Shown: in pieces, positions 1 to 54,572 of the stretch | Layout of the letters: every line of letters begins with the position of its first letter | Numbering within the stretch: the stretch's first letter is position 1 | Translations under genes and position numbers: made by a program | DNA from: Candidatus Moraniibacteriota bacterium | GTDB taxonomy: Bacteria > Patescibacteriota > Minisyncoccia > Moranbacterales > GWC2-37-73 | Assembly: GCA_003510895.1 (NCBI GenBank) | Contig: DOKE01000007.1 | Location: 7,887 to 62,458 of the forward strand | Length of the DNA: 54,572 nt | Reading direction: 5' to 3' | Notes under the pieces: model-generated | The model's database searches: none | Told to the model about the DNA's origin: nothing | Seen by the model: only the letters and a program-made list of their open reading frames with translations

Positions 1-64
1 CCCCCTATTTTATGATTTTTAAATCACAAATATTTTTTTGGTTATTTTTTGAAGAATTGAAAAG

Positions 65-1024
65 CTATTCCTTGTTTTTCTTGTATTTTTCTTTGCGTAG
101 CATATACATCTGATCCTCTGTCAGCTTTCTGTTGGATTTTATCATATCTGCGATAAGAGCGAAGACTAGGAATTGGAGTCCTACCAGCAAAAGTGTTATG
201 GCAAGAAGAAGGAAATTTCTATATGGAGTTATTTTTAACTCTTGCAAATATAAAAATCCGAAATAAATAAAAATGCTAAGTGAAGAAAGAATCAGGACGA
301 CAGCCGGAATTCCAAAAAATTTCATTGGTCTGACATCGCGAACAGCTTTGAGAATAATTCTTCCGCTGTTGTTGACATATTTATAAATGCTTTTCACTAC
401 TCTGGATTTTCTTTCGGCAAAATAAGTTACAATCACCGGAACCCAAACAACTTTCAAACTTTTTCCGATAGCGTCAATAATAACTTCTTGCGTGTAAGTA
501 AATCCTCCGGGAAGATTAAGTCTCAAAAGTGTTTCTCGGCTGTATCCTCTGAATCCACAGGTCAAATCTTTGATAGGGAAATTCATAAAAGCTCCAATCG
601 TAGAGGCGGCTAGGCGATTGAGATAATATTTTATGGCAGGCATATTTTCCGCTTTGTGATCGCCGAATCTGTCGGCGCTGACCAAATCAGCGTCTCCTTT
701 GAGAATAGGATCGATTATTTTGGAAATATCATCAGGATTAAATTGTCCATCTGCGTCGATATTGACCATTATGTCCGCTTCGTTTTCCAGAGCTTTTTCA
801 ACAGCGGTTCGAAATGTTACTCCAATGCCTCTATTAACTTGATGAGAATAAACAAAATCAGCTCCAGCCTCTCTGGAAACTTTTGCTGTTTTATCGCTTG
901 ATCCATCATCAATAACTTGAATAAAAACCTCGTCTATCCCCTCTATTGTTCGCGGAATTTTTTTGATTGTTTCCGCAATTTTTTCCGCTTCATTGAAAGC
1001 CGGTAAATTAACTACTAACTTCAT
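65..1024 (-). CDS. Glycosyltransferase family 2, polyprenol-phosphate glycosyltransferase-like, with C-terminal TM helices
   Basis: GT-A motifs VIDDGSSDKT and NIDADGQF (DxD-like). Two hydrophobic helices near the C-terminus. ATG start abuts the stop of the upstream ORF. Confidence 0.85.
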   Translation of the reverse strand: MKLVVNLPAFNEAEKIAETIKKIPRTIEGIDEVFIQVIDDGSSDKTAKVSREAGADFVYSHQVNRGIGVTFRTAVEKALENEADIMVNIDADGQFNPDDISKIIDPILKGDADLVSADRFGDHKAENMPAIKYYLNRLAASTIGAFMNFPIKDLTCGFRGYSRETLLRLNLPGGFTYTQEVIIDAIGKSLKVVWVPVIVTYFAERKSRVVKSIYKYVNNSGRIILKAVRDVRPMKFFGIPAVVLILSSLSIFIYFGFLYLQELKITPYRNFLLLAITLLLVGLQFLVFALIADMIKSNRKLTEDQMYMLRKEKYKKNKE

Positions 1025-1255
1025 TTATTTCTTTTTAATTATTAATTTTGGATCGACACAATTGAAATTGCAGCTGACATTTTTTGTTCCTTGCTCAACC
1101 AAGTTTTTTGTGCAAGCATTCAATCTCTCTTGGCAGGATTCTTTGCTTTCGGTGAAATAGTCCATATTGATTTCATATCCAAAACGAGGAAGGATAAAAT
1201 AGGCGACTGTTGCCAATCCTACTATGAAAATGACAAGTTTTATCAAATGAAACAT
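1025..1255 (-). CDS. Small membrane-anchored Cys-containing hypothetical protein
   Basis: 76-aa ORF with an N-terminal TM helix (LVIFIVGLATVAYFIL) and 4 Cys in the soluble tail. Its stop directly abuts the downstream GT2 start. No recognisable family. Confidence 0.4.
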   Translation of the reverse strand: MFHLIKLVIFIVGLATVAYFILPRFGYEINMDYFTESKESCQERLNACTKNLVEQGTKNVSCNFNCVDPKLIIKKK

Positions 1256-1273
1256 AATTTATATTTTATGCAA

Positions 1274-2554
1274 TTATCGCCCGATTCCTTTATACACAAT
1301 GCCTAATTTTTTTATGGATTTTAGATCAATGCAATTTTTCCCGTCAATGATTGCCAGGATTCCATTTTTTTTGAAAACTTGCGGATCTATTTCCCTGAAT
1401 TCTTTGTGGTCGGTTGCTATTATTATAGCACTAGATTTCTTTAAAAGTGAATTAAGTGATTTTTCCGAGGATTTTTCTGTTATGTGAGGATCAAAAGTGA
1501 TCACATTAGCCCCGTGTTTTTTTAGGTGCTGAATTATTTTCAGCGATGGAGATTCTCGAAGATCAGCCACGTTGGCTTTATAGGAAATTCCCAATATTCC
1601 AACAGTTGTTCCATTGAGAGGAAGTTTTATTTTATTAAGAGCGTCTTGCAAGAGTTCCACAGTGTATTCCGGCATTGAATTATTCACTTTTCGGGCAATC
1701 TTTAGAAATTCATGATCAAAACCGGAAGCTTTAGCTCTTTCAATTAGATAATATGGATCGACTGGGATGCAATGTCCTCCCACTCCGCAACTTGGAAAAT
1801 GGGGCATAAAAGCAAACGGCTTAGTAGCTGCTCCTTTAATAACGTCGCTTAGGTCTATGTCTAGCTTATCAAATGATTTAGCCAGTTCGTTTACAAAGGC
1901 TATATTGATGTCTCGGAATGAATTTTCCACTATTTTCACTGCTTCCGCTTCGCGAATGGATTTCATTGGCATAATGGAAGCGTCGATGATATCTTCATAA
2001 AATGCAACCGCTTTGGCTAATCCATTTTTTGTGAATGATCCGACAACGCGGGGAATATTAGTAACATTCCATTTTGGATCTCCCGGATTGATTCTTTCCG
2101 GACAATGCGCCATTTCATAATCCTTTCCTACTTTATAACCGGCCTCGGCAAAAATTGGTTCAACAACTTCTTCACAGACTCCGGGATTTATTGTTGATTC
2201 AATCACAACCAGTTGTCCTTTTTTTAGATTCTTGACAATGGATTGCGTAGCTGATTTCACTGGGCTAAGATCGGGAAAAAAACTTTCGTCAACCGGAGTT
2301 GGAACGCAAACAATAACAATATCGGCCTTTTTCACAACAGAAGCGTCTCGAGTAGCTTTTATTTTGAGCTGAGGAAGATTGTTCGTGAGAAAATCTTCTT
2401 TTATCGGGCTAACGCCGGAATTTATTTTTTTTATTTTATTTTCATCATTATCCAATCCATAAACCTCATATCCTTTGATTGCGCATTGAACAGCTAATGG
2501 CAATCCCACATAACCAAGTCCAATAATACACACAGTGTCTTTCTTTGCTTTCAT
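1274..2554 (-). CDS. Nucleotide-sugar dehydrogenase (UDP-glucose/GDP-mannose dehydrogenase family)
   Basis: N-terminal Rossmann motif IIGLGYVGL, catalytic Cys segment GVGGHCIPVDPYY, and a three-domain length of 426 aa. The exact sugar substrate cannot be determined by eye. Confidence 0.88.
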   Translation of the reverse strand: MKAKKDTVCIIGLGYVGLPLAVQCAIKGYEVYGLDNDENKIKKINSGVSPIKEDFLTNNLPQLKIKATRDASVVKKADIVIVCVPTPVDESFFPDLSPVKSATQSIVKNLKKGQLVVIESTINPGVCEEVVEPIFAEAGYKVGKDYEMAHCPERINPGDPKWNVTNIPRVVGSFTKNGLAKAVAFYEDIIDASIMPMKSIREAEAVKIVENSFRDINIAFVNELAKSFDKLDIDLSDVIKGAATKPFAFMPHFPSCGVGGHCIPVDPYYLIERAKASGFDHEFLKIARKVNNSMPEYTVELLQDALNKIKLPLNGTTVGILGISYKANVADLRESPSLKIIQHLKKHGANVITFDPHITEKSSEKSLNSLLKKSSAIIIATDHKEFREIDPQVFKKNGILAIIDGKNCIDLKSIKKLGIVYKGIGR

Positions 2555-2707
2555 ATAATGTTGTTTAATTTTAAGATCTCACTAGCTATAATAATAGAGT
2601 ATTTTGACTAAATAAACAAGAAAGGTGGCCGGATTATATGGTATAATAAATTTGTTGGGAAATAATGTTTTTCTAAAAAATAGATATTGTCTTTATTGAA
2701 CAAAAAT

Positions 2708-3868
2708 ATGCGTATTGGAATTAACGCTTCTTTTGCAAGAAAATTGAACACGGGGATAGGGCAGGTGACTGTCAATTTTTTGAGAAAATTGGCGGAAATT
2801 CAAGACTCAAAAATGGAGTTTATCTTATACTTGGAAGAAGATATGGATTTGCCTTTGCCGAAAAATTTCACAAAAAATATATTTTTGCCGGTGTATAAAA
2901 GAGAGGATCTGATTCGAAAAATTTGGTGGGAAAAATACTTGCTTCCTAAAAAAGCGGAAAAAGACGGCTGCGATGTTTTTATTAGTCTATATCAATGTCC
3001 GACTATTTTTCATAAAAAGAAGGGATTCATAAAACATTTAATGATTGTTCATGATATCATCCCGAAATTTTTTCCAGAATATTTGAATAATTTTCGAAAA
3101 AAAACTTATTGGAATTTAACCGAAACAGCCATTGGCAAGGCCAACAAAATAATTGCGATTTCTCATAAAACAGAAAAGGATCTTATTAATCATCTACAAA
3201 TTGAAGCCGGAAAAATAACAGTTGTTTCTGTTGCCGCGGATGAAATATACAGTCAGGAAGTTTCTGATTCCGAGAGCAAGAGAGTTTTGGAAAAATATAA
3301 TTTAAAAAAAGGCTATATTTATAGCGGCGGAGGATTGGAAGTAAGAAAAAACACCGAAGGAACGATTCGCGCCTACAAAAAGCTTCTTGATACCAACACT
3401 TTTTTTAACAAGGAAATTCCGGAGCTGGTTATTTCGGGAAAACTTATGCCGGAATTGGCTCCATTAGTAACTGATGCTCAAGCTCTTGCGCAATCAATGG
3501 GGCTGGAAAACAAAGTGAAATTTTTGAATTTTGTTCCGCAAGAAGATTTGCCGGCGTTATATAAAAATTCGGTTCTATTTTCCTATCCTTCTTTTTATGA
3601 AGGTTTTGGTATTCCGGTTTTGGAAGCTATGCATCAGGGTGTTCCGATTTTGACTTCCAAGAATTCTTCTCTTCCGGAAGTTGGCGCTGACACGGTTTTA
3701 TATTGCAATCCATTAGATATTAATGACATTGCCATGGTGATGAAAAATATTTTGTCTAACGAACATTTGCGTCAGGTTCTTTCTGAAAAAGGCAAAAAAA
3801 GAAGCGCCAATTTTTCCTGGGATAAATTTACAAAAAAAATACTAAACATAATTTCTAGCATTTCATAG
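2708..3868 (+). CDS. Glycosyltransferase family 4 (GT-B, GT1-type)
   Basis: Typical N-terminus MRIGINASF. C-terminal motif PSFYEGFGIPVLEAM (E-x7-E type). The ORF track starts at a TTG (2687); I prefer the ATG at 2708. Confidence 0.85.
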   Translation: MRIGINASFARKLNTGIGQVTVNFLRKLAEIQDSKMEFILYLEEDMDLPLPKNFTKNIFLPVYKREDLIRKIWWEKYLLPKKAEKDGCDVFISLYQCPTIFHKKKGFIKHLMIVHDIIPKFFPEYLNNFRKKTYWNLTETAIGKANKIIAISHKTEKDLINHLQIEAGKITVVSVAADEIYSQEVSDSESKRVLEKYNLKKGYIYSGGGLEVRKNTEGTIRAYKKLLDTNTFFNKEIPELVISGKLMPELAPLVTDAQALAQSMGLENKVKFLNFVPQEDLPALYKNSVLFSYPSFYEGFGIPVLEAMHQGVPILTSKNSSLPEVGADTVLYCNPLDINDIAMVMKNILSNEHLRQVLSEKGKKRSANFSWDKFTKKILNIISSIS

Positions 3869-3871
3869 ACA

Positions 3872-5476
3872 ATGAGCGATATAACTTCAAAATTGCGACA
3901 ATTTATTGAAAAATTCCAGGGAAACAATGTGAGTTTGTATTTGATTTTAGTTAATGTTTTGTTACTGTTTTTTGCTATTATTTTTTTTGCTGTTGGGTTA
4001 TTGCCTTTTAAGAACACGGGAGATTTTATTTTTTTTGCAGTTCTGGCTTTTTTGTTTGCGCTTTATCGTCCGGGCTGGGCATTTTTATTTTTCATTGGAG
4101 CAATCGCTTTGGAAAACATCAATGTCGCTCCGATTGTTCTGGGCATTTCAATCAGACCATATCAACTTTTTGGAGCGCTGACCATTTTTGCTTTCAGCTA
4201 CTTGTTTTTGAAAAAAAAGATTGGATTTTCGCTGCCGAAGTTTATTTGGATTGATTGGATGATTTTTGCATTTGTTGTTTTTAGTTTTCTAAGTTCTTTT
4301 TCCTCCAATCATAGAGGAGCTAGTTTAAAGCATTCAATAATTCTGGCTTCTTTTGCGGTTTTCTATTTTTTGATTAGGATATACGTTCAATCTTTTTCGG
4401 ACGCAAAAAAAATATTCCCATTTTTTCTCAGTTCTTCGTTGGTGGTTATGCTATATGCAATTTGGCAGAATATACGATTTGAAAAAGGGCTTTTTTCTTT
4501 TGAAGTTATGGCGGGACGTCCCAATGCTACTTTTACCGAAGCTGATTGGTTAGGAATGTATCTGACGTTGGTTATCGCTGTGATATACGCAACAATTTTC
4601 TATATAACAAAAAAATATTCAGAAGGCCGGATGTTTCTCGCTGTTTCTTATTTATTTCTTGTTTTAGCATACGTCGCGTTGATTATTACGGTTTCTCGCA
4701 GCGCTTGGATTGGAGTTGCTTTTATTACGTTGGTATTTTTAAAAATAGCTTTAACCGATGGCGCGTGGAATTTTTCTGTGTGGCAATGGAAAATATTTTT
4801 CAAACATCTTGGCTTGATTGTTTTGGCATTGGGATTAAGTTTGGTGATAGTTTATATGTTTAATTTGACACGATTTGGGTTTTTAAACAGAATTCAAAGC
4901 GCGACCGGTCTGCAAAAAATAACTGTTGCGTGTCAAAATTCCCAAAATACACCTCCGGAAATTATTCAAAATATAGAAGAACTTTCTCAATATGGATGCG
5001 AGCACATAGATTTGGAGGAGATTGATGAAAAGGAAAGGGAAGGAAAAATAATCAGAGAAATTTCCAGACCGGATCCAAATGTGAATATTCGTCAAGAAAT
5101 TTATAAGAAGTCTTTGCAAACAATTAAAAATAATCCCGTATTAGGAATAGGATGGGGAAGCATTCCGGTGGTTTTAGGAGAAGACGAGAAAGGAACTGCG
5201 TTTAATAGCAGTAATATATTTCTAGAAGTCTGGCTGGGAAGCGGAATATTTGGTTTGCTTGCTTTTATTTCAGTCTTTGGATATATATTTGTTGTGTCAG
5301 TGAAAAATATTTTAGGAAACAATGGAGAAAATAAAATTGCGGCAACTTTCGCGCTTTTGGGGTTTTTTGCGATTATTATTCCCAATTTATTCAATTCCGG
5401 ATTGTTTTTGGGAGTGTTTTGGTTATATTTGGGAATATCAATCGCGCTTTTAAGCGATTTAAACAAGAAAAAATAA
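3872..5476 (+). CDS. O-antigen ligase/polymerase-like polytopic membrane protein (Wzy_C-like)
   Basis: More than 10 predicted TM helices. Segment VSRSAWIGVAFITLVFL resembles the Wzy_C core. Large hydrophilic loop (residues ~340-420). Lies within a GT cluster. Confidence 0.6.
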   Translation: MSDITSKLRQFIEKFQGNNVSLYLILVNVLLLFFAIIFFAVGLLPFKNTGDFIFFAVLAFLFALYRPGWAFLFFIGAIALENINVAPIVLGISIRPYQLFGALTIFAFSYLFLKKKIGFSLPKFIWIDWMIFAFVVFSFLSSFSSNHRGASLKHSIILASFAVFYFLIRIYVQSFSDAKKIFPFFLSSSLVVMLYAIWQNIRFEKGLFSFEVMAGRPNATFTEADWLGMYLTLVIAVIYATIFYITKKYSEGRMFLAVSYLFLVLAYVALIITVSRSAWIGVAFITLVFLKIALTDGAWNFSVWQWKIFFKHLGLIVLALGLSLVIVYMFNLTRFGFLNRIQSATGLQKITVACQNSQNTPPEIIQNIEELSQYGCEHIDLEEIDEKEREGKIIREISRPDPNVNIRQEIYKKSLQTIKNNPVLGIGWGSIPVVLGEDEKGTAFNSSNIFLEVWLGSGIFGLLAFISVFGYIFVVSVKNILGNNGENKIAATFALLGFFAIIIPNLFNSGLFLGVFWLYLGISIALLSDLNKKK

Positions 5477-5481
5477 ATAAA

Positions 5482-6630
5482 ATGAAAATTGGAATCGATA
5501 TTCGTTTAATCGGAAAACAAAGAACCGGCGATGAGGTGGTGTTTTTTAATATCACAAAAAAATTAGCCGAAATTGATAGTAATAATGAATATTTATTGTT
5601 TACCGACATAGTAGATAAAGATATTATTAATCAAATAAAAAGGGACTTGGAAATTTCTGAAAAAAATAATTTTCAAATAATATCAATATCGACAAAAAAC
5701 AGATTCTCTTGGAATTTTTTTGCCCTAGCTCACTATCTTCGAAAAAATCCAGTTGATATTTATTTAACTCAATATATAGTTCCTTTCTTTGTGCCGCGGA
5801 AAATAAAAATAATAACTATTATTCATGATATTTCTTTTAATTTTTTCTCAAAAATGATTAAATTTTCCGATCTATTTTTTCTTAAAATTTTGATACCGAT
5901 AAGTCTTTTCCGAACGGATAAAATTCTCGGGGTTTCTAAATTTACCCGTGATGAAATAATAAAATTTTACAAAATCAATCCGGACAAAGTCGATTTTTTC
6001 CATAACGCTGTTTCTGAGAATTTTAAAAATAAATATTCGAAAGAAGAATTGGAACGCATCAGGAATAAATATAGTCTTCCGAAAAAGTTTATTCTTTATC
6101 TGGGAACATTGCAGCCAAGAAAAAATTTACCATTTTTGATTAAGAGTTATGCTAAAATAAGAAATGATTTAGCAGGAACAAAATTGGTTTTAGCGGGAAA
6201 TAAAAATGCTCACAATACGGACAAAAATATAGATATTGAAGTGGAAATGAACAATTTACAACAAGACGTCATTTTTCCTGGTTATATTGATGAGGGAGAT
6301 AAACCGGTCATTTATGCTTTGGCGCATATTTTTGTTTTTCCTTCTTTGTATGAAGGTTTTGGAATTCCTATTTTGGAAGCTTTTTGTTCGCAAACTCCAG
6401 TCTTAGCTTCGGATATTCCAAGTCTCAGGGAAGTTGGCGGAGATGCAGCTTTTTTTGCCAACCCTTCCAGTCTTGATGAATTTTCAAAAGCATTGTATGA
6501 TATATCTATTAATAATGATTTAAGAAATAGGCTTATTAGCTCAGGGAATAAGCGCGCTGAGCTTTTTTCATGGGAAAAAACAGCCAAAAAGCTTATAGAT
6601 ATTTTTAATTGTATAAAAAGTAACAACTAA
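5482..6630 (+). CDS. Glycosyltransferase family 4
   Basis: MKIGIDIRL N-terminus and C-terminal PSLYEGFGIPILEAF motif. The longer ORF from 5419 would overlap the upstream gene, so the ATG at 5482 is preferred. Confidence 0.85.
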   Translation: MKIGIDIRLIGKQRTGDEVVFFNITKKLAEIDSNNEYLLFTDIVDKDIINQIKRDLEISEKNNFQIISISTKNRFSWNFFALAHYLRKNPVDIYLTQYIVPFFVPRKIKIITIIHDISFNFFSKMIKFSDLFFLKILIPISLFRTDKILGVSKFTRDEIIKFYKINPDKVDFFHNAVSENFKNKYSKEELERIRNKYSLPKKFILYLGTLQPRKNLPFLIKSYAKIRNDLAGTKLVLAGNKNAHNTDKNIDIEVEMNNLQQDVIFPGYIDEGDKPVIYALAHIFVFPSLYEGFGIPILEAFCSQTPVLASDIPSLREVGGDAAFFANPSSLDEFSKALYDISINNDLRNRLISSGNKRAELFSWEKTAKKLIDIFNCIKSNN

Positions 6631-6646
6631 TAAAAAATAAAAAAAT

Positions 6647-7864
6647 ATGAAATTTTTTGGAAAAAAAGGCAATGAGTTTAAGGAAGGGTTTTTTAATAAA
6701 AGAAAAGGTTTAAAAATAACTTTGATTGTTGTTGCATTACTGCTTATTATCGGAGGAACTATGGCCTGGAAAGCTGGAAAAATATTCAACAAAGTTTCTA
6801 CTAATGGAGGGTTTTTCAAGAATCTTATCAATGTAATTCCAGGAGTCAATACAGATCTTAATGGAGAACAGGAAGATAGAATAAATATTTTAATTTTAGG
6901 AATGCGCGGAGAAAATGTTCCGGGCGGTGGAACACTGGCTGATACAATTATTATGGCTAGCGTCAAACCAAAAGAAAATAAAATATCAATGATTTCTATT
7001 CCCAGAGATTTTTATGTAGATAATCCAGCATTGGGGACTAAGAGTAAGATAAATGCTGTTTACGCTTATGCGGAAAAAAACAGCAAAGGACAGGGCATTG
7101 AAGATATGAAAAAAGTTATTGGTGATGTGACTGGTTTGCCTATTCATTATGGAGCGGTTATTAATTTTGAAGGTTTCTCTGATTTGGTGGATGCGATTGG
7201 TGGAGTTGATATAACATTGGAAAATCCCTTTGATGAATCCCAGCAATTCAATCAAGCCCATGTTTGTGATTCTTTCTTTAATGTTCCGACAGGACAATTT
7301 GAAACAAAAACTAAAAAATATTTTAGTAATGACGCTCAAGAATACAAAACAAGAGTTGTTGCCACCTATCCTCTTTGCACAGCTCCTGTTTCTGAATTGG
7401 AATGCGGAGGAAACTTCACTTTACCAGCCGGACCACAAACTTTGTCTGGCGAGAAAGCCCTTTGCTACGTTAGATCACGATATACTTCCAGCGATTTTGA
7501 TAGAGCAAAAAGACAACAGCAAATTATACGTTTAGTTAAAGAGAAACTTTTAAGCGCGGGAACGCTTACTGATTTTGGAAAAATAAATGATATTCTGGAT
7601 AGTCTTGGCAATAATGTCCAGACTGATATGCAACTTTGGGAAATGAAAAGGATATTCTCCTTATACCAAGGAATGAATAATCCTCAAATGTATCAAAGGG
7701 TGCTTGAAAATTCAAATGAAGGACTTCTTTATAATCCTCCAGCAGAATCTAACCCGGGAGCAGGATACATATTGCTGCCGATCGGGGATAACTACGATAA
7801 GATACGAGAAATGGCTCAAAACATTTTTTCTTTGCCGGAACAATCAGACATAAAACCAAAATAG
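6647..7864 (+). CDS. LytR-CpsA-Psr (LCP) family cell-envelope polymer transferase
   Basis: N-terminal TM anchor, then NILILGMRGENVPGGGTLADTIIMASV...ISMISIPRDFYV, which is characteristic of the LCP domain. Confidence 0.85.
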   Translation: MKFFGKKGNEFKEGFFNKRKGLKITLIVVALLLIIGGTMAWKAGKIFNKVSTNGGFFKNLINVIPGVNTDLNGEQEDRINILILGMRGENVPGGGTLADTIIMASVKPKENKISMISIPRDFYVDNPALGTKSKINAVYAYAEKNSKGQGIEDMKKVIGDVTGLPIHYGAVINFEGFSDLVDAIGGVDITLENPFDESQQFNQAHVCDSFFNVPTGQFETKTKKYFSNDAQEYKTRVVATYPLCTAPVSELECGGNFTLPAGPQTLSGEKALCYVRSRYTSSDFDRAKRQQQIIRLVKEKLLSAGTLTDFGKINDILDSLGNNVQTDMQLWEMKRIFSLYQGMNNPQMYQRVLENSNEGLLYNPPAESNPGAGYILLPIGDNYDKIREMAQNIFSLPEQSDIKPK

Positions 7865-7871
7865 TTTTTAT

Positions 7872-8681
7872 ATGGAACTTTCTATTATAGTCACCAGTTA
7901 TAAGAATCCGAACCTTTTAAAGGTTTGTCTAAATTCCATTAAGGATAGTTTAAAAAACTATCCTTATGAGTTAATTGTCGTTGATTCACAGACGGAAGAA
8001 AAAACAGAGATGATGATGCGAGAAGATTTTCCTGATGTCAGTTTTTTTCCTTTTGAGAAAAATGTTGGTTTTCAGGCTTTGCTGAGAAAAGGTTTGGATG
8101 AAAGCAATGGGAAATATATTCTCTTAATGAATGGCGATATGATAGTTATCCCCGGATCAATCGAAAGCTTGCTTGATTATTTAAAAAACAATCCTTCGGT
8201 TGGTATTATTGGTCCGAAACTTCTTAATTTCAATGGCACTCTTCAATATTCTTGTTTTCGTTTTTATAAACCAATTACAATAGTGTATCGAAGAACATTT
8301 TTAGGAAGACTTAGTTTTGCCAAAAAACATCTGGACTGGTTTTTAATGAAAGATCGTGATCACAATGAGATTATAGAAGCTGATTGGCTAATGGGTTCTG
8401 CGCTTATGCTTTCTAGGGAAGCTCTCGGCAAGATTGGTTATATGGATGAAAGGTTTTTTATGTATATGGAAGATGTGGATTGGTGTCGAAGATTTTGGGA
8501 AAATGGTTATAGGGTTGTTTATTATCCCAAAGCGTCAATGCATCACTATCACGGAAAAACTAGCGAGAAAAAAGGAGCTATTTATTCCTTGCTTTTTAAT
8601 AAATACACCTGGATTCACATAGCCAGCGCAGTTAGATATTTTAGAAAATATTGGGGAAAGCCATATCCAAGAAATAATTAA
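7872..8681 (+). CDS. Glycosyltransferase family 2 (rhamnosyltransferase-like)
   Basis: SIIVTSYKN...ELIVVDSQT, NGDMIV, and FFMYMEDVDWCRRFWENGYRVVY, typical of soluble GT2 enzymes. Confidence 0.85.
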   Translation: MELSIIVTSYKNPNLLKVCLNSIKDSLKNYPYELIVVDSQTEEKTEMMMREDFPDVSFFPFEKNVGFQALLRKGLDESNGKYILLMNGDMIVIPGSIESLLDYLKNNPSVGIIGPKLLNFNGTLQYSCFRFYKPITIVYRRTFLGRLSFAKKHLDWFLMKDRDHNEIIEADWLMGSALMLSREALGKIGYMDERFFMYMEDVDWCRRFWENGYRVVYYPKASMHHYHGKTSEKKGAIYSLLFNKYTWIHIASAVRYFRKYWGKPYPRNN

Positions 8682-8698
8682 ATTAAAAAAGATAAATT

Positions 8699-9976
8699 AT
8701 GCAAGATCAGGAAAATGCGGAGAGCGCAAATATCCCCAGTGAAAAAAATAAGTTAATGCTTGATAGATATAGAAAATTTGCCGCAATAATACTTATCTTT
8801 ATTATTGGTTTTTGGGTTGGATTTGAAAAAGGAAAACAAAATCAAACTTCTTCTCCGCCACAAATCATTCCCCTAGATCAAGCTGTTATTGAAAACAAAG
8901 AAAGTAATCAGGAAGTAGATTTTTCTCTATATTGGAAAGTCTGGGATCTTTTAAAAGAAAAGTATGTGGATGCGGAAAAGCTTGATGCAAACAAGTTGTT
9001 ATATGGATCAATAAATGGAATGTTGCAGGCAACGGGAGATCCATATACTTCCTTTTTAACTCCTGAGGAGAATAAAAGATTCGATGAAGATATTGAAGGA
9101 AGTTTTGAGGGAATTGGAGCAGAGTTGGGGATAAAAAATGAAATTTTGACTATCGTAGCTCCGCTTGAAGGAGCGCCGGCAGAAAAAGCCGGATTGAGAT
9201 CGGGAGATAAAATTGTGAAAATTAATGGAAAATCAACAACAGATATGACGCTAGAAGGAGCTGTTAATGAAATTCGCGGTCCGAAAGGAACTAATGTTAT
9301 CTTGACTATTTTTAGAGAAGGAGAAGATGATATGCGCGATGTATCCGTGGAAAGAAACGTTATAAATGTTAAAAGCGTTGAGTCGGAAATAAAAAATGAT
9401 AATATTGCTTACATCAAAATAATTCGTTTTGGGGAAGAGACTACCAAAGAATTTACCGAAGCATTAAAAAAATCTTTATCCAAAAATATAAATGGCTTAG
9501 TAATTGATCTAAGAAATAATCCGGGAGGATATTTAGATTCATCCGTTGCTATTGCCAGCAAGATGCTTCCGGGAAAAAATGTGGTTGTTATTGAAGAAAA
9601 TTCCGATAAATCACAGGATAAAATTTATGCTGAAGGTGGAGATATAGCTAGCGGAGTTAAAACTATAATACTTATAAATGAAGGAAGCGCCAGCGCTTCG
9701 GAAATTTTAGCTGGAGCGTTGAAAGATAACAGAAGTAATGTGACGATTATTGGAAAAAAATCTTTTGGCAAAGGATCTGTTCAAGAATTAATAAAGCTTC
9801 CGCAAGGAACAGCCACAAAAATAACCGTGGCTCGTTGGCTGACTCCCAAAGGAAATCAAATAAATGAAATAGGCATAACTCCCGATATTGAAGCGGAACT
9901 GACAGTTGAAGATTATGAAAATAACAGAGATCCGCAATTAGACAAAGCCCTGCAAGTTATAAAAGAAAACAAGTAG
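8699..9976 (+). CDS. S41 family C-terminal processing peptidase with PDZ domain
   Basis: N-terminal TM anchor. PDZ segment GIGAELG...GAPAEKAGLRSGDKIVKING. Catalytic regions DLRNNPGGYL and NEGSASASEILAGAL...GKKSFGKGSVQ. Confidence 0.9.
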   Translation: MQDQENAESANIPSEKNKLMLDRYRKFAAIILIFIIGFWVGFEKGKQNQTSSPPQIIPLDQAVIENKESNQEVDFSLYWKVWDLLKEKYVDAEKLDANKLLYGSINGMLQATGDPYTSFLTPEENKRFDEDIEGSFEGIGAELGIKNEILTIVAPLEGAPAEKAGLRSGDKIVKINGKSTTDMTLEGAVNEIRGPKGTNVILTIFREGEDDMRDVSVERNVINVKSVESEIKNDNIAYIKIIRFGEETTKEFTEALKKSLSKNINGLVIDLRNNPGGYLDSSVAIASKMLPGKNVVVIEENSDKSQDKIYAEGGDIASGVKTIILINEGSASASEILAGALKDNRSNVTIIGKKSFGKGSVQELIKLPQGTATKITVARWLTPKGNQINEIGITPDIEAELTVEDYENNRDPQLDKALQVIKENK

Positions 9977-9977
9977 T

Positions 9978-10772
9978 TTATTTTTCTATTTCAAAATTAT
10001 TCTCCGTCCATTTTTTAAATCCGTCTTTTAGTATCATAGCTGTGATAAACCGCGTGTCATAAAGCTTCACAGCGGCTTGAAAAGCTTCTATTTCAATATC
10101 GGAATACACCACAATCTGCTTGGATGAAAAAAGCTCCAATCTTCTTCTTTCTATCTCATAGAGAGGAATATTATAGGCTCCTGGCAGATGTCCTTTTGCA
10201 AAAATTTCTTTTTCACGCGCATCTAATATAAAAAGCGGTTCTTTTTGTTCTATCTTTTTTTTAAGATCTTCTTGAGAAATATAATCCACTTTTGATTGAT
10301 CAGAAAAAAGATTCGGATTTCCATATGTAACAGTCTGTCCTCCTAAAATTTTCCATTCTGCCATCCCTCCACTTAAAATAAATACTTCCTTGGCTCCCTT
10401 GCTTTTTAGATTAGAAATAAATTTATCCAATGAATCGCCGGTTGTATCATCAATAATTAAAATTATTTCCGGTTCCATCTCCAAGGAATATTTTTCTATT
10501 TCATCAAGAGAAATATTTGAGGAATCCATTATGTGTTCATAAGAATATTCACTGAAAGATCTGGTGTCAATTATTTTTATTTGTCCCTTGCTTCTTATTT
10601 TTTGTTGTAATTCAGTGGGTGAGATGGATTGATAAGGATTTTTTTCAACAACTTCTGTCTTTTGCAATCGAGTGTTAACCTTATCCTTCGATTTGGTGAA
10701 AATTATCGCAGTTACTATTATTATCAAGATCAGACCGATTAAGATCGCTAATACATCTTTATTTTTTTGCAT
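9978..10772 (-). CDS. Membrane-anchored tandem rhodanese-homology domain protein (no Cys, so predicted catalytically inactive)
   Basis: Two rhodanese-like repeats (IIDTRSFSEYSYEHI...; ILDAREKEIFAKGHLPGAYNIP). The whole 264-aa protein contains no cysteine. N-terminal TM helix. Confidence 0.7.
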   Translation of the reverse strand: MQKNKDVLAILIGLILIIIVTAIIFTKSKDKVNTRLQKTEVVEKNPYQSISPTELQQKIRSKGQIKIIDTRSFSEYSYEHIMDSSNISLDEIEKYSLEMEPEIILIIDDTTGDSLDKFISNLKSKGAKEVFILSGGMAEWKILGGQTVTYGNPNLFSDQSKVDYISQEDLKKKIEQKEPLFILDAREKEIFAKGHLPGAYNIPLYEIERRRLELFSSKQIVVYSDIEIEAFQAAVKLYDTRFITAMILKDGFKKWTENNFEIEK

Positions 10773-10789
10773 TTGTTTGCAATTTTTAT

Positions 10790-11758
10790 TTAAATTAAAA
10801 TACTGCCGACAAAATTGCGATAGCCATTAATAAACTCTTTGGCAGAAGCGGGATTTTTCCCCTCCATTTGAAGTTCTTCTATTATAATGACACCGTTTAG
10901 CGCTTGAATTCCGATTGAATCTCCGATTTCAAAAACTTCTCCGACTTTATGATGAATTTCCGGATTTATTTTTTGCAATTTTATTTTCAGTAATTTTATT
11001 CTGGTTAACATAGCGTCATTTTTCCAAAACGTGAATATTCCCGGCCAAGGGAAAAGGGCTCTGAATTTGTTATATATTTCTTGAGCGTCTTGTTCCCATA
11101 TTATTCTTCCATCTTCTCTTTCAATGAGTTGGCAAAGAGTGGCTTGAGAGTCATCTTGCTTGATTGGTTCAATTTTTCTGCCTATCCAAAGAGGCAAAGT
11201 TTTTACAAGAAGATCGCAACTTAGAATTAAAAGTTTTTCTGAAAGAATTTGAGCATTGTCAGAATCTTCTATAAGTATTTTTTCTTGAGCTAAAATATCT
11301 CCGGTATCCATTTTTTCATCCATCAGCATAATAGTGGTTCCAGTTTCTTTTTCACCAGTCAAAAGAGTGTTTTGAATGGGCGATGGACCTCTGAATTTCG
11401 GAAGCAGGGAAGGGTGAACATTAACACAGCCAAATCCCGGAATATCCAAAACCTCTTTGGGTAATATTTTCCCATAAGCCGTTACAATAATAAGATCAGG
11501 TTTTAAACTTTTCAGTTTATTTATTATTTCATTATCAAATTTTTGCGGTTGAAAAACAGGAATGTTTTTTTCCAAAGCAAGTTTTTTTATGGGACTTTCC
11601 GCAACTTCTTGCTTTCTTCCAATTTTGGCGTCCGGTTTTGTGAAAATAGCGACTATATTGTATTCATTTTCAATAAGCGCTTTCAATGTTCCTTCGGCGA
11701 AATGGGAAGTTCCCATAAAAACAGTTTTCAGTTTTATATGACTGGTTTCTTTTTGCAT
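10790..11758 (-). CDS. fmt: Methionyl-tRNA formyltransferase
   Basis: VFMGTSHFA start, formyltransferase core HPSLLPKFRGPSPIQ, C-terminal Fmt domain, and the classic def-fmt gene pair. Confidence 0.93.
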   Translation of the reverse strand: MQKETSHIKLKTVFMGTSHFAEGTLKALIENEYNIVAIFTKPDAKIGRKQEVAESPIKKLALEKNIPVFQPQKFDNEIINKLKSLKPDLIIVTAYGKILPKEVLDIPGFGCVNVHPSLLPKFRGPSPIQNTLLTGEKETGTTIMLMDEKMDTGDILAQEKILIEDSDNAQILSEKLLILSCDLLVKTLPLWIGRKIEPIKQDDSQATLCQLIEREDGRIIWEQDAQEIYNKFRALFPWPGIFTFWKNDAMLTRIKLLKIKLQKINPEIHHKVGEVFEIGDSIGIQALNGVIIIEELQMEGKNPASAKEFINGYRNFVGSILI

Positions 11759-11768
11759 AAATATTTTT

Positions 11769-12227
11769 TTATTTTATTTTCTTACTTTTTCTAACCCTGT
11801 CAGTTATAAGTATACCATCAAGATGGTCTATTTCGTGCTGCAAGGCTCTAGCTAAAAGCCCATCGGCTTTCAGTTTTGCGTTCTTGCCTTCTTTATCAAT
11901 GTAGCGAATTTTCACTTCTTCCGGACGAGAAATTTGAAAAAATTCTCCGGGAAAACTCAGACATCCTTCTTCCATAAGAACTTTTTTCTTGGAGTAGGCG
12001 GTTACTTTTGGATTCATCAAGACATAGGTTTTTCCATTTTCTTCAATGACACAAAGACGGATGCTTTCTCCGATTTGCGGCGCGGCAAGACCCATCCCGT
12101 TAGCGGAACGCATTGTTGCCAGCATAAAATCGATCAAAGATTGCACCTTTTTTTCAAGAGGATCCTTGATTTTTCCAGTCTTTTTCCGAAGAATCGGATT
12201 TCCATTTTTTAATATTTCCAGTTTCAT
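11769..12227 (-). CDS. def: Peptide deformylase
   Basis: Three PDF motifs: GMGLAAPQIG, EGCLSFPG, HEIDHLDG. Confidence 0.95.
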   Translation of the reverse strand: MKLEILKNGNPILRKKTGKIKDPLEKKVQSLIDFMLATMRSANGMGLAAPQIGESIRLCVIEENGKTYVLMNPKVTAYSKKKVLMEEGCLSFPGEFFQISRPEEVKIRYIDKEGKNAKLKADGLLARALQHEIDHLDGILITDRVRKSKKIK

Positions 12228-12269
12228 ATCAATCAGTCTAGCGGATTTTTGATATTTTGTAAATTATGC

Positions 12270-14294
12270 CTAGGCAATTTGGATTGGATCAATATCGATT
12301 ATCCAATCGCTGGATAATTTTTCTAAAATCTTTTTAATTTCCAAAGGAATATCTTTTTGGGAATTTTTTATTTTAATAATAATTTGTTTTCTGTGTTTTC
12401 CTCGGACATTGGAAATAAGAGGGGAGAGTGGTCCGATTATTTGTACGACATTCTCTGTGTTTCCTATTTTTTCATTGAGAATATCATAAGTTTTTTTAGC
12501 TTCTTTTTCGGATTTGCTGATATCCGGATGTGAAAATACTAGCTTGATTATTTTTCCAAAAGGTGGATAGTGAAGAGCGGACTTTTCTTTGATTTGTTTT
12601 TGATAGAAAGATTCATAATCTCTCTCGGCTGACTTTTTGATAATAAAAGAATCTGGAGAATAGGTTTGGATAATAGCTTTTCCTTTGAACTTGCTTCCGT
12701 TTCTTCCTGTTCTCCCAATGACTTGCATTATATGTTGAAAAGATTGTTCATCGACAAGAAAATCTGGGATAGTGGAAAGACTGTCAGCATCAACAATTCC
12801 AACAAGGCCCACTGTTGGAATATCCCAATTTTTGGTGATCATTTGCGTTCCAATCAGTATGTCAATTTTATTTTCAGAAAAATCCTTATATAAATTTTCT
12901 CTGGATCCCGGTTTTTTGGAGGAAAAAGCGTCCATAGAAAAAACACTAGCTTGAGGAAATTTTTTCCTAATTTCTCTTTCAACCGTTCCAGTTCCAATTC
13001 CCACATTTTTGAATTCCAATCCATTACATTTGGAACAATTAACGAAAGCTCCGCTTTTGTAGGAACAATGCAAGCAGCTATATTCTCCGTTTTTGTCAAA
13101 AACAAGAGCGCGTTGACATTTGGGACAACGGAGAACGGTTTTGCAATTAGCGCAAACAGAAAAACGACTAACACCTTGATGATTTACGAATAAAATTGTT
13201 TGCAATTTATTTTTGAGAGCGTAGGATATTTCTTCTTGCAGTTTCAGACTAAGAAATGAATAGTTAGCCTTTTTCTTTCCGGAAAAATCTGTCCATTTTT
13301 CCTTGCGCATATCAACAACTTCCACGTCAATATTATTTTTGTTGTTAAAGTAGGGCAGGGAAAGCAACTTGATTTCTTTGTTCTGCGCCCGATAAAAATT
13401 TTCCACTCGCGGGGTGGCGCTTCCAAAAACAATCTTGGCGCTATGCAGTTCAGCTAGTTTTTCCGCCACTATTCTGGCATCATAGCGAGGATTCATATCC
13501 CATTGCTTGAAAGAGATATCTTGTTCTTCATCAACAACAATCAATCGCAAATTTTTATAGGGAGCAAAAATAGCCGCTCTTGTTCCAATGATTATCGTGG
13601 CTTCGCCGGAACGAATTTTTTGCCAGTTAAGAAAAAATTCTCCTTTGGAAAGTTGACTGTGCAAAAGTGTTAGTTTTTCTGGAAAAAATTTTGCTGAATA
13701 TCTTTCAATAGCTTGAGGCGTTAAAATAAGTTCCGGAAGAAGAATTAGAAATTGGGAATCGGGATGCTGTTTTTTTATTCGAGCAATTGATTCCAAATAA
13801 ACTTCCGTTTTTCCCGCAGAAGCCGGGCCATATAAAAGAAATTTTGAATTCGAAAAATTAGTTATTTCTTGGACGGCTAATTCTTGAGCAGGAGTTAATT
13901 TAATAACTATGTTCTTTTTACCGGTTACTAGTTGCTGATTACTAGTTACAATTCTTGCCTTGACTGCCTTGGGAATAAAATGACGCAGGGCAATTCCCAA
14001 TGAAGAAAGATAATAATCAGAAATAAAATTAGCCAGCGCCAATTGTTTTTCGCTGAGAAAATCTTCTTGTTCGATGGAAATTATTTTTTTTAATTGAAAA
14101 TTCCCCAAACGTTCAAAATCAGTTCGGCTGCACAAAACTATTCCTTGAATTATTCTTCGAAAAAGAGGAATGTTGACCAGTGTTCCGGGAGAAATTTCTT
14201 GATTGTGAAGATAGGAAAAGAACTGTTGACGGGAAAGTGAAATTCTTGCCAAAGGGATAACATCAATAATGAATTTTTTTGCTTTGTTTTCCAT
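12270..14294 (-). CDS. priA: Primosomal protein N' (replication restart helicase PriA)
   Basis: Walker A GPASAGKTEV, DEEQD box, Cys-rich zinc-binding insertion (CANCKTVLRCPKCQ...CLHC...CSKC), and GRTGR motif. Confidence 0.92.
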   Translation of the reverse strand: MENKAKKFIIDVIPLARISLSRQQFFSYLHNQEISPGTLVNIPLFRRIIQGIVLCSRTDFERLGNFQLKKIISIEQEDFLSEKQLALANFISDYYLSSLGIALRHFIPKAVKARIVTSNQQLVTGKKNIVIKLTPAQELAVQEITNFSNSKFLLYGPASAGKTEVYLESIARIKKQHPDSQFLILLPELILTPQAIERYSAKFFPEKLTLLHSQLSKGEFFLNWQKIRSGEATIIIGTRAAIFAPYKNLRLIVVDEEQDISFKQWDMNPRYDARIVAEKLAELHSAKIVFGSATPRVENFYRAQNKEIKLLSLPYFNNKNNIDVEVVDMRKEKWTDFSGKKKANYSFLSLKLQEEISYALKNKLQTILFVNHQGVSRFSVCANCKTVLRCPKCQRALVFDKNGEYSCLHCSYKSGAFVNCSKCNGLEFKNVGIGTGTVEREIRKKFPQASVFSMDAFSSKKPGSRENLYKDFSENKIDILIGTQMITKNWDIPTVGLVGIVDADSLSTIPDFLVDEQSFQHIMQVIGRTGRNGSKFKGKAIIQTYSPDSFIIKKSAERDYESFYQKQIKEKSALHYPPFGKIIKLVFSHPDISKSEKEAKKTYDILNEKIGNTENVVQIIGPLSPLISNVRGKHRKQIIIKIKNSQKDIPLEIKKILEKLSSDWIIDIDPIQIA

Positions 14295-14420
14295 AATTTA
14301 ATTGTAGCAGGATTGGCAAAGGGGCGCTAATCGAAAACCTATTTAATTGAATGGCTAAGACGGCGTGATAGCCATTCAAAAAGGCTTGAACAAAAGAAAT
14401 CTATATGTTAGGATAGGCTT

Positions 14421-14957
14421 ATGCAAAAAAGAAAAATATTTATTGAAATTGGAATTCCAAGCAAATTAAGGAAAAAATTGACTGAAAAGGTTGAAAAATT
14501 GCGCGAATTGCCAGTAAAATGGACAAAACCAGAGAATCTTCATATAACCTTGATGTTTTTGGGTTACGTGGACGAAAGCGTTATTCCTGAAATTTGTTTG
14601 AAGGTTTCCCAAACTGCCTCCGAGGCAGAATCTTTTGATTTGTCTTTTGATAAAATAGAGCTTGGTCCGAATCCGGATAAAGCGCAAATGATTTGGTTTT
14701 CCGGTGAAGCTAATGATGATTTGAAAAATCTATATCAAGAAATTGAAAAAGAATTGGGCATATTTCATATTGAAAAAAAACTTTTCCGTCCGCACATAAC
14801 TTTGGGAAAAATTAAAAAAGAAAAATGGGAAGCGCTCAAAGAAGCTCCTGTAATCCAAGAAGAATTTAAAACATTTGTTCCTGTAGAAAATATTTTTGTT
14901 ATGGGCAGTGTTTCCGGACAGGAATATGAAGTGATTGAAGATTGTCCCTTGGGATAA
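14421..14957 (+). CDS. thpR: RNA 2',3'-cyclic phosphodiesterase (2H phosphoesterase, LigT/ThpR-like)
   Basis: Two H-x-T-x motifs (LHITLMFLG and RPHITLGK) at the expected spacing in a 178-aa protein. Confidence 0.85.
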   Translation: MQKRKIFIEIGIPSKLRKKLTEKVEKLRELPVKWTKPENLHITLMFLGYVDESVIPEICLKVSQTASEAESFDLSFDKIELGPNPDKAQMIWFSGEANDDLKNLYQEIEKELGIFHIEKKLFRPHITLGKIKKEKWEALKEAPVIQEEFKTFVPVENIFVMGSVSGQEYEVIEDCPLG

Positions 14958-14973
14958 TTTTTAAAAACAAACT

Positions 14974-15696
14974 ATGAATATTTTGGGAATTCGCGTAGAT
15001 AATTTTTCAAAAAAAGAAATTCTTGAAAAAATAGAATTTTTTTTGACAGAAGAAAAACCTTGTCTACCGACCGGCAGGTTTCACCAAGTCGCAACAATTA
15101 ATCCAGAGTTTGTTTTAGAAGCGCAAAACGACAAACAATTCAAAGATATTTTGAATGATTGCTCCTTGAATATTGCGGATGGGATTGGAATATTTTTTGC
15201 ATTTTTGAGATTTGGAAAATTATTGAGACACCGAATAGCAGGGATTGATTTGATGGATAAAATTTTAAAAATAGCGCAGAAAAAAAATCTCAGCGTATTC
15301 TTGGTAGCAAACAAAAACGGATTAAGCTCCTGGGAAGAAACGAGAGATGCGATTTTAAATAAATATCCAAAATTAAAAATCAATGGATTAAATTTAAATT
15401 CAAATATTACTGATTTCGAGTTACCAGTTACTGACTATTCTATTGTTTTTTGCAATTTTGGGGCTCCCGAACAAGAAATATTTATTAATTCCCTAAAAAA
15501 TGCTAATATTAAAGTAGCAATGGGAGTGGGCGGGTCTTTTGATTTCATAACCGGAAAAATAACCAGAGCGCCCAAATTTATGCGAAAAGTTGGCTTAGAA
15601 TGGCTATTTCGTCTTATACTAGAGCCGAGATATAGATTTAGGAGAATTTTTCAAGCAGTAGTGGTATTTCCAATTAAAATTTTACTGGGAAAATAA
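14974..15696 (+). CDS. WecB/TagA/CpsF family glycosyltransferase (GT26)
   Basis: ATINPEFVLEAQND, LNIADGIG, FCNFGAPEQEIF and GVGGSFDF segments, typical of the TagA/WecG family. Confidence 0.85.
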   Translation: MNILGIRVDNFSKKEILEKIEFFLTEEKPCLPTGRFHQVATINPEFVLEAQNDKQFKDILNDCSLNIADGIGIFFAFLRFGKLLRHRIAGIDLMDKILKIAQKKNLSVFLVANKNGLSSWEETRDAILNKYPKLKINGLNLNSNITDFELPVTDYSIVFCNFGAPEQEIFINSLKNANIKVAMGVGGSFDFITGKITRAPKFMRKVGLEWLFRLILEPRYRFRRIFQAVVVFPIKILLGK

Positions 15697-15699
15697 TTT

Positions 15700-17259
15700 A
15701 TGATGACTGATAAAAACAAAGATATTCGAGTTAGATTTGCGCCGTCGCCAACCGGTCAACTTCATGTTGGCGGGCTTCGAACAGCTTTATATAACTATCT
15801 TTTTGCGAAAAAAAACAATGGGAAAATGCTTCTTCGCATCGAAGACACTGATCGCAAAAGATTTGTAGAAGGAGCAACGGAAAATTTGATTAAATCTTTG
15901 GAATGGGCGGAGATAAAATGGGATGAGGGCGTTTTTCTTAAAAATGAAACGCGAACAAAAGATCAAAAAATAAAAACCATACATTCCAAAAATTATCCCG
16001 GAGTCATTGAAAAGGGAAATTTTGGTCCATACATTCAATCGGAAAGATTAGAAATTTATAAAAAATACGCGCAGCAATTAGTGGCGGAAGGAAAGGCGTA
16101 TTACTGTTTCTGTGAACCGGAAAGATTGGAAAAGATGCGGGAAGAACAAACAAAAGAAAACACTGCTCCAATGTATGACAGATATTGTTTGCATAATTTA
16201 TCAGCAGAACAAATCAATGAAAATATCAAAAAAAATTGTTCATACACCATAAGATTGAAAGTTCCTCAAGATGATAGAGTGGTTTTTGACGATATGATTC
16301 GCGGAAAAGTTTCTTTCAGCACCAACACAATCGATGATCAGGTGCTTCTGAAATCAGACGGTTTTCCCACTTATCACTTGGCTAATGTTGTGGATGATCA
16401 TTTGATGGGAATAACTCACACGATTCGAGCGGAAGAATGGTTGCCTAGCACTCCCAAGCACGTTTTGCTTTATCGAGCATTTGGTTGGAGTGTGCCAATT
16501 TTTGCCCATCTGCCTCTTCTTCTGAGTACGGAAAAAAAGAAACTTTCCAAAAGACAAGGAGACGTGGCAGTGGAAGATTATGTTAAAAAGGGCTACCTGA
16601 AAGAAGCTCTGATTAATTTTGTTGCTCTTTTGGGATGGAATCCCGGGGAAGGGAAGACCAAAGAAATATTTTCAATGGAAGAATTAATTTCTGAATTTAA
16701 CATATCCAAAGTGCACAAGGCAGGAGCGGTTTTTGATTTGAAAAAATTAGATTGGATTAATGGCCAATATATCAAGAAGTTATCCTTGGAAGATTTGTAT
16801 GAAAAAACATTGCCGTTTCTGAAAGAAAAAGATTTTTTCAAAAATTCTCCAGAAGAGTGTCGGGAGGAGCAATATATCAAGAAAATTTTAGCTGTCGAGC
16901 AGGAACGGATGTCCAAACTTTCTGATATTGGAGATGAGAATAAATTTTTCTTCAATGATATTTTTGTTTATGATACAGGTCTTTTGAGATGGAAAAATAT
17001 GTCCGATGATGAAATAAAAGAATCCCTAAAGAAAGCTAAACTTGTTTTTGAAAATATTTCCGAAGAAGAATGGCTCAAAGAAAAACTGGAAGAAAAACTT
17101 TTGGAAGCTGCCGGTGAAAATAGGGGTAACTTGCTTTGGCCGCTGCGAGTTGCTTTGACAGGACAACAACATTCTCCATCCCCATTTGACGTAGCCTTGA
17201 TTATCGGAAAAAATGAATCCTTGAGAAGAATTGATCGAGCCAGCGCTTTGTTGAAATAA
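15700..17259 (+). CDS. gltX: Glutamate--tRNA ligase
   Basis: RVRFAPSPTGQLHVGGLRTALYNY (HIGH-type) and KLSKRQG (KMSKS-type) motifs. Class I GluRS length. Confidence 0.95.
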   Translation: MMTDKNKDIRVRFAPSPTGQLHVGGLRTALYNYLFAKKNNGKMLLRIEDTDRKRFVEGATENLIKSLEWAEIKWDEGVFLKNETRTKDQKIKTIHSKNYPGVIEKGNFGPYIQSERLEIYKKYAQQLVAEGKAYYCFCEPERLEKMREEQTKENTAPMYDRYCLHNLSAEQINENIKKNCSYTIRLKVPQDDRVVFDDMIRGKVSFSTNTIDDQVLLKSDGFPTYHLANVVDDHLMGITHTIRAEEWLPSTPKHVLLYRAFGWSVPIFAHLPLLLSTEKKKLSKRQGDVAVEDYVKKGYLKEALINFVALLGWNPGEGKTKEIFSMEELISEFNISKVHKAGAVFDLKKLDWINGQYIKKLSLEDLYEKTLPFLKEKDFFKNSPEECREEQYIKKILAVEQERMSKLSDIGDENKFFFNDIFVYDTGLLRWKNMSDDEIKESLKKAKLVFENISEEEWLKEKLEEKLLEAAGENRGNLLWPLRVALTGQQHSPSPFDVALIIGKNESLRRIDRASALLK

Positions 17260-17295
17260 AATTGAATTTCAAAACAAAAAAAATCGCAAGATTTT

Positions 17296-18612
17296 ATGCA
17301 AAAAAATAAAAAAATAAAAATCAATTTTCTTTTGACGGGAACAGCTATTGTTATGATGATGGTTTTTTTAGCGCGCGTTGATTTCTTTGTTGAGGCTGAC
17401 GAAGATATGTCAGTTGATGATGCCAAAGAAAAAATAGCGGAACTTGAAAAAAAAGCTCAGGCTTATCGAGAAATAATAGAATTAAAACAAAAACAGCAAG
17501 CATCTTTGAATAATCAAATTTCTTTGATGGATGTGAATATATCACAAGTTGAAACTGAAATAGAAATAAATAAAAATAAGATTGAAGAACTGAACGCTCT
17601 TATTGAGAGAAAAGAATTAGAAATAAGAGACAAAGAAGAAACTATCTTGTCTCAAAAAAAACTTCTCGGAGGATTACTGAAAAATTATTATGAACAACAA
17701 CAGAAGAATATTTTAAGTGTTTTTTTAACAGATAATGTGTTGGCTCCATTTATGTCAGAAAAAGATAGGTTGGCGCAAATTGGAAATAAAATTCAGGAAA
17801 TAATAAACGGAGTGAAATCACTCAAGGAGCAATTGGAAAACGAAAAAGGCGATTTAAAAAAAGACAAGGAAGATGTTTCTATTTTGCACGCTGATTTGCA
17901 AAATAGAAATGAAAATCTTCAATATTCAAAAGACAACAAAGAAGTTTTGCTGGCAAAAACACAAGGCGAAGAAGAAAAATATAAAAAACTTCTGGAAAGA
18001 GTTGAAAAACAGAAACTGGAACTTTTAAATTTTGATGAATTATATTCAGAAAGTTATTCCATCAATGGAATGTCTGTCAATGAATATATAGAAAAAAATA
18101 AGCCATCGTCATCCCTAAATTCTTCACTGTCCTGGTACTATTCTCAGAAAGATTCTTCTTGGGCAAACACAAAGATTGGAAATTCAAAAAGCTTAATGAA
18201 GGACTATGGTTGCGCTGTAGCTTCAGTTGCGATGGCTTTTACAAAACAAGGAGACACCATAACCCCAAAATCTCTTACTCAAAAACCGATTTTTTCTTGG
18301 GATCTTATTGCTTGGCCATCAACATCAATGCCATCCGGAAAAGTTGATATGGATGAGTCCGGTTCATATCATGGAAACATAAGTTTTTCAAAAATAGATT
18401 CTGAAATTAAAAATGGAACTCCGGTTATTGTTTATATCAAGAAATCAAGCGGAGGAGGGCATTATGTGGTGATTCACACTAAGGATAAAAAGAAGAATGA
18501 CTATGTGGTTCACGATCCATATTTCGGACCAAATTTATATCTAAGCACCTCAAGGGCTTTAGTTGGAAACGGAGGCTCAACAACTATGGATCAAATGATT
18601 ATCTATAATTAA
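17296..18612 (+). CDS. Secreted or membrane-anchored coiled-coil protein with C-terminal papain-like (C39-like) cysteine peptidase domain
   Basis: N-terminal hydrophobic anchor and ~230 aa of heptad-rich E/K/Q sequence. C-terminal YSQKDSSWANTKIG...DYGCAVASVAMAF...GGGHYVVIHT...VHDP gives a Cys/His/Asp arrangement. Confidence 0.6.
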   Translation: MQKNKKIKINFLLTGTAIVMMMVFLARVDFFVEADEDMSVDDAKEKIAELEKKAQAYREIIELKQKQQASLNNQISLMDVNISQVETEIEINKNKIEELNALIERKELEIRDKEETILSQKKLLGGLLKNYYEQQQKNILSVFLTDNVLAPFMSEKDRLAQIGNKIQEIINGVKSLKEQLENEKGDLKKDKEDVSILHADLQNRNENLQYSKDNKEVLLAKTQGEEEKYKKLLERVEKQKLELLNFDELYSESYSINGMSVNEYIEKNKPSSSLNSSLSWYYSQKDSSWANTKIGNSKSLMKDYGCAVASVAMAFTKQGDTITPKSLTQKPIFSWDLIAWPSTSMPSGKVDMDESGSYHGNISFSKIDSEIKNGTPVIVYIKKSSGGGHYVVIHTKDKKKNDYVVHDPYFGPNLYLSTSRALVGNGGSTTMDQMIIYN

Positions 18613-18974
18613 AAAAATAAACATCCAGACAAATAAAATAAAGACAAAAATATTAAATGGGTTGTGCGACATAAAGTTGAGTAACTAAAAAATAAATAGA
18701 GAATAAGAATAACTAGAGTGTCTTTATACTGAAAGATACTGAAAGCCTATTTTTTATTAAACTTACCTGGATCATTTTTTGATCCTATTTTAATTTATAA
18801 TTAAATTTATAATTTTAATTATTTTGTAATAAATTAATTATTTTTTAAATTTTTTAATTAATTATTTTTTTAAAAAAATAAAAAAATCAATGAAAGAATA
18901 AAGATAATATAAAGTGATTTATATTTATATATAATTTATACACAAAAAATATTTTTCTTCAAATCGAGTGTCTT

Positions 18975-18994
18975 GGGTATATATAGATGTACCC
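18975..18994. repeat. Imperfect palindrome GGGTATATATAGATGTACCC
   Basis: Read directly. Shares ATAGATGTA(C/T)CCC with the palindrome 76 bp downstream. Confidence 0.8.
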
Positions 18995-19050
18995 CTGAAT
19001 TTACTCAAAACACTCACAGGTCAATTTTTTGCGTCGTTTTTGGTTAATTT

Positions 19051-19070
19051 GGGATACATAGATGTATCCC
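19051..19070. repeat. Perfect 9+2+9 palindrome GGGATACAT-AG-ATGTATCCC
   Basis: Read directly. The reverse complement of GGGATACAT is ATGTATCCC. Confidence 0.9.
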
Positions 19071-19448
19071 TTAGGAAATAATTTCAAAACAAAAAATTGT
19101 GATATTGGCAGATATATATAAATTAATCATAAATTTTCAAAAAAACATCAATTAGATGTTTATATAAACAAAAGGGATATGCAATACTTAAATAAAAAAT
19201 AGAAGAACATAGAAGAATAAAGTGGAGAATAAAATAGAAAAGTAGGGGGTTAATAAATTGATTTATAGGGATTTAGAAGTGCTTAAAAAGGTTTTTATTG
19301 ATACACAATGTCGCTTAATCTACATTGTGCGACGTTGTATATTTATTGATACAAACTACCTCTTATATCTTTTTACTACTAATTACCACTAACCCACTGC
19401 CAAATATCCACTATCCCCATAAAAGGATTTAAAGAAATAAACAAGAAA

Positions 19449-19832
19449 TTATTTTTCTTTTTTGTAATTTTCAATTGCCTTCCTGAGCGCGTCGGCCGCT
19501 AAGTTCGAGCAATGCATTTTGACTGATGGCAAGCCGCCTAATTCATCCGCAACGATTTTATTGGTTATTTTCAAAGCTTCCTCCAGGGTCTTCCCTTTAG
19601 CTAAATCGGTTGCCATTGAAGATGTGGATATAGCCGCTCCGCATCCCAAGGTCTCAAATTTGATATCTTTGATAAATTCTTCATTTTTTTTATTTTTGGC
19701 AACCTTAATGTATATACGCATCACATCTCCGCATTTAGGATTGCCAACAGTCCCTGTTCCGTTAGCATTTTTAATTTTTCCCTGATTATGCGGTTTAGAA
19801 AAATGTTCAATAACTTTTTTTGAATATTGCAT
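19449..19832 (-). CDS. iscU: Fe-S cluster assembly scaffold protein (IscU/NifU N-terminal type)
   Basis: Three conserved Cys contexts: PKCGDVM, LGCGAAISTSSM, HCSNLAADAL. Confidence 0.92.
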   Translation of the reverse strand: MQYSKKVIEHFSKPHNQGKIKNANGTGTVGNPKCGDVMRIYIKVAKNKKNEEFIKDIKFETLGCGAAISTSSMATDLAKGKTLEEALKITNKIVADELGGLPSVKMHCSNLAADALRKAIENYKKEK

Positions 19833-19837
19833 AAATT

Positions 19838-21046
19838 TTACTTAAAATCAGCTAGAACGTTTCCGGAAATTTTTCGAAGACGTTTTATTGTTTCTTTTAA
19901 TTTATCTATAAAAATATCCAGCTCTTGTTTAGTTGTGTGTTTTCCAATACTAATTCGCAAACTTCCATGCGCTTGCTCATGTTTTAATCCCAGCGCCAAG
20001 AGAACGTGCGATGGATCCAGCGCCCCCGAAGAACAAGCTGATCCGGTAGAAACAGCTATTCCTTCCAAATCCAGTGAAAGCAATAGGCCTTCCCCTTCCA
20101 CATCGTCAAATCTAAAATTAGCAATGTTGGGTGTTCTTTTTTCCGTTGAACCATTGAGATATGACTTGGGTATTTCCAAAACTTTTTTAATCAAATAGTC
20201 TCGTAATTTTGTTATTTCTTTAGACTTTTTTTGATTTTCTGAATTTTTTATCATAGCGACAGCCGCGCCTAATCCAACAATTCCCGGAACATTATGAGTT
20301 CCTCCGCGCATTTTATATTCTTGATCCCCGCCATCCTGAATTCTTTTTATGGCTGTTCCCTTCTTTATATAAAGAACTCCTGTTCCCTTTGGACCATAAA
20401 TTTTGTGTCCTGAAAAAGAAAGTATATCAACGCCTAAAGCTTCCACATCACAATCCCAATAATTAGTAGCTTGGGTGGCATCGGTATGAAAAAGTATTTT
20501 TTGTTTTCTGCTTTCATTTATTTTCTTTATTAGTTTTCCAATTTCAGAAATAGGTTGAACGGTTCCGATTTCATTATTAACATACATTATTGAAATTAAA
20601 ATCGTGTTGGGCTTGATGGCTTTTTTCACATCTTCAATTTTGATAATCCCGTCTTTGTTTATTGGAAGAAAAGTAACTTCTGCCATTTGTTCTTTTGTAA
20701 GAATTTTGCAAGAATCTAAGACACAATGATGTTCAAAAGCAGTGGTGATTATATGCGGCTTTTCTTCAGGTTTTCTGGCAACAGAATAGAAAGAACGCAA
20801 AACTCCCTTAATGGCAAGGTTGTTGCTTTCGGTCGCTCCGGAGGTGAAAATAACTTCGGTTGAAGAACAATTGAGAAATTTAGCCACTTTGCTTCTGGCA
20901 TTATCAATCGCTTCCAAAGCTTCTTGTCCGAAACTGTGCACCGACATAGCATTGCCAAATATTTTTGAAAAATATGGTTGCATAGTTTTTAAAACTTTTT
21001 CATCCACCGGAGTGGTTGCCGCGTAATCAAGATATATGCGTGTCAT
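19838..21046 (-). CDS. iscS: Cysteine desulfurase (NifS/IscS class I)
   Basis: IYLDYAATTP start, PLP-lysine context SFSGHKIYGPKGTG, and active-site loop SSGSACSSG. Confidence 0.93.
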   Translation of the reverse strand: MTRIYLDYAATTPVDEKVLKTMQPYFSKIFGNAMSVHSFGQEALEAIDNARSKVAKFLNCSSTEVIFTSGATESNNLAIKGVLRSFYSVARKPEEKPHIITTAFEHHCVLDSCKILTKEQMAEVTFLPINKDGIIKIEDVKKAIKPNTILISIMYVNNEIGTVQPISEIGKLIKKINESRKQKILFHTDATQATNYWDCDVEALGVDILSFSGHKIYGPKGTGVLYIKKGTAIKRIQDGGDQEYKMRGGTHNVPGIVGLGAAVAMIKNSENQKKSKEITKLRDYLIKKVLEIPKSYLNGSTEKRTPNIANFRFDDVEGEGLLLSLDLEGIAVSTGSACSSGALDPSHVLLALGLKHEQAHGSLRISIGKHTTKQELDIFIDKLKETIKRLRKISGNVLADFK

Positions 21047-21052
21047 AATAAT

Positions 21053-21442
21053 TTATTTTATTAAACTGTTTAATTTTATGTCGTACAATGTTTTCTTAAT
21101 CTGCGCTCCCAATTTATTCCAAACAACACTCGACGGACACTTATGTTCACTGGAGCAAAATTTTCCAACACAACGCATCGGCGCTATTTCTCCATCCAAA
21201 AGCTCGATTATTTCTCCGACTGGAATTTTTTTGGGATCGCGCGCCAGCGTATAACCGCCTTGTTTTCCTTTGGAGCTTTGCACCACTTCCCCATTGCGAA
21301 GTATTCCCATTAATCTTTCCAGATATTTTTGGGAGATATTCTCTTCCTTGGCAATTTCCCCGATCGTTTTCTGACCCGGAAAACACTGCGCCAAATTAGT
21401 CATCGCTTTGAGCCCATATTCCGCTTTGGTTGAAAAACGCAT
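21053..21442 (-). CDS. Rrf2 family transcriptional regulator (IscR-like)
   Basis: MRFSTKAEYGLKAM... wHTH N-terminus. C-terminal Cys residues (CVGKFCSSEHKC). First gene of the regulator-iscS-iscU operon. Confidence 0.88.
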   Translation of the reverse strand: MRFSTKAEYGLKAMTNLAQCFPGQKTIGEIAKEENISQKYLERLMGILRNGEVVQSSKGKQGGYTLARDPKKIPVGEIIELLDGEIAPMRCVGKFCSSEHKCPSSVVWNKLGAQIKKTLYDIKLNSLIK

Positions 21443-21458
21443 AACTTTTTCTAATATC

Positions 21459-21507
21459 TACTAATTTAGTATACATTCAATATACAACTTGATTTAAATG
21501 ACGTCAA
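21459..21507 (-). promoter_or_regulatory. Sigma70-like promoter (TTGACG-17 nt-TATATT on the minus strand) with downstream 13-bp palindrome TACTAATTTAGTA, a candidate Rrf2 operator
   Basis: On the minus strand, the -35 is at 21507-21502 and the -10 at 21484-21479. The palindrome spans 21459-21471, between the -10 and the ATG at 21442. Confidence 0.55.
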
Positions 21508-21565
21508 GGATATAAAAAAAGCCCCCAAATTGCAACCACCTTATAATATAAATAGGACATAAATC

Positions 21566-21599
21566 AGAACATAATCTGACGGTCGTCAGATTATGTTCT
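21566..21599 (-). terminator. Perfect 15-bp-stem hairpin (AGAACATAATCTGAC-GGTC-GTCAGATTATGTTCT), a possible terminator of the upstream island genes
   Basis: Read directly. On the minus strand it is followed by a moderately U-rich tract (GAUUUAUGUCCUAUUUAUAUU). It lies downstream of the stop at 21778 and upstream of the Rrf2 promoter. Confidence 0.45.
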
Positions 21600-21777
21600 A
21601 TTGCGTGGTGTGCTGGAGTACCCCTGGATGGAGGGTTATGGAGCAAGAAAGGCGCCTGACCACTTTTATTTTTCTCATGATTAATAATCAAAACAAATCA
21701 GTATCATTGTTTATTTTGCAATAATTGAAATAAAAAAAATTATTTTTTTCCTCTAATAAACATTGCTAAAGAATTCA

Positions 21778-22617
21778 CTAGGATTCGGGCTTAAAAGTAT
21801 ATTTTTGAATATATTGCTCTTTGGTTTTTTCTATATCATCTTCGCTAATATAAAATCCTTGTGCGTTAACTGGAGTTTCAACTTCCGGATAAAGTGCTAG
21901 CATTTCTCCATCACCTCGTAATTTTTCAGCACCATTGAAACCAAGAATTATTCTTGAGTCCTCCGCTCTTGCGGTTGCAAAAGCAATTCGATACCGAAAT
22001 GCATCTACCAATTCCTTAGGATAAACTGTCTCTAAAATTTTCGAGGTACCAATCATAATACTAACTCCAGCCAAAGGTCCGGAATTCAAAATTTCCAATA
22101 CAGCTTTTTTGTAAAATTCAAAATCTTCAATCATCAAATCAGAAAACTCATCAATAACAACAACTATCCTAGGAATATTTTCCTTGTTTCTCTTATTGTA
22201 TTCTTCAACTGAAAATGGATAATCTATCTCAGCCAAAACCTTAAAGCGTCTATCTATTTCATCCAAGCACCACTGCAAGGCTTCCTTGGCCTCATCGTAA
22301 GTCACAGCCACTGGAAACATTAGATTTGGCAAATCATTATATGTGCCAATTAATTCTACTCGCTTTGTGTCAATCAAAATAAACTTCAGCTCATCAATTT
22401 CAGTGTTTTTGAGCAAGCTAGCAATAGCGCAATGAAAAAAATTACTCTTTCCTGACCCAGTTTTCCCACCGATAAGAAGATTAAAGGCATTTTCCAAATT
22501 CCCAACAAGATTATGCGTTTCAGTTTCAGCACCAATAGGAATAACGGGCTTGCGTTCATATTCTTTCCAGTCCTTATCCGCATACAATTTTTCTAGACCA
22601 ATGACTTTTTGTTCCAT
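21778..22617 (-). CDS. Stand-alone FtsK/SpoIIIE-type ATPase domain protein (no TM, linker or gamma domain)
   Basis: Walker A GGKTGSGKSN, FtsK-like LIDTKRVELIGTYNDLPNLMFPV, Walker B VVVIDEFSDLM, and C-terminal LRGDGEMLAL...NAQGFYISEDDIE. Only 279 aa. Confidence 0.75.
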   Translation of the reverse strand: MEQKVIGLEKLYADKDWKEYERKPVIPIGAETETHNLVGNLENAFNLLIGGKTGSGKSNFFHCAIASLLKNTEIDELKFILIDTKRVELIGTYNDLPNLMFPVAVTYDEAKEALQWCLDEIDRRFKVLAEIDYPFSVEEYNKRNKENIPRIVVVIDEFSDLMIEDFEFYKKAVLEILNSGPLAGVSIMIGTSKILETVYPKELVDAFRYRIAFATARAEDSRIILGFNGAEKLRGDGEMLALYPEVETPVNAQGFYISEDDIEKTKEQYIQKYTFKPES

Positions 22618-22639
22618 ATATTTATTTTTTTAAATAATT

Positions 22640-24133
22640 TTAAATTGATTTTAATACTCTCCAAATTTCAACCATAGCCAAGGTGTCGAGATGGCAATAA
22701 TCCTTGAGTGCCTGCACTTTCATATTTTTTTCATCTTCAGAATATTCACCTGATACAATACGATTCCAGGTATCTGACGCAGCGCCACCTTCTTGAATAT
22801 GCATATTTTTATACGAAAGATTGGGAACAAGAGCTGGCAAAACATATTTTATTGAAGCACTTCCCTTAAATTCCGGATGATCATACATTGTGGTCTTTCC
22901 AAAAAATGGAACCATTAAATCAATAACTCGATTATTAACATTCTGCATAAAATCTTTGTATTCAGACAAACGCTCTCCCAATTGCTTATTGATGCCTTGC
23001 TCAAATTTCTGATTCCACACAATAATACTGCCCTTTTCAGGAAGATGTTTTTTCAATGCTTCGGCGAAAGATTCATCCGGACAATCTTTTTCTGTATAAA
23101 TAAAATCATAATGCTCCAATTCACTCTCGTGCGAATCAATTACATGTAGCGAAAACTGAAACGGAATTTGCTGATAGGGGCTATATCTATTGTATTTTGG
23201 TATTGCGGATGGATATGTTTCATAATCCAGAAATGCCAGTGGATATTTCATTGCCCCTAGGAATTCTGCAATGCCATCCCTATCAATATATTCTTTGCCA
23301 GACTTGGCTGTTTCCACTTGCCTCTTTTGATTATCTGAAAGCAGAAAATCATCCGGCACATCATGAATATTGAAAATATGACTATCGACTAGCTCAGCCA
23401 ATTTTGTCTTGTGAATTCTTGCAATCGCATGGACAGAGTATTCCGGAAGATCCGAGTTTGAATACCATGAAGTCGTGCAATGTGAATTTTTGCCTTTCAG
23501 AATACAATCACAATGCCCTTTTGGCTCATCCCCGCTAGATAATAATTCATAAGCTCCCTCCATTTTTTGCTTCGTGTCCTTCAATTTTTCATTTACTTGA
23601 TTAGTTAAGTCTTCTATTAAAAACAATTCTTTCAAGTTGATATCGCCCAAGCAAACATATTTCTTATTAAGCCTAATCAAATTTAAAGTTCCCACCTCAA
23701 TACCTAAATCATTTAAAACATTCTTTTGAAAAGCCATATCTATCAAATAATCTTCGGTTTTTCTCCCTCCATTCTCCTCAGAAACTATTGATGACTTCAC
23801 TTCATACAAATCATAAACATTTTGATCTGAATTAAAGACAAAAATATCAGAGACTGCAAGATATTTTTCAGTTGCAAAAACAGGCTGATAAATTACAGGG
23901 GTTCTGTTTTCCATTAGTTTTTTTGTGAGTTCCGTGTCGTCACGAGATTCAACAAGTATGCCATCAGGAAAAAGACTGCGCGCAAGTTCGTCAATCTGGT
24001 TACCGGTATCAATAATATTCAATTCAAAAGAAGAAAGTGCCTTTTGCTTGTATATCTCTGGTTTATGAATTTTTAGCCAAGCATTTTTTGCACAATCGAG
24101 GCATATCAGAAAGTTTGTTTTTGATAATTTCAT
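22640..24133 (-). CDS. DUF2779-family protein: N-terminal PD-(D/E)XK nuclease-like domain plus C-terminal DEDD/RNase H-like exonuclease-like domain
   Basis: N-terminal D...DLYEVKSS motif, a Cys cluster HCDCILKGKNSHC, and C-terminal AFLDYETYPSAIP...PYQQIPFQFSLH...IVWNQKFE...YCHLDTLAMVEIW, which I recognise as the DUF2779 signature. Confidence 0.7.
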   Translation of the reverse strand: MKLSKTNFLICLDCAKNAWLKIHKPEIYKQKALSSFELNIIDTGNQIDELARSLFPDGILVESRDDTELTKKLMENRTPVIYQPVFATEKYLAVSDIFVFNSDQNVYDLYEVKSSIVSEENGGRKTEDYLIDMAFQKNVLNDLGIEVGTLNLIRLNKKYVCLGDINLKELFLIEDLTNQVNEKLKDTKQKMEGAYELLSSGDEPKGHCDCILKGKNSHCTTSWYSNSDLPEYSVHAIARIHKTKLAELVDSHIFNIHDVPDDFLLSDNQKRQVETAKSGKEYIDRDGIAEFLGAMKYPLAFLDYETYPSAIPKYNRYSPYQQIPFQFSLHVIDSHESELEHYDFIYTEKDCPDESFAEALKKHLPEKGSIIVWNQKFEQGINKQLGERLSEYKDFMQNVNNRVIDLMVPFFGKTTMYDHPEFKGSASIKYVLPALVPNLSYKNMHIQEGGAASDTWNRIVSGEYSEDEKNMKVQALKDYCHLDTLAMVEIWRVLKSI

Positions 24134-24198
24134 ATAAGATCATTTTTGTAATAATTATGCGAATTTCAAGAAAAGTTCTAATCCTTGTTATTCATAAG

Positions 24199-25227
24199 CT
24201 ATTTGAGTTCTTCGTTTTCTTCTTCTGAAATAAGAGGGTCTAGAAAAGAATATACGTCGTCAAAATTGTCAAAATCTGGAAATGGATGCTCTTCTACGGG
24301 ATCACATTGGAGACAAGCGGATGCATGACTGTCGCATGATCTCCTGGGATGCTTCAAAATAAAACTATCGCTTAGTTTATCAAAAATACAATAATGATGA
24401 CTAAAGAACATATCTGACCAAGTTTCTTCTATTTTTTTCCTATCTGAATTATTTATAACTTCAATCTCACTAAGCTCTAAATATTTTGATTTTTTATAAT
24501 TATCTAAAAGTATTTCTTTAGCTTCAACATCTGAAACAGGTGCACTATATCCGAATATGGTTATAATGTATGCCCTACTTAAAACATCTCTTAAGATATT
24601 CCAATTATTTTTTATTACTGGATCAGAATTATAATCTTTTTTACCGATAGGATAAAGTAATTTAGATTTTGATAATTCTTTGTGACAACGATGACATATT
24701 TTGTTATGAAAATTACATAAAATTTTACAATCATAACATATGCCCTCGCCAACATTTCCATGAAGAAATAATAACTTGGGCAATTTATTTTCTCCTATTT
24801 TTTTATGTCGGATATAAGACAATATTAACAAGGGATCCCAATTAAATGTTGCAATATAATCCTTGCCCCTAAGAGATAGGATTAGTTTATCGTAGAGATT
24901 CGGCTTGTCATTGATCTCTATATCACTAAAATAATCCCATATACATTGTTCCAATTCTTTTTCCAAATCCCCATATTCCTCATTATGTATTCGAGAAAAA
25001 AAATCTTCAAAAGATTCATCTTCTTTAATTTTTACTGAGTGTTTTTTGAGTAAATTTTGAACTTCAACTAGACCGCTTAATTCATTCATCGATGGCATTT
25101 TCTTACCATTTGCAGTATTTTTCATGCACGCAATACTTGCACCAGCCCCCAAAATCACTAAATGAGGTGAGTTATTGAAAGTTTTTCCATTTGAAATTTT
25201 AATTCTTGGCAAATGTTGTTTTTGCAT
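24199..25227 (-). CDS. SIR2-like (SIR2_2-type) NAD-binding/NADase-like domain protein
   Basis: Order of motifs LVILGAGASIA (GAGxS), TFNWDPLL (TxNxD), FLHGNV (catalytic His context), Zn ribbon CYDC...CHRC, and IFGYSAPVSD. There is no second recognisable domain. Confidence 0.65.
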   Translation of the reverse strand: MQKQHLPRIKISNGKTFNNSPHLVILGAGASIACMKNTANGKKMPSMNELSGLVEVQNLLKKHSVKIKEDESFEDFFSRIHNEEYGDLEKELEQCIWDYFSDIEINDKPNLYDKLILSLRGKDYIATFNWDPLLILSYIRHKKIGENKLPKLLFLHGNVGEGICYDCKILCNFHNKICHRCHKELSKSKLLYPIGKKDYNSDPVIKNNWNILRDVLSRAYIITIFGYSAPVSDVEAKEILLDNYKKSKYLELSEIEVINNSDRKKIEETWSDMFFSHHYCIFDKLSDSFILKHPRRSCDSHASACLQCDPVEEHPFPDFDNFDDVYSFLDPLISEEENEELK

Positions 25228-25358
25228 ATCTCTATTATGTTTCTACATTTATCTTGAGTTCATTTTAATAAAAGAACCAGCAGTAGAGAGTCACTCGATT
25301 TTGTCTAGACTTGTTTTAAAAATTTTTCAATGTGAATATTTGTTTTTCCATAGTTAGT

Positions 25359-26462
25359 CTATTTTCCAGATTTTCTTCGATTATCGTCTTTGCATAATAT
25401 CTGGCAATTATTTGCAATAGTTTTTCCACCCTCATGCCAAGGCTTTATATGATCAGCTTCCATTTCTCCTATTTCGAAGTGTTTCATACATTTTACACAC
25501 TTGCCTTTTTGCCTTTCATAAGCTTCTCGCTTCATTTTTTCATTAAATGCCCGAATATTCAGATATCTTTCTTGTCTCGTTAAAACATACGGGTAAATAC
25601 CAGATGGCTTCGTTACTTCCTCATCCTGCATCAATTCCTTGATTTCATCTTCAAGTTTGTCAGCGTCCAGTTTTACATCTTTGAATTGATTATATAATTC
25701 ACCCCATTGCACACTGCCCATTTCTCGGCGATAATTCGTAAAATTTTTTCTAACCCACGCGATTACATTTTGAAAATATTTCCACAATTCATCCGCATTT
25801 TTATCATGCTGGTGCTTTGCCATGTATTCTTCAATCTCGCCATTATTTATCCAAGAAATTGCAGTTTCTAAGTATTCCTGCCTGATAGGTGAGCCTGCTA
25901 CCAAATGTCCGCCATCATTCGCGAGTAAATACGCTGCACAATTTGACTTACTGAATTTCAGCTTTGCATCGGAAAGCCACGAACCAGTATATACAGCATT
26001 TCGTAATTCCTGAGGAAATAATTTTTCACCAGCAATATTGATAATTTTAAACCAATCAAGCTTTTCCTTATCATTTCCTTCGCAATGATAGATCATCAAA
26101 TCGTAATTCAAAATTTGCTCTTGTTCTTCCTGAGTTAAATTATGAAACATTGCAATCCTACCATTAAATTCAATCGAAAAATCTCCATTTACAAATTGTG
26201 CAATACTGATTGTTCGTTGCTGTCCATCAAGCACTTCAAAATTACCATCATCTTTCTTAACCCAATACATAACATTAAGAGGAAAACTATTTTTGATAGT
26301 TCTAATTACTTCATCTCGCTGTTTTCCGCTATACACAAATTCACGTTGATATTTTGGACGAATATCTAATTTACCACCAAAAGCGCTAACACCTTCTTCA
26401 GCGCTATCTTTATAGTCTTTTACAACTTCCGCAATTTTTATCTTATGTAAATCTATTTTCAT
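25359..26462 (-). CDS. DUF262 (ParB/GmrSD N-terminal-like) domain fused to a C-terminal HNH endonuclease
   Basis: RPKYQREFVY and VLDGQQRTISI (DGQQR) motifs. C-terminal CVKC...EADHIKPWHEGGKTIANNCQILCKDDNRRKSGK (HNH with Zn-binding Cys). Confidence 0.85.
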   Translation of the reverse strand: MKIDLHKIKIAEVVKDYKDSAEEGVSAFGGKLDIRPKYQREFVYSGKQRDEVIRTIKNSFPLNVMYWVKKDDGNFEVLDGQQRTISIAQFVNGDFSIEFNGRIAMFHNLTQEEQEQILNYDLMIYHCEGNDKEKLDWFKIINIAGEKLFPQELRNAVYTGSWLSDAKLKFSKSNCAAYLLANDGGHLVAGSPIRQEYLETAISWINNGEIEEYMAKHQHDKNADELWKYFQNVIAWVRKNFTNYRREMGSVQWGELYNQFKDVKLDADKLEDEIKELMQDEEVTKPSGIYPYVLTRQERYLNIRAFNEKMKREAYERQKGKCVKCMKHFEIGEMEADHIKPWHEGGKTIANNCQILCKDDNRRKSGK

Positions 26463-26463
26463 G

Positions 26464-27936
26464 TTATTTTTCTAATAATGTAATTAGTTGTTCAATAGAC
26501 ATTCGAAGCTCATCGTCTGTGTATTTAGTATTATTGTGGTTTTCAGGATGATGAATAATATTTCTGATTTTTGTAGGCAATGTAGTATTGTATTCGATGA
26601 CGGTTTTGTCCGACTTTAAATGTTTATATTTTTGGTCTATCTTGATAGTTTTATTACTTTTATCAAAAAGATATTCATCAAAATCTTTTGACTTACAATA
26701 TTTATCGTCTTCTAAAATAGATTTTGCTTGGATAAAGCCATAAAGTTCGTTGTGGAATTCAACGGATAAAAATCCGAAAGCATAGTAGTTAATCTCACCC
26801 CAAGAAGGGCTCGAGGATCCAAACAGATCGAATTCTTTGCCAGCTTCAACCTTATTCATTCCTAAATCTTTTGAAAATATATTTATTGAATGAGTTTCTT
26901 TTTTATATTTTTTCAATAAATATGGCGAGTGTGTAATTATGAAAATTTGTGAATTGTCGGATATTTTTTCGAGGGCATCAAGTAATTTATTTTGAGCTTG
27001 TGGATGTAAAAAAGTTTCCGGCTCATCAATGAAAAATAATATTGGTTTAGAAGATCCATTTTCATCCGATGAAGAAGAAATATCAGCGTATACTTGAATA
27101 AGTACTAATGCTAAGGCTCGTTGCATCCCCGTACCTTTTTCGGAGCTTTTTGTTTCAATGCCGTTTTCAGATAAAGCAATATTTCCTGTTTTGAAAAAAC
27201 TCTCAATTTCAGGTAATGAAAAACTAAATCTTACTTCTGTCTCCCCGTACTGCTCAGATAAAATACTTTGTATTTTTTGTTCAACTGGCAGTAGGGTTTT
27301 CGCTAAACTATTTTCGCCTTCACCAAAAGTTTCCTTGTGTGAATTTTGAAAGTTTTTCCAGGTCTCAGAAATGATAAAATCTTTCGTTATAGTGTTAATA
27401 ATTTTTCCACTAATTTTTGTTTTCGCAAAATCAGAAATATCACCAGAATTTGTATCAGCCCAAACAAACTGTGCATCAAAAAGTGCAGTAATTGTATTAT
27501 CCATCCCTGTGGGATTTTCAAATTGATTTGTGATTGGGTTAAAAACGCGAACATTTTTAATATCCAGCTTCTTTTTTTTGCCATCTTGTGTAATTTCCGT
27601 TTCTTCGCTAGAACGCACTACTCGCAAACTTTTTTCACCATCTGCATCAATAATATAAGCTTTATATTTTTTCAGTGCATCTATCTTAATAATTGATTCA
27701 ATATCTTCTCCTTTAAACTCAATTTCAACAGAAACAAAGCCGTCTTCTTCACTTTCTGTTTTGGTAATAACTTCACTTCTATCTTTTTTTGTGCGTATAA
27801 AATCAATAGCCTCAAAAACTGATGACTTGCCACAATTATTATCACCGACGAAAAAATTCACGCCTTTGTCAAAAAGAATTTCGTGATCATCTTTAAAGCC
27901 TTTAAAATTATGGAGTTTTATTTTTGAGATATACAT
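26464..27936 (-). CDS. ABC-type/AAA_15-AAA_21-like ATPase (OLD/RecF/SMC-like head) with an unassigned C-terminal domain
   Basis: MYISKIKLHNFKGF start, Walker A GDNNCGKSS, signature-like EKGTGMQRAL, Walker B ILFFIDEPETFLHP, and H-loop IITHSP. The last ~130 aa have no Toprim or other motif I can recognise. Confidence 0.85.
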   Translation of the reverse strand: MYISKIKLHNFKGFKDDHEILFDKGVNFFVGDNNCGKSSVFEAIDFIRTKKDRSEVITKTESEEDGFVSVEIEFKGEDIESIIKIDALKKYKAYIIDADGEKSLRVVRSSEETEITQDGKKKKLDIKNVRVFNPITNQFENPTGMDNTITALFDAQFVWADTNSGDISDFAKTKISGKIINTITKDFIISETWKNFQNSHKETFGEGENSLAKTLLPVEQKIQSILSEQYGETEVRFSFSLPEIESFFKTGNIALSENGIETKSSEKGTGMQRALALVLIQVYADISSSSDENGSSKPILFFIDEPETFLHPQAQNKLLDALEKISDNSQIFIITHSPYLLKKYKKETHSINIFSKDLGMNKVEAGKEFDLFGSSSPSWGEINYYAFGFLSVEFHNELYGFIQAKSILEDDKYCKSKDFDEYLFDKSNKTIKIDQKYKHLKSDKTVIEYNTTLPTKIRNIIHHPENHNNTKYTDDELRMSIEQLITLLEK

Positions 27937-27938
27937 AA

Positions 27939-28997
27939 TTATTTTTGCGGTTTCTTGTTTTTAATTAAAATTCTGAAATAAGGACATTTTCCATTGATAG
28001 ACAAATCTTTTTCATCATTTCCTTTTCTAAATTTTACTATTTCAAATTGAGCAGGATTGTACTTATCTATAAAAGTAATCGGTACGCCCATTACGCCATC
28101 CCAATCCATTGGAATTTCAGCAGTTACATTTATATTTATAGCATCATAATTATCATATTTAGGATATTCTCCAGATGAATATTTCTTATATAAAACTAAA
28201 TCTTCATGACGTTTATCGTAATCAAGATTCGTAAACCATCTTACACCCTTCACTCTAATATATTTATTTCCTTTTTCATCTACTCGTGCTCCCGCCGCTT
28301 CAAGTGGATAATCTTCTGGAACCTGAAACTCACGATCTCCACTATGAATACTCACTCCGAACCACAGCTTATCTGCTTTAACTAGGGGGAATATTTCTTT
28401 ATAAGTAATTGCATTCATATTTCCAAGAATCAAAAACTTTTTATTATATTCAACTAACTGTGCAACATATTCTCTAAAAAGTGAAAAAGGTGGATTGGTT
28501 ACCACAATATCCGCTTGTTTCAAGAGTTCTATACTTTCTTCACTTCTAAAATCTCCATCGCCTTCTAGTGGTGTCCATTCATTATTTTTATTAGCCTTTA
28601 ATTGTTCGGCAATATCACGTAAATCAAATGCACCATCACCATCAAGATCACTAACTTCATTGATAATAAATTTGTTGGCCGTTAATTTTGGACGACCTTT
28701 TGACGTGGTGAGTGTTTTGTCGTCGCCAAATAGTCCAAGCTGGGTATTGGCAATTGGTGATGGCTTGTAACTTGTAGCGATAAGTTTCTTCAAACCTAAA
28801 GCATTGAAATTTGAGGCAAAATACTTAAAAAAATTACTCTCAAACGGATCGTCACAATTGCAATAAACAACCTTACCACGAAATTGTTCTTTATAGTGTT
28901 TTAATTCCTTTTCAATATCAACAAGCTGAGTATAAAACTCGTCTTTTTTTGCCTTGTTGGCTTTATGTAAATTATTATTTAATGACTTACTTGCCAT
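27939..28997 (-). CDS. EcoRI-methylase-family N6-adenine DNA methyltransferase
   Basis: N-terminal KDEFYTQLVDIEKEL...VVYCNCDDPFESNFFKYF and catalytic VVTNPPFSLF ((D/N)PP(Y/F) motif). Confidence 0.8.
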   Translation of the reverse strand: MASKSLNNNLHKANKAKKDEFYTQLVDIEKELKHYKEQFRGKVVYCNCDDPFESNFFKYFASNFNALGLKKLIATSYKPSPIANTQLGLFGDDKTLTTSKGRPKLTANKFIINEVSDLDGDGAFDLRDIAEQLKANKNNEWTPLEGDGDFRSEESIELLKQADIVVTNPPFSLFREYVAQLVEYNKKFLILGNMNAITYKEIFPLVKADKLWFGVSIHSGDREFQVPEDYPLEAAGARVDEKGNKYIRVKGVRWFTNLDYDKRHEDLVLYKKYSSGEYPKYDNYDAININVTAEIPMDWDGVMGVPITFIDKYNPAQFEIVKFRKGNDEKDLSINGKCPYFRILIKNKKPQK

Positions 28998-29195
28998 AAA
29001 TTATTTATCTAAGATAATAAAAGAAGTCAGGTACTTTTTAAGCTTAAAATTCAATATAAATCAACAATACCACAATAAACCCCTCGAAACAACCACGTAA
29101 AATTGCCGTTCAATCACGTGGCACGCTTCTGCTTTAAGCGGTATTTGGGGATTTTTGTGTTATGATATTATAAAGAGAAATTAAACTAAAATCAT

Positions 29196-30326
29196 ATGCG
29201 AATTTCATATTCTGCTTTGAACACTTTTCAAACCTGCTCGCTCAAATACAAATTTCAAAATATTGACAAAATAAAAGAGCCGAAATCCAAAGAGGCTGTT
29301 TTTGGAACAATTATTCACTCCACTTTGAATTTTTTTCACACCCCTTCGCTTGTTCCACCTACCACAGAACAGGCGTTGGATTTTTTTTCCAAAGACTGGA
29401 ACAGCGATGTTTTTGAAAATGAATTAGAAGAAAGAGCCGCTTTTTCTCTGGGAGTTTCTATCATTTCCAATTATTGCAGAAAAAATAATCCTTCCGATTT
29501 CAACATTATTGATTTGGAAAGTCGTTTTGAAATTGTCGTTGAAGATGCTGAAACAAAAATAAAGCATATTGTTTCCGGAATTGTGGATAGAATGGACAAA
29601 ACAGAGGATGGTTATGAAATCATAGATTATAAAACCACCAGAAAAATGCCTTCTCAAGAAAAAGTGGAGGAGGACTTACAGCTCTCTGTATACTTAATGG
29701 CTTTTCTTGAACGTTATCCCAAGGAAATTGAAAGATTGGATAAAATAGTAGTAAGTCTTTACTATTTGAAACACGGAGTTAAACTTAGTTCTCAACGAAC
29801 ATTGGAACAACTAAGCAGCGCCAAACAATTATTTTTAGATGTTATTAAGGAAATTGAAAAAGGAATTTTCACTCCCAATGTTAATCCGCTTTGCGATTGG
29901 TGCGGCTATCAAAAAATATGTCCCGCTTGGAAACATAAATTCAAAGAAGAAAGGAAAATAGATACACAAGAAATTAATCAAGCAATTGACGAATATATTT
30001 CCATTAAAAACCAATTAGCCGGAGAAAAAATTAAATTAGGAAAGCTTCAAGAAAAAATTGAACAATATATGCAACAAGAAGGCGTAGAAAGAGTGTTTGG
30101 AGAAAATGGAATTATTGCGCAAACGCTGAGAAAAACCTACAAATATGACGCAAAAACAATTCGTGATATTTTGGAGCCCCTCGGCAAATGGGATAGTGTT
30201 ATCAAAATTGACGCCATTGCTCTCAAAAACACAATGCCGCTTCTTTCTTTATCTGCCAGAAAAGAAATAGAGAATGCAAAAGTTTTAGATAAAGAAAGCA
30301 AGAGTATTTCCGTGAAGAAAAAATAG
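29196..30326 (+). CDS. Cas4/RecB-like PD-(D/E)XK nuclease with a 4-Cys (Fe-S type) cluster and a C-terminal coiled-coil extension
   Basis: C14 near the N-terminus, GTIIHSTL, IVDRMD...YEIIDYKT (D...D/ExK), QLSVYLMAF (QxxxY), and CDWCGYQKIC. There are no cas1/cas2 genes or CRISPR array in the window. Confidence 0.75.
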   Translation: MRISYSALNTFQTCSLKYKFQNIDKIKEPKSKEAVFGTIIHSTLNFFHTPSLVPPTTEQALDFFSKDWNSDVFENELEERAAFSLGVSIISNYCRKNNPSDFNIIDLESRFEIVVEDAETKIKHIVSGIVDRMDKTEDGYEIIDYKTTRKMPSQEKVEEDLQLSVYLMAFLERYPKEIERLDKIVVSLYYLKHGVKLSSQRTLEQLSSAKQLFLDVIKEIEKGIFTPNVNPLCDWCGYQKICPAWKHKFKEERKIDTQEINQAIDEYISIKNQLAGEKIKLGKLQEKIEQYMQQEGVERVFGENGIIAQTLRKTYKYDAKTIRDILEPLGKWDSVIKIDAIALKNTMPLLSLSARKEIENAKVLDKESKSISVKKK

Positions 30327-30329
30327 TGG

Positions 30330-31058
30330 TTAGAATTTCAAAAATTTTTCCCAATATTCATACAGCTTTTTAGTGGCTATCAGATCCCCAACATTATATT
30401 TGGCAATTTCCAGATACTTTTTTTCTTTGAAAAGTTTTCCCACGTCATCGCCTGTCACTCCTTCCGCTTTGGGACTCTTGATTCCAAAGGCGCGCGACCA
30501 AAGATGCAGATTGCCTTTTTTGCGAACCGTGCCATAAAAAGTGAGTTGGTCCAACAAATCAATATGACGCGCTTCTCTGGCGTGCGTGTTTAAATATCTT
30601 TTTCCCACCAAGTTCTTGCTTGATTTTATTTTGTGAATAGCGCTGCGAATCATCAGAAAAGGAACATCGAAAGATCTTCCATTGAAACTTATAAATTCTT
30701 CATAAACTTCGGCAAGTTTCCAAAATCTTTCCAGCATTTCCTTTTCATTCATCGGTTTGAATTTTATTCCATTTTCTTCAAATTCAAGAATGTTTTCATT
30801 AAGAGATTGAAAATACACAGCCCCTCTTTCTTTTTCAACGTCATAGACTCCAATAGCCACAACTTCTCCAGTCAGAGGAGAAAAACCCAAGCGATTTTTC
30901 ACGTCAGAAAGCGCTTGTTGATATTGGATTTCATTTTCTGATTCTTTCTTTATCCAACGTGTCAAACTATCCTGAGTTGTTTCGTCCAGACTATCAAAAT
31001 TTTCTCCAATTGTCTCAATATCAAAAACCAGTTTTTTTGCCATACCCGTTTTCTGCAT
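30330..31058 (-). CDS. Predicted 3'-5' exonuclease related to the PolB exonuclease domain (RNase H fold, DEDDy)
   Basis: Exo motifs VFDIETIG, ISFNGRSFDVPFL, HIDLLD and YNVGDLIAT. Confidence 0.7.
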   Translation of the reverse strand: MQKTGMAKKLVFDIETIGENFDSLDETTQDSLTRWIKKESENEIQYQQALSDVKNRLGFSPLTGEVVAIGVYDVEKERGAVYFQSLNENILEFEENGIKFKPMNEKEMLERFWKLAEVYEEFISFNGRSFDVPFLMIRSAIHKIKSSKNLVGKRYLNTHAREARHIDLLDQLTFYGTVRKKGNLHLWSRAFGIKSPKAEGVTGDDVGKLFKEKKYLEIAKYNVGDLIATKKLYEYWEKFLKF

Positions 31059-31070
31059 TTTGAATAAATT

Positions 31071-31202
31071 TTAATTCGACCAATTACTCATCATAATTCC
31101 CAGGTCTCTGGTGTTAATAGCGCTGTCCAGATTAACATCGGAATTTTCATCCCCTGTCTGTAACCAGTTATCGATAAGAGAGATGAAATTAGAAAGATTG
31201 TA
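31071..31202 (-). repeat. Copy 1 of the conserved ~132-nt 3' gene segment encoding the shared 43-aa C-terminal tail
   Basis: Aligned by eye with 33253-33384. The encoded tails match at 38 of 43 residues (YNLSNFISLIDNWLQ...TRDLGIMMSNWSN). Confidence 0.85.
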
Positions 31203-33248
31203 AGTCGCAGTAACAATATTGGGAGCTGGGTCATCTGGAACGGTATTCGGCCTAAGGGAATATATTGAAAAATTTGCGTCAGAAACAGATTTGATATAGT
31301 TTCCAAAACAATCTGAATTTATGTGGGGAGGACGTGTTTCTGCCAATCTAGTGAATCCGTTAGAATCTGTTCCTTCATCAAAACAAGCCTCTTGACCATC
31401 ATAAGCGTTATCTCTGTGGGTAACCAATCCGAAATTATATATCTCCCAAAAAAAATAAGAATTGTCCTTCCATTGCCAAAGATGAGCTCCAACTTTAAAA
31501 TATGTTCCTTTGGGACTTTGTTCAAGAACAGCTCCTTGTAATTGACTTGCGTAGGCTTGCCCTCTTTCTTCTTGTGTTTCAAATGGCCCATTATTAAAGA
31601 AAACAACTCGCTTAAAAGAATCTCCGATTTTTATCGCATCTCTTAGCTCAGTATATTTTCCATTATAATAACCAGATTCTCTAACAATAAATGTTTTATT
31701 ATCAATAAAATCAGCTGGTGGCGCTGACCTATAATGCTGAGGAGATTCCGTAGCTCCTCTTATTATTGTTTCCGGTAAAGATGAAAACTGAATCCTAAAA
31801 TTATGAACTGGTGAAAATAATGGATTTCCAGCCCAATAAAAATTACAATCATCACAAGTGACAGTAATAGTCTTAGCTACATCATCAAAAGTAAACGAAC
31901 TAACAGTTCCTGAATATCCAAGGGGGCTATCGTTTTCCGCAGTAAAAAATCCGTCCAAATTAAAAGCAGAAAAAGGTTTCTCCAAAATATCAGACCATTT
32001 TCCAGCCTCAGGATCTAATTGCACGGCCACTAAATCTGCATAGACCTCATTTCCATCCTCACTTATCATACCCTTATAACAATATTCTTTGGGCGTACCA
32101 AAATTATTTGTAGAAAGAATATGTTTAGATCCGGAACTTTTAAATGCTTCATAGACAGTCTTATACCATTTACGCATAATCTTTTCTGCAAACTTTTCTA
32201 AGTCTTCTTTGACAGCAGGATGGCTAACTATGCCTTGTGGATTTTCTTTGCCCCAATCTGCACCAAGATTGCTTCCATTCTCATCAAGAACTCCTGTTCC
32301 AGCCCCCCATCCACCATCAGAATCCCAAGAAGTATAGGAAGTTCCCCAAGCACTGTTCAGAGCTTCTAACGTTGAATATTTTTCTCTAAGAAAATCACGT
32401 GCTGCATATTTTGTATACATCTTAGAATCAGAATATGTTTGAGCACCTAGAAATCCACGCGAATCTTCTTGCATCTTAAAATTTGTGGCCATAGAAACAA
32501 ATCCTAGGTGATTATGTGTGATGTCAACACCTCGCATTTCATCTGTTTGGTCCATAAAAACAAATACTATCCACTGCGAATCTTTGTTTGATATTGAAGC
32601 AGCGTATTCTTGTGATTCTTTAAACTTAGGATCAAAAACATCTGGGAAAAAAGGTCTTGATCCTTGAACAAGTGTAAAAACTGGTCCATAAATATTTTTA
32701 ACGCGCCATTCCTTGTCAGCTCCCATTGAATCACGCCCAGCCCTGTTTGTAATTACTTGGGGCATTTTATTATCAGGAAGATTTCCCATTTCTTGGGATG
32801 ACATATTTCCATCACTATCAAATTTTGCGGAAGCGGGAGGAAAAGCAAACGTTCCTAAATGATTAAAACCCCATTCCTTGAGTCTTTTCCTGGTATAATA
32901 TGCCCACCTGTCTTGCCAGTTTGAACCAAAACTATCATTTTCTTCAATTAGAGATTGATATTTATTTTGAACGTGATCTGAATAAGACAATCCTTCAGAG
33001 TCAGGTCCCCCATTAAGATTAACTGCTCCTATGCCTGTCATAAACATAGCATTTCCCTCTGGTGTAACAACCCACCACTGATCGTCAGCTTTTGTTGTAT
33101 AAAAGTTACCGGTAGCGGGAAATGTAATTCCTTTATATCCCCCGTATTGATCAAGATCTTCAGGTTCAAATGCCAATAAATATTTTATTGGCATTAACAT
33201 AAAAAACGATATAGCTGCATATAAAATAATTTTTTTTATTTTTTGCAT
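31071..33248 (-). CDS. Secreted glycoside-hydrolase-like protein (clan GH-A/GH42-like TIM barrel, tentative) with a dockerin-like C-terminal tail
   Basis: N-terminal signal/TM. KEWGFNHLGTF and LEALNSAWGTSYTSW segments are reminiscent of GH42-type enzymes. C-terminal DVNLDSAINTRDL is a Ca-binding-loop-like motif. Confidence 0.45.
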   Translation of the reverse strand: MQKIKKIILYAAISFFMLMPIKYLLAFEPEDLDQYGGYKGITFPATGNFYTTKADDQWWVVTPEGNAMFMTGIGAVNLNGGPDSEGLSYSDHVQNKYQSLIEENDSFGSNWQDRWAYYTRKRLKEWGFNHLGTFAFPPASAKFDSDGNMSSQEMGNLPDNKMPQVITNRAGRDSMGADKEWRVKNIYGPVFTLVQGSRPFFPDVFDPKFKESQEYAASISNKDSQWIVFVFMDQTDEMRGVDITHNHLGFVSMATNFKMQEDSRGFLGAQTYSDSKMYTKYAARDFLREKYSTLEALNSAWGTSYTSWDSDGGWGAGTGVLDENGSNLGADWGKENPQGIVSHPAVKEDLEKFAEKIMRKWYKTVYEAFKSSGSKHILSTNNFGTPKEYCYKGMISEDGNEVYADLVAVQLDPEAGKWSDILEKPFSAFNLDGFFTAENDSPLGYSGTVSSFTFDDVAKTITVTCDDCNFYWAGNPLFSPVHNFRIQFSSLPETIIRGATESPQHYRSAPPADFIDNKTFIVRESGYYNGKYTELRDAIKIGDSFKRVVFFNNGPFETQEERGQAYASQLQGAVLEQSPKGTYFKVGAHLWQWKDNSYFFWEIYNFGLVTHRDNAYDGQEACFDEGTDSNGFTRLAETRPPHINSDCFGNYIKSVSDANFSIYSLRPNTVPDDPAPNIVTATYNLSNFISLIDNWLQTGDENSDVNLDSAINTRDLGIMMSNWSN

Positions 33249-33252
33249 AATT

Positions 33253-33384
33253 TTAATTTGACCAATTACTCATCATAATTCCCAGGTCCCTGGTGTCGAC
33301 AGTGCTGTCTAAATTAATATCTGAGTTTTCATCTCCTGCTTGTAACCAATTATCAATAAGGGAGATGAAATTAGAAAGATTATA
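33253..33384 (-). repeat. Copy 2 of the conserved ~132-nt 3' gene segment
   Basis: See copy 1. Nucleotide identity is high over the tail and extends a few nt past the stop codon (aattttaatt). Confidence 0.85.
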
Positions 33385-36159
33385 GGCAGGAGCAGCGGCT
33401 TCGGTGGTAACCGCAAGTCCAGCAGATTGATCGGAATCATTGCCAGCAGCATCGTAAGCGGAAACAGCATAGGCATAGGCAGTTTCCGGAGTTAAATTAG
33501 TATCGGAATAACTTGCGTCAAAAGTAGTGTCTACTTGGATACCATTTCTAAATATCTTATATCCGGCAACGGACGTGTTGTCAGTAGATTCTGTCCAAGA
33601 TAGAGATATTTGATTGGAAGTTACCAATGTTGATTCCAATCCGGCGGGAGCTGTTGGATCCTCAACATCTCCAACACCAAGTATTTCGTCATAAAGATTA
33701 TTTAATTTATTCACCACGGGAGTAACAAAATCTCCACAATCTTGTGTTTCACCATTGGCAATAGTAGCCGATCCGTCATAAAGATTGGAGTTTACACTCA
33801 TAAAACCAAAATTGCGTTTTTCTTTTTTATAATTTTCAAATCCAAAATCCCAATATGACCAATGAGAAAATCCGGTTAACACATAATCTCCATTATCTGC
33901 TTGCAGCTGTCGCATATCAGTTAAATAATCAACATATTCGGAAGCTCTTTCTTCCTGGGTAAGAGGGAACCAGATTGATGGTTTGGGATTTTCTGTTTTA
34001 TACCCGTCGAAATTGGCAAGATTATCTTGAGTGAAAATATAATACGTATCGCCTGAATGGCAATGAGCAGCAACATCCGTTGGAACCGATACCCATGCTT
34101 CTCCCGGACCAAACATAGTTGACCAATTATTTGCAAAATTCAAAGTAGTTGCAGTAGTTGCAGTTGGATCTATTTTATAAAATACCCATTCTGAGATAGG
34201 GTCTTCAGCATTACAAATAACCGTCATTGGAGCATTGGCATTATAAGCTTGGCTTCCTATGGATCCAATAAAATCCTGCGAGTTATCAGTAATAGACGTT
34301 GTTGTTACTGAGTCTATTATTCCAGTATGTGTTGTGCCACTATCTGCTTCCGCATCAAGCCAAGTAGATGTAATCCAATATGGTCTTCCATGAAAATCAT
34401 AAAAGTCTTTCAATTTTGGACCTTGCCATTCAAAATAACTTTCATCAGAAGAACTCAAAAATTTTCCACTTACATTTCCAATAGAAATTACATCGACATA
34501 TGCCTCGCTTGCATCAGCAGAAACTGATCCTCTGAATAAATATTCCGGAGAACTTGATCCTCTTCCATCAGACATCCATTCTTTTGATCCGTGATAACCG
34601 GGACCCATATTTAATAAATCTACTCCTCCGAACAATTCCAAAAGTGCATCATGAACTCCCTTGGTATATAATCTCCAAAAAGATTCCGCTATTCCATCAA
34701 GATCATCAGCTAATGCTGGATTAGCCGAATGTTCATCGCATGGAGCCCATCCCCATAAAGAAGCTTTATTAGCCGAATTGACACAAGAGTCAGTCTTATT
34801 AGCCTTTGGGCCATTTGATAATATTGTATCAATGATAGCCCCTGTGTCATTCATTAATTCATCCCAATTTAAATAGGAAGTTCCCCAGGCAGAGTTAAGC
34901 GCAGAAATATTAGCGTATTTTCCAACTAAATCAGGAAATCCTCCATATGCACAATCAGTTGAACAATTATATGCAGCATCCAAATATTCTCTAGCCAATT
35001 CTTTTCTTGGCGCCGTGGCAGCAGAAGTAAACACTCTATATCCCATATGCTCCGTGGTATATTCTTGTTGAACGTATCCAGGCTCCTCATCCCACTTAAC
35101 TCCCATAACGTATGGATTGGCAGGAATATTCCATTTGAATTTTTCATATGGAGTTAGAAGATGATCAGACCAGACTAGCTCACTTCTATCTGAATCACAA
35201 GCTGGATCAACATCGGTATTAGGTTCACCAAATATAGTTATTGCTCCATAAGTTGACGAAGCACTTCCATCGCAACCATTAATAGAAGCCATTAAATCAT
35301 CTTTAAAATCTGGACTAGCCGCATCATGTAATCTACTTCCATTAATGGTAATGTTGGGCGTGTTTGCAAGCGTTAATCCATTTACTCTTGGGAATAGCGT
35401 AAACGGCATATATCTTTCCGGGGTTTTATATGTGCTAACCGGACTGGGATTAGAATGTGATCCGGGCACCATATAATAAAATTCATTAAGTTCTCCGGTC
35501 ATATTAAATCCTTGCTCTTTCAGAAGATCTTTCATATGCCAAAGGGTTGCAGCAAGGCCGGCAGTGGTGGTTCCATTGCCTCCATATATTGGTTGAGCGT
35601 CAACTTTGCTAGCCCAAGTCTCTCCATTGATATTTTTTCCATAATTTTGTCCTGATTGAGTGTAAGCATTAAGTCCCTTTGCCCAAAATCCATTTCCATA
35701 CGGATCAATCCAGAGCCAACGATTGTTTATTTTTTCCATTCTCCACAAATCAAGCACGGCATATTCTTCTGCGCCACTATTTTCATCTTCCAAGCTGCGT
35801 TTAGCTTCTTCATCTGAATCCACTATTGATGAACCTCTGACTGTTATCGAGTTATTAGTATTTGATTTTATGGAAAAATAAACTTCCCTATCAGCATCCG
35901 GCTGAAGAATTAATCCGACCAACTCATCTACCTCCCAATTTTTTGAAGTATCATTCAATGTCCAACACCAATTATCCGGTCCTGTTTGTTCACATCCGGA
36001 AATTGATGTCGCTGTTCCGGTTTGATATTTAGTGCCGGAAAAAGGCAACCTGTCATCTCCTCCCCACTTATCAACAGCCGCATTTGCAACAGAAAATTCA
36101 AATGACAAAACTAAAAAAAACATTCCAAACAACCACTTTTTTATTTTTTTATTTTTCAT
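33253..36159 (-). CDS. Large secreted glycoside-hydrolase-like paralog with a fibronectin type III domain and a dockerin-like C-terminal tail
   Basis: Signal/TM at the N-terminus. ISALNSAWGTSYLNW parallels the neighbouring gene. FN3-like segment PTAPAGL...ISLSWTESTDNTSVAGYKIFRNG...YAYAVSAYDAAGN. Same C-terminal tail as 31071-33248. Confidence 0.5.
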   Translation of the reverse strand: MKNKKIKKWLFGMFFLVLSFEFSVANAAVDKWGGDDRLPFSGTKYQTGTATSISGCEQTGPDNWCWTLNDTSKNWEVDELVGLILQPDADREVYFSIKSNTNNSITVRGSSIVDSDEEAKRSLEDENSGAEEYAVLDLWRMEKINNRWLWIDPYGNGFWAKGLNAYTQSGQNYGKNINGETWASKVDAQPIYGGNGTTTAGLAATLWHMKDLLKEQGFNMTGELNEFYYMVPGSHSNPSPVSTYKTPERYMPFTLFPRVNGLTLANTPNITINGSRLHDAASPDFKDDLMASINGCDGSASSTYGAITIFGEPNTDVDPACDSDRSELVWSDHLLTPYEKFKWNIPANPYVMGVKWDEEPGYVQQEYTTEHMGYRVFTSAATAPRKELAREYLDAAYNCSTDCAYGGFPDLVGKYANISALNSAWGTSYLNWDELMNDTGAIIDTILSNGPKANKTDSCVNSANKASLWGWAPCDEHSANPALADDLDGIAESFWRLYTKGVHDALLELFGGVDLLNMGPGYHGSKEWMSDGRGSSSPEYLFRGSVSADASEAYVDVISIGNVSGKFLSSSDESYFEWQGPKLKDFYDFHGRPYWITSTWLDAEADSGTTHTGIIDSVTTTSITDNSQDFIGSIGSQAYNANAPMTVICNAEDPISEWVFYKIDPTATTATTLNFANNWSTMFGPGEAWVSVPTDVAAHCHSGDTYYIFTQDNLANFDGYKTENPKPSIWFPLTQEERASEYVDYLTDMRQLQADNGDYVLTGFSHWSYWDFGFENYKKEKRNFGFMSVNSNLYDGSATIANGETQDCGDFVTPVVNKLNNLYDEILGVGDVEDPTAPAGLESTLVTSNQISLSWTESTDNTSVAGYKIFRNGIQVDTTFDASYSDTNLTPETAYAYAVSAYDAAGNDSDQSAGLAVTTEAAAPAYNLSNFISLIDNWLQAGDENSDINLDSTVDTRDLGIMMSNWSN

Positions 36160-36194
36160 ATTTAATTTATTTTTTGCTTGCTTAAATTTATTTT

Positions 36195-36203
36195 ATTATA
36201 GCA
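36195..36203 (-). promoter_or_regulatory. Extended -10 promoter element TGCTATAAT (minus strand) upstream of the 968-aa gene
   Basis: Plus-strand attatagca at 36195-36203, ~36 nt upstream of the ATG at 36159. No good -35 element. Confidence 0.45.
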
Positions 36204-36241
36204 TTTTTTATCTTTGCAAACAAATTTTTAGATACGCAAAA

Positions 36242-36934
36242 TCAGTTTATTATTGTCCCTGTAAAAGATTTTTTATTCAGATAGTTTTCCAGATTTTCCA
36301 AATTTTTTCCATTCATAATCGCCACTTCCATTTTTTCTTCAGCGGCTAGCCTAGAAGCTACCGGGTCAAACGGAACATTGGCGCCCGGATCCCACTTATC
36401 ACCCACTATTTTTTGAAATTCGCTCCATTGAATATGCTCGATTTTTCTTGCGTCCTGACTTATTTTTGGATCCTTGTCATAGACATAGTCAATATTGGAA
36501 AGATTGACTATTTTTTTAGCGCCAAATTGTTTTCCTAACAAAACTGCAATATAGTCCGTGGAATTTCCCGGTTTATATCCCGCCGCCACCAAAATTGATT
36601 CCTTAGCTTTAAGAAATCCTTCCAGGTCATACGGGTTTTTGTTGATAGTTGGATGAGCATATTTGCGAAAAATCGTTCTGACAAAATGCGCGTTCATTCG
36701 AGTGGCATGAATTCCCAGCCAATCCTTATCATCGCTGTTGATATCATCAATCTTGCTTCCAGCTTCAATATACTTTCTAGCCAACCTTCCTCCGCCAGTT
36801 ATAATAATAAATCTTTGTCCTTTCTCGATTTGTTTTTCAATTAATTCTTGGAATTTTTTCACAAATTCCCAATCAATTTCTTCTGGCACAATTAATGATC
36901 CACCCAAGGAAATAACAGTAATATTCTTATTCAT
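36242..36934 (-). CDS. pyrH: UMP kinase (archaeal-type amino-acid-kinase fold)
   Basis: ITVISLGGSLIV N-terminus and IIITGGGRLARKY. A length of ~230 aa is typical of archaeal-type PyrH. Confidence 0.8.
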   Translation of the reverse strand: MNKNITVISLGGSLIVPEEIDWEFVKKFQELIEKQIEKGQRFIIITGGGRLARKYIEAGSKIDDINSDDKDWLGIHATRMNAHFVRTIFRKYAHPTINKNPYDLEGFLKAKESILVAAGYKPGNSTDYIAVLLGKQFGAKKIVNLSNIDYVYDKDPKISQDARKIEHIQWSEFQKIVGDKWDPGANVPFDPVASRLAAEEKMEVAIMNGKNLENLENYLNKKSFTGTIIN

Positions 36935-36950
36935 TTTTTTGAATTATTTT

Positions 36951-37409
36951 TTATTTAGCGCACTTGCTTTCTGTTCTTCCTTTGGCAATTGCGTCTTGCG
37001 CAGTGGCAAAACATATCACATTTTCCGGCTTGATTTGCTTGGCCCAAGGGCAGGAGGATAGATAAAATTTGTTAGAATTTTTGCTGCCCACATAAGCGCA
37101 ATTTCCTGCGTTTGAAACAGAGGAATTTTGAAGTTCCGATTTCATTATTATAGCATCATTCTGACCACTTAAAACCTCGCCTGAAACACCAGGAGGCTCA
37201 TTTTTTGCCATTTCCCCCTCCTGAGGTGTGGATGACTGTTGTTCAATAACCAACGGTTTCTGCTGCCATTTTTGACCTTGCAGAACCCCGATTTCGAAAG
37301 AAATAGCTGAAATAAGGCAAAATCCGATAAAAATAACTATTTTTCTTTCGTTTTTTATGAAAAAATGTTTTATCCTAAATAGTATATTTTTATTTTTATC
37401 TGTTGACAT
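36951..37409 (-). CDS. Membrane-anchored protein with a C-terminal sunset/Ada-Zn-like domain
   Basis: One TM helix. C-terminal CAYVGSKNSNKFYLSSCPWAKQIKPENVICFATAQDAIAKGRTESKC matches the pattern I know as the sunset domain. Confidence 0.55.
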   Translation of the reverse strand: MSTDKNKNILFRIKHFFIKNERKIVIFIGFCLISAISFEIGVLQGQKWQQKPLVIEQQSSTPQEGEMAKNEPPGVSGEVLSGQNDAIIMKSELQNSSVSNAGNCAYVGSKNSNKFYLSSCPWAKQIKPENVICFATAQDAIAKGRTESKCAK

Positions 37410-37430
37410 TTAGGTTTATTTTGTTATAAT
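37403..37430 (+). promoter_or_regulatory. Near-consensus sigma70 promoter TTGACA-16 nt-(TGt)TATAAT upstream of rpmA
   Basis: TTGACA at 37403-37408 and TATAAT at 37425-37430, preceded by TG at 37422-37423. This leaves a ~80-nt leader before the ATG at 37520. Confidence 0.6.
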
Positions 37431-37519
37431 CCGAGAGCTGATTTAAATGGTGATTGTGGTTATGGACACAGTCTTTTTTAAAAAAAGCTTCTTATTTTTA
37501 TCAATTATAACATACAAAA

Positions 37520-37876
37520 ATGGCACATCGCAAAGCTGGTGGATCTACACAATTAGGACGTGATTCGATTTCAAAGCGTCTTGGTGTAAAAATATTCGGA
37601 AATCAAAAAGTTTCAACTGGAAATATTATCGTGCGTCAAAGAGGAACAAAATTTCATCCCGGAAAAAATGTTAAACGTTGCGGAGATGACACTTTGATGG
37701 CTATGAAAGACGGTGTTGTTGTTTTCTCAACAAAAAAAGCTGTCGCCTACACTGGAAAACTTTCCAATAGACAATATGTAAGCGTTGTCGATAAAGCTGT
37801 CCCCGCTAAAACTGCCAAGAAAACAACAGTGAAAAAAGTTTCCAAAAAGAAAACTTCAGCAAAAAAAATAATCTAA
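37520..37876 (+). CDS. rpmA: 50S ribosomal protein L27 with a Lys/Ala/Thr-rich C-terminal extension
   Basis: [27 protein letters not shown]...[14 protein letters not shown] core. The tail is [27 protein letters not shown]. Confidence 0.93.
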
Positions 37877-37890
37877 AAATTTTTGCGAAT

Positions 37891-37935
37891 AAAAAAATCA
37901 TCGACCTTAAAACCGATGATTTTTTTATTTTTTTA
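37891..37935. terminator. Bidirectional rho-independent terminator between convergent rpmA and pyrG
   Basis: Stem ATCATCG (37897-37903) / CGATGAT (37914-37920), flanked by an A-run on the left and a T-run on the right. Confidence 0.75.
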
Positions 37936-37958
37936 TGCAATACCCAAAATACTAAAAA

Positions 37959-39602
37959 CTAATTAGAATTTTTTCTTGCTTTAGCTGCCTTGACAAACTC
38001 AAAGAAAAGAGGATGAGAATTCAGGGGGGTTGTTTTAAATTCCGGATGAAATTGAGTCGCCAAGAAAAAAGGATGTTTCTCTTTGGGAAGTTCCACGATT
38101 TCCATAAGTTTTCCATCGGGAGATTTTCCGGAAAAAATCAGTCCGGCTTTTTCAATTTTCTCAATATATTTCGGATTAACTTCCCAGCGGTGTCTGTGCC
38201 GTTCGGATATTTTGGATTTTCCATAAGCGCCAAAAGCGATAGTTCCTTTTTTCAAAAGGGCGTCATAAGCTCCAAGGCGCATCGTAGCTCCGTAATTTCT
38301 GTCTTCCAAATTCTTTTTTTGTTCCGGCATAATATCAATAACCGGATGCTTTGTGTTTCTATCGACTTCAGTGGTGTTAGCTCCCTGCATTCCTAAGATA
38401 TTTCTGGAGTATTCAATGACAGAAAGTTGCATTCCATAGCAAAGTCCAAAAAAAGGAATTTTATTTTCTCGGCAATACTGAATAGTTTTTATTTTTCCTT
38501 CAATTCCTCGAGACCCAAATCCACCCGGAACAATAATCCCGGCATATTCAGAAAGAGATTCCAATTGATTGGTTCCTTTTTCAAAAGCCTCGCTGTTTAT
38601 CCAGGCTATTTCCGGTTTAACATTGTTCTTATAACAAGCGTGCTTAATCGCCTCGATAACACTGATGTACGCATCGCCCAAAACAAAATCGCCTGTTCCA
38701 AAATATTTTCCCACAATTCCAATTTTAATTTTTTCTTTGGATGCCTTTATTCTATCCACCAAATCTTGCCAAGATTTCAAATCCGATTTTCTAGGTTTAA
38801 GTTTGAATTTTTTCAAAATCAATCGACTCAAATCGTCTCGTTCATAATTTATAGGCACTTCATATACACTTTCAATGTCCGGAGCAGAAACCACAAATTC
38901 TTGCGGTATATTGCAAAACATAGAAATTTTTTCTTTTCTTTTTTCATCCAAAAAAGTTTCGCTTCGAGCAATGATTATATCCGGTTGAATGCCGGCGCCA
39001 TTGAGAGTTCTGACAGCATATTGCGTCGGCTTGGTTTTCATTTCTCCAACCTTGCTTGGAATTGGCAAATAACTAACAAGAACAAACAAAACATCTTCCG
39101 GATTTTTTATTTTCATCATTCTGGCCGCTTCAAGAAAAAGTATGTTTTGATATTCTCCCACCGTTCCACCAATTTCAATCAAGGTTATATCCGACTTAGC
39201 TCTCTCAGAAGCTTTTTCAATTCTTTCTATTACTTCCATTGGAATATGCGGAACCACTTCAACGCATCTTCCTTTATATTCAAGATTTCTTTCTTTATTG
39301 ATAACGGTTTGATATACACTTCCAGTAGTCATATAGTTCATACTTGGAAGAGTTGTTTCCATAAATCTTTCATAATTTCCCATATCCTGATCAGTTTCGT
39401 AACCATCATCCAAGACAAAAACTTCTCCGTGTTCTGTTGGATTCATTGTTCCTGCGTCAACATTGATATAGGGATCTATTTTCAATGCCGTCACGTTATA
39501 TCCGCGCGCCTTAAGAATTGTTCCAATAGACGAAGTTGTAATTCCCTTTCCAACACCGCTCATCACTCCCCCCATCACAAAAATATATTTTCTTTTCTCC
39601 AT
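37959..39602 (-). CDS. pyrG: CTP synthase
   Basis: YIFVMGGVMSGVGKGITTSS N-terminus. C-terminal GATase with GLCYGMQ and HRHRWEVN motifs. Confidence 0.95.
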   Translation of the reverse strand: MEKRKYIFVMGGVMSGVGKGITTSSIGTILKARGYNVTALKIDPYINVDAGTMNPTEHGEVFVLDDGYETDQDMGNYERFMETTLPSMNYMTTGSVYQTVINKERNLEYKGRCVEVVPHIPMEVIERIEKASERAKSDITLIEIGGTVGEYQNILFLEAARMMKIKNPEDVLFVLVSYLPIPSKVGEMKTKPTQYAVRTLNGAGIQPDIIIARSETFLDEKRKEKISMFCNIPQEFVVSAPDIESVYEVPINYERDDLSRLILKKFKLKPRKSDLKSWQDLVDRIKASKEKIKIGIVGKYFGTGDFVLGDAYISVIEAIKHACYKNNVKPEIAWINSEAFEKGTNQLESLSEYAGIIVPGGFGSRGIEGKIKTIQYCRENKIPFFGLCYGMQLSVIEYSRNILGMQGANTTEVDRNTKHPVIDIMPEQKKNLEDRNYGATMRLGAYDALLKKGTIAFGAYGKSKISERHRHRWEVNPKYIEKIEKAGLIFSGKSPDGKLMEIVELPKEKHPFFLATQFHPEFKTTPLNSHPLFFEFVKAAKARKNSN

Positions 39603-39605
39603 AAA

Positions 39606-40043
39606 TTATTGCGCCTCTATCTTGATGGATATTTTGGCTTTAATATTAAAATCAAAAACTATCTGAGCTTCTTTTTCTCCGACATTTTTCATAGATTCAA
39701 AAATAATCGCTTTTTCTGAAACTTCAAACCCGTCTTTTTTCAAATTTTCAGCAATATTTTTCGCTGTTATAGAGCCGAATAATTTTCCGTCTTTAGCCTT
39801 AGATTTTATCACTATTTTTTTTCCATCCAACAAAGATGCCATTTTTTGAACGGCTATTTTTGCTTTTTCCTGTTCTTGCTTATTCTTAACAACTTGTTGC
39901 TCGTTTTTTCGCACAGCAGCTTCAGTGGCCATTTCGCCTAATTTTTTAGCTAAAATAAAATTTCTGGCATACCCGTCAGAAACATCTTTTATTTCGCCTT
40001 TTTTTCCTATTTTCTTCACATCTTGAAGAAGCAATATTTTCAT
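39606..40043 (-). CDS. rplI: 50S ribosomal protein L9
   Basis: [30 protein letters not shown]-type N-terminus. The ATG at 40043 is preferred over the longer ORF start at 40061. Confidence 0.9.
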   Translation of the reverse strand: [145 protein letters not shown]

Positions 40044-40100
40044 ATTTTTACAATTTCTCAATTTTAACCTTTCTTATTATATACGGTCATCCAAAATTTA

Positions 40101-40793
40101 TCAAATTCCCCTTCTTTGCCTCCTTCTTTCCGAAAAAACATACAGGAATAAAACCTGAGACGCAATGGCTTTTAAAATTTCATAGTCCTCCACTGTCTGA
40201 GAAAAATTTTTCTTTTTTAAAAATATTCCGGCTGACATATGCTCCATTTCATTCGGAGAAACAGCTAATATCCATTCGTCTGTTTCAAAAAACTTTTTAT
40301 TTTTTTTAAAAAAATATTTTTTTTCCAAACCAAACGAAACTTTTTTATTGCTTTTTATTTCCTTGATAATTTCCTGCGACTGAGTGTCTACGAAAATAAC
40401 TTCGTATTCATTCATTTTGGTTAATACCTTTATGGAGGACATTATGTATGCAAAAAGCTCCAACTCTTTTGCCAGTGTCAATTTTGACCACTCAGGAAGA
40501 CCTACTGATATATTTTTAAATATTTCCAATTTTCTGTTTATTTCTCCGATATATGAATAGGAACTGGTTAAATCTTTGGACATCCGATTAGCCTCCCGTT
40601 GAAAATGAATTTTTTCCTGCCGCTGCTGTGTTGTCTGTTTTTCCTTTATCAGATACATAAAAAATCCCAAACCCCCGATAATCAATATCAGCAGTTCCTC
40701 AATGCTTTCTTCGCGATAATTGAAAATACTTCCTTGAATTATATCAGGAATAAAAACTATCAAGATAAATAGCAACAAGTAAATCCAATACAT
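40101..40793 (-). CDS. Hypothetical membrane protein (2 N-terminal TM helices plus a cytoplasmic domain)
   Basis: ORF length and hydrophobic N-terminus only. No family recognised. Confidence 0.4.
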   Translation of the reverse strand: MYWIYLLLFILIVFIPDIIQGSIFNYREESIEELLILIIGGLGFFMYLIKEKQTTQQRQEKIHFQREANRMSKDLTSSYSYIGEINRKLEIFKNISVGLPEWSKLTLAKELELFAYIMSSIKVLTKMNEYEVIFVDTQSQEIIKEIKSNKKVSFGLEKKYFFKKNKKFFETDEWILAVSPNEMEHMSAGIFLKKKNFSQTVEDYEILKAIASQVLFLYVFSERRRQRRGI

Positions 40794-40869
40794 CTATTTT
40801 CTAATTAATTTTCAAGGCACATTCTACTACAATTAGTTTTTTTTCTTTCTTTCAAAAAAGGAATACTTG

Positions 40870-41253
40870 TTATTCCTTTTCATCGCCTTTATTGTTACGC
40901 GCAATTTCTCCCAGCATAGAGCTCATATGCTTAAGTTGCTCTTGCATCTCTTCTATTTCTCTTTCCGCCCTTTTGTCGGTATAAAGATCAATGCTGGCTT
41001 TTTTTCTGTCTTTTTCCGCCATTCTATTTTGACTCATAAGTATTATTGGCGCGGCATAGGCAGCCTGAAAACTAAGCGCCAAATTCAAAAGAATAAACGG
41101 ATACGGATCCCAATTATTAATCCAGGCTGTGATATTAAGAATAATCCAAACTATCAAAATGACAGATTGAATAAGAATAAATGCCCAACTTCCAACAACA
41201 CTGGCGATTCTGTCAGCCGCCTTTTGACCAAAAGTCGATATTTCTTGTTTCAT
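40870..41253 (-). CDS. DUF1003 family membrane protein
   Basis: ADRIASVVGSWAFILIQ...WDPYPFILLNLALSFQAAYAAPIILMSQNR matches my recollection of DUF1003. Confidence 0.7.
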   Translation of the reverse strand: MKQEISTFGQKAADRIASVVGSWAFILIQSVILIVWIILNITAWINNWDPYPFILLNLALSFQAAYAAPIILMSQNRMAEKDRKKASIDLYTDKRAEREIEEMQEQLKHMSSMLGEIARNNKGDEKE

Positions 41254-41269
41254 TTTTATTTTTAAATAA

Positions 41270-42139
41270 TTATTTTTTACAATACAATTCGTTAACGTAA
41301 TCCTTTAAGTCATCTTTCAAGTCTTCCCTGTCTGATGCGTAGGCTAAAATGGCTTTCAGATAATTTAAAGGATCTCCCGTTGTCATCCATTGTCCATCTT
41401 TTACTTCTTTAGCCAGAAAAATTCCTCCTCTATTTATATATTCTTTTATAGCGTCTACTATCCATAATTCATTTCCCTTGCCCAAAGCGGTATTTTTTAA
41501 TATATCCACCACTTCCTTATTTAATATATATCTTCCAAATCCAGCCAACCGAGAAGGAGCTTCTTCAATGGTTGGTTTCTCGATGATATCAATCATTTGA
41601 TTCGTTCCTTCTTTAAGCTTTACTATTCCATATCTTACAACATCTTTTTGTGAAACTTCCTGAACGCCCATCACAAGATTTCCGGTTTTTTCATAATCTT
41701 CAATCATTTGCTTGGTAAAGGAAGTTTTTGATTTTACCAAATCATCTCCGAAACAAAAAATAAACGGCTCATCATTAACAAGGCTAGCTGCCGACAAAAC
41801 AGGCGTTCCATTGCCATATGGTCCTTTTTGTCGCACATGAATAAAATTTGCCATCTCGGCAATATCAAGAATTTTTTTGGATAATTCTTCTTTGCCATTT
41901 TTTTTCAAATCATCTTCAAGCGCGACGCTTCGGTCAAAGTGATCTTCCAATGGTTTCTTATCCCATCGGGTAACGAAAATAATATCCTCAATTCCAGCTT
42001 CTACTAATTCTTCTACGACTAGTTGGATAATCGGTTTATCAACAATAGGGAGCATTTCTTTCGGCATAGATTTTGTCGCAGGCAACAATCTTGTTCCCGA
42101 CCCAGCGACAGCGATAACCGCTTTTCTTATTTTTTGCAT
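41270..42139 (-). CDS. galU: UTP--glucose-1-phosphate uridylyltransferase
   Basis: KAVIAVAGSGTRLLPATKSMPKEMLPIVDKPIIQ N-terminus, typical of GalU. Confidence 0.9.
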   Translation of the reverse strand: MQKIRKAVIAVAGSGTRLLPATKSMPKEMLPIVDKPIIQLVVEELVEAGIEDIIFVTRWDKKPLEDHFDRSVALEDDLKKNGKEELSKKILDIAEMANFIHVRQKGPYGNGTPVLSAASLVNDEPFIFCFGDDLVKSKTSFTKQMIEDYEKTGNLVMGVQEVSQKDVVRYGIVKLKEGTNQMIDIIEKPTIEEAPSRLAGFGRYILNKEVVDILKNTALGKGNELWIVDAIKEYINRGGIFLAKEVKDGQWMTTGDPLNYLKAILAYASDREDLKDDLKDYVNELYCKK

Positions 42140-42152
42140 AAATTTTTGAATT

Positions 42153-42965
42153 TTATTTTAATTTCTTTTTAGCCATTTCTTTTAATTCTTTGTTGAATTC
42201 AAGAATCGCCTCATCAATAATAGGGTCGAATTTCTTATGTATTTCCTTTTCTTTAACAATTTTTCCTGCCTCTAGAAGAGAATCGAAAGTTCCGGCATCC
42301 ATCCACTCCCCGGAAAGCCTATTAACCTGAAGCTCGCCCATTTCCAAATATTTTTTATTTATATCTGTAATTTCAATTTCTCCCCTGCTTGACGGTTTCA
42401 AATTTTTGGCAATTTCGATTACTCGGTTATCAAAAACATATGCTCCGGTCACGCAAAAATTGCTTTTTGGATTTTCCGGTTTTTCTTCAATGGAAATCGC
42501 TTTCCCTTTTTCATTAAATTCTATAATTCCATAACGACTCGGGTCATCTTTAATTTCTTTAGCAAAAACCATTCCGCCTTTTTCAAATCCTCGAATAGCT
42601 CCTCCCAAGTCATCCTCAAAAATATTGTCTCCTAATATCATTGCCACATTGTCCTCATCAATAAAATCTTCTCCCATAATAAAAGCGTCTGCCAAGCCTC
42701 TTGGTATTTTTTGCACCTTAAACTCAAGCCTGATTCCGTATTTATCAAAAATAGAACCTAAAAGATTAAGAAACTGTCCGCTATGTTCCGGCGCCACAAT
42801 TATCAAAACATCTTTTATTCCGGATTTAATCAACACATTCAAGGGATAGAAAATCATTTGTCGATCATAAATTGGAAGCAACTGTTTTGAAGTAGTTGCT
42901 GTCAAAGGAAAAAGTCTAGTATTAGACCCTCCTGCCAAAATTATTCCTTTCATTTTTTTTCTCAT
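42153..42965 (-). CDS. rfbA: Glucose-1-phosphate thymidylyltransferase-like sugar nucleotidyltransferase (short form)
   Basis: MKGIILAGGSNTRLFPLTATTSKQLLPIYDRQMIFYPL. The start could instead be the internal ATG at 42953. Confidence 0.8.
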   Translation of the reverse strand: MRKKMKGIILAGGSNTRLFPLTATTSKQLLPIYDRQMIFYPLNVLIKSGIKDVLIIVAPEHSGQFLNLLGSIFDKYGIRLEFKVQKIPRGLADAFIMGEDFIDEDNVAMILGDNIFEDDLGGAIRGFEKGGMVFAKEIKDDPSRYGIIEFNEKGKAISIEEKPENPKSNFCVTGAYVFDNRVIEIAKNLKPSSRGEIEITDINKKYLEMGELQVNRLSGEWMDAGTFDSLLEAGKIVKEKEIHKKFDPIIDEAILEFNKELKEMAKKKLK

Positions 42966-43006
42966 AAACTTATATAATTACCATGTTTTGAAATATGGTA
43001 ATATTT

Positions 43007-44251
43007 CTATTTTAAGTTTTTATAAATCGGAAATTTTTTGCAAAGCGCAATCACTTCTTTATGCAATGATTTCAATTTTTTATCATCATTTCTGTTTTCA
43101 ATCGTCTCTTTGATCCAGCGAGCAATAGTCCTGATTTCCTTTTCTTTCATTCCTCGACTGGTGATAGCTGGGACTCCGATACGTACGCCGCTTGGGTCCA
43201 TCGGAGAACGAGGATCATCCGGAATCATATTTTTATTCAACGTTATTCCGATTTTATCCAAAGCTTCTTCCGCTTCTTTTCCACTCACACCCTTACTTCC
43301 AAAAACATCCACCAAAACCATATGATTGTCCGTCCCGCCAAACATCAACTTAAAACCATGTTTTTTCAGTTCAATTTCCAAAACTTTCGCATTAGCAATT
43401 ATTTGTTTGGCATATTTTTGAAAAGACGGTTTCAGAGCTTCTCCAAAAGACACGGCTTTGGCGGCAATAATTTGTTCGTGCGGTCCGCCTTGAAATCCGG
43501 GAAATGTCGCTTTATCAATCGCTTGCGCATATTGTTGTTTACACATAATCATTCCTCCGCGAGGACCGCGCAAAGTTTTATGCGTTGTGGTTGTCACAAT
43601 GTCAAAATATGGCACAGGATTCGGCAAGGCTTTTCCAGCGATGAGTCCGGCGATGTGAGCAATGTCAATCATAGAAATCGCTCCCACTTTTTTGGCAATC
43701 GCGGCGAATTTTTTATAATCCAATTGTCTTGTGTAAGCGGAAAATCCGGCTAAAATCATTTGCGGTTTTTCTTTGATAGCCATTTTTTCAAGCTCCGCAT
43801 AATCAATTTTTCCAGATTTATCAGTTTTATATCGAACAAAATTATAAATCTTGGCAGAAAGAGTTACGGGATGTCCGTGTGTCAAATGACCTCCGTGAGA
43901 AAGATCCATTCCCAAAACCTTGTCACCCGGTTTCAAAACAGCGCTATAAGCAATCATATTAGCCGGCGCGCCGGAATGTGGTTGAACATTGATATGTTCC
44001 GCTCCAAAAAGTTTTTTCGCTCTTTCAATTGCCAAACTTTCCACCACATCAATATATTCTTGTCCGCCATAATATCTTTTTCCCGGATATCCTTCCGAAT
44101 ATTTGTTGGTCAAAATAGAACCCATTGCTTCCAACACCGCTTCGGAAACATAATTCTCGCTAGCAATCAATTCCATTCCCTCTTGTTGTCTTTTCAGCTC
44201 CCCTTGAATCGCCTTAAAAATTTCCGGATCTTGTTTTTTGAGATTTTTCAT
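43007..44251 (-). CDS. glyA: Serine hydroxymethyltransferase
   Basis: [11 protein letters not shown]-lysine context [14 protein letters not shown], and a 414-aa length. Confidence 0.95.
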
Positions 44252-44355
44252 ATTTTTTCTATAAAGTAATTATGAATTTCAAATCAATTTATATTTTAAT
44301 GATACTATTATTCAAAGAAATCGACAACCATTGACTTATTGGAAGCTATATTGTT

Positions 44356-44391
44356 CAAAAAACAGGATATAAAATTAATCATCCTGTTTTA
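44356..44391 (-). terminator. Rho-independent terminator after the rfb genes
   Basis: Stem ACAGGAT (44362-44368) / ATCCTGT (44381-44387). On the minus strand it is followed by a T-run (plus-strand A-run 44357-44361). Confidence 0.7.
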
Positions 44392-44397
44392 TAGCTT

Positions 44398-45339
44398 TTA
44401 TTTTTTCAAGTATTCCCGCAGCGCTAGCTTCCAACTACGCAGTGGATTGAGTTTGGTGTTAATCAAGGTTGAAACATAAGGTCTTTGCGCTGGTCGCGGA
44501 AATTCATCACCGGAAACCGGAACAATTTTCACTTTTATTTTAGCCTGTTTGTAAAGTTCCTTTGCCGCGTCATACCAGGTGCAAGCGTCGGAATTGGTCA
44601 CGTGATAAATTCCATACGGTTTTTCCGCTTCAATAATTTCCTTGGTTTTCTTGGCTAAATCAGGAGCGTAAGTAAAACAACTAGTTTCTTCATCCACAAC
44701 CTTAACCTCGGTCTTGTTTTTTTCCGCTTTTTTACCCACTTCCAACATCACATCAAAAAAACTCCTTTTAGCATCTTTGGATTGGGCTGGTTTTCCAAAA
44801 AGCTTGGAAAGACGAATGATATAAAACTTATCCGCAAATTTTTGAGCATTATCTTCCCCAAGCAATTTTGTTTCTCCATATTTTTGAATTGGTTCCGCCA
44901 GCGCATTTTCATCAAATCCCAATTGCGGAACAAAATTTTCGTGCAATGAACAACTGGAACAAGAATGGGTGCAGCCGGTCGGCTCGGGAATTTCCGGCAT
45001 TCCGGAAAAAACATAGTCGGAAGAATAGTGCACAAAAACAGCATCAATTTTTTTAGAAATTTTTGCCAAATATCCCGGCGCTTTACCATTGATTTCCTTG
45101 GCTTTTTTATATTCATTTTTATCTTTCTCGCAAAGATCGACTGCATTATAGGCTGCCGCATTCAAAATGATATCCGGAGCCAGTTTGGAAATTTTTTCTT
45201 CAACTTGTTTCTGATTAGTGATATCCAGTTCTTCCCGATCCCAAGCAGTCACCACGTAGTCATTATCTTGCTTGAAAATATCAACTAACTCCCGTCCCAA
45301 CATTCCCTTTGAACCTATTACTAAAATTTTTTTATTCAT
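44398..45339 (-). CDS. rfbD: dTDP-4-dehydrorhamnose reductase with a ~20-aa Cys-containing insertion
   Basis: KILVIGSKGMLGREL Rossmann start, SSDYVF and YGETKLLGE (YxxxK). The ATG at 45339 is preferred; the longer ORF uses a GTG inside rfbB. Confidence 0.85.
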   Translation of the reverse strand: MNKKILVIGSKGMLGRELVDIFKQDNDYVVTAWDREELDITNQKQVEEKISKLAPDIILNAAAYNAVDLCEKDKNEYKKAKEINGKAPGYLAKISKKIDAVFVHYSSDYVFSGMPEIPEPTGCTHSCSSCSLHENFVPQLGFDENALAEPIQKYGETKLLGEDNAQKFADKFYIIRLSKLFGKPAQSKDAKRSFFDVMLEVGKKAEKNKTEVKVVDEETSCFTYAPDLAKKTKEIIEAEKPYGIYHVTNSDACTWYDAAKELYKQAKIKVKIVPVSGDEFPRPAQRPYVSTLINTKLNPLRSWKLALREYLKK

Positions 45340-45349
45340 AATATTCAGA

Positions 45350-46351
45350 TCACTTGTTATATTGTTTTTTGTAATATTCTTGATATTCTCCACTTTTAAT
45401 TTTTTTCCACCAATCTTGATTGTCTTTATACCATTCTACTGTTCGTTTAATTCCTTCCTCAAAAGAAACCGTTGGTTCCCATCCAAGTTCATTTTTTATT
45501 TTTGTTGCGTCAATCGCATAACGCTTGTCGTGCCCCGGCCTATCTTTCACAAACTCAATCATTTCTTCACCCTTATTCATCAACTCTAAAATCTTATACG
45601 TAATTTCTTTGTTGGTTTTTTCCGAATTTCCTCCCACACAATAGGTCTCGCCGATTTTCCCTTTATGAATAATTGCATCAATTGCTCGACAATGATCGTC
45701 AACAAAAAGCCAATCGCGAATTTGCATACCATCACCATATAACGGAACTTTTTTTCCTTCCATCAAATTCGTCACAAAAAGCGGAATTAATTTTTCCGGA
45801 AAAAGATATGGTCCGTAATTATTGGAACAATTGGAAATTGTAATCGGAAGATTAAAAGTGTGATAATAGGCTCGCACCAAATGATCTGAAGCGGCTTTTG
45901 AGGCCGAATATGGACTTCTTGGATCATAGGCAGTTTCTTCATTAAATTTGGAATCATCCGGACCAAGCGAACCGAAAACCTCATCTGTGGAAATATGATG
46001 GAATCTTTTTGAATATTTTTTTGCCGCCTCAAGAAGGGTGTGTGTTCCTAGAACATTTGTTCGCAAAAAAATTTCCGGATCCATAATTGAACGATCTACG
46101 TGCGACTCTGCCGCAAAATGAACAACAATATCGCAATCCTTCACTAAGCCGTCAACTATTTCTTTGTCTGTGATGTCGCCTTTTACGAATTTGTAGTTTG
46201 AATTATTTTCCAAATCCTTCAAATTTTCCAAATTACCAGCATACGTCAAAACATCCAGATTGACAATTTTGTCTTCCAGATATTTTTTCAACCAATAATG
46301 TATAAAATTTGACCCAATAAACCCCGCCCCGCCGGTAACCAATAGTCGCAT
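45350..46351 (-). CDS. rfbB: dTDP-glucose 4,6-dehydratase
   Basis: MRLLVTGGAGFIGSNF, STDEVFG and YSASKAASDHL motifs. Confidence 0.95.
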   Translation of the reverse strand: MRLLVTGGAGFIGSNFIHYWLKKYLEDKIVNLDVLTYAGNLENLKDLENNSNYKFVKGDITDKEIVDGLVKDCDIVVHFAAESHVDRSIMDPEIFLRTNVLGTHTLLEAAKKYSKRFHHISTDEVFGSLGPDDSKFNEETAYDPRSPYSASKAASDHLVRAYYHTFNLPITISNCSNNYGPYLFPEKLIPLFVTNLMEGKKVPLYGDGMQIRDWLFVDDHCRAIDAIIHKGKIGETYCVGGNSEKTNKEITYKILELMNKGEEMIEFVKDRPGHDKRYAIDATKIKNELGWEPTVSFEEGIKRTVEWYKDNQDWWKKIKSGEYQEYYKKQYNK

Positions 46352-46372
46352 AATATTTAATTGCTTTATTTT

Positions 46373-46921
46373 TTAGAAAACAAAATCTTTTTCAATATCC
46401 TTCAATAATTTGTTTTTTGAATCCTTTTCGGAAATTATGGGATTTTCTATTTTCCAATCAATTCCAATTTCCGAATCATTCCACATAACTCCCCTTTCTG
46501 ATTCCGGATTATATATTTTTGTGCATTTGTAACTAAAAATCGTGTTATCTTCAAGAGACACAAATCCGTGAGCAAATCCCGGCGGAATCCAAAATTGTTT
46601 TTTATTTTCTTCCGATAATTCCACCGCGACATATTCTCCGAATGTCGGCGAACCAAATCGGATATCCACTGCCACATCCAAAACTTTTCCTTGTATAACT
46701 TGCACCAATTTTCCTTGCTCAAAAGGAGGCGCTTGCCAATGCAATCCGCGCAAAGCTCCCTTGGCAGATTTAGATAAATTATCCTGAACAAAATTCAAAT
46801 TGATTCCCGCTTCTTTATATCTTTTTTCATTATACGTTTCCACAAAAAAACCTCGCTTGTCGCCAAAAATCTGCGGTTCAATTATCAAAAGTCCTTCGAT
46901 TTTGGTTTTTTCCACTTTCAT
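46373..46921 (-). CDS. rfbC: dTDP-4-dehydrorhamnose 3,5-epimerase
   Basis: FGDKRGFFVETY, RGLHWQ and FWIPPGFAHGF motifs. Confidence 0.95.
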   Translation of the reverse strand: MKVEKTKIEGLLIIEPQIFGDKRGFFVETYNEKRYKEAGINLNFVQDNLSKSAKGALRGLHWQAPPFEQGKLVQVIQGKVLDVAVDIRFGSPTFGEYVAVELSEENKKQFWIPPGFAHGFVSLEDNTIFSYKCTKIYNPESERGVMWNDSEIGIDWKIENPIISEKDSKNKLLKDIEKDFVF

Positions 46922-46972
46922 ATTGTCTTTTTATTCTTATGCATTAATGCTAATACATTTTCTCAATTAACG

Positions 46973-47008
46973 CAAAAAACAGACGCCTTATGAAATAGGC
47001 GTCTGTTA
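46973..47008 (-). terminator. Rho-independent terminator downstream of the DUF4012 gene
   Basis: Stem ACAGACGCCT (46979-46988) / AGGCGTCTGT (46997-47006). On the minus strand it is followed by TTTTTTG. Confidence 0.8.
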
Positions 47009-47030
47009 TGAAAAACATTTCTGATTAATC

Positions 47031-48401
47031 TTATTTTTCCCCTAAAATAAAATCTTGATTCAATTTGAAATCCAATTTCTTTTCCGACCCGTCTCTGAAT
47101 TTTATTTGAATATCAACAGGAACATCATTTAGACCCGCTTGCTTTTGAATTTTCAGATCATATTCTCCATTTTTAATTTCTTCCGGCAATGTATACACAA
47201 GCTTGATTGTTTTGGAAGTTCCCAACGGGACTTTGACAATCGCTCCAAAATACTTCCGTTCCAATTCTTCTCCAAATCTCGGATTAGGAAAATTTTCCGA
47301 ATCAACTAACCAAGATCCTTTCGGAACATACACGCGCAAATAGGACAAATAGTCTTTGGTCATAAAATCTTTTTGTTTGGCGGTGTGATTATAGGTTATT
47401 TCCAAAGTTACCTCCGGTTTTTCCTTGCTTAAATCAACAGAATATTTAAACGAACGCTGAACATAATAGTCGCTCTTGAAAGCTCCCAAATTAGCATCGA
47501 CTGTCATCAAATAGTCTCTTGTCCATTGTTGATCGACTGCTCCCGTCCAATTAGATTCGCGCGCAATATTTTGAAGCTCACTATCAGAAAAATAAAATTG
47601 AATATCTTTTGTTTTCAAATCGTTTAAAATAGTTTTAGCCAATTCCATCTTTTTGCTTATCGAAAGATTTTCCACTTTATTCTTAATTTCCTCCGCCATT
47701 TCTTTTAGAATAAGTTTTCTTTCTCCTCGATCTATTCCCTGTTGCTCAAAAGCTTTTTCCACTTGATATTCCAACATCAAAACAGCATTATCGGCGTCAT
47801 ACACTCCCGGATAATCCGGCAGTTTGATTGGACCAACCACCTTCAACATTGAAACAAGAACATTGGTTGTGATCCCGATAACTCCATTAAATTTTTCCTG
47901 ACCTCCGCCCAGGTGATAAAATTCCTCCGCTTTCTTGGCATTAATTTCGAAATCCGGAGAATAATTGGAATCGCGCAATTTCCAAGACTTGATTCGCAGA
48001 GTTTCTTTCATAGGATATGGCGGTTCCACAGTGTCCGGAATACGAGCGTCAAAATTTGAAAGGTCGTGAGTTTCAACTGAAAGCGCTTCTCCGTCTTTCA
48101 TTTTCAAAATTCCAAAAGCGCCAATGAAACCTCCGCCCGGTCTTATCTCCATATTGTTTTGGAAAAGCAACAAAAAAGTTTTTTCCTGTCCGTCTTTCTT
48201 CAAAAAATAACTGGAAATTTTGGCAGCATTTTTATATTCATCAGTATTTTCACTATCAAAAGGAAGAAATTCCAAAACAGGAGCTATGACCGAAGAAATT
48301 TTCTCTCTGTCAATTTGCAAATATTCATACCAACCAAAAAGAAATATGGCTGACGTCGTCCAAAACACAATCCAAAATTTTGCGCTATACTTCTTGGCCA
48401 T
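47031..48401 (-). CDS. DUF4012 domain-containing membrane-anchored protein
   Basis: N-terminal TM, then MEIRPGGGFIGAFGILKMKDGE, the DUF4012 hallmark as I recall it. The ATG at 48401 (after a GGTGA) is preferred over 48419, which would overlap the upstream stop. Confidence 0.7.
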   Translation of the reverse strand: MAKKYSAKFWIVFWTTSAIFLFGWYEYLQIDREKISSVIAPVLEFLPFDSENTDEYKNAAKISSYFLKKDGQEKTFLLLFQNNMEIRPGGGFIGAFGILKMKDGEALSVETHDLSNFDARIPDTVEPPYPMKETLRIKSWKLRDSNYSPDFEINAKKAEEFYHLGGGQEKFNGVIGITTNVLVSMLKVVGPIKLPDYPGVYDADNAVLMLEYQVEKAFEQQGIDRGERKLILKEMAEEIKNKVENLSISKKMELAKTILNDLKTKDIQFYFSDSELQNIARESNWTGAVDQQWTRDYLMTVDANLGAFKSDYYVQRSFKYSVDLSKEKPEVTLEITYNHTAKQKDFMTKDYLSYLRVYVPKGSWLVDSENFPNPRFGEELERKYFGAIVKVPLGTSKTIKLVYTLPEEIKNGEYDLKIQKQAGLNDVPVDIQIKFRDGSEKKLDFKLNQDFILGEK

Positions 48402-48405
48402 AAAA

Positions 48406-49371
48406 TTACATATCACCATTAAGAAGCTTATTCAATCTGGCTTTTAATTCTTCCTGCGTAGGTTCTTCCTTTTTCATTTCAATGACATCTTTTTCCTGAA
48501 TTTGCTTTTCTTTTTTTATTTCAGTTTCTTCAAAAAAAATCACATCGTCAGCTACGGGAAGATTCTCGGGAGCAGAAGATTTTTTAATGGAATCTTTCGG
48601 CATTTCGGGAAAATTAGGATAAACATCTTCAAAATCATACGGCATATCATATTTAAATTCGTCATTTTTTTCTTTTTCAATTTCAATATGCTGTTTTTGT
48701 TCGAATTTTTTTCGCAATCCCCTTATCGGACTGGATTTCAAAACTGCCCCGCTTGGTCGAACAATTTTCTCTATCAACTCCAACGCAAAATTCAAAAGGA
48801 AAGAAAAAACAAATCCGATTATCAAAGAAGCTATTGCTATCCAACCCCAATTCCTAAGAACAACTGAAACAATTGGTCCTTCCGCAATACTGATTTCTAG
48901 ATCAGTTTTTATATTATAAAATTTACTCACTGTTCCAAAAAGAGTATGCGCTGTTTTTGCAGCCATAATTTCCGCTTGTCCGGATTTTTTTGCCAAAACG
49001 CTGACGTTAATCAATGTCCCTTTTTCAGAATTATCTTTGGAAACTTTCACGATATCATTCCAATTATTTTTTCTTTTGTCAGAATTTTGTCCGGAAAAAT
49101 TATCTTCTATCTCCGGATTGAATTTAATCAGGTTGTCATAAAAAGAAAGCATTTGCGGAAATTCCATTATGTTTTCCATCACATCCTTGGATTGTTGAGC
49201 TATTATTTCGTTTTTTGGAATAACAATAATTGCAACATCCGCGCGATATTGCTTGAAAGCATCCAATAAAATAAGCAAAGCGGTTATGGAAAAAATAATT
49301 CCCACAACAAAAACTCTCGCCAAAAAACGCGTATCCTTAAAAAATTTATTTTTTTCTTTTTGATTATTCAT
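48406..49371 (-). CDS. Bitopic membrane protein, possibly a Wzz-like chain-length determinant
   Basis: Two TM helices flank a ~140-aa extracytoplasmic segment beginning YRADVAIIVIPKNE. The C-terminal tail is acidic and Lys-rich. The functional call is weak. Confidence 0.35.
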   Translation of the reverse strand: MNNQKEKNKFFKDTRFLARVFVVGIIFSITALLILLDAFKQYRADVAIIVIPKNEIIAQQSKDVMENIMEFPQMLSFYDNLIKFNPEIEDNFSGQNSDKRKNNWNDIVKVSKDNSEKGTLINVSVLAKKSGQAEIMAAKTAHTLFGTVSKFYNIKTDLEISIAEGPIVSVVLRNWGWIAIASLIIGFVFSFLLNFALELIEKIVRPSGAVLKSSPIRGLRKKFEQKQHIEIEKEKNDEFKYDMPYDFEDVYPNFPEMPKDSIKKSSAPENLPVADDVIFFEETEIKKEKQIQEKDVIEMKKEEPTQEELKARLNKLLNGDM

Positions 49372-50507
49372 TATTTCTCTTTCTGCAAAATTATTTCCCT
49401 ATACAAATTCAATGTTTTTTCAGCAATAGAATCCCAACTGTATTCATTCCTAATTCTTTCCACGGCGCAACTGCCTAGTCTCTCCACTTCTTCCGGTTTA
49501 TTCAAAAGATAGGCCAATTTGTCTCTCAAATCAGTAACACTTTTATTTTTAAAAGAATATCCGCAATCACTCACCGGTTCCAAATTTTCTTTGATATCAC
49601 TCACTAGAGGACAAATGCCATATCCCATCGCTTCCAAGAGAGCGATTGACAATCCTTCTGATTCAGATGGTTGAACAAAAAGATAGGAATGTGAAAAAAG
49701 TTGTTCAAGAACTTCGTTGGATTGCTTTCCTGTAAAAATTATATTTTCTCTTTTTTCACTTATAGTGCGAAGATATTTAACATAATCATCTGTATGAAAA
49801 CCCTCTCCTGTTATCACAAGCTTGAAGTTATTTGCCAATTTGCTCGTATCTTCCAATTGCTTGAAAGCTTCAATGAGATAGTGAACTCCTTTGTGCTTGA
49901 TTAATCTGCCCACAAACAAAATATATTTTTTATCCTTAAGCCCCCATTGAGAAATCAAATTGGTTGCCTCTGCATATTTTATATCCGCTCCATTAGGAAT
50001 AACTGTCAATCTTTTGCCATATTTTTCTTTTGCCAAATCCGCCAAAGATTTGCTGACTGCAATAGTTTTATCAGGAATAATGCAAGTCATATATTCTCCC
50101 GCCTTCAAAAACAAACACGCAAACCATCCCCATTTTTGGTGATAATAATCTTGGCAATGAAAAGTCGAAACCAAAGAAACGCTCGGTTTGAAAAATTTGA
50201 TTATCCAACTCAAAAAACTCGGTCCTATGCCATGATAGTGAATAACGTCATAGTCAGAAAAAAGCGCGTGTATCGTGGAAACAAATGTGTGAGAAATTGC
50301 ATCCAGATGCTTAGTGTGAATAGAAGGCAAATGAATCAAAACAATTTTTTTGTATTTTTTGAGATTTTTGTCTGTATAATTATCACGCACATAGACAAAA
50401 ACATTATGACCGGCTTCGGCCATTCTTATTGAAATCTCTTCGACATGTTTTTCAATGCCTCCTGAGACAGCTGGTATTCCTTTTTGTCCTATCAGCGCTA
50501 TTTTCAT
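49371..50507 (-). CDS. Glycosyltransferase family 4
   Basis: MKIALIGQKGIPAVSGGIEKHV N-terminus and PSESEGLSIALLEAM motif. Its stop overlaps the downstream start (TAATG). Confidence 0.85.
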   Translation of the reverse strand: MKIALIGQKGIPAVSGGIEKHVEEISIRMAEAGHNVFVYVRDNYTDKNLKKYKKIVLIHLPSIHTKHLDAISHTFVSTIHALFSDYDVIHYHGIGPSFLSWIIKFFKPSVSLVSTFHCQDYYHQKWGWFACLFLKAGEYMTCIIPDKTIAVSKSLADLAKEKYGKRLTVIPNGADIKYAEATNLISQWGLKDKKYILFVGRLIKHKGVHYLIEAFKQLEDTSKLANNFKLVITGEGFHTDDYVKYLRTISEKRENIIFTGKQSNEVLEQLFSHSYLFVQPSESEGLSIALLEAMGYGICPLVSDIKENLEPVSDCGYSFKNKSVTDLRDKLAYLLNKPEEVERLGSCAVERIRNEYSWDSIAEKTLNLYREIILQKEK

Positions 50508-50535
50508 ACAAGTTTAAATTAATAAAACAATCTTC

Positions 50536-51498
50536 CTATTGGCGAACAATAATAACATCGGATACATCTTTCGATTTATTCTCAAAAAAAGTATTTTTGT
50601 TGTCAAAAGTAAATCCATCCCAGGCAGAACTGGTTAATAGTGATTTTTGAACTCTGGCAATTCCATACTTTTCATTCTCGGCTATTGTTGATTTGGAAAT
50701 ATCAACTCTTCCAGCATTTCCAAAATGATCCACTTCCATTCCACTTTTGTCATTATCGCGAATAGAATTGTCTTTCAACCAAATATTGGAATTATCCAGT
50801 GTAAATTTAAATCCCACTCCATCGTTGTCATTGATTCGATTGTCTTCAATCCACGCGGAAGAACCTTCTGCCAATTCCACTCCGTCTCTGTCATTGCCGT
50901 AGATATTATTTTCCATAAGAACAACTCTTCTGGTTTCAGAATAAATTCCATTCCAACCGTTTTCTCTTATTACATTTTCAGTCACGCTGACCGGATGAGC
51001 TTTTGAAACGGATCCTTTCTCGATTTTTATTCCGTCTCTTTTATTTTTTTCTATTACGCAATCAATTATGGAAACATCGTCATCATTTTTTTCCACCTTA
51101 ATTCCAACTTTTCCATTTTTGATTGTAACCTTATTTATCTTAGTATTCTCATTCATTTCCACAACAGGATCATCGTCGTTTTTTGCTTTGATGATAACTT
51201 CGTCTCTATCCGCTCCATAAATTTTTACCCCTTTCGGTATTTCAATGTTTTCTTTGTATTCTCCATTAGCCACAAACAATTTGTCATTCTTCTTAGCTTT
51301 TCTCAGCGCGGAAGAAATGGTTCGATATGGATTTTCAGAACTTCCATCTTCCACTCCGGTAGCTTTGGCGTTAACATAAATTTCTCTTTCATTTTTAGCG
51401 AGAGAAAGAAACGGAAAAACAAACACTCCCGCCAAAAGCAGATTAAACGTCAATATTGCCCCTATATAAAGGCTTTTTTTCGATGTTGAGTTATTCAT
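50536..51498 (-). CDS. Secreted right-handed parallel beta-helix repeat protein (pectin-lyase fold/NosD-like)
   Basis: Signal/TM anchor, then repeated ~22-aa units of the type I.eN.i..N..dGI (e.g. NNIYGNDRDGVEL, DNRINDNDGVGFKF, DNSIRDNDKSGMEV). Confidence 0.7.
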   Translation of the reverse strand: MNNSTSKKSLYIGAILTFNLLLAGVFVFPFLSLAKNEREIYVNAKATGVEDGSSENPYRTISSALRKAKKNDKLFVANGEYKENIEIPKGVKIYGADRDEVIIKAKNDDDPVVEMNENTKINKVTIKNGKVGIKVEKNDDDVSIIDCVIEKNKRDGIKIEKGSVSKAHPVSVTENVIRENGWNGIYSETRRVVLMENNIYGNDRDGVELAEGSSAWIEDNRINDNDGVGFKFTLDNSNIWLKDNSIRDNDKSGMEVDHFGNAGRVDISKSTIAENEKYGIARVQKSLLTSSAWDGFTFDNKNTFFENKSKDVSDVIIVRQ

Positions 51499-51551
51499 AG
51501 TTTATAAAAAATAAATAAATTATTAGGACATAGTAGAATATCAGGAAACGG

Positions 51552-52778
51552 CTATTTTGTCAACAATATTTCAATTTCAAAAATTTTTTCCAATTTGCCA
51601 AAATAAGCTTCTTTTCCATATATCTGCCGAGCTGATTTTTTTATTTTTTCGCAATCAAAATTCATTCTTCCTTCAGAGAAATTTTCCAACGCTTTTTTTA
51701 GTTCATTTTTTTTCTCCGCCAAAAATCCATTCACTTCATTTTCCACAATTTCTTGATAGGCTCCGGATTTAAAACCAAAAAAAGGTTTTCCAAAACTCAA
51801 TCCTTCCAACACAATAAGCCCGAAAGTTTCGGGCAGCCGCGAACCTGAAATGAGACAGTGAGATTTTTTTATTACGTTATTAAGCTGGGAACGATTAAGA
51901 AAGCCCAGATATTTGGTGTTAGAAAAATTTTCCCATTGAAAATCATCTTCCAGACCGCCAGCAACACAAAGCTCCATTCCTTTCATATTTTTGAAAATAT
52001 CCACCAAATCGTTCACCCCCTTGTTTTTCGATAGCGCTCCAATATACAAAGCATACGGTTTTTTATACGTTTCCTCTTTTTTCTCTGATTTTTTTTCATC
52101 GCATATCAAATCATTTTCAAAAATGAAATGAGGGAGAACTTCTATTTTTTCTTCCCCAATCCCTCGTTCAACCAGAATATTTTTCACAAATTCGCTGGGA
52201 ACAATGTACTTGTCAATATTTTTTCTATACGTTCCCAGCACATTGTACCAATACGCTTCCAGCATTGCCAAAAAACTTTTGACATAAGAATTTTTCACGC
52301 ATTTATCCAAAAAGCACTGATAAAATTTTCCATCTTTGCAACGATCATAAAACTCTCCATTCAAAAACATACTATGATTGGGATTTATGAGTTTGAAATC
52401 ATGCACTGTCATCACAATCGGGATGTTTCTTTTTTTGATTTGAAAAAGAATGGTTGGAGAAAGTTGATGATAGATATTGTGAATATGAACAACATCCGGC
52501 TGAAAATCATCCAGCAATTTATTTATCTTCTTTCTTGCCTCCCAGGAATAAAACATTCTCAACGCTCCTTTAATTTTTTCCCACAAACCATATTCCGAAG
52601 TATATCCCGCGGAAGAAAGAAAATATTTATTCCAAGGACTTTCAATATTTTTGCTGTGATGCATAGAAAAAACAGCCACTTGGTTGCCCCTGTTTCTGAG
52701 AATTTTAATCACATCCAAAAAATGTCTTTCGGCTCCCCTTTTTGGATAATAATATTTATTGATTTCTAAAATTTTCAT
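51552..52778 (-). CDS. Glycosyltransferase family 4
   Basis: MKILEINKYYYPKRGAERHF N-terminus and C-terminal SRLPETFGLIVLEGL motif. Confidence 0.8.
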   Translation of the reverse strand: MKILEINKYYYPKRGAERHFLDVIKILRNRGNQVAVFSMHHSKNIESPWNKYFLSSAGYTSEYGLWEKIKGALRMFYSWEARKKINKLLDDFQPDVVHIHNIYHQLSPTILFQIKKRNIPIVMTVHDFKLINPNHSMFLNGEFYDRCKDGKFYQCFLDKCVKNSYVKSFLAMLEAYWYNVLGTYRKNIDKYIVPSEFVKNILVERGIGEEKIEVLPHFIFENDLICDEKKSEKKEETYKKPYALYIGALSKNKGVNDLVDIFKNMKGMELCVAGGLEDDFQWENFSNTKYLGFLNRSQLNNVIKKSHCLISGSRLPETFGLIVLEGLSFGKPFFGFKSGAYQEIVENEVNGFLAEKKNELKKALENFSEGRMNFDCEKIKKSARQIYGKEAYFGKLEKIFEIEILLTK

Positions 52779-52783
52779 ATATT

Positions 52784-54214
52784 TTATACTTCTTCATTTT
52801 TATAGCTAAGGCTTCGCATCAATCCTAAATTTATCCAGAAAAATATTCCCAGCAAATTCGTTTCCAAATAGGGCTGAAACATAAAAGCCACCAATTGCAA
52901 AGCCAAAATTCCAAGCACTGTAATTCGCTCCACATAGAACTCATCTTTGTCGCGAATTTTTCGAAAAATATTTTTTGCCAACACCCCAATCGGAATAAAC
53001 AAAAACGCCACGCCCAAAACCCCCATCTGAACCAAGAGAACCAAGAAAGAATTGTGAACATTTCTCATTTCAACAAAATTTCGATAAGTACCTATTTCCA
53101 CAGAAAGATATTTTCCCAATCCTGTTCCAAAAACTAAACTGTCTTTGTATTTTTTCAAGGCCTCTTGCCAAACAACATTTCGCCAAAAAATACTTTCGTC
53201 ATCAGAATCAGCAATAGATGTTACCCGATGGCTAACAACCCCGGTAACTTCCTGAATTCTTTTATTCAAATCCGAATTGGGAAAAAGAAAAGAAAAATAC
53301 AAAATCGGAATTGACGCTATGAAAAGTATCGCCACATAAGGAATAATAATATTTTTTATATTTTTTCTAAACTCATTTGCCAATAATATTAGCACCGTCA
53401 AAAAAGCCGCTCCTAATGCTATCCAAAGATGTCGCATCATAGAACCAACAATTCCAACTGCCCAAAAACAAAGCAAAGCAATAAAAATTTTCGATTCATT
53501 GTCATTTTTTCTGGCTAAGATATAAACAAAAGCAAACACAGAAAGCATAGAAAGATAATAGGAATGAGTAAACGCCAAAATACGCACTCCTTCTGTGGAA
53601 AGCGGCGTGTATTCAGACCACAAACCCTGTCCGCTGGAAATTCCATAAATCAGAAAACCTAAAATACACAATCCTCCAAAAACAGCCAGCTTGGCAAAAT
53701 TTTCAAAATCTTTTTTAGTTTTTATCAGCAAGAATGTTACAAAATATAAAATTGCGTAGAGCGCGTAATTTTTAGCGCTGCTAAAAGAAAGCGCTTTATC
53801 TGCTTGCAAAACAAACATATCAAAAACTCCATATATCGCGCAAACAATAATAAATCCCCAAATAAAATAATCCGCTTTCTTGAAAACAATTTCCAATTTT
53901 CCTCGCAAAAATTGAAAAACAATTCCAAAAACTACAGCCGTCAAAAGAATATCCAAAGGATAAAGTTTATATTCATTTCTTCCCATAACTATCGGCGCCA
54001 ACGTGAAAAATCTTTCAAAAATAAATGTCAGAAAAACAATAGCGAAAAATCCGCTTTGAGGATATAAAAAGGCAATCAAAACAGCCGGCACAATTGCCAA
54101 AATATACACCGGCAAAGAAAATCCCGCCAAAATATTAGCCAGCGCAAAAATTGAAACAAATAATGTGACAAAAATTGCCCCAATAATTTCCCTATTTCTA
54201 AATAAATCTCGCAT
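52784..54214 (-). CDS. O-antigen ligase/polymerase-like polytopic membrane protein
   Basis: About 12 TM helices plus an extracytoplasmic loop (residues ~310-370). Architecture is similar to 3872-5476. Lies within a GT cluster. Confidence 0.55.
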   Translation of the reverse strand: MRDLFRNREIIGAIFVTLFVSIFALANILAGFSLPVYILAIVPAVLIAFLYPQSGFFAIVFLTFIFERFFTLAPIVMGRNEYKLYPLDILLTAVVFGIVFQFLRGKLEIVFKKADYFIWGFIIVCAIYGVFDMFVLQADKALSFSSAKNYALYAILYFVTFLLIKTKKDFENFAKLAVFGGLCILGFLIYGISSGQGLWSEYTPLSTEGVRILAFTHSYYLSMLSVFAFVYILARKNDNESKIFIALLCFWAVGIVGSMMRHLWIALGAAFLTVLILLANEFRKNIKNIIIPYVAILFIASIPILYFSFLFPNSDLNKRIQEVTGVVSHRVTSIADSDDESIFWRNVVWQEALKKYKDSLVFGTGLGKYLSVEIGTYRNFVEMRNVHNSFLVLLVQMGVLGVAFLFIPIGVLAKNIFRKIRDKDEFYVERITVLGILALQLVAFMFQPYLETNLLGIFFWINLGLMRSLSYKNEEV

Positions 54215-54266
54215 AGCTTGTTTTTAGACTCTATTTATCTTAACCGTCTATTATAGCATATTTTAG

Positions 54267-54307
54267 AAAAAAAAGCAAGCCCCAGAAGAATTATCCCCTG
54301 AGGCTTG
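54267..54307 (-). terminator. Rho-independent terminator after the small ORF at 54330-54524
   Basis: Stem CAAGCCCCAG (54276-54285) / CTGAGGCTTG (54298-54307) with one mismatch. On the minus strand it is followed by 8 U (plus-strand A-run 54267-54274). Confidence 0.7.
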
Positions 54308-54329
54308 TGTTACGCGGCTTTTTTATTTT

Positions 54330-54524
54330 TTAGGAAGTGCCGCCACCTCCTTTTCCGATGCCAGTAATATCATACGACTTTCTTCCTCCACCTCTTCTCA
54401 TAAGAAGACCAAGGAGAATAAGCGCAGCCACCGCAAGAAGCCAGAATTCCCACTTCTTGTACCAGGGCTTACTAATTATCTCCAGCACCTGTCTGGAAGC
54501 TTCTTTGGCTTCAAACGATGCCAT
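54330..54524 (-). CDS. Small single-TM hypothetical protein with a Gly/Arg-rich C-terminus
   Basis: 64-aa ORF with TM WEFWLLAVAALILLGLLM, followed by a good terminator. No family recognised, and it lies close to the window edge. Confidence 0.4.
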   Translation of the reverse strand: MASFEAKEASRQVLEIISKPWYKKWEFWLLAVAALILLGLLMRRGGGRKSYDITGIGKGGGGTS

Positions 54525-54572
54525 CTTTGTTTCCTCGGTAACCCTGAAAATCGTGTCGCCTGGCTTTTCAGG

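Follow-up and report, generated by a model that had tools for sequence, protein, structure and literature searches.

The window analysed here, a stretch of 54,572 nucleotides, contains three minus-strand genes that follow one another almost without a gap and code for an EcoRI-family methyltransferase, an ABC ATPase and a DUF262-HNH nuclease. The question raised by this locus is whether the three proteins form a single system, as the original prediction had it, or whether the ATPase gene is an insert within a restriction-modification (R-M) pair. We give a probability of about 0.6 to the second reading as a whole, namely a type II-like R-M pair in which a single-gene ABC-ATPase/effector, comparable to PrrC, is embedded.

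Layout and transcription of the three genes

All three ORFs are intact. They correspond to the methyltransferase (27939..28997, minus strand, 352 aa), the ATPase (26464..27936, minus strand, 490 aa) and the DUF262-HNH restriction endonuclease (25359..26462, minus strand, 367 aa). The first and the last are called below genes 1 and 2 of module A, and the ATPase, an embedded single-gene unit, module B. Both junctions were read directly on the minus strand. The methyltransferase stop codon is separated from the ATPase start by 2 nt (TAA tt ATG at 27937..27938, read as ...AAATAA tt ATGTAT), and the ATPase stop codon from the nuclease start by 1 nt (TAA c ATG at 26463..26463, read as ...AAATAA c ATGAAA). 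The tight coupling initially proposed was therefore borne out; every motif quoted at that time was found in the translations, and Pfam agreed with the three domain assignments. A terminator scan detected no terminator-like site on the minus strand within the cassette, which is consistent with a single three-gene transcript. The promoter scan of the cassette performed no better than on shuffled sequence.

The outer genes form a two-gene R-M cassette

The methyltransferase translation carries DEFYT and NPPF, and matches Pfam EcoRI_methylase over model positions 1-344 of 345 (E 8.6e-149) and PADLOC MTase_II over its full length (7.8e-138). Judged by its sequence, it is a gamma-class (NPPF) N6-adenine DNA methyltransferase, the protective half of an R-M pair. 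The nuclease is composed of a DUF262/ParB-like domain (aa 34-158, with DGQQR), a helical middle part and a classical HNH domain (aa 322-365). Its translation also contains ADHIKPWHEGG...NNCQILCKDDNRRK, and Pfam detects GmrSD_N/DUF262 (3.3e-16) and HNH (7.6e-11). PADLOC REase_II (PDLC03418) matches at 7.3e-132 over model positions 1-367 of 372, and profile similarity marks the product of 25359..26462 as a restriction endonuclease. At least 8000 relatives exist at E≤1e-5, as each of the 8000 candidates scored passed this limit, and the best 120 are 78-100% identical. Because the PADLOC type II MTase and REase models match the outer genes full-length, the locus is read as the canonical two-gene layout with an insert, and not, as had been thought, as a layout outside the canonical R-M types. 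Of the PADLOC and Pfam searches suggested at the outset, that of Pfam returned AAA_15 for the remaining gene, the ATPase.

The linkage of the two outer genes was constant. In each of the 78 informative nuclease-anchored loci, a methyltransferase homolog on the same strand was found directly upstream of the nuclease, with a gap of at most 9 nt in 49 of them and of exactly 1 nt in 43. The pair is also plasmid-borne in Bacillota, Pseudomonadota, Actinomycetota and Bacteroidota. We conclude that the EcoRI-family methyltransferase and the DUF262-HNH nuclease are a widespread, type II-like two-gene R-M cassette. The proposal of m6A self-marking combined with an HNH effector gains support, as the sequences suggest that the two proteins act as a cognate R-M pair. 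The paradox that had been seen in a modification-dependent DUF262 nuclease next to a methyltransferase disappears: obligate methyltransferase linkage points to a nuclease that is blocked by modification, not to a type IV enzyme.

The methyltransferase-nuclease junction behaves as a cargo slot. Same-strand cargo of 352-1610 nt was present in 29 of the 78 loci, and included RhuM (1e-97), Fic/DOC (Fic 5.5e-16), T5orf172, a trypsin-like peptidase (Trypsin_2) and membrane proteins. The ATPase was found there in none of the 78; among ATPase-anchored loci, it occupies the same slot in at least three diverged methyltransferase/DUF262-HNH lineages (L098, L109 and L117/118). The adjacency of the three genes is a recurrent embedding of accessory genes in R-M operons, and not due to chance. 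At the present locus, the spacer 27937-27938 is the upstream edge of the inserted ATPase gene, and the spacer at 26463 has the modal 1-nt length of the methyltransferase-nuclease spacer in unoccupied cassettes.

Genomic distribution of the ATPase

The ATPase has an OLD/Rad50-like ABC head (aa 1 to ~345) followed by a C-terminal domain, and no Toprim. It matches Pfam AAA_15 (2e-33), AAA_21 (1.2e-25) and SMC_N, as well as PADLOC Old (5.3e-50, restricted to positions 2-340 of a 578-position model), AriA, GajA and PtuA, and Foldseek groups the head fold with Rad50, SMC, GajA and PtuA. The translation contains GDNNCGKSS, EKGTGMQRAL, ILFFIDEPETFLHP and ITHSP. Among 47 homologs, residues G31, N33, N34, G36 and K37 of the Walker A/P-loop (GDNNCGKS, aa 31-38; 27823..27846, minus strand) are invariant, and the same holds for GTGMQR (signature), DEPE (Walker B) and THSP (H-loop).

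Seventy-seven ATPase-anchored loci were sorted into type I (30), type III (15), EcoRI-type methyltransferase cassette (5), IIG-like (4), GmrSD (2) and no recognised system (21), with an R-M gene at most two genes away in 56. In type I loci, the ATPase lies between hsdM and hsdS, with its stop codon and the start of hsdS overlapping in ATGA. The ATPase DNA is 87% identical to such type-I-embedded copies, and this identity is confined to the ORF, beginning ~7 nt ahead of the ATG and ending ~8 nt short of the stop codon. Homologs of 34-40% identity stand alone between IS elements, in L. helveticus pLH1 and Klebsiella IncFIB plasmids. It is very probable that the architecture is modular, with two modules in one operon, and that the ATPase is an independently mobile, gene-sized insert in the R-M pair.

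This distribution makes a single integrated system improbable. In such a system, the methyltransferase would self-mark, the ATPase would sense or translocate, and the DUF262-HNH effector would be under ATPase control, in the manner of Septu or Menshen with a dedicated methylase. Co-expression from the 2-nt and 1-nt spacers speaks for it, and so does the recurrence of the same gene order in L109, as well as in L098 and L117, where extra genes are present. The ATPase also adjoins GmrSD at L137, L141 and L143, and may have some functional affinity for DUF262 nucleases; OLD-ABC/HNH dyads are known from the literature, and weak PADLOC matches were obtained to NsnA (1.5e-25, DUF262 region only), NsnB (1.7e-16) and PtuA/PtuB. 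Nevertheless, all 78 nuclease-anchored loci have the methyltransferase and none has the ATPase, the slot holds unrelated cargo in 29 of them, most ATPase loci are of type I or type III and devoid of an HNH or DUF262 partner, and the ATPase also stands alone on plasmids. Septu membership was rejected, the PtuA NCBIfam score being 65 bits against a cut-off of 500, and Menshen membership was rejected as well (gene order opposite, no DUF3696 tail, no NsnC). The exact gene order is therefore not co-conserved, the EcoRI-type methyltransferase adjoining the ATPase in only 5 of 77 loci, and the one-system claim of the original prediction does not hold.

Conversely, the ATPase could be a hitchhiker, selfish or neutral, that plays no part in defence and exploits addictive, horizontally mobile R-M operons for its own maintenance and spread. 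The gene-sized homology boundaries and the presence of the gene in many unrelated loci, between IS elements, are what this predicts. We consider it quite unlikely, given the strong purifying conservation of the catalytic and C-terminal motifs across 492 clusters, and no transposase or integrase was associated with the gene, nor were repeats evident where it joins its neighbours. Moreover, its closest relatives in sequence and fold, OLD, GajA, PtuA and AriA, are defence ATPases, and under the 'guilt by embedding' principle, 7 of 9 genes nested within defence systems were themselves validated as defences (Payne et al. 2024 preprint).

The C-terminal domain of the ATPase

The predicted effector of module B is its C-terminal domain (aa 346-490; 26467..26901, minus strand), which in the AF2 model is helical with one beta-hairpin. 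The model of ~110 aa, built from a diverse alignment, reached a pLDDT of 93 and a pTM of 0.86. The domain falls into 492 clusters at 50% identity; among the matches listed it sits at the protein C-terminus, and AAA_15 was present in 10 of 10 that were checked. Profile searches against Pfam, PADLOC, PHROG and PDB gave no match, including to any HEPN or other nuclease, as anticipated from the ~130 C-terminal residues in which no motif had been placed. The structure search that had been proposed found no relative either (best Foldseek E-values 0.67 in PDB and 0.17 in BFVD). By database comparison, this conserved domain is uncharacterised and new.

Its conservation pattern is informative. The segment RNIIHH (aa 458-463; 26548..26565, minus strand) is a candidate Rx4H active site, and the R-N-x-x-H-H(-P-E-N) motif is placed by the AF2 model where the third core helix ends. 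Close homologs all retain R458, H462, H463, P464 and N466, and the R and second H of RNxxHH stay invariant in a set 34-61% identical. Over the domain, E397, R458 and H463 do not vary and H395 and H462 hardly do, and RNxxHHPEN and EFHNE stand out as conserved motifs. The pattern consists of an R followed by N, four residues to an H, with helix 2 contributing an acidic residue and an insert separating helices 2 and 3. This is the position and arrangement described for the HEPN motif (PMC3710099). Sequence and model therefore fit a HEPN RNase, an assignment for which motif and topology are the only basis because no profile or fold matched.

Could the domain serve instead to help a restriction enzyme? 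As a docking or DNA-binding tail, similar to the DUF3696 of NsnB or the PtuA C-terminus, it would boost or regulate the adjacent nuclease, for instance by sensing restriction-made DNA ends. An R-M gene within two genes in 56 of 77 loci, the translational coupling in type I operons, the effector-binding ABC ATPase tails documented for Menshen, Septu and PARIS, and the failure to detect a nuclease fold in the domain are all compatible with such a helper. We nevertheless find it unlikely. The partners (HsdM/S/R, type III Res, IIG fusions, GmrSD, DUF262-HNH) are structurally unrelated, which makes a single conserved docking surface unlikely; the invariant residues (R, H, H, E and N in RNxxHHPEN and EFHNE) are of catalytic type, not those of a hydrophobic interface; stand-alone plasmid copies exist; and the R-M cassette works without the ATPase in most genomes.

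Proposed mechanism

In the preferred reading, the methyltransferase of module A would mark host DNA, protecting it by methylation, and the DUF262-HNH enzyme would cut unmarked DNA; on the model of GmrSD and BrxU, its DGQQR ParB-like domain probably provides DNA- or NTP-dependent control. Module B would be a self-contained sensor-effector, in which the Toprim nuclease behind an OLD-like ABC head has been swapped for the new domain of ~110 aa. An infection cue, plausibly an anti-restriction protein or aberrant DNA ends, would induce ATP-driven dimerisation of the heads and bring two C-terminal domains together. The pair might then form a HEPN-type, metal-independent RNase site with R458 and H463, together with E397, and shut down translation as in PrrC and RloC, with an abortive outcome. 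This HEPN/RNase back-up mechanism is tentative, and we place it somewhat short of even odds.

Comparison with known systems

As in classical two-gene type II R-M systems, both proteins match PADLOC type II models full length, the cassette is plasmid-borne and horizontally mobile across phyla, and the methyltransferase lies immediately 5′ of the nuclease in the same orientation, most loci having a 1-nt spacer. It differs by a restriction enzyme that is GmrSD-like (DUF262/ParB-like plus HNH), not PD-(D/E)XK, and may be NTP-dependent, and by a junction that is an accessory-gene hotspot. With Menshen (NsnA DUF262, NsnB OLD-ABC/DUF3696, NsnC effector) the locus shares a DUF262 protein and an OLD-type ABC ATPase, but the order is reversed, the DUF3696 tail and NsnC are missing, and the DUF262 protein has an HNH of its own, its obligate linkage being to the methyltransferase instead of the ATPase.

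The ATPase head comes nearest to ABC ATPase nucleases that belong to the OLD family (P2 Old, GajA, HEC-04), and to the OLD-ABC plus effector pairs (PARIS, Septu, HEC-01 to HEC-03), as the PADLOC and Foldseek matches given above indicate, yet a helical domain of no matching fold class replaces Toprim. The logic of an ABC sensor in command of a nuclease, fused to it or encoded as a partner, is shared, as is the frequent nesting of the genes in other defence systems, whereas here no separate partner effector gene is conserved beside the ATPase.

Precedents for ABC-ATPase effectors embedded in R-M loci are PrrC and the HEC systems. In PrrC and RloC, too, one polypeptide joins a regulatory ABC ATPase head at the N-terminus to a small effector domain at the C-terminus. 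The ATPase gene is similarly nested and translationally coupled in an R-M operon (type II-like here, mostly type I in relatives), and its C-terminal motif and modelled topology appear HEPN-compatible, with Rx4H where helix 3 ends and an acidic residue in helix 2. In contrast, the present head is of AAA_15/OLD type and matches none of AAA_13, PrrC and RloC, HEPN profiles and structures gave no match to the C-terminal domain, and in type I loci the gene lies between hsdM and hsdS, not hsdS and hsdR. PrrC relies on a specific partner R-M enzyme (EcoprrI-PrrC). Since the ATPase accompanies five R-M types and also occurs alone, a specific physical leash of this style is unlikely, and an autonomous trigger is favoured.

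Finally, the locus resembles embedded defence genes (Payne et al. 2024 preprint; Anantharaman et al. 2013). What differs is the host, a minimal type II-like cassette of two genes instead of a type I, BREX or Hma system, and the slot, a 1-nt junction between M and R; moreover, neither PADLOC v2 nor NCBIfam has a model dedicated to the ATPase/C-terminal-domain family. RhuM, Fic and HEPN genes occur in R-M operons (Anantharaman et al. 2013), and as in these two studies, accessory genes are nested in a multi-gene defence operon and drawn from a shared cargo repertoire of RhuM, Fic/DOC and ABC ATPases.

A methyltransferase, an ATPase and a nuclease in tandem

The locus consists of three genes on the minus strand: a methyltransferase gene (M, 27939-28997, 352 aa), an ATPase gene (26464-27936, 490 aa) and a gene for a DUF262-HNH nuclease (R, 25359-26462, 367 aa). 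The junctions, read directly in the window, are 'TAA tt ATG' and 'TAA c ATG', that is, spacers of 2 nt and 1 nt. ORF calling and this reading agree with the original prediction on all three genes, their coordinates and their spacers, and every sequence motif it had quoted was found in the translations. Its domain assignments were also borne out by profile search: EcoRI_methylase for the first gene, AAA_15, AAA_21 and SMC_N for the second, GmrSD_N (DUF262) followed by HNH for the third. The proteins are identical to those of 'uncultured bacterium ACD_11C00020', and their nearest relatives are found in Moraniibacteriota and other CPR/Patescibacteria. A scan of the locus for promoters and terminators gave a result no better than shuffled controls.

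The methyltransferase and the nuclease form a type II-like cassette

The methyltransferase, in which the NPPF motif is present, matched Pfam EcoRI_methylase (E 8.6e-149) and, from end to end, the PADLOC model MTase_II (7.8e-138). The nuclease was matched over positions 1-367 of 372 by the PADLOC REase_II model PDLC03418 (7.3e-132), for which a literature search found no named enzyme as seed. Its N-terminus is a GmrSD_N (DUF262) domain (3.3e-16, aa 34-158, with DGQQR inside), and its C-terminus a classical HNH domain (PF01844, 7.6e-11). The view that the locus fits no canonical restriction-modification (R-M) layout is therefore not supported for M and R, as both match type II models from end to end.

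Linkage of the two genes was examined in 80 genome loci anchored on nuclease relatives 72-95% identical to R, from many CPR lineages and some bins labelled Omnitrophota, Elusimicrobiota and others; 78 were informative, upstream DNA being present. An M homolog was found directly upstream of the nuclease gene, on the same strand, in 78 of 78. The distance from M stop to R start was at most 9 nt in 49 of these loci, and exactly 1 nt in 43. The pair is also annotated together on plasmids of Macrococcoides, Aeromonas, Variovorax, Gordonia, Enterococcus, Chryseobacterium and others. Judged from gene content and linkage, M and R are a widespread two-gene type II-like R-M cassette, of a known kind for which classifier models exist. 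Since the linkage to M is obligate, we take the DUF262-HNH nuclease to be methylation-blocked, like a classical restriction enzyme, which argues against a modification-dependent activity of the GmrSD/BrxU/SspE kind. The paradox raised by the original prediction, of a modification-dependent DUF262 nuclease encoded next to a methyltransferase, disappears with this obligate linkage and with the classical HNH nature of the C-terminal nuclease.

Across the 80 loci, the median identity to the window protein was 79% (aa) for the nuclease and 64% for the methyltransferase (Spearman rho 0.56), a difference that is partly a selection artefact, the loci having been chosen by nuclease similarity. Type II pairs usually show the reverse pattern. 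The R-M pair by itself is of routine interest until its specificity is known, and the seemingly higher conservation of the nuclease has to be read with this selection bias in mind. In L001-L003, three of the nuclease-anchored loci, the nuclease is 89-95% identical to R and the methyltransferase only 65-71% identical to M (95% and 71%, respectively, in L001). These nearest nuclease relatives each have a different cargo in the junction between M and R, together with a more diverged methyltransferase, which suggests, at the level of sequence comparison, that recombination takes place at the junction.

Palindrome avoidance was also searched for. Among tetranucleotide palindromes of the window (1-54572), CATG was strongly avoided (36 observed versus 121 expected, O/E 0.30, z -7.7), as was GGCC (O/E 0.41), and GATC and TATA were mildly avoided. 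CATG was rejected as the site of the M/R cassette, as it showed no avoidance (O/E 0.85) in pooled loci with the same R-M family. In these pooled loci AATT-type sites were not avoided either, and no site was linked to the family. The CATG and GGCC avoidance may reflect other R-M systems with these sites acting on the genome.

The junction between M and R is a cargo slot

The original prediction saw in the locus a possible integrated three-gene module, and proposed to check whether this exact gene order is conserved across genomes. An ATPase relative was sought between M and R in the nuclease-anchored loci, and found in 0 of 78. Tempting as it is to read one system into the translational coupling of three defence-type genes, such coupling need not mean one, and these co-occurrence counts contradict an integrated system. 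Membership in Septu or Menshen failed as well (65 bits against 500 for PtuA; no DUF3696 tail, no NsnC and a reversed gene order).

Other same-strand genes occupied the M|R junction in 29 of the 78 loci, over 352-1610 nt (for instance L003:6980-7999, L025:6836-7999, L011:7388-7993 and L017:7157-7978). Among this cargo are RhuM (1e-97), Fic/DOC (5.5e-16), a trypsin-like peptidase (1.6e-15), T5orf172/MUG113 and a Bro-N-like protein, next to unknown proteins of 247-301 aa and several small proteins predicted to be membrane-bound. The same repertoire has been reported nested in R-M operons (PMC3710099; Payne et al. preprint). What appears to be new is that CPR bacteria use the 1-nt junction within so minimal a type II-like cassette to accommodate cargo. 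The defence repertoire of CPR bacteria is otherwise considered sparse. Guilt-by-embedding thus holds even for R-M cassettes of only two genes in these bacteria, which makes such cassettes a practical hunting ground for toxins and defence genes. As a corollary of the broader proposal made below, the M|R junction would be a hotspot, overlooked so far, where ultra-small bacteria lacking most other immune systems keep defence and toxin genes.

The ATPase family embeds in restriction loci of every type

The surroundings of the ATPase were analysed in 80 metagenome loci anchored on ATPase relatives (45-91% identity), whose neighbours were clustered and annotated; 77 were analysable. The ATPase gene lay within type I loci in 30 of them, typically in the order HsdM-ATPase-HsdS-HsdR, its stop codon overlapping the hsdS start (ATGA). 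In 15 it followed a type III Mod-Res pair, in 4 a 1400-aa Eco57I/ResIII fusion (IIG-like), and in 2 it preceded a GmrSD protein. Five loci were EcoRI-methyltransferase cassettes: one, L109, has a three-gene order identical to that of the window, while in L098 and L117 extra genes follow, and then a DUF262-HNH protein 36-37% identical. The remaining 21 loci, many of them on short contigs, had no recognised R-M neighbour. Overall, an R-M gene was present within two genes of the ATPase in 56 of the 77 loci. Recurrence of the ATPase in the M|R slot of at least 3 diverged DUF262-HNH cassettes, and beside GmrSD, may indicate a weak preference for DUF262 enzymes.

The closest copies to the window ATPase are embedded in type I loci (87% identity in nt, about 90% in aa). 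DNA similarity to these copies extends from ~7 nt ahead of the ATG to ~8 nt short of the stop codon. Because these limits match the ends of the ORF, the mobile unit is essentially the ATPase ORF itself. Homologs 34-40% identical occur by themselves, flanked by IS elements, on L. helveticus pLH1 and on a Klebsiella IncFIB plasmid. From the mixed R-M contexts, the ORF-sized similarity and the stand-alone plasmid copies, we infer that the ATPase is an autonomous unit that prefers to embed in restriction loci of every type. Comparative context thus separates the R-M pair cleanly from an embedded passenger ATPase. A phage origin was considered and set aside: the single IMG/VR match (16,488 nt, sample 3300014656) is probably L095, a metagenome locus with a type I R-M context, with which it agrees in size, coordinate span and 81% identity.

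Two side observations were made in these loci. First, in L137, L141 and L143 the ATPase gene is followed, 5-17 nt away, by a gene for a 586-593-aa DUF262+DUF1524 protein; this subclade of the family (~52-53% identity), whose partners are full GmrSD-type enzymes, may represent a two-gene arrangement of its own. Second, a DUF2130 protein (417-478 aa, Pfam 6.6e-89) is repeatedly encoded after type I hsdR (L088, L094, L095, L106, L121), and shares the M|R slot with the ATPase, between it and the DUF262-HNH gene, in L117 (2669-4105) and L118. This is a further accessory gene linked to R-M.

An OLD-like head with an unmatched C-terminal domain

The N-terminal ~345 aa of the ATPase are a complete ABC head, and its Walker A, signature (GTGMQR), Walker B (DEPE) and H-loop motifs do not vary among 47 homologs. 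The best-matched defence model was PADLOC Old (5.3e-50), over model positions 2-340 of 578 only; AriA, GajA and PtuA (PADLOC) are further sequence relatives of the head. A PDB sequence search returned Rad50, PtuA, retron ATPases and OLD (6p74), and the fold relatives of the head are Rad50, SMC, GajA and PtuA.

The C-terminal ~145 aa (aa 346-490) gave no match in Pfam, PHROGs or PADLOC. A Pfam search with 38 diverse members of this domain, at E<=10, returned nothing usable, and a PDB profile search returned alpha-catenin only (E 0.86). The domain was modelled by AlphaFold on a diverse alignment with a pLDDT of 93 and a pTM of 0.86, as two strands coming from the ATPase head, helix 1, helix 2, a helical and beta-hairpin insert, helix 3 and helix 4. 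Foldseek matched the model to nothing in PDB (best E 0.67) or BFVD (best E 0.17), so that the original prediction, which could not place this domain, stands. A Toprim domain was ruled out by the secondary structure and by the absence of matches, the Old match itself ending at position 340 of 578; a His-Me finger (beta-hairpin plus helix) was rejected too, the hairpin having no conserved His or Asn.

The domain is far from rare. In a whole-library search it turned up in 492 or more clusters (50% identity); among the matches listed it is C-terminal, mostly in proteins of ~450-500 aa, with AAA_15 in 10 of 10 checked. The family is common in CPR/Patescibacteria and is also found in Lactobacillus and on Klebsiella plasmids. 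ABC-ATPase effectors embedded in R-M loci are already known (PrrC, HEC systems); an OLD-like head with an unmatched C-terminal domain, embedding promiscuously across R-M types, appears to be new. We flag this confidently folded, uncharacterised putative effector domain, carried by an OLD-type ABC ATPase in type I, II, III, IIG and IV loci.

The C-terminal domain may be a HEPN-like RNase

In the alignment of ATPase homologs, the strongly conserved residues of the C-terminal domain are polar and catalytic in type. E381, in helix 1, is one of them; helix 2 contains the motif E-F-H395-N-E397-L-Y-G, and R458-N-x-I-H462-H463-P-E-N466 occupies the C-terminal end of helix 3 and extends into the loop that leads to helix 4. 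The HEPN domain has been described as a four-helix bundle in which an insert often separates helices 2 and 3, with a polar residue (N, D or H) directly after R and an acidic residue kept in helix 2 (PMC3710099). The C-terminal domain agrees with this description on every point: R458-N-I-I-H-H463 reads as RNxxxH and is invariant at the end of helix 3, E397 is in helix 2, and the insert falls between helices 2 and 3. HEPN by homology was rejected, as no HEPN profile or fold match was obtained and Pfam, PADLOC, PHROGs, the PDB profile search and Foldseek gave nothing usable. Because the conserved residues and the modelled helix topology fit the published description, we lean towards a HEPN-like RNase. 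HEPN RNases are generally dimers with a composite site. An ABC head dimerising on ATP binding offers a natural switch for such a putative site, and PrrC and RloC, in which an ABC head is combined with a HEPN domain and embedded in or linked to R-M, are precedents.

The nature of the conserved residues also bears on two other roles for the ATPase. It might assist restriction enzymes in general, docking on them through its C-terminal domain, but we disfavour this role, since the partners are diverse, the conservation is catalytic in type and stand-alone copies exist. The gene could also be a purely selfish passenger, a proposal disfavoured by the strong conservation of its catalytic motifs.

A proposed second line of defence

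In the mechanism that we propose, M would methylate self DNA and R would cut unmethylated incoming DNA, as expected from their families and linkage. The ATPase, co-transcribed with them, would stay inactive until some cue of infection makes its heads engage in an ATP-dependent manner; this would switch on the C-terminal effector, whose action, most likely RNA cleavage, would arrest the cell. Because the family adjoins five unrelated R-M architectures and also stands alone, contact with one specific restriction enzyme is a less likely cue than a generic one, be it an anti-restriction protein (the case of PARIS and Gabija) or aberrant DNA (that of RloC and Old). We give roughly one chance in three to the full proposal, in which the ATPase family would be an undescribed, widespread single-gene abortive-infection system. 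Its OLD-like ABC sensor would have exchanged the Toprim for a nuclease domain that is new, whether as a HEPN of extreme divergence or as a fold of its own. The gene-sized unit would spread into junctions between the cistrons of every major type of R-M locus, and would serve there as a general second barrier against invaders that escape restriction.

Flanking genes

A 342-aa ORF (24199-25227, minus strand) lies 131 nt downstream of the nuclease gene, on the same strand. Pfam and NCBIfam gave no match for it, and PADLOC only a weak one to SIR2 (E 0.0017), in its N-terminal GAGAS region. None of the 80 related nuclease loci has it, which makes it a further variable gene, with a possible link to defence. 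DNA-processing genes flank the cassette at 21778-24133 (minus strand) and 29196-31058. The flanks encode a 279-aa FtsK/SpoIIIE-like ATPase, similar to mad8 and to the C-terminus of SspH; a DUF2779 protein of 497 aa, 84% identical in L001; a divergent Cas4-like nuclease of the PD-(D/E)XK type, with a DUF7376 tail; and a protein of RNase H fold that resembles PolB exonucleases. This part of the window may be an island for defence or repair.

Comparison with known systems

With type II R-M, the locus shares a DNA methyltransferase with SAM-binding and (D/N)PP(Y/F) catalytic motifs (the latter as NPPF), a separate, adjoining endonuclease gene co-conserved with M (78/78), and a nuclease of a family catalogued as type II REase (PDLC03418). 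With the type IV enzymes GmrSD and BrxU, and with SspE, R has its DUF262 N-terminal domain in common. However, GmrSD ends in DUF1524 (GmrSD_C), whereas R ends in HNH and has no GmrSD_C match, and type IV enzymes are modification-dependent and have no cognate M, whereas R is linked to an m6A methyltransferase in all 78 loci.

The ATPase is not a member of Septu: it scores 65.3 bits against NCBIfam PtuA, whose cut-off is 500, and its PADLOC PtuA matches (1e-18 to 1e-15) are far behind Old (5e-50). The PtuB match (1.5e-4) covers ~40 aa only, and most ATPase loci are without an HNH neighbour. Menshen consists of NsnA (DUF262 + ParBDB), then NsnB, then NsnC (PMC12065111). Here the order is reversed (methyltransferase, ATPase, DUF262-HNH) and there is no third effector gene, the downstream 342-aa ORF giving no match to NsnC. 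NsnB has a DUF3696 tail, to which neither the whole ATPase nor its C-terminal domain gave a match. Membership in MADS (methylation-associated defence system) failed too, with 42.8 bits against NCBIfam MAD3 (cut-off 420) and only weak PADLOC matches to mad3 and mad8.

OLD and GajA share the OLD-type ABC head, by sequence and by fold, but carry a C-terminal Toprim nuclease where the ATPase has a helical domain with one hairpin. As for PrrC and RloC, the head of the ATPase is a generic ABC head: AAA_13 (the PrrC/RloC ATPase family), PrrC and RloC are all absent from its Pfam matches and top PADLOC matches. PrrC and RloC are latent until an anti-restriction factor or DNA damage turns them on to cleave tRNA, by means of a C-terminal HEPN RNase domain with a catalytic Rx4-6H; in the ATPase, R458-N-I-I-H-H463 is a candidate for such a site by motif and topology, with no HEPN profile or fold match. 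What the ATPase has in common with them is embedding in an R-M locus, in the window and in 56 of the 77 related loci. If its C-terminal domain is an RNase or another abortive effector, the PrrC principle reaches well past type Ic systems and E. coli.
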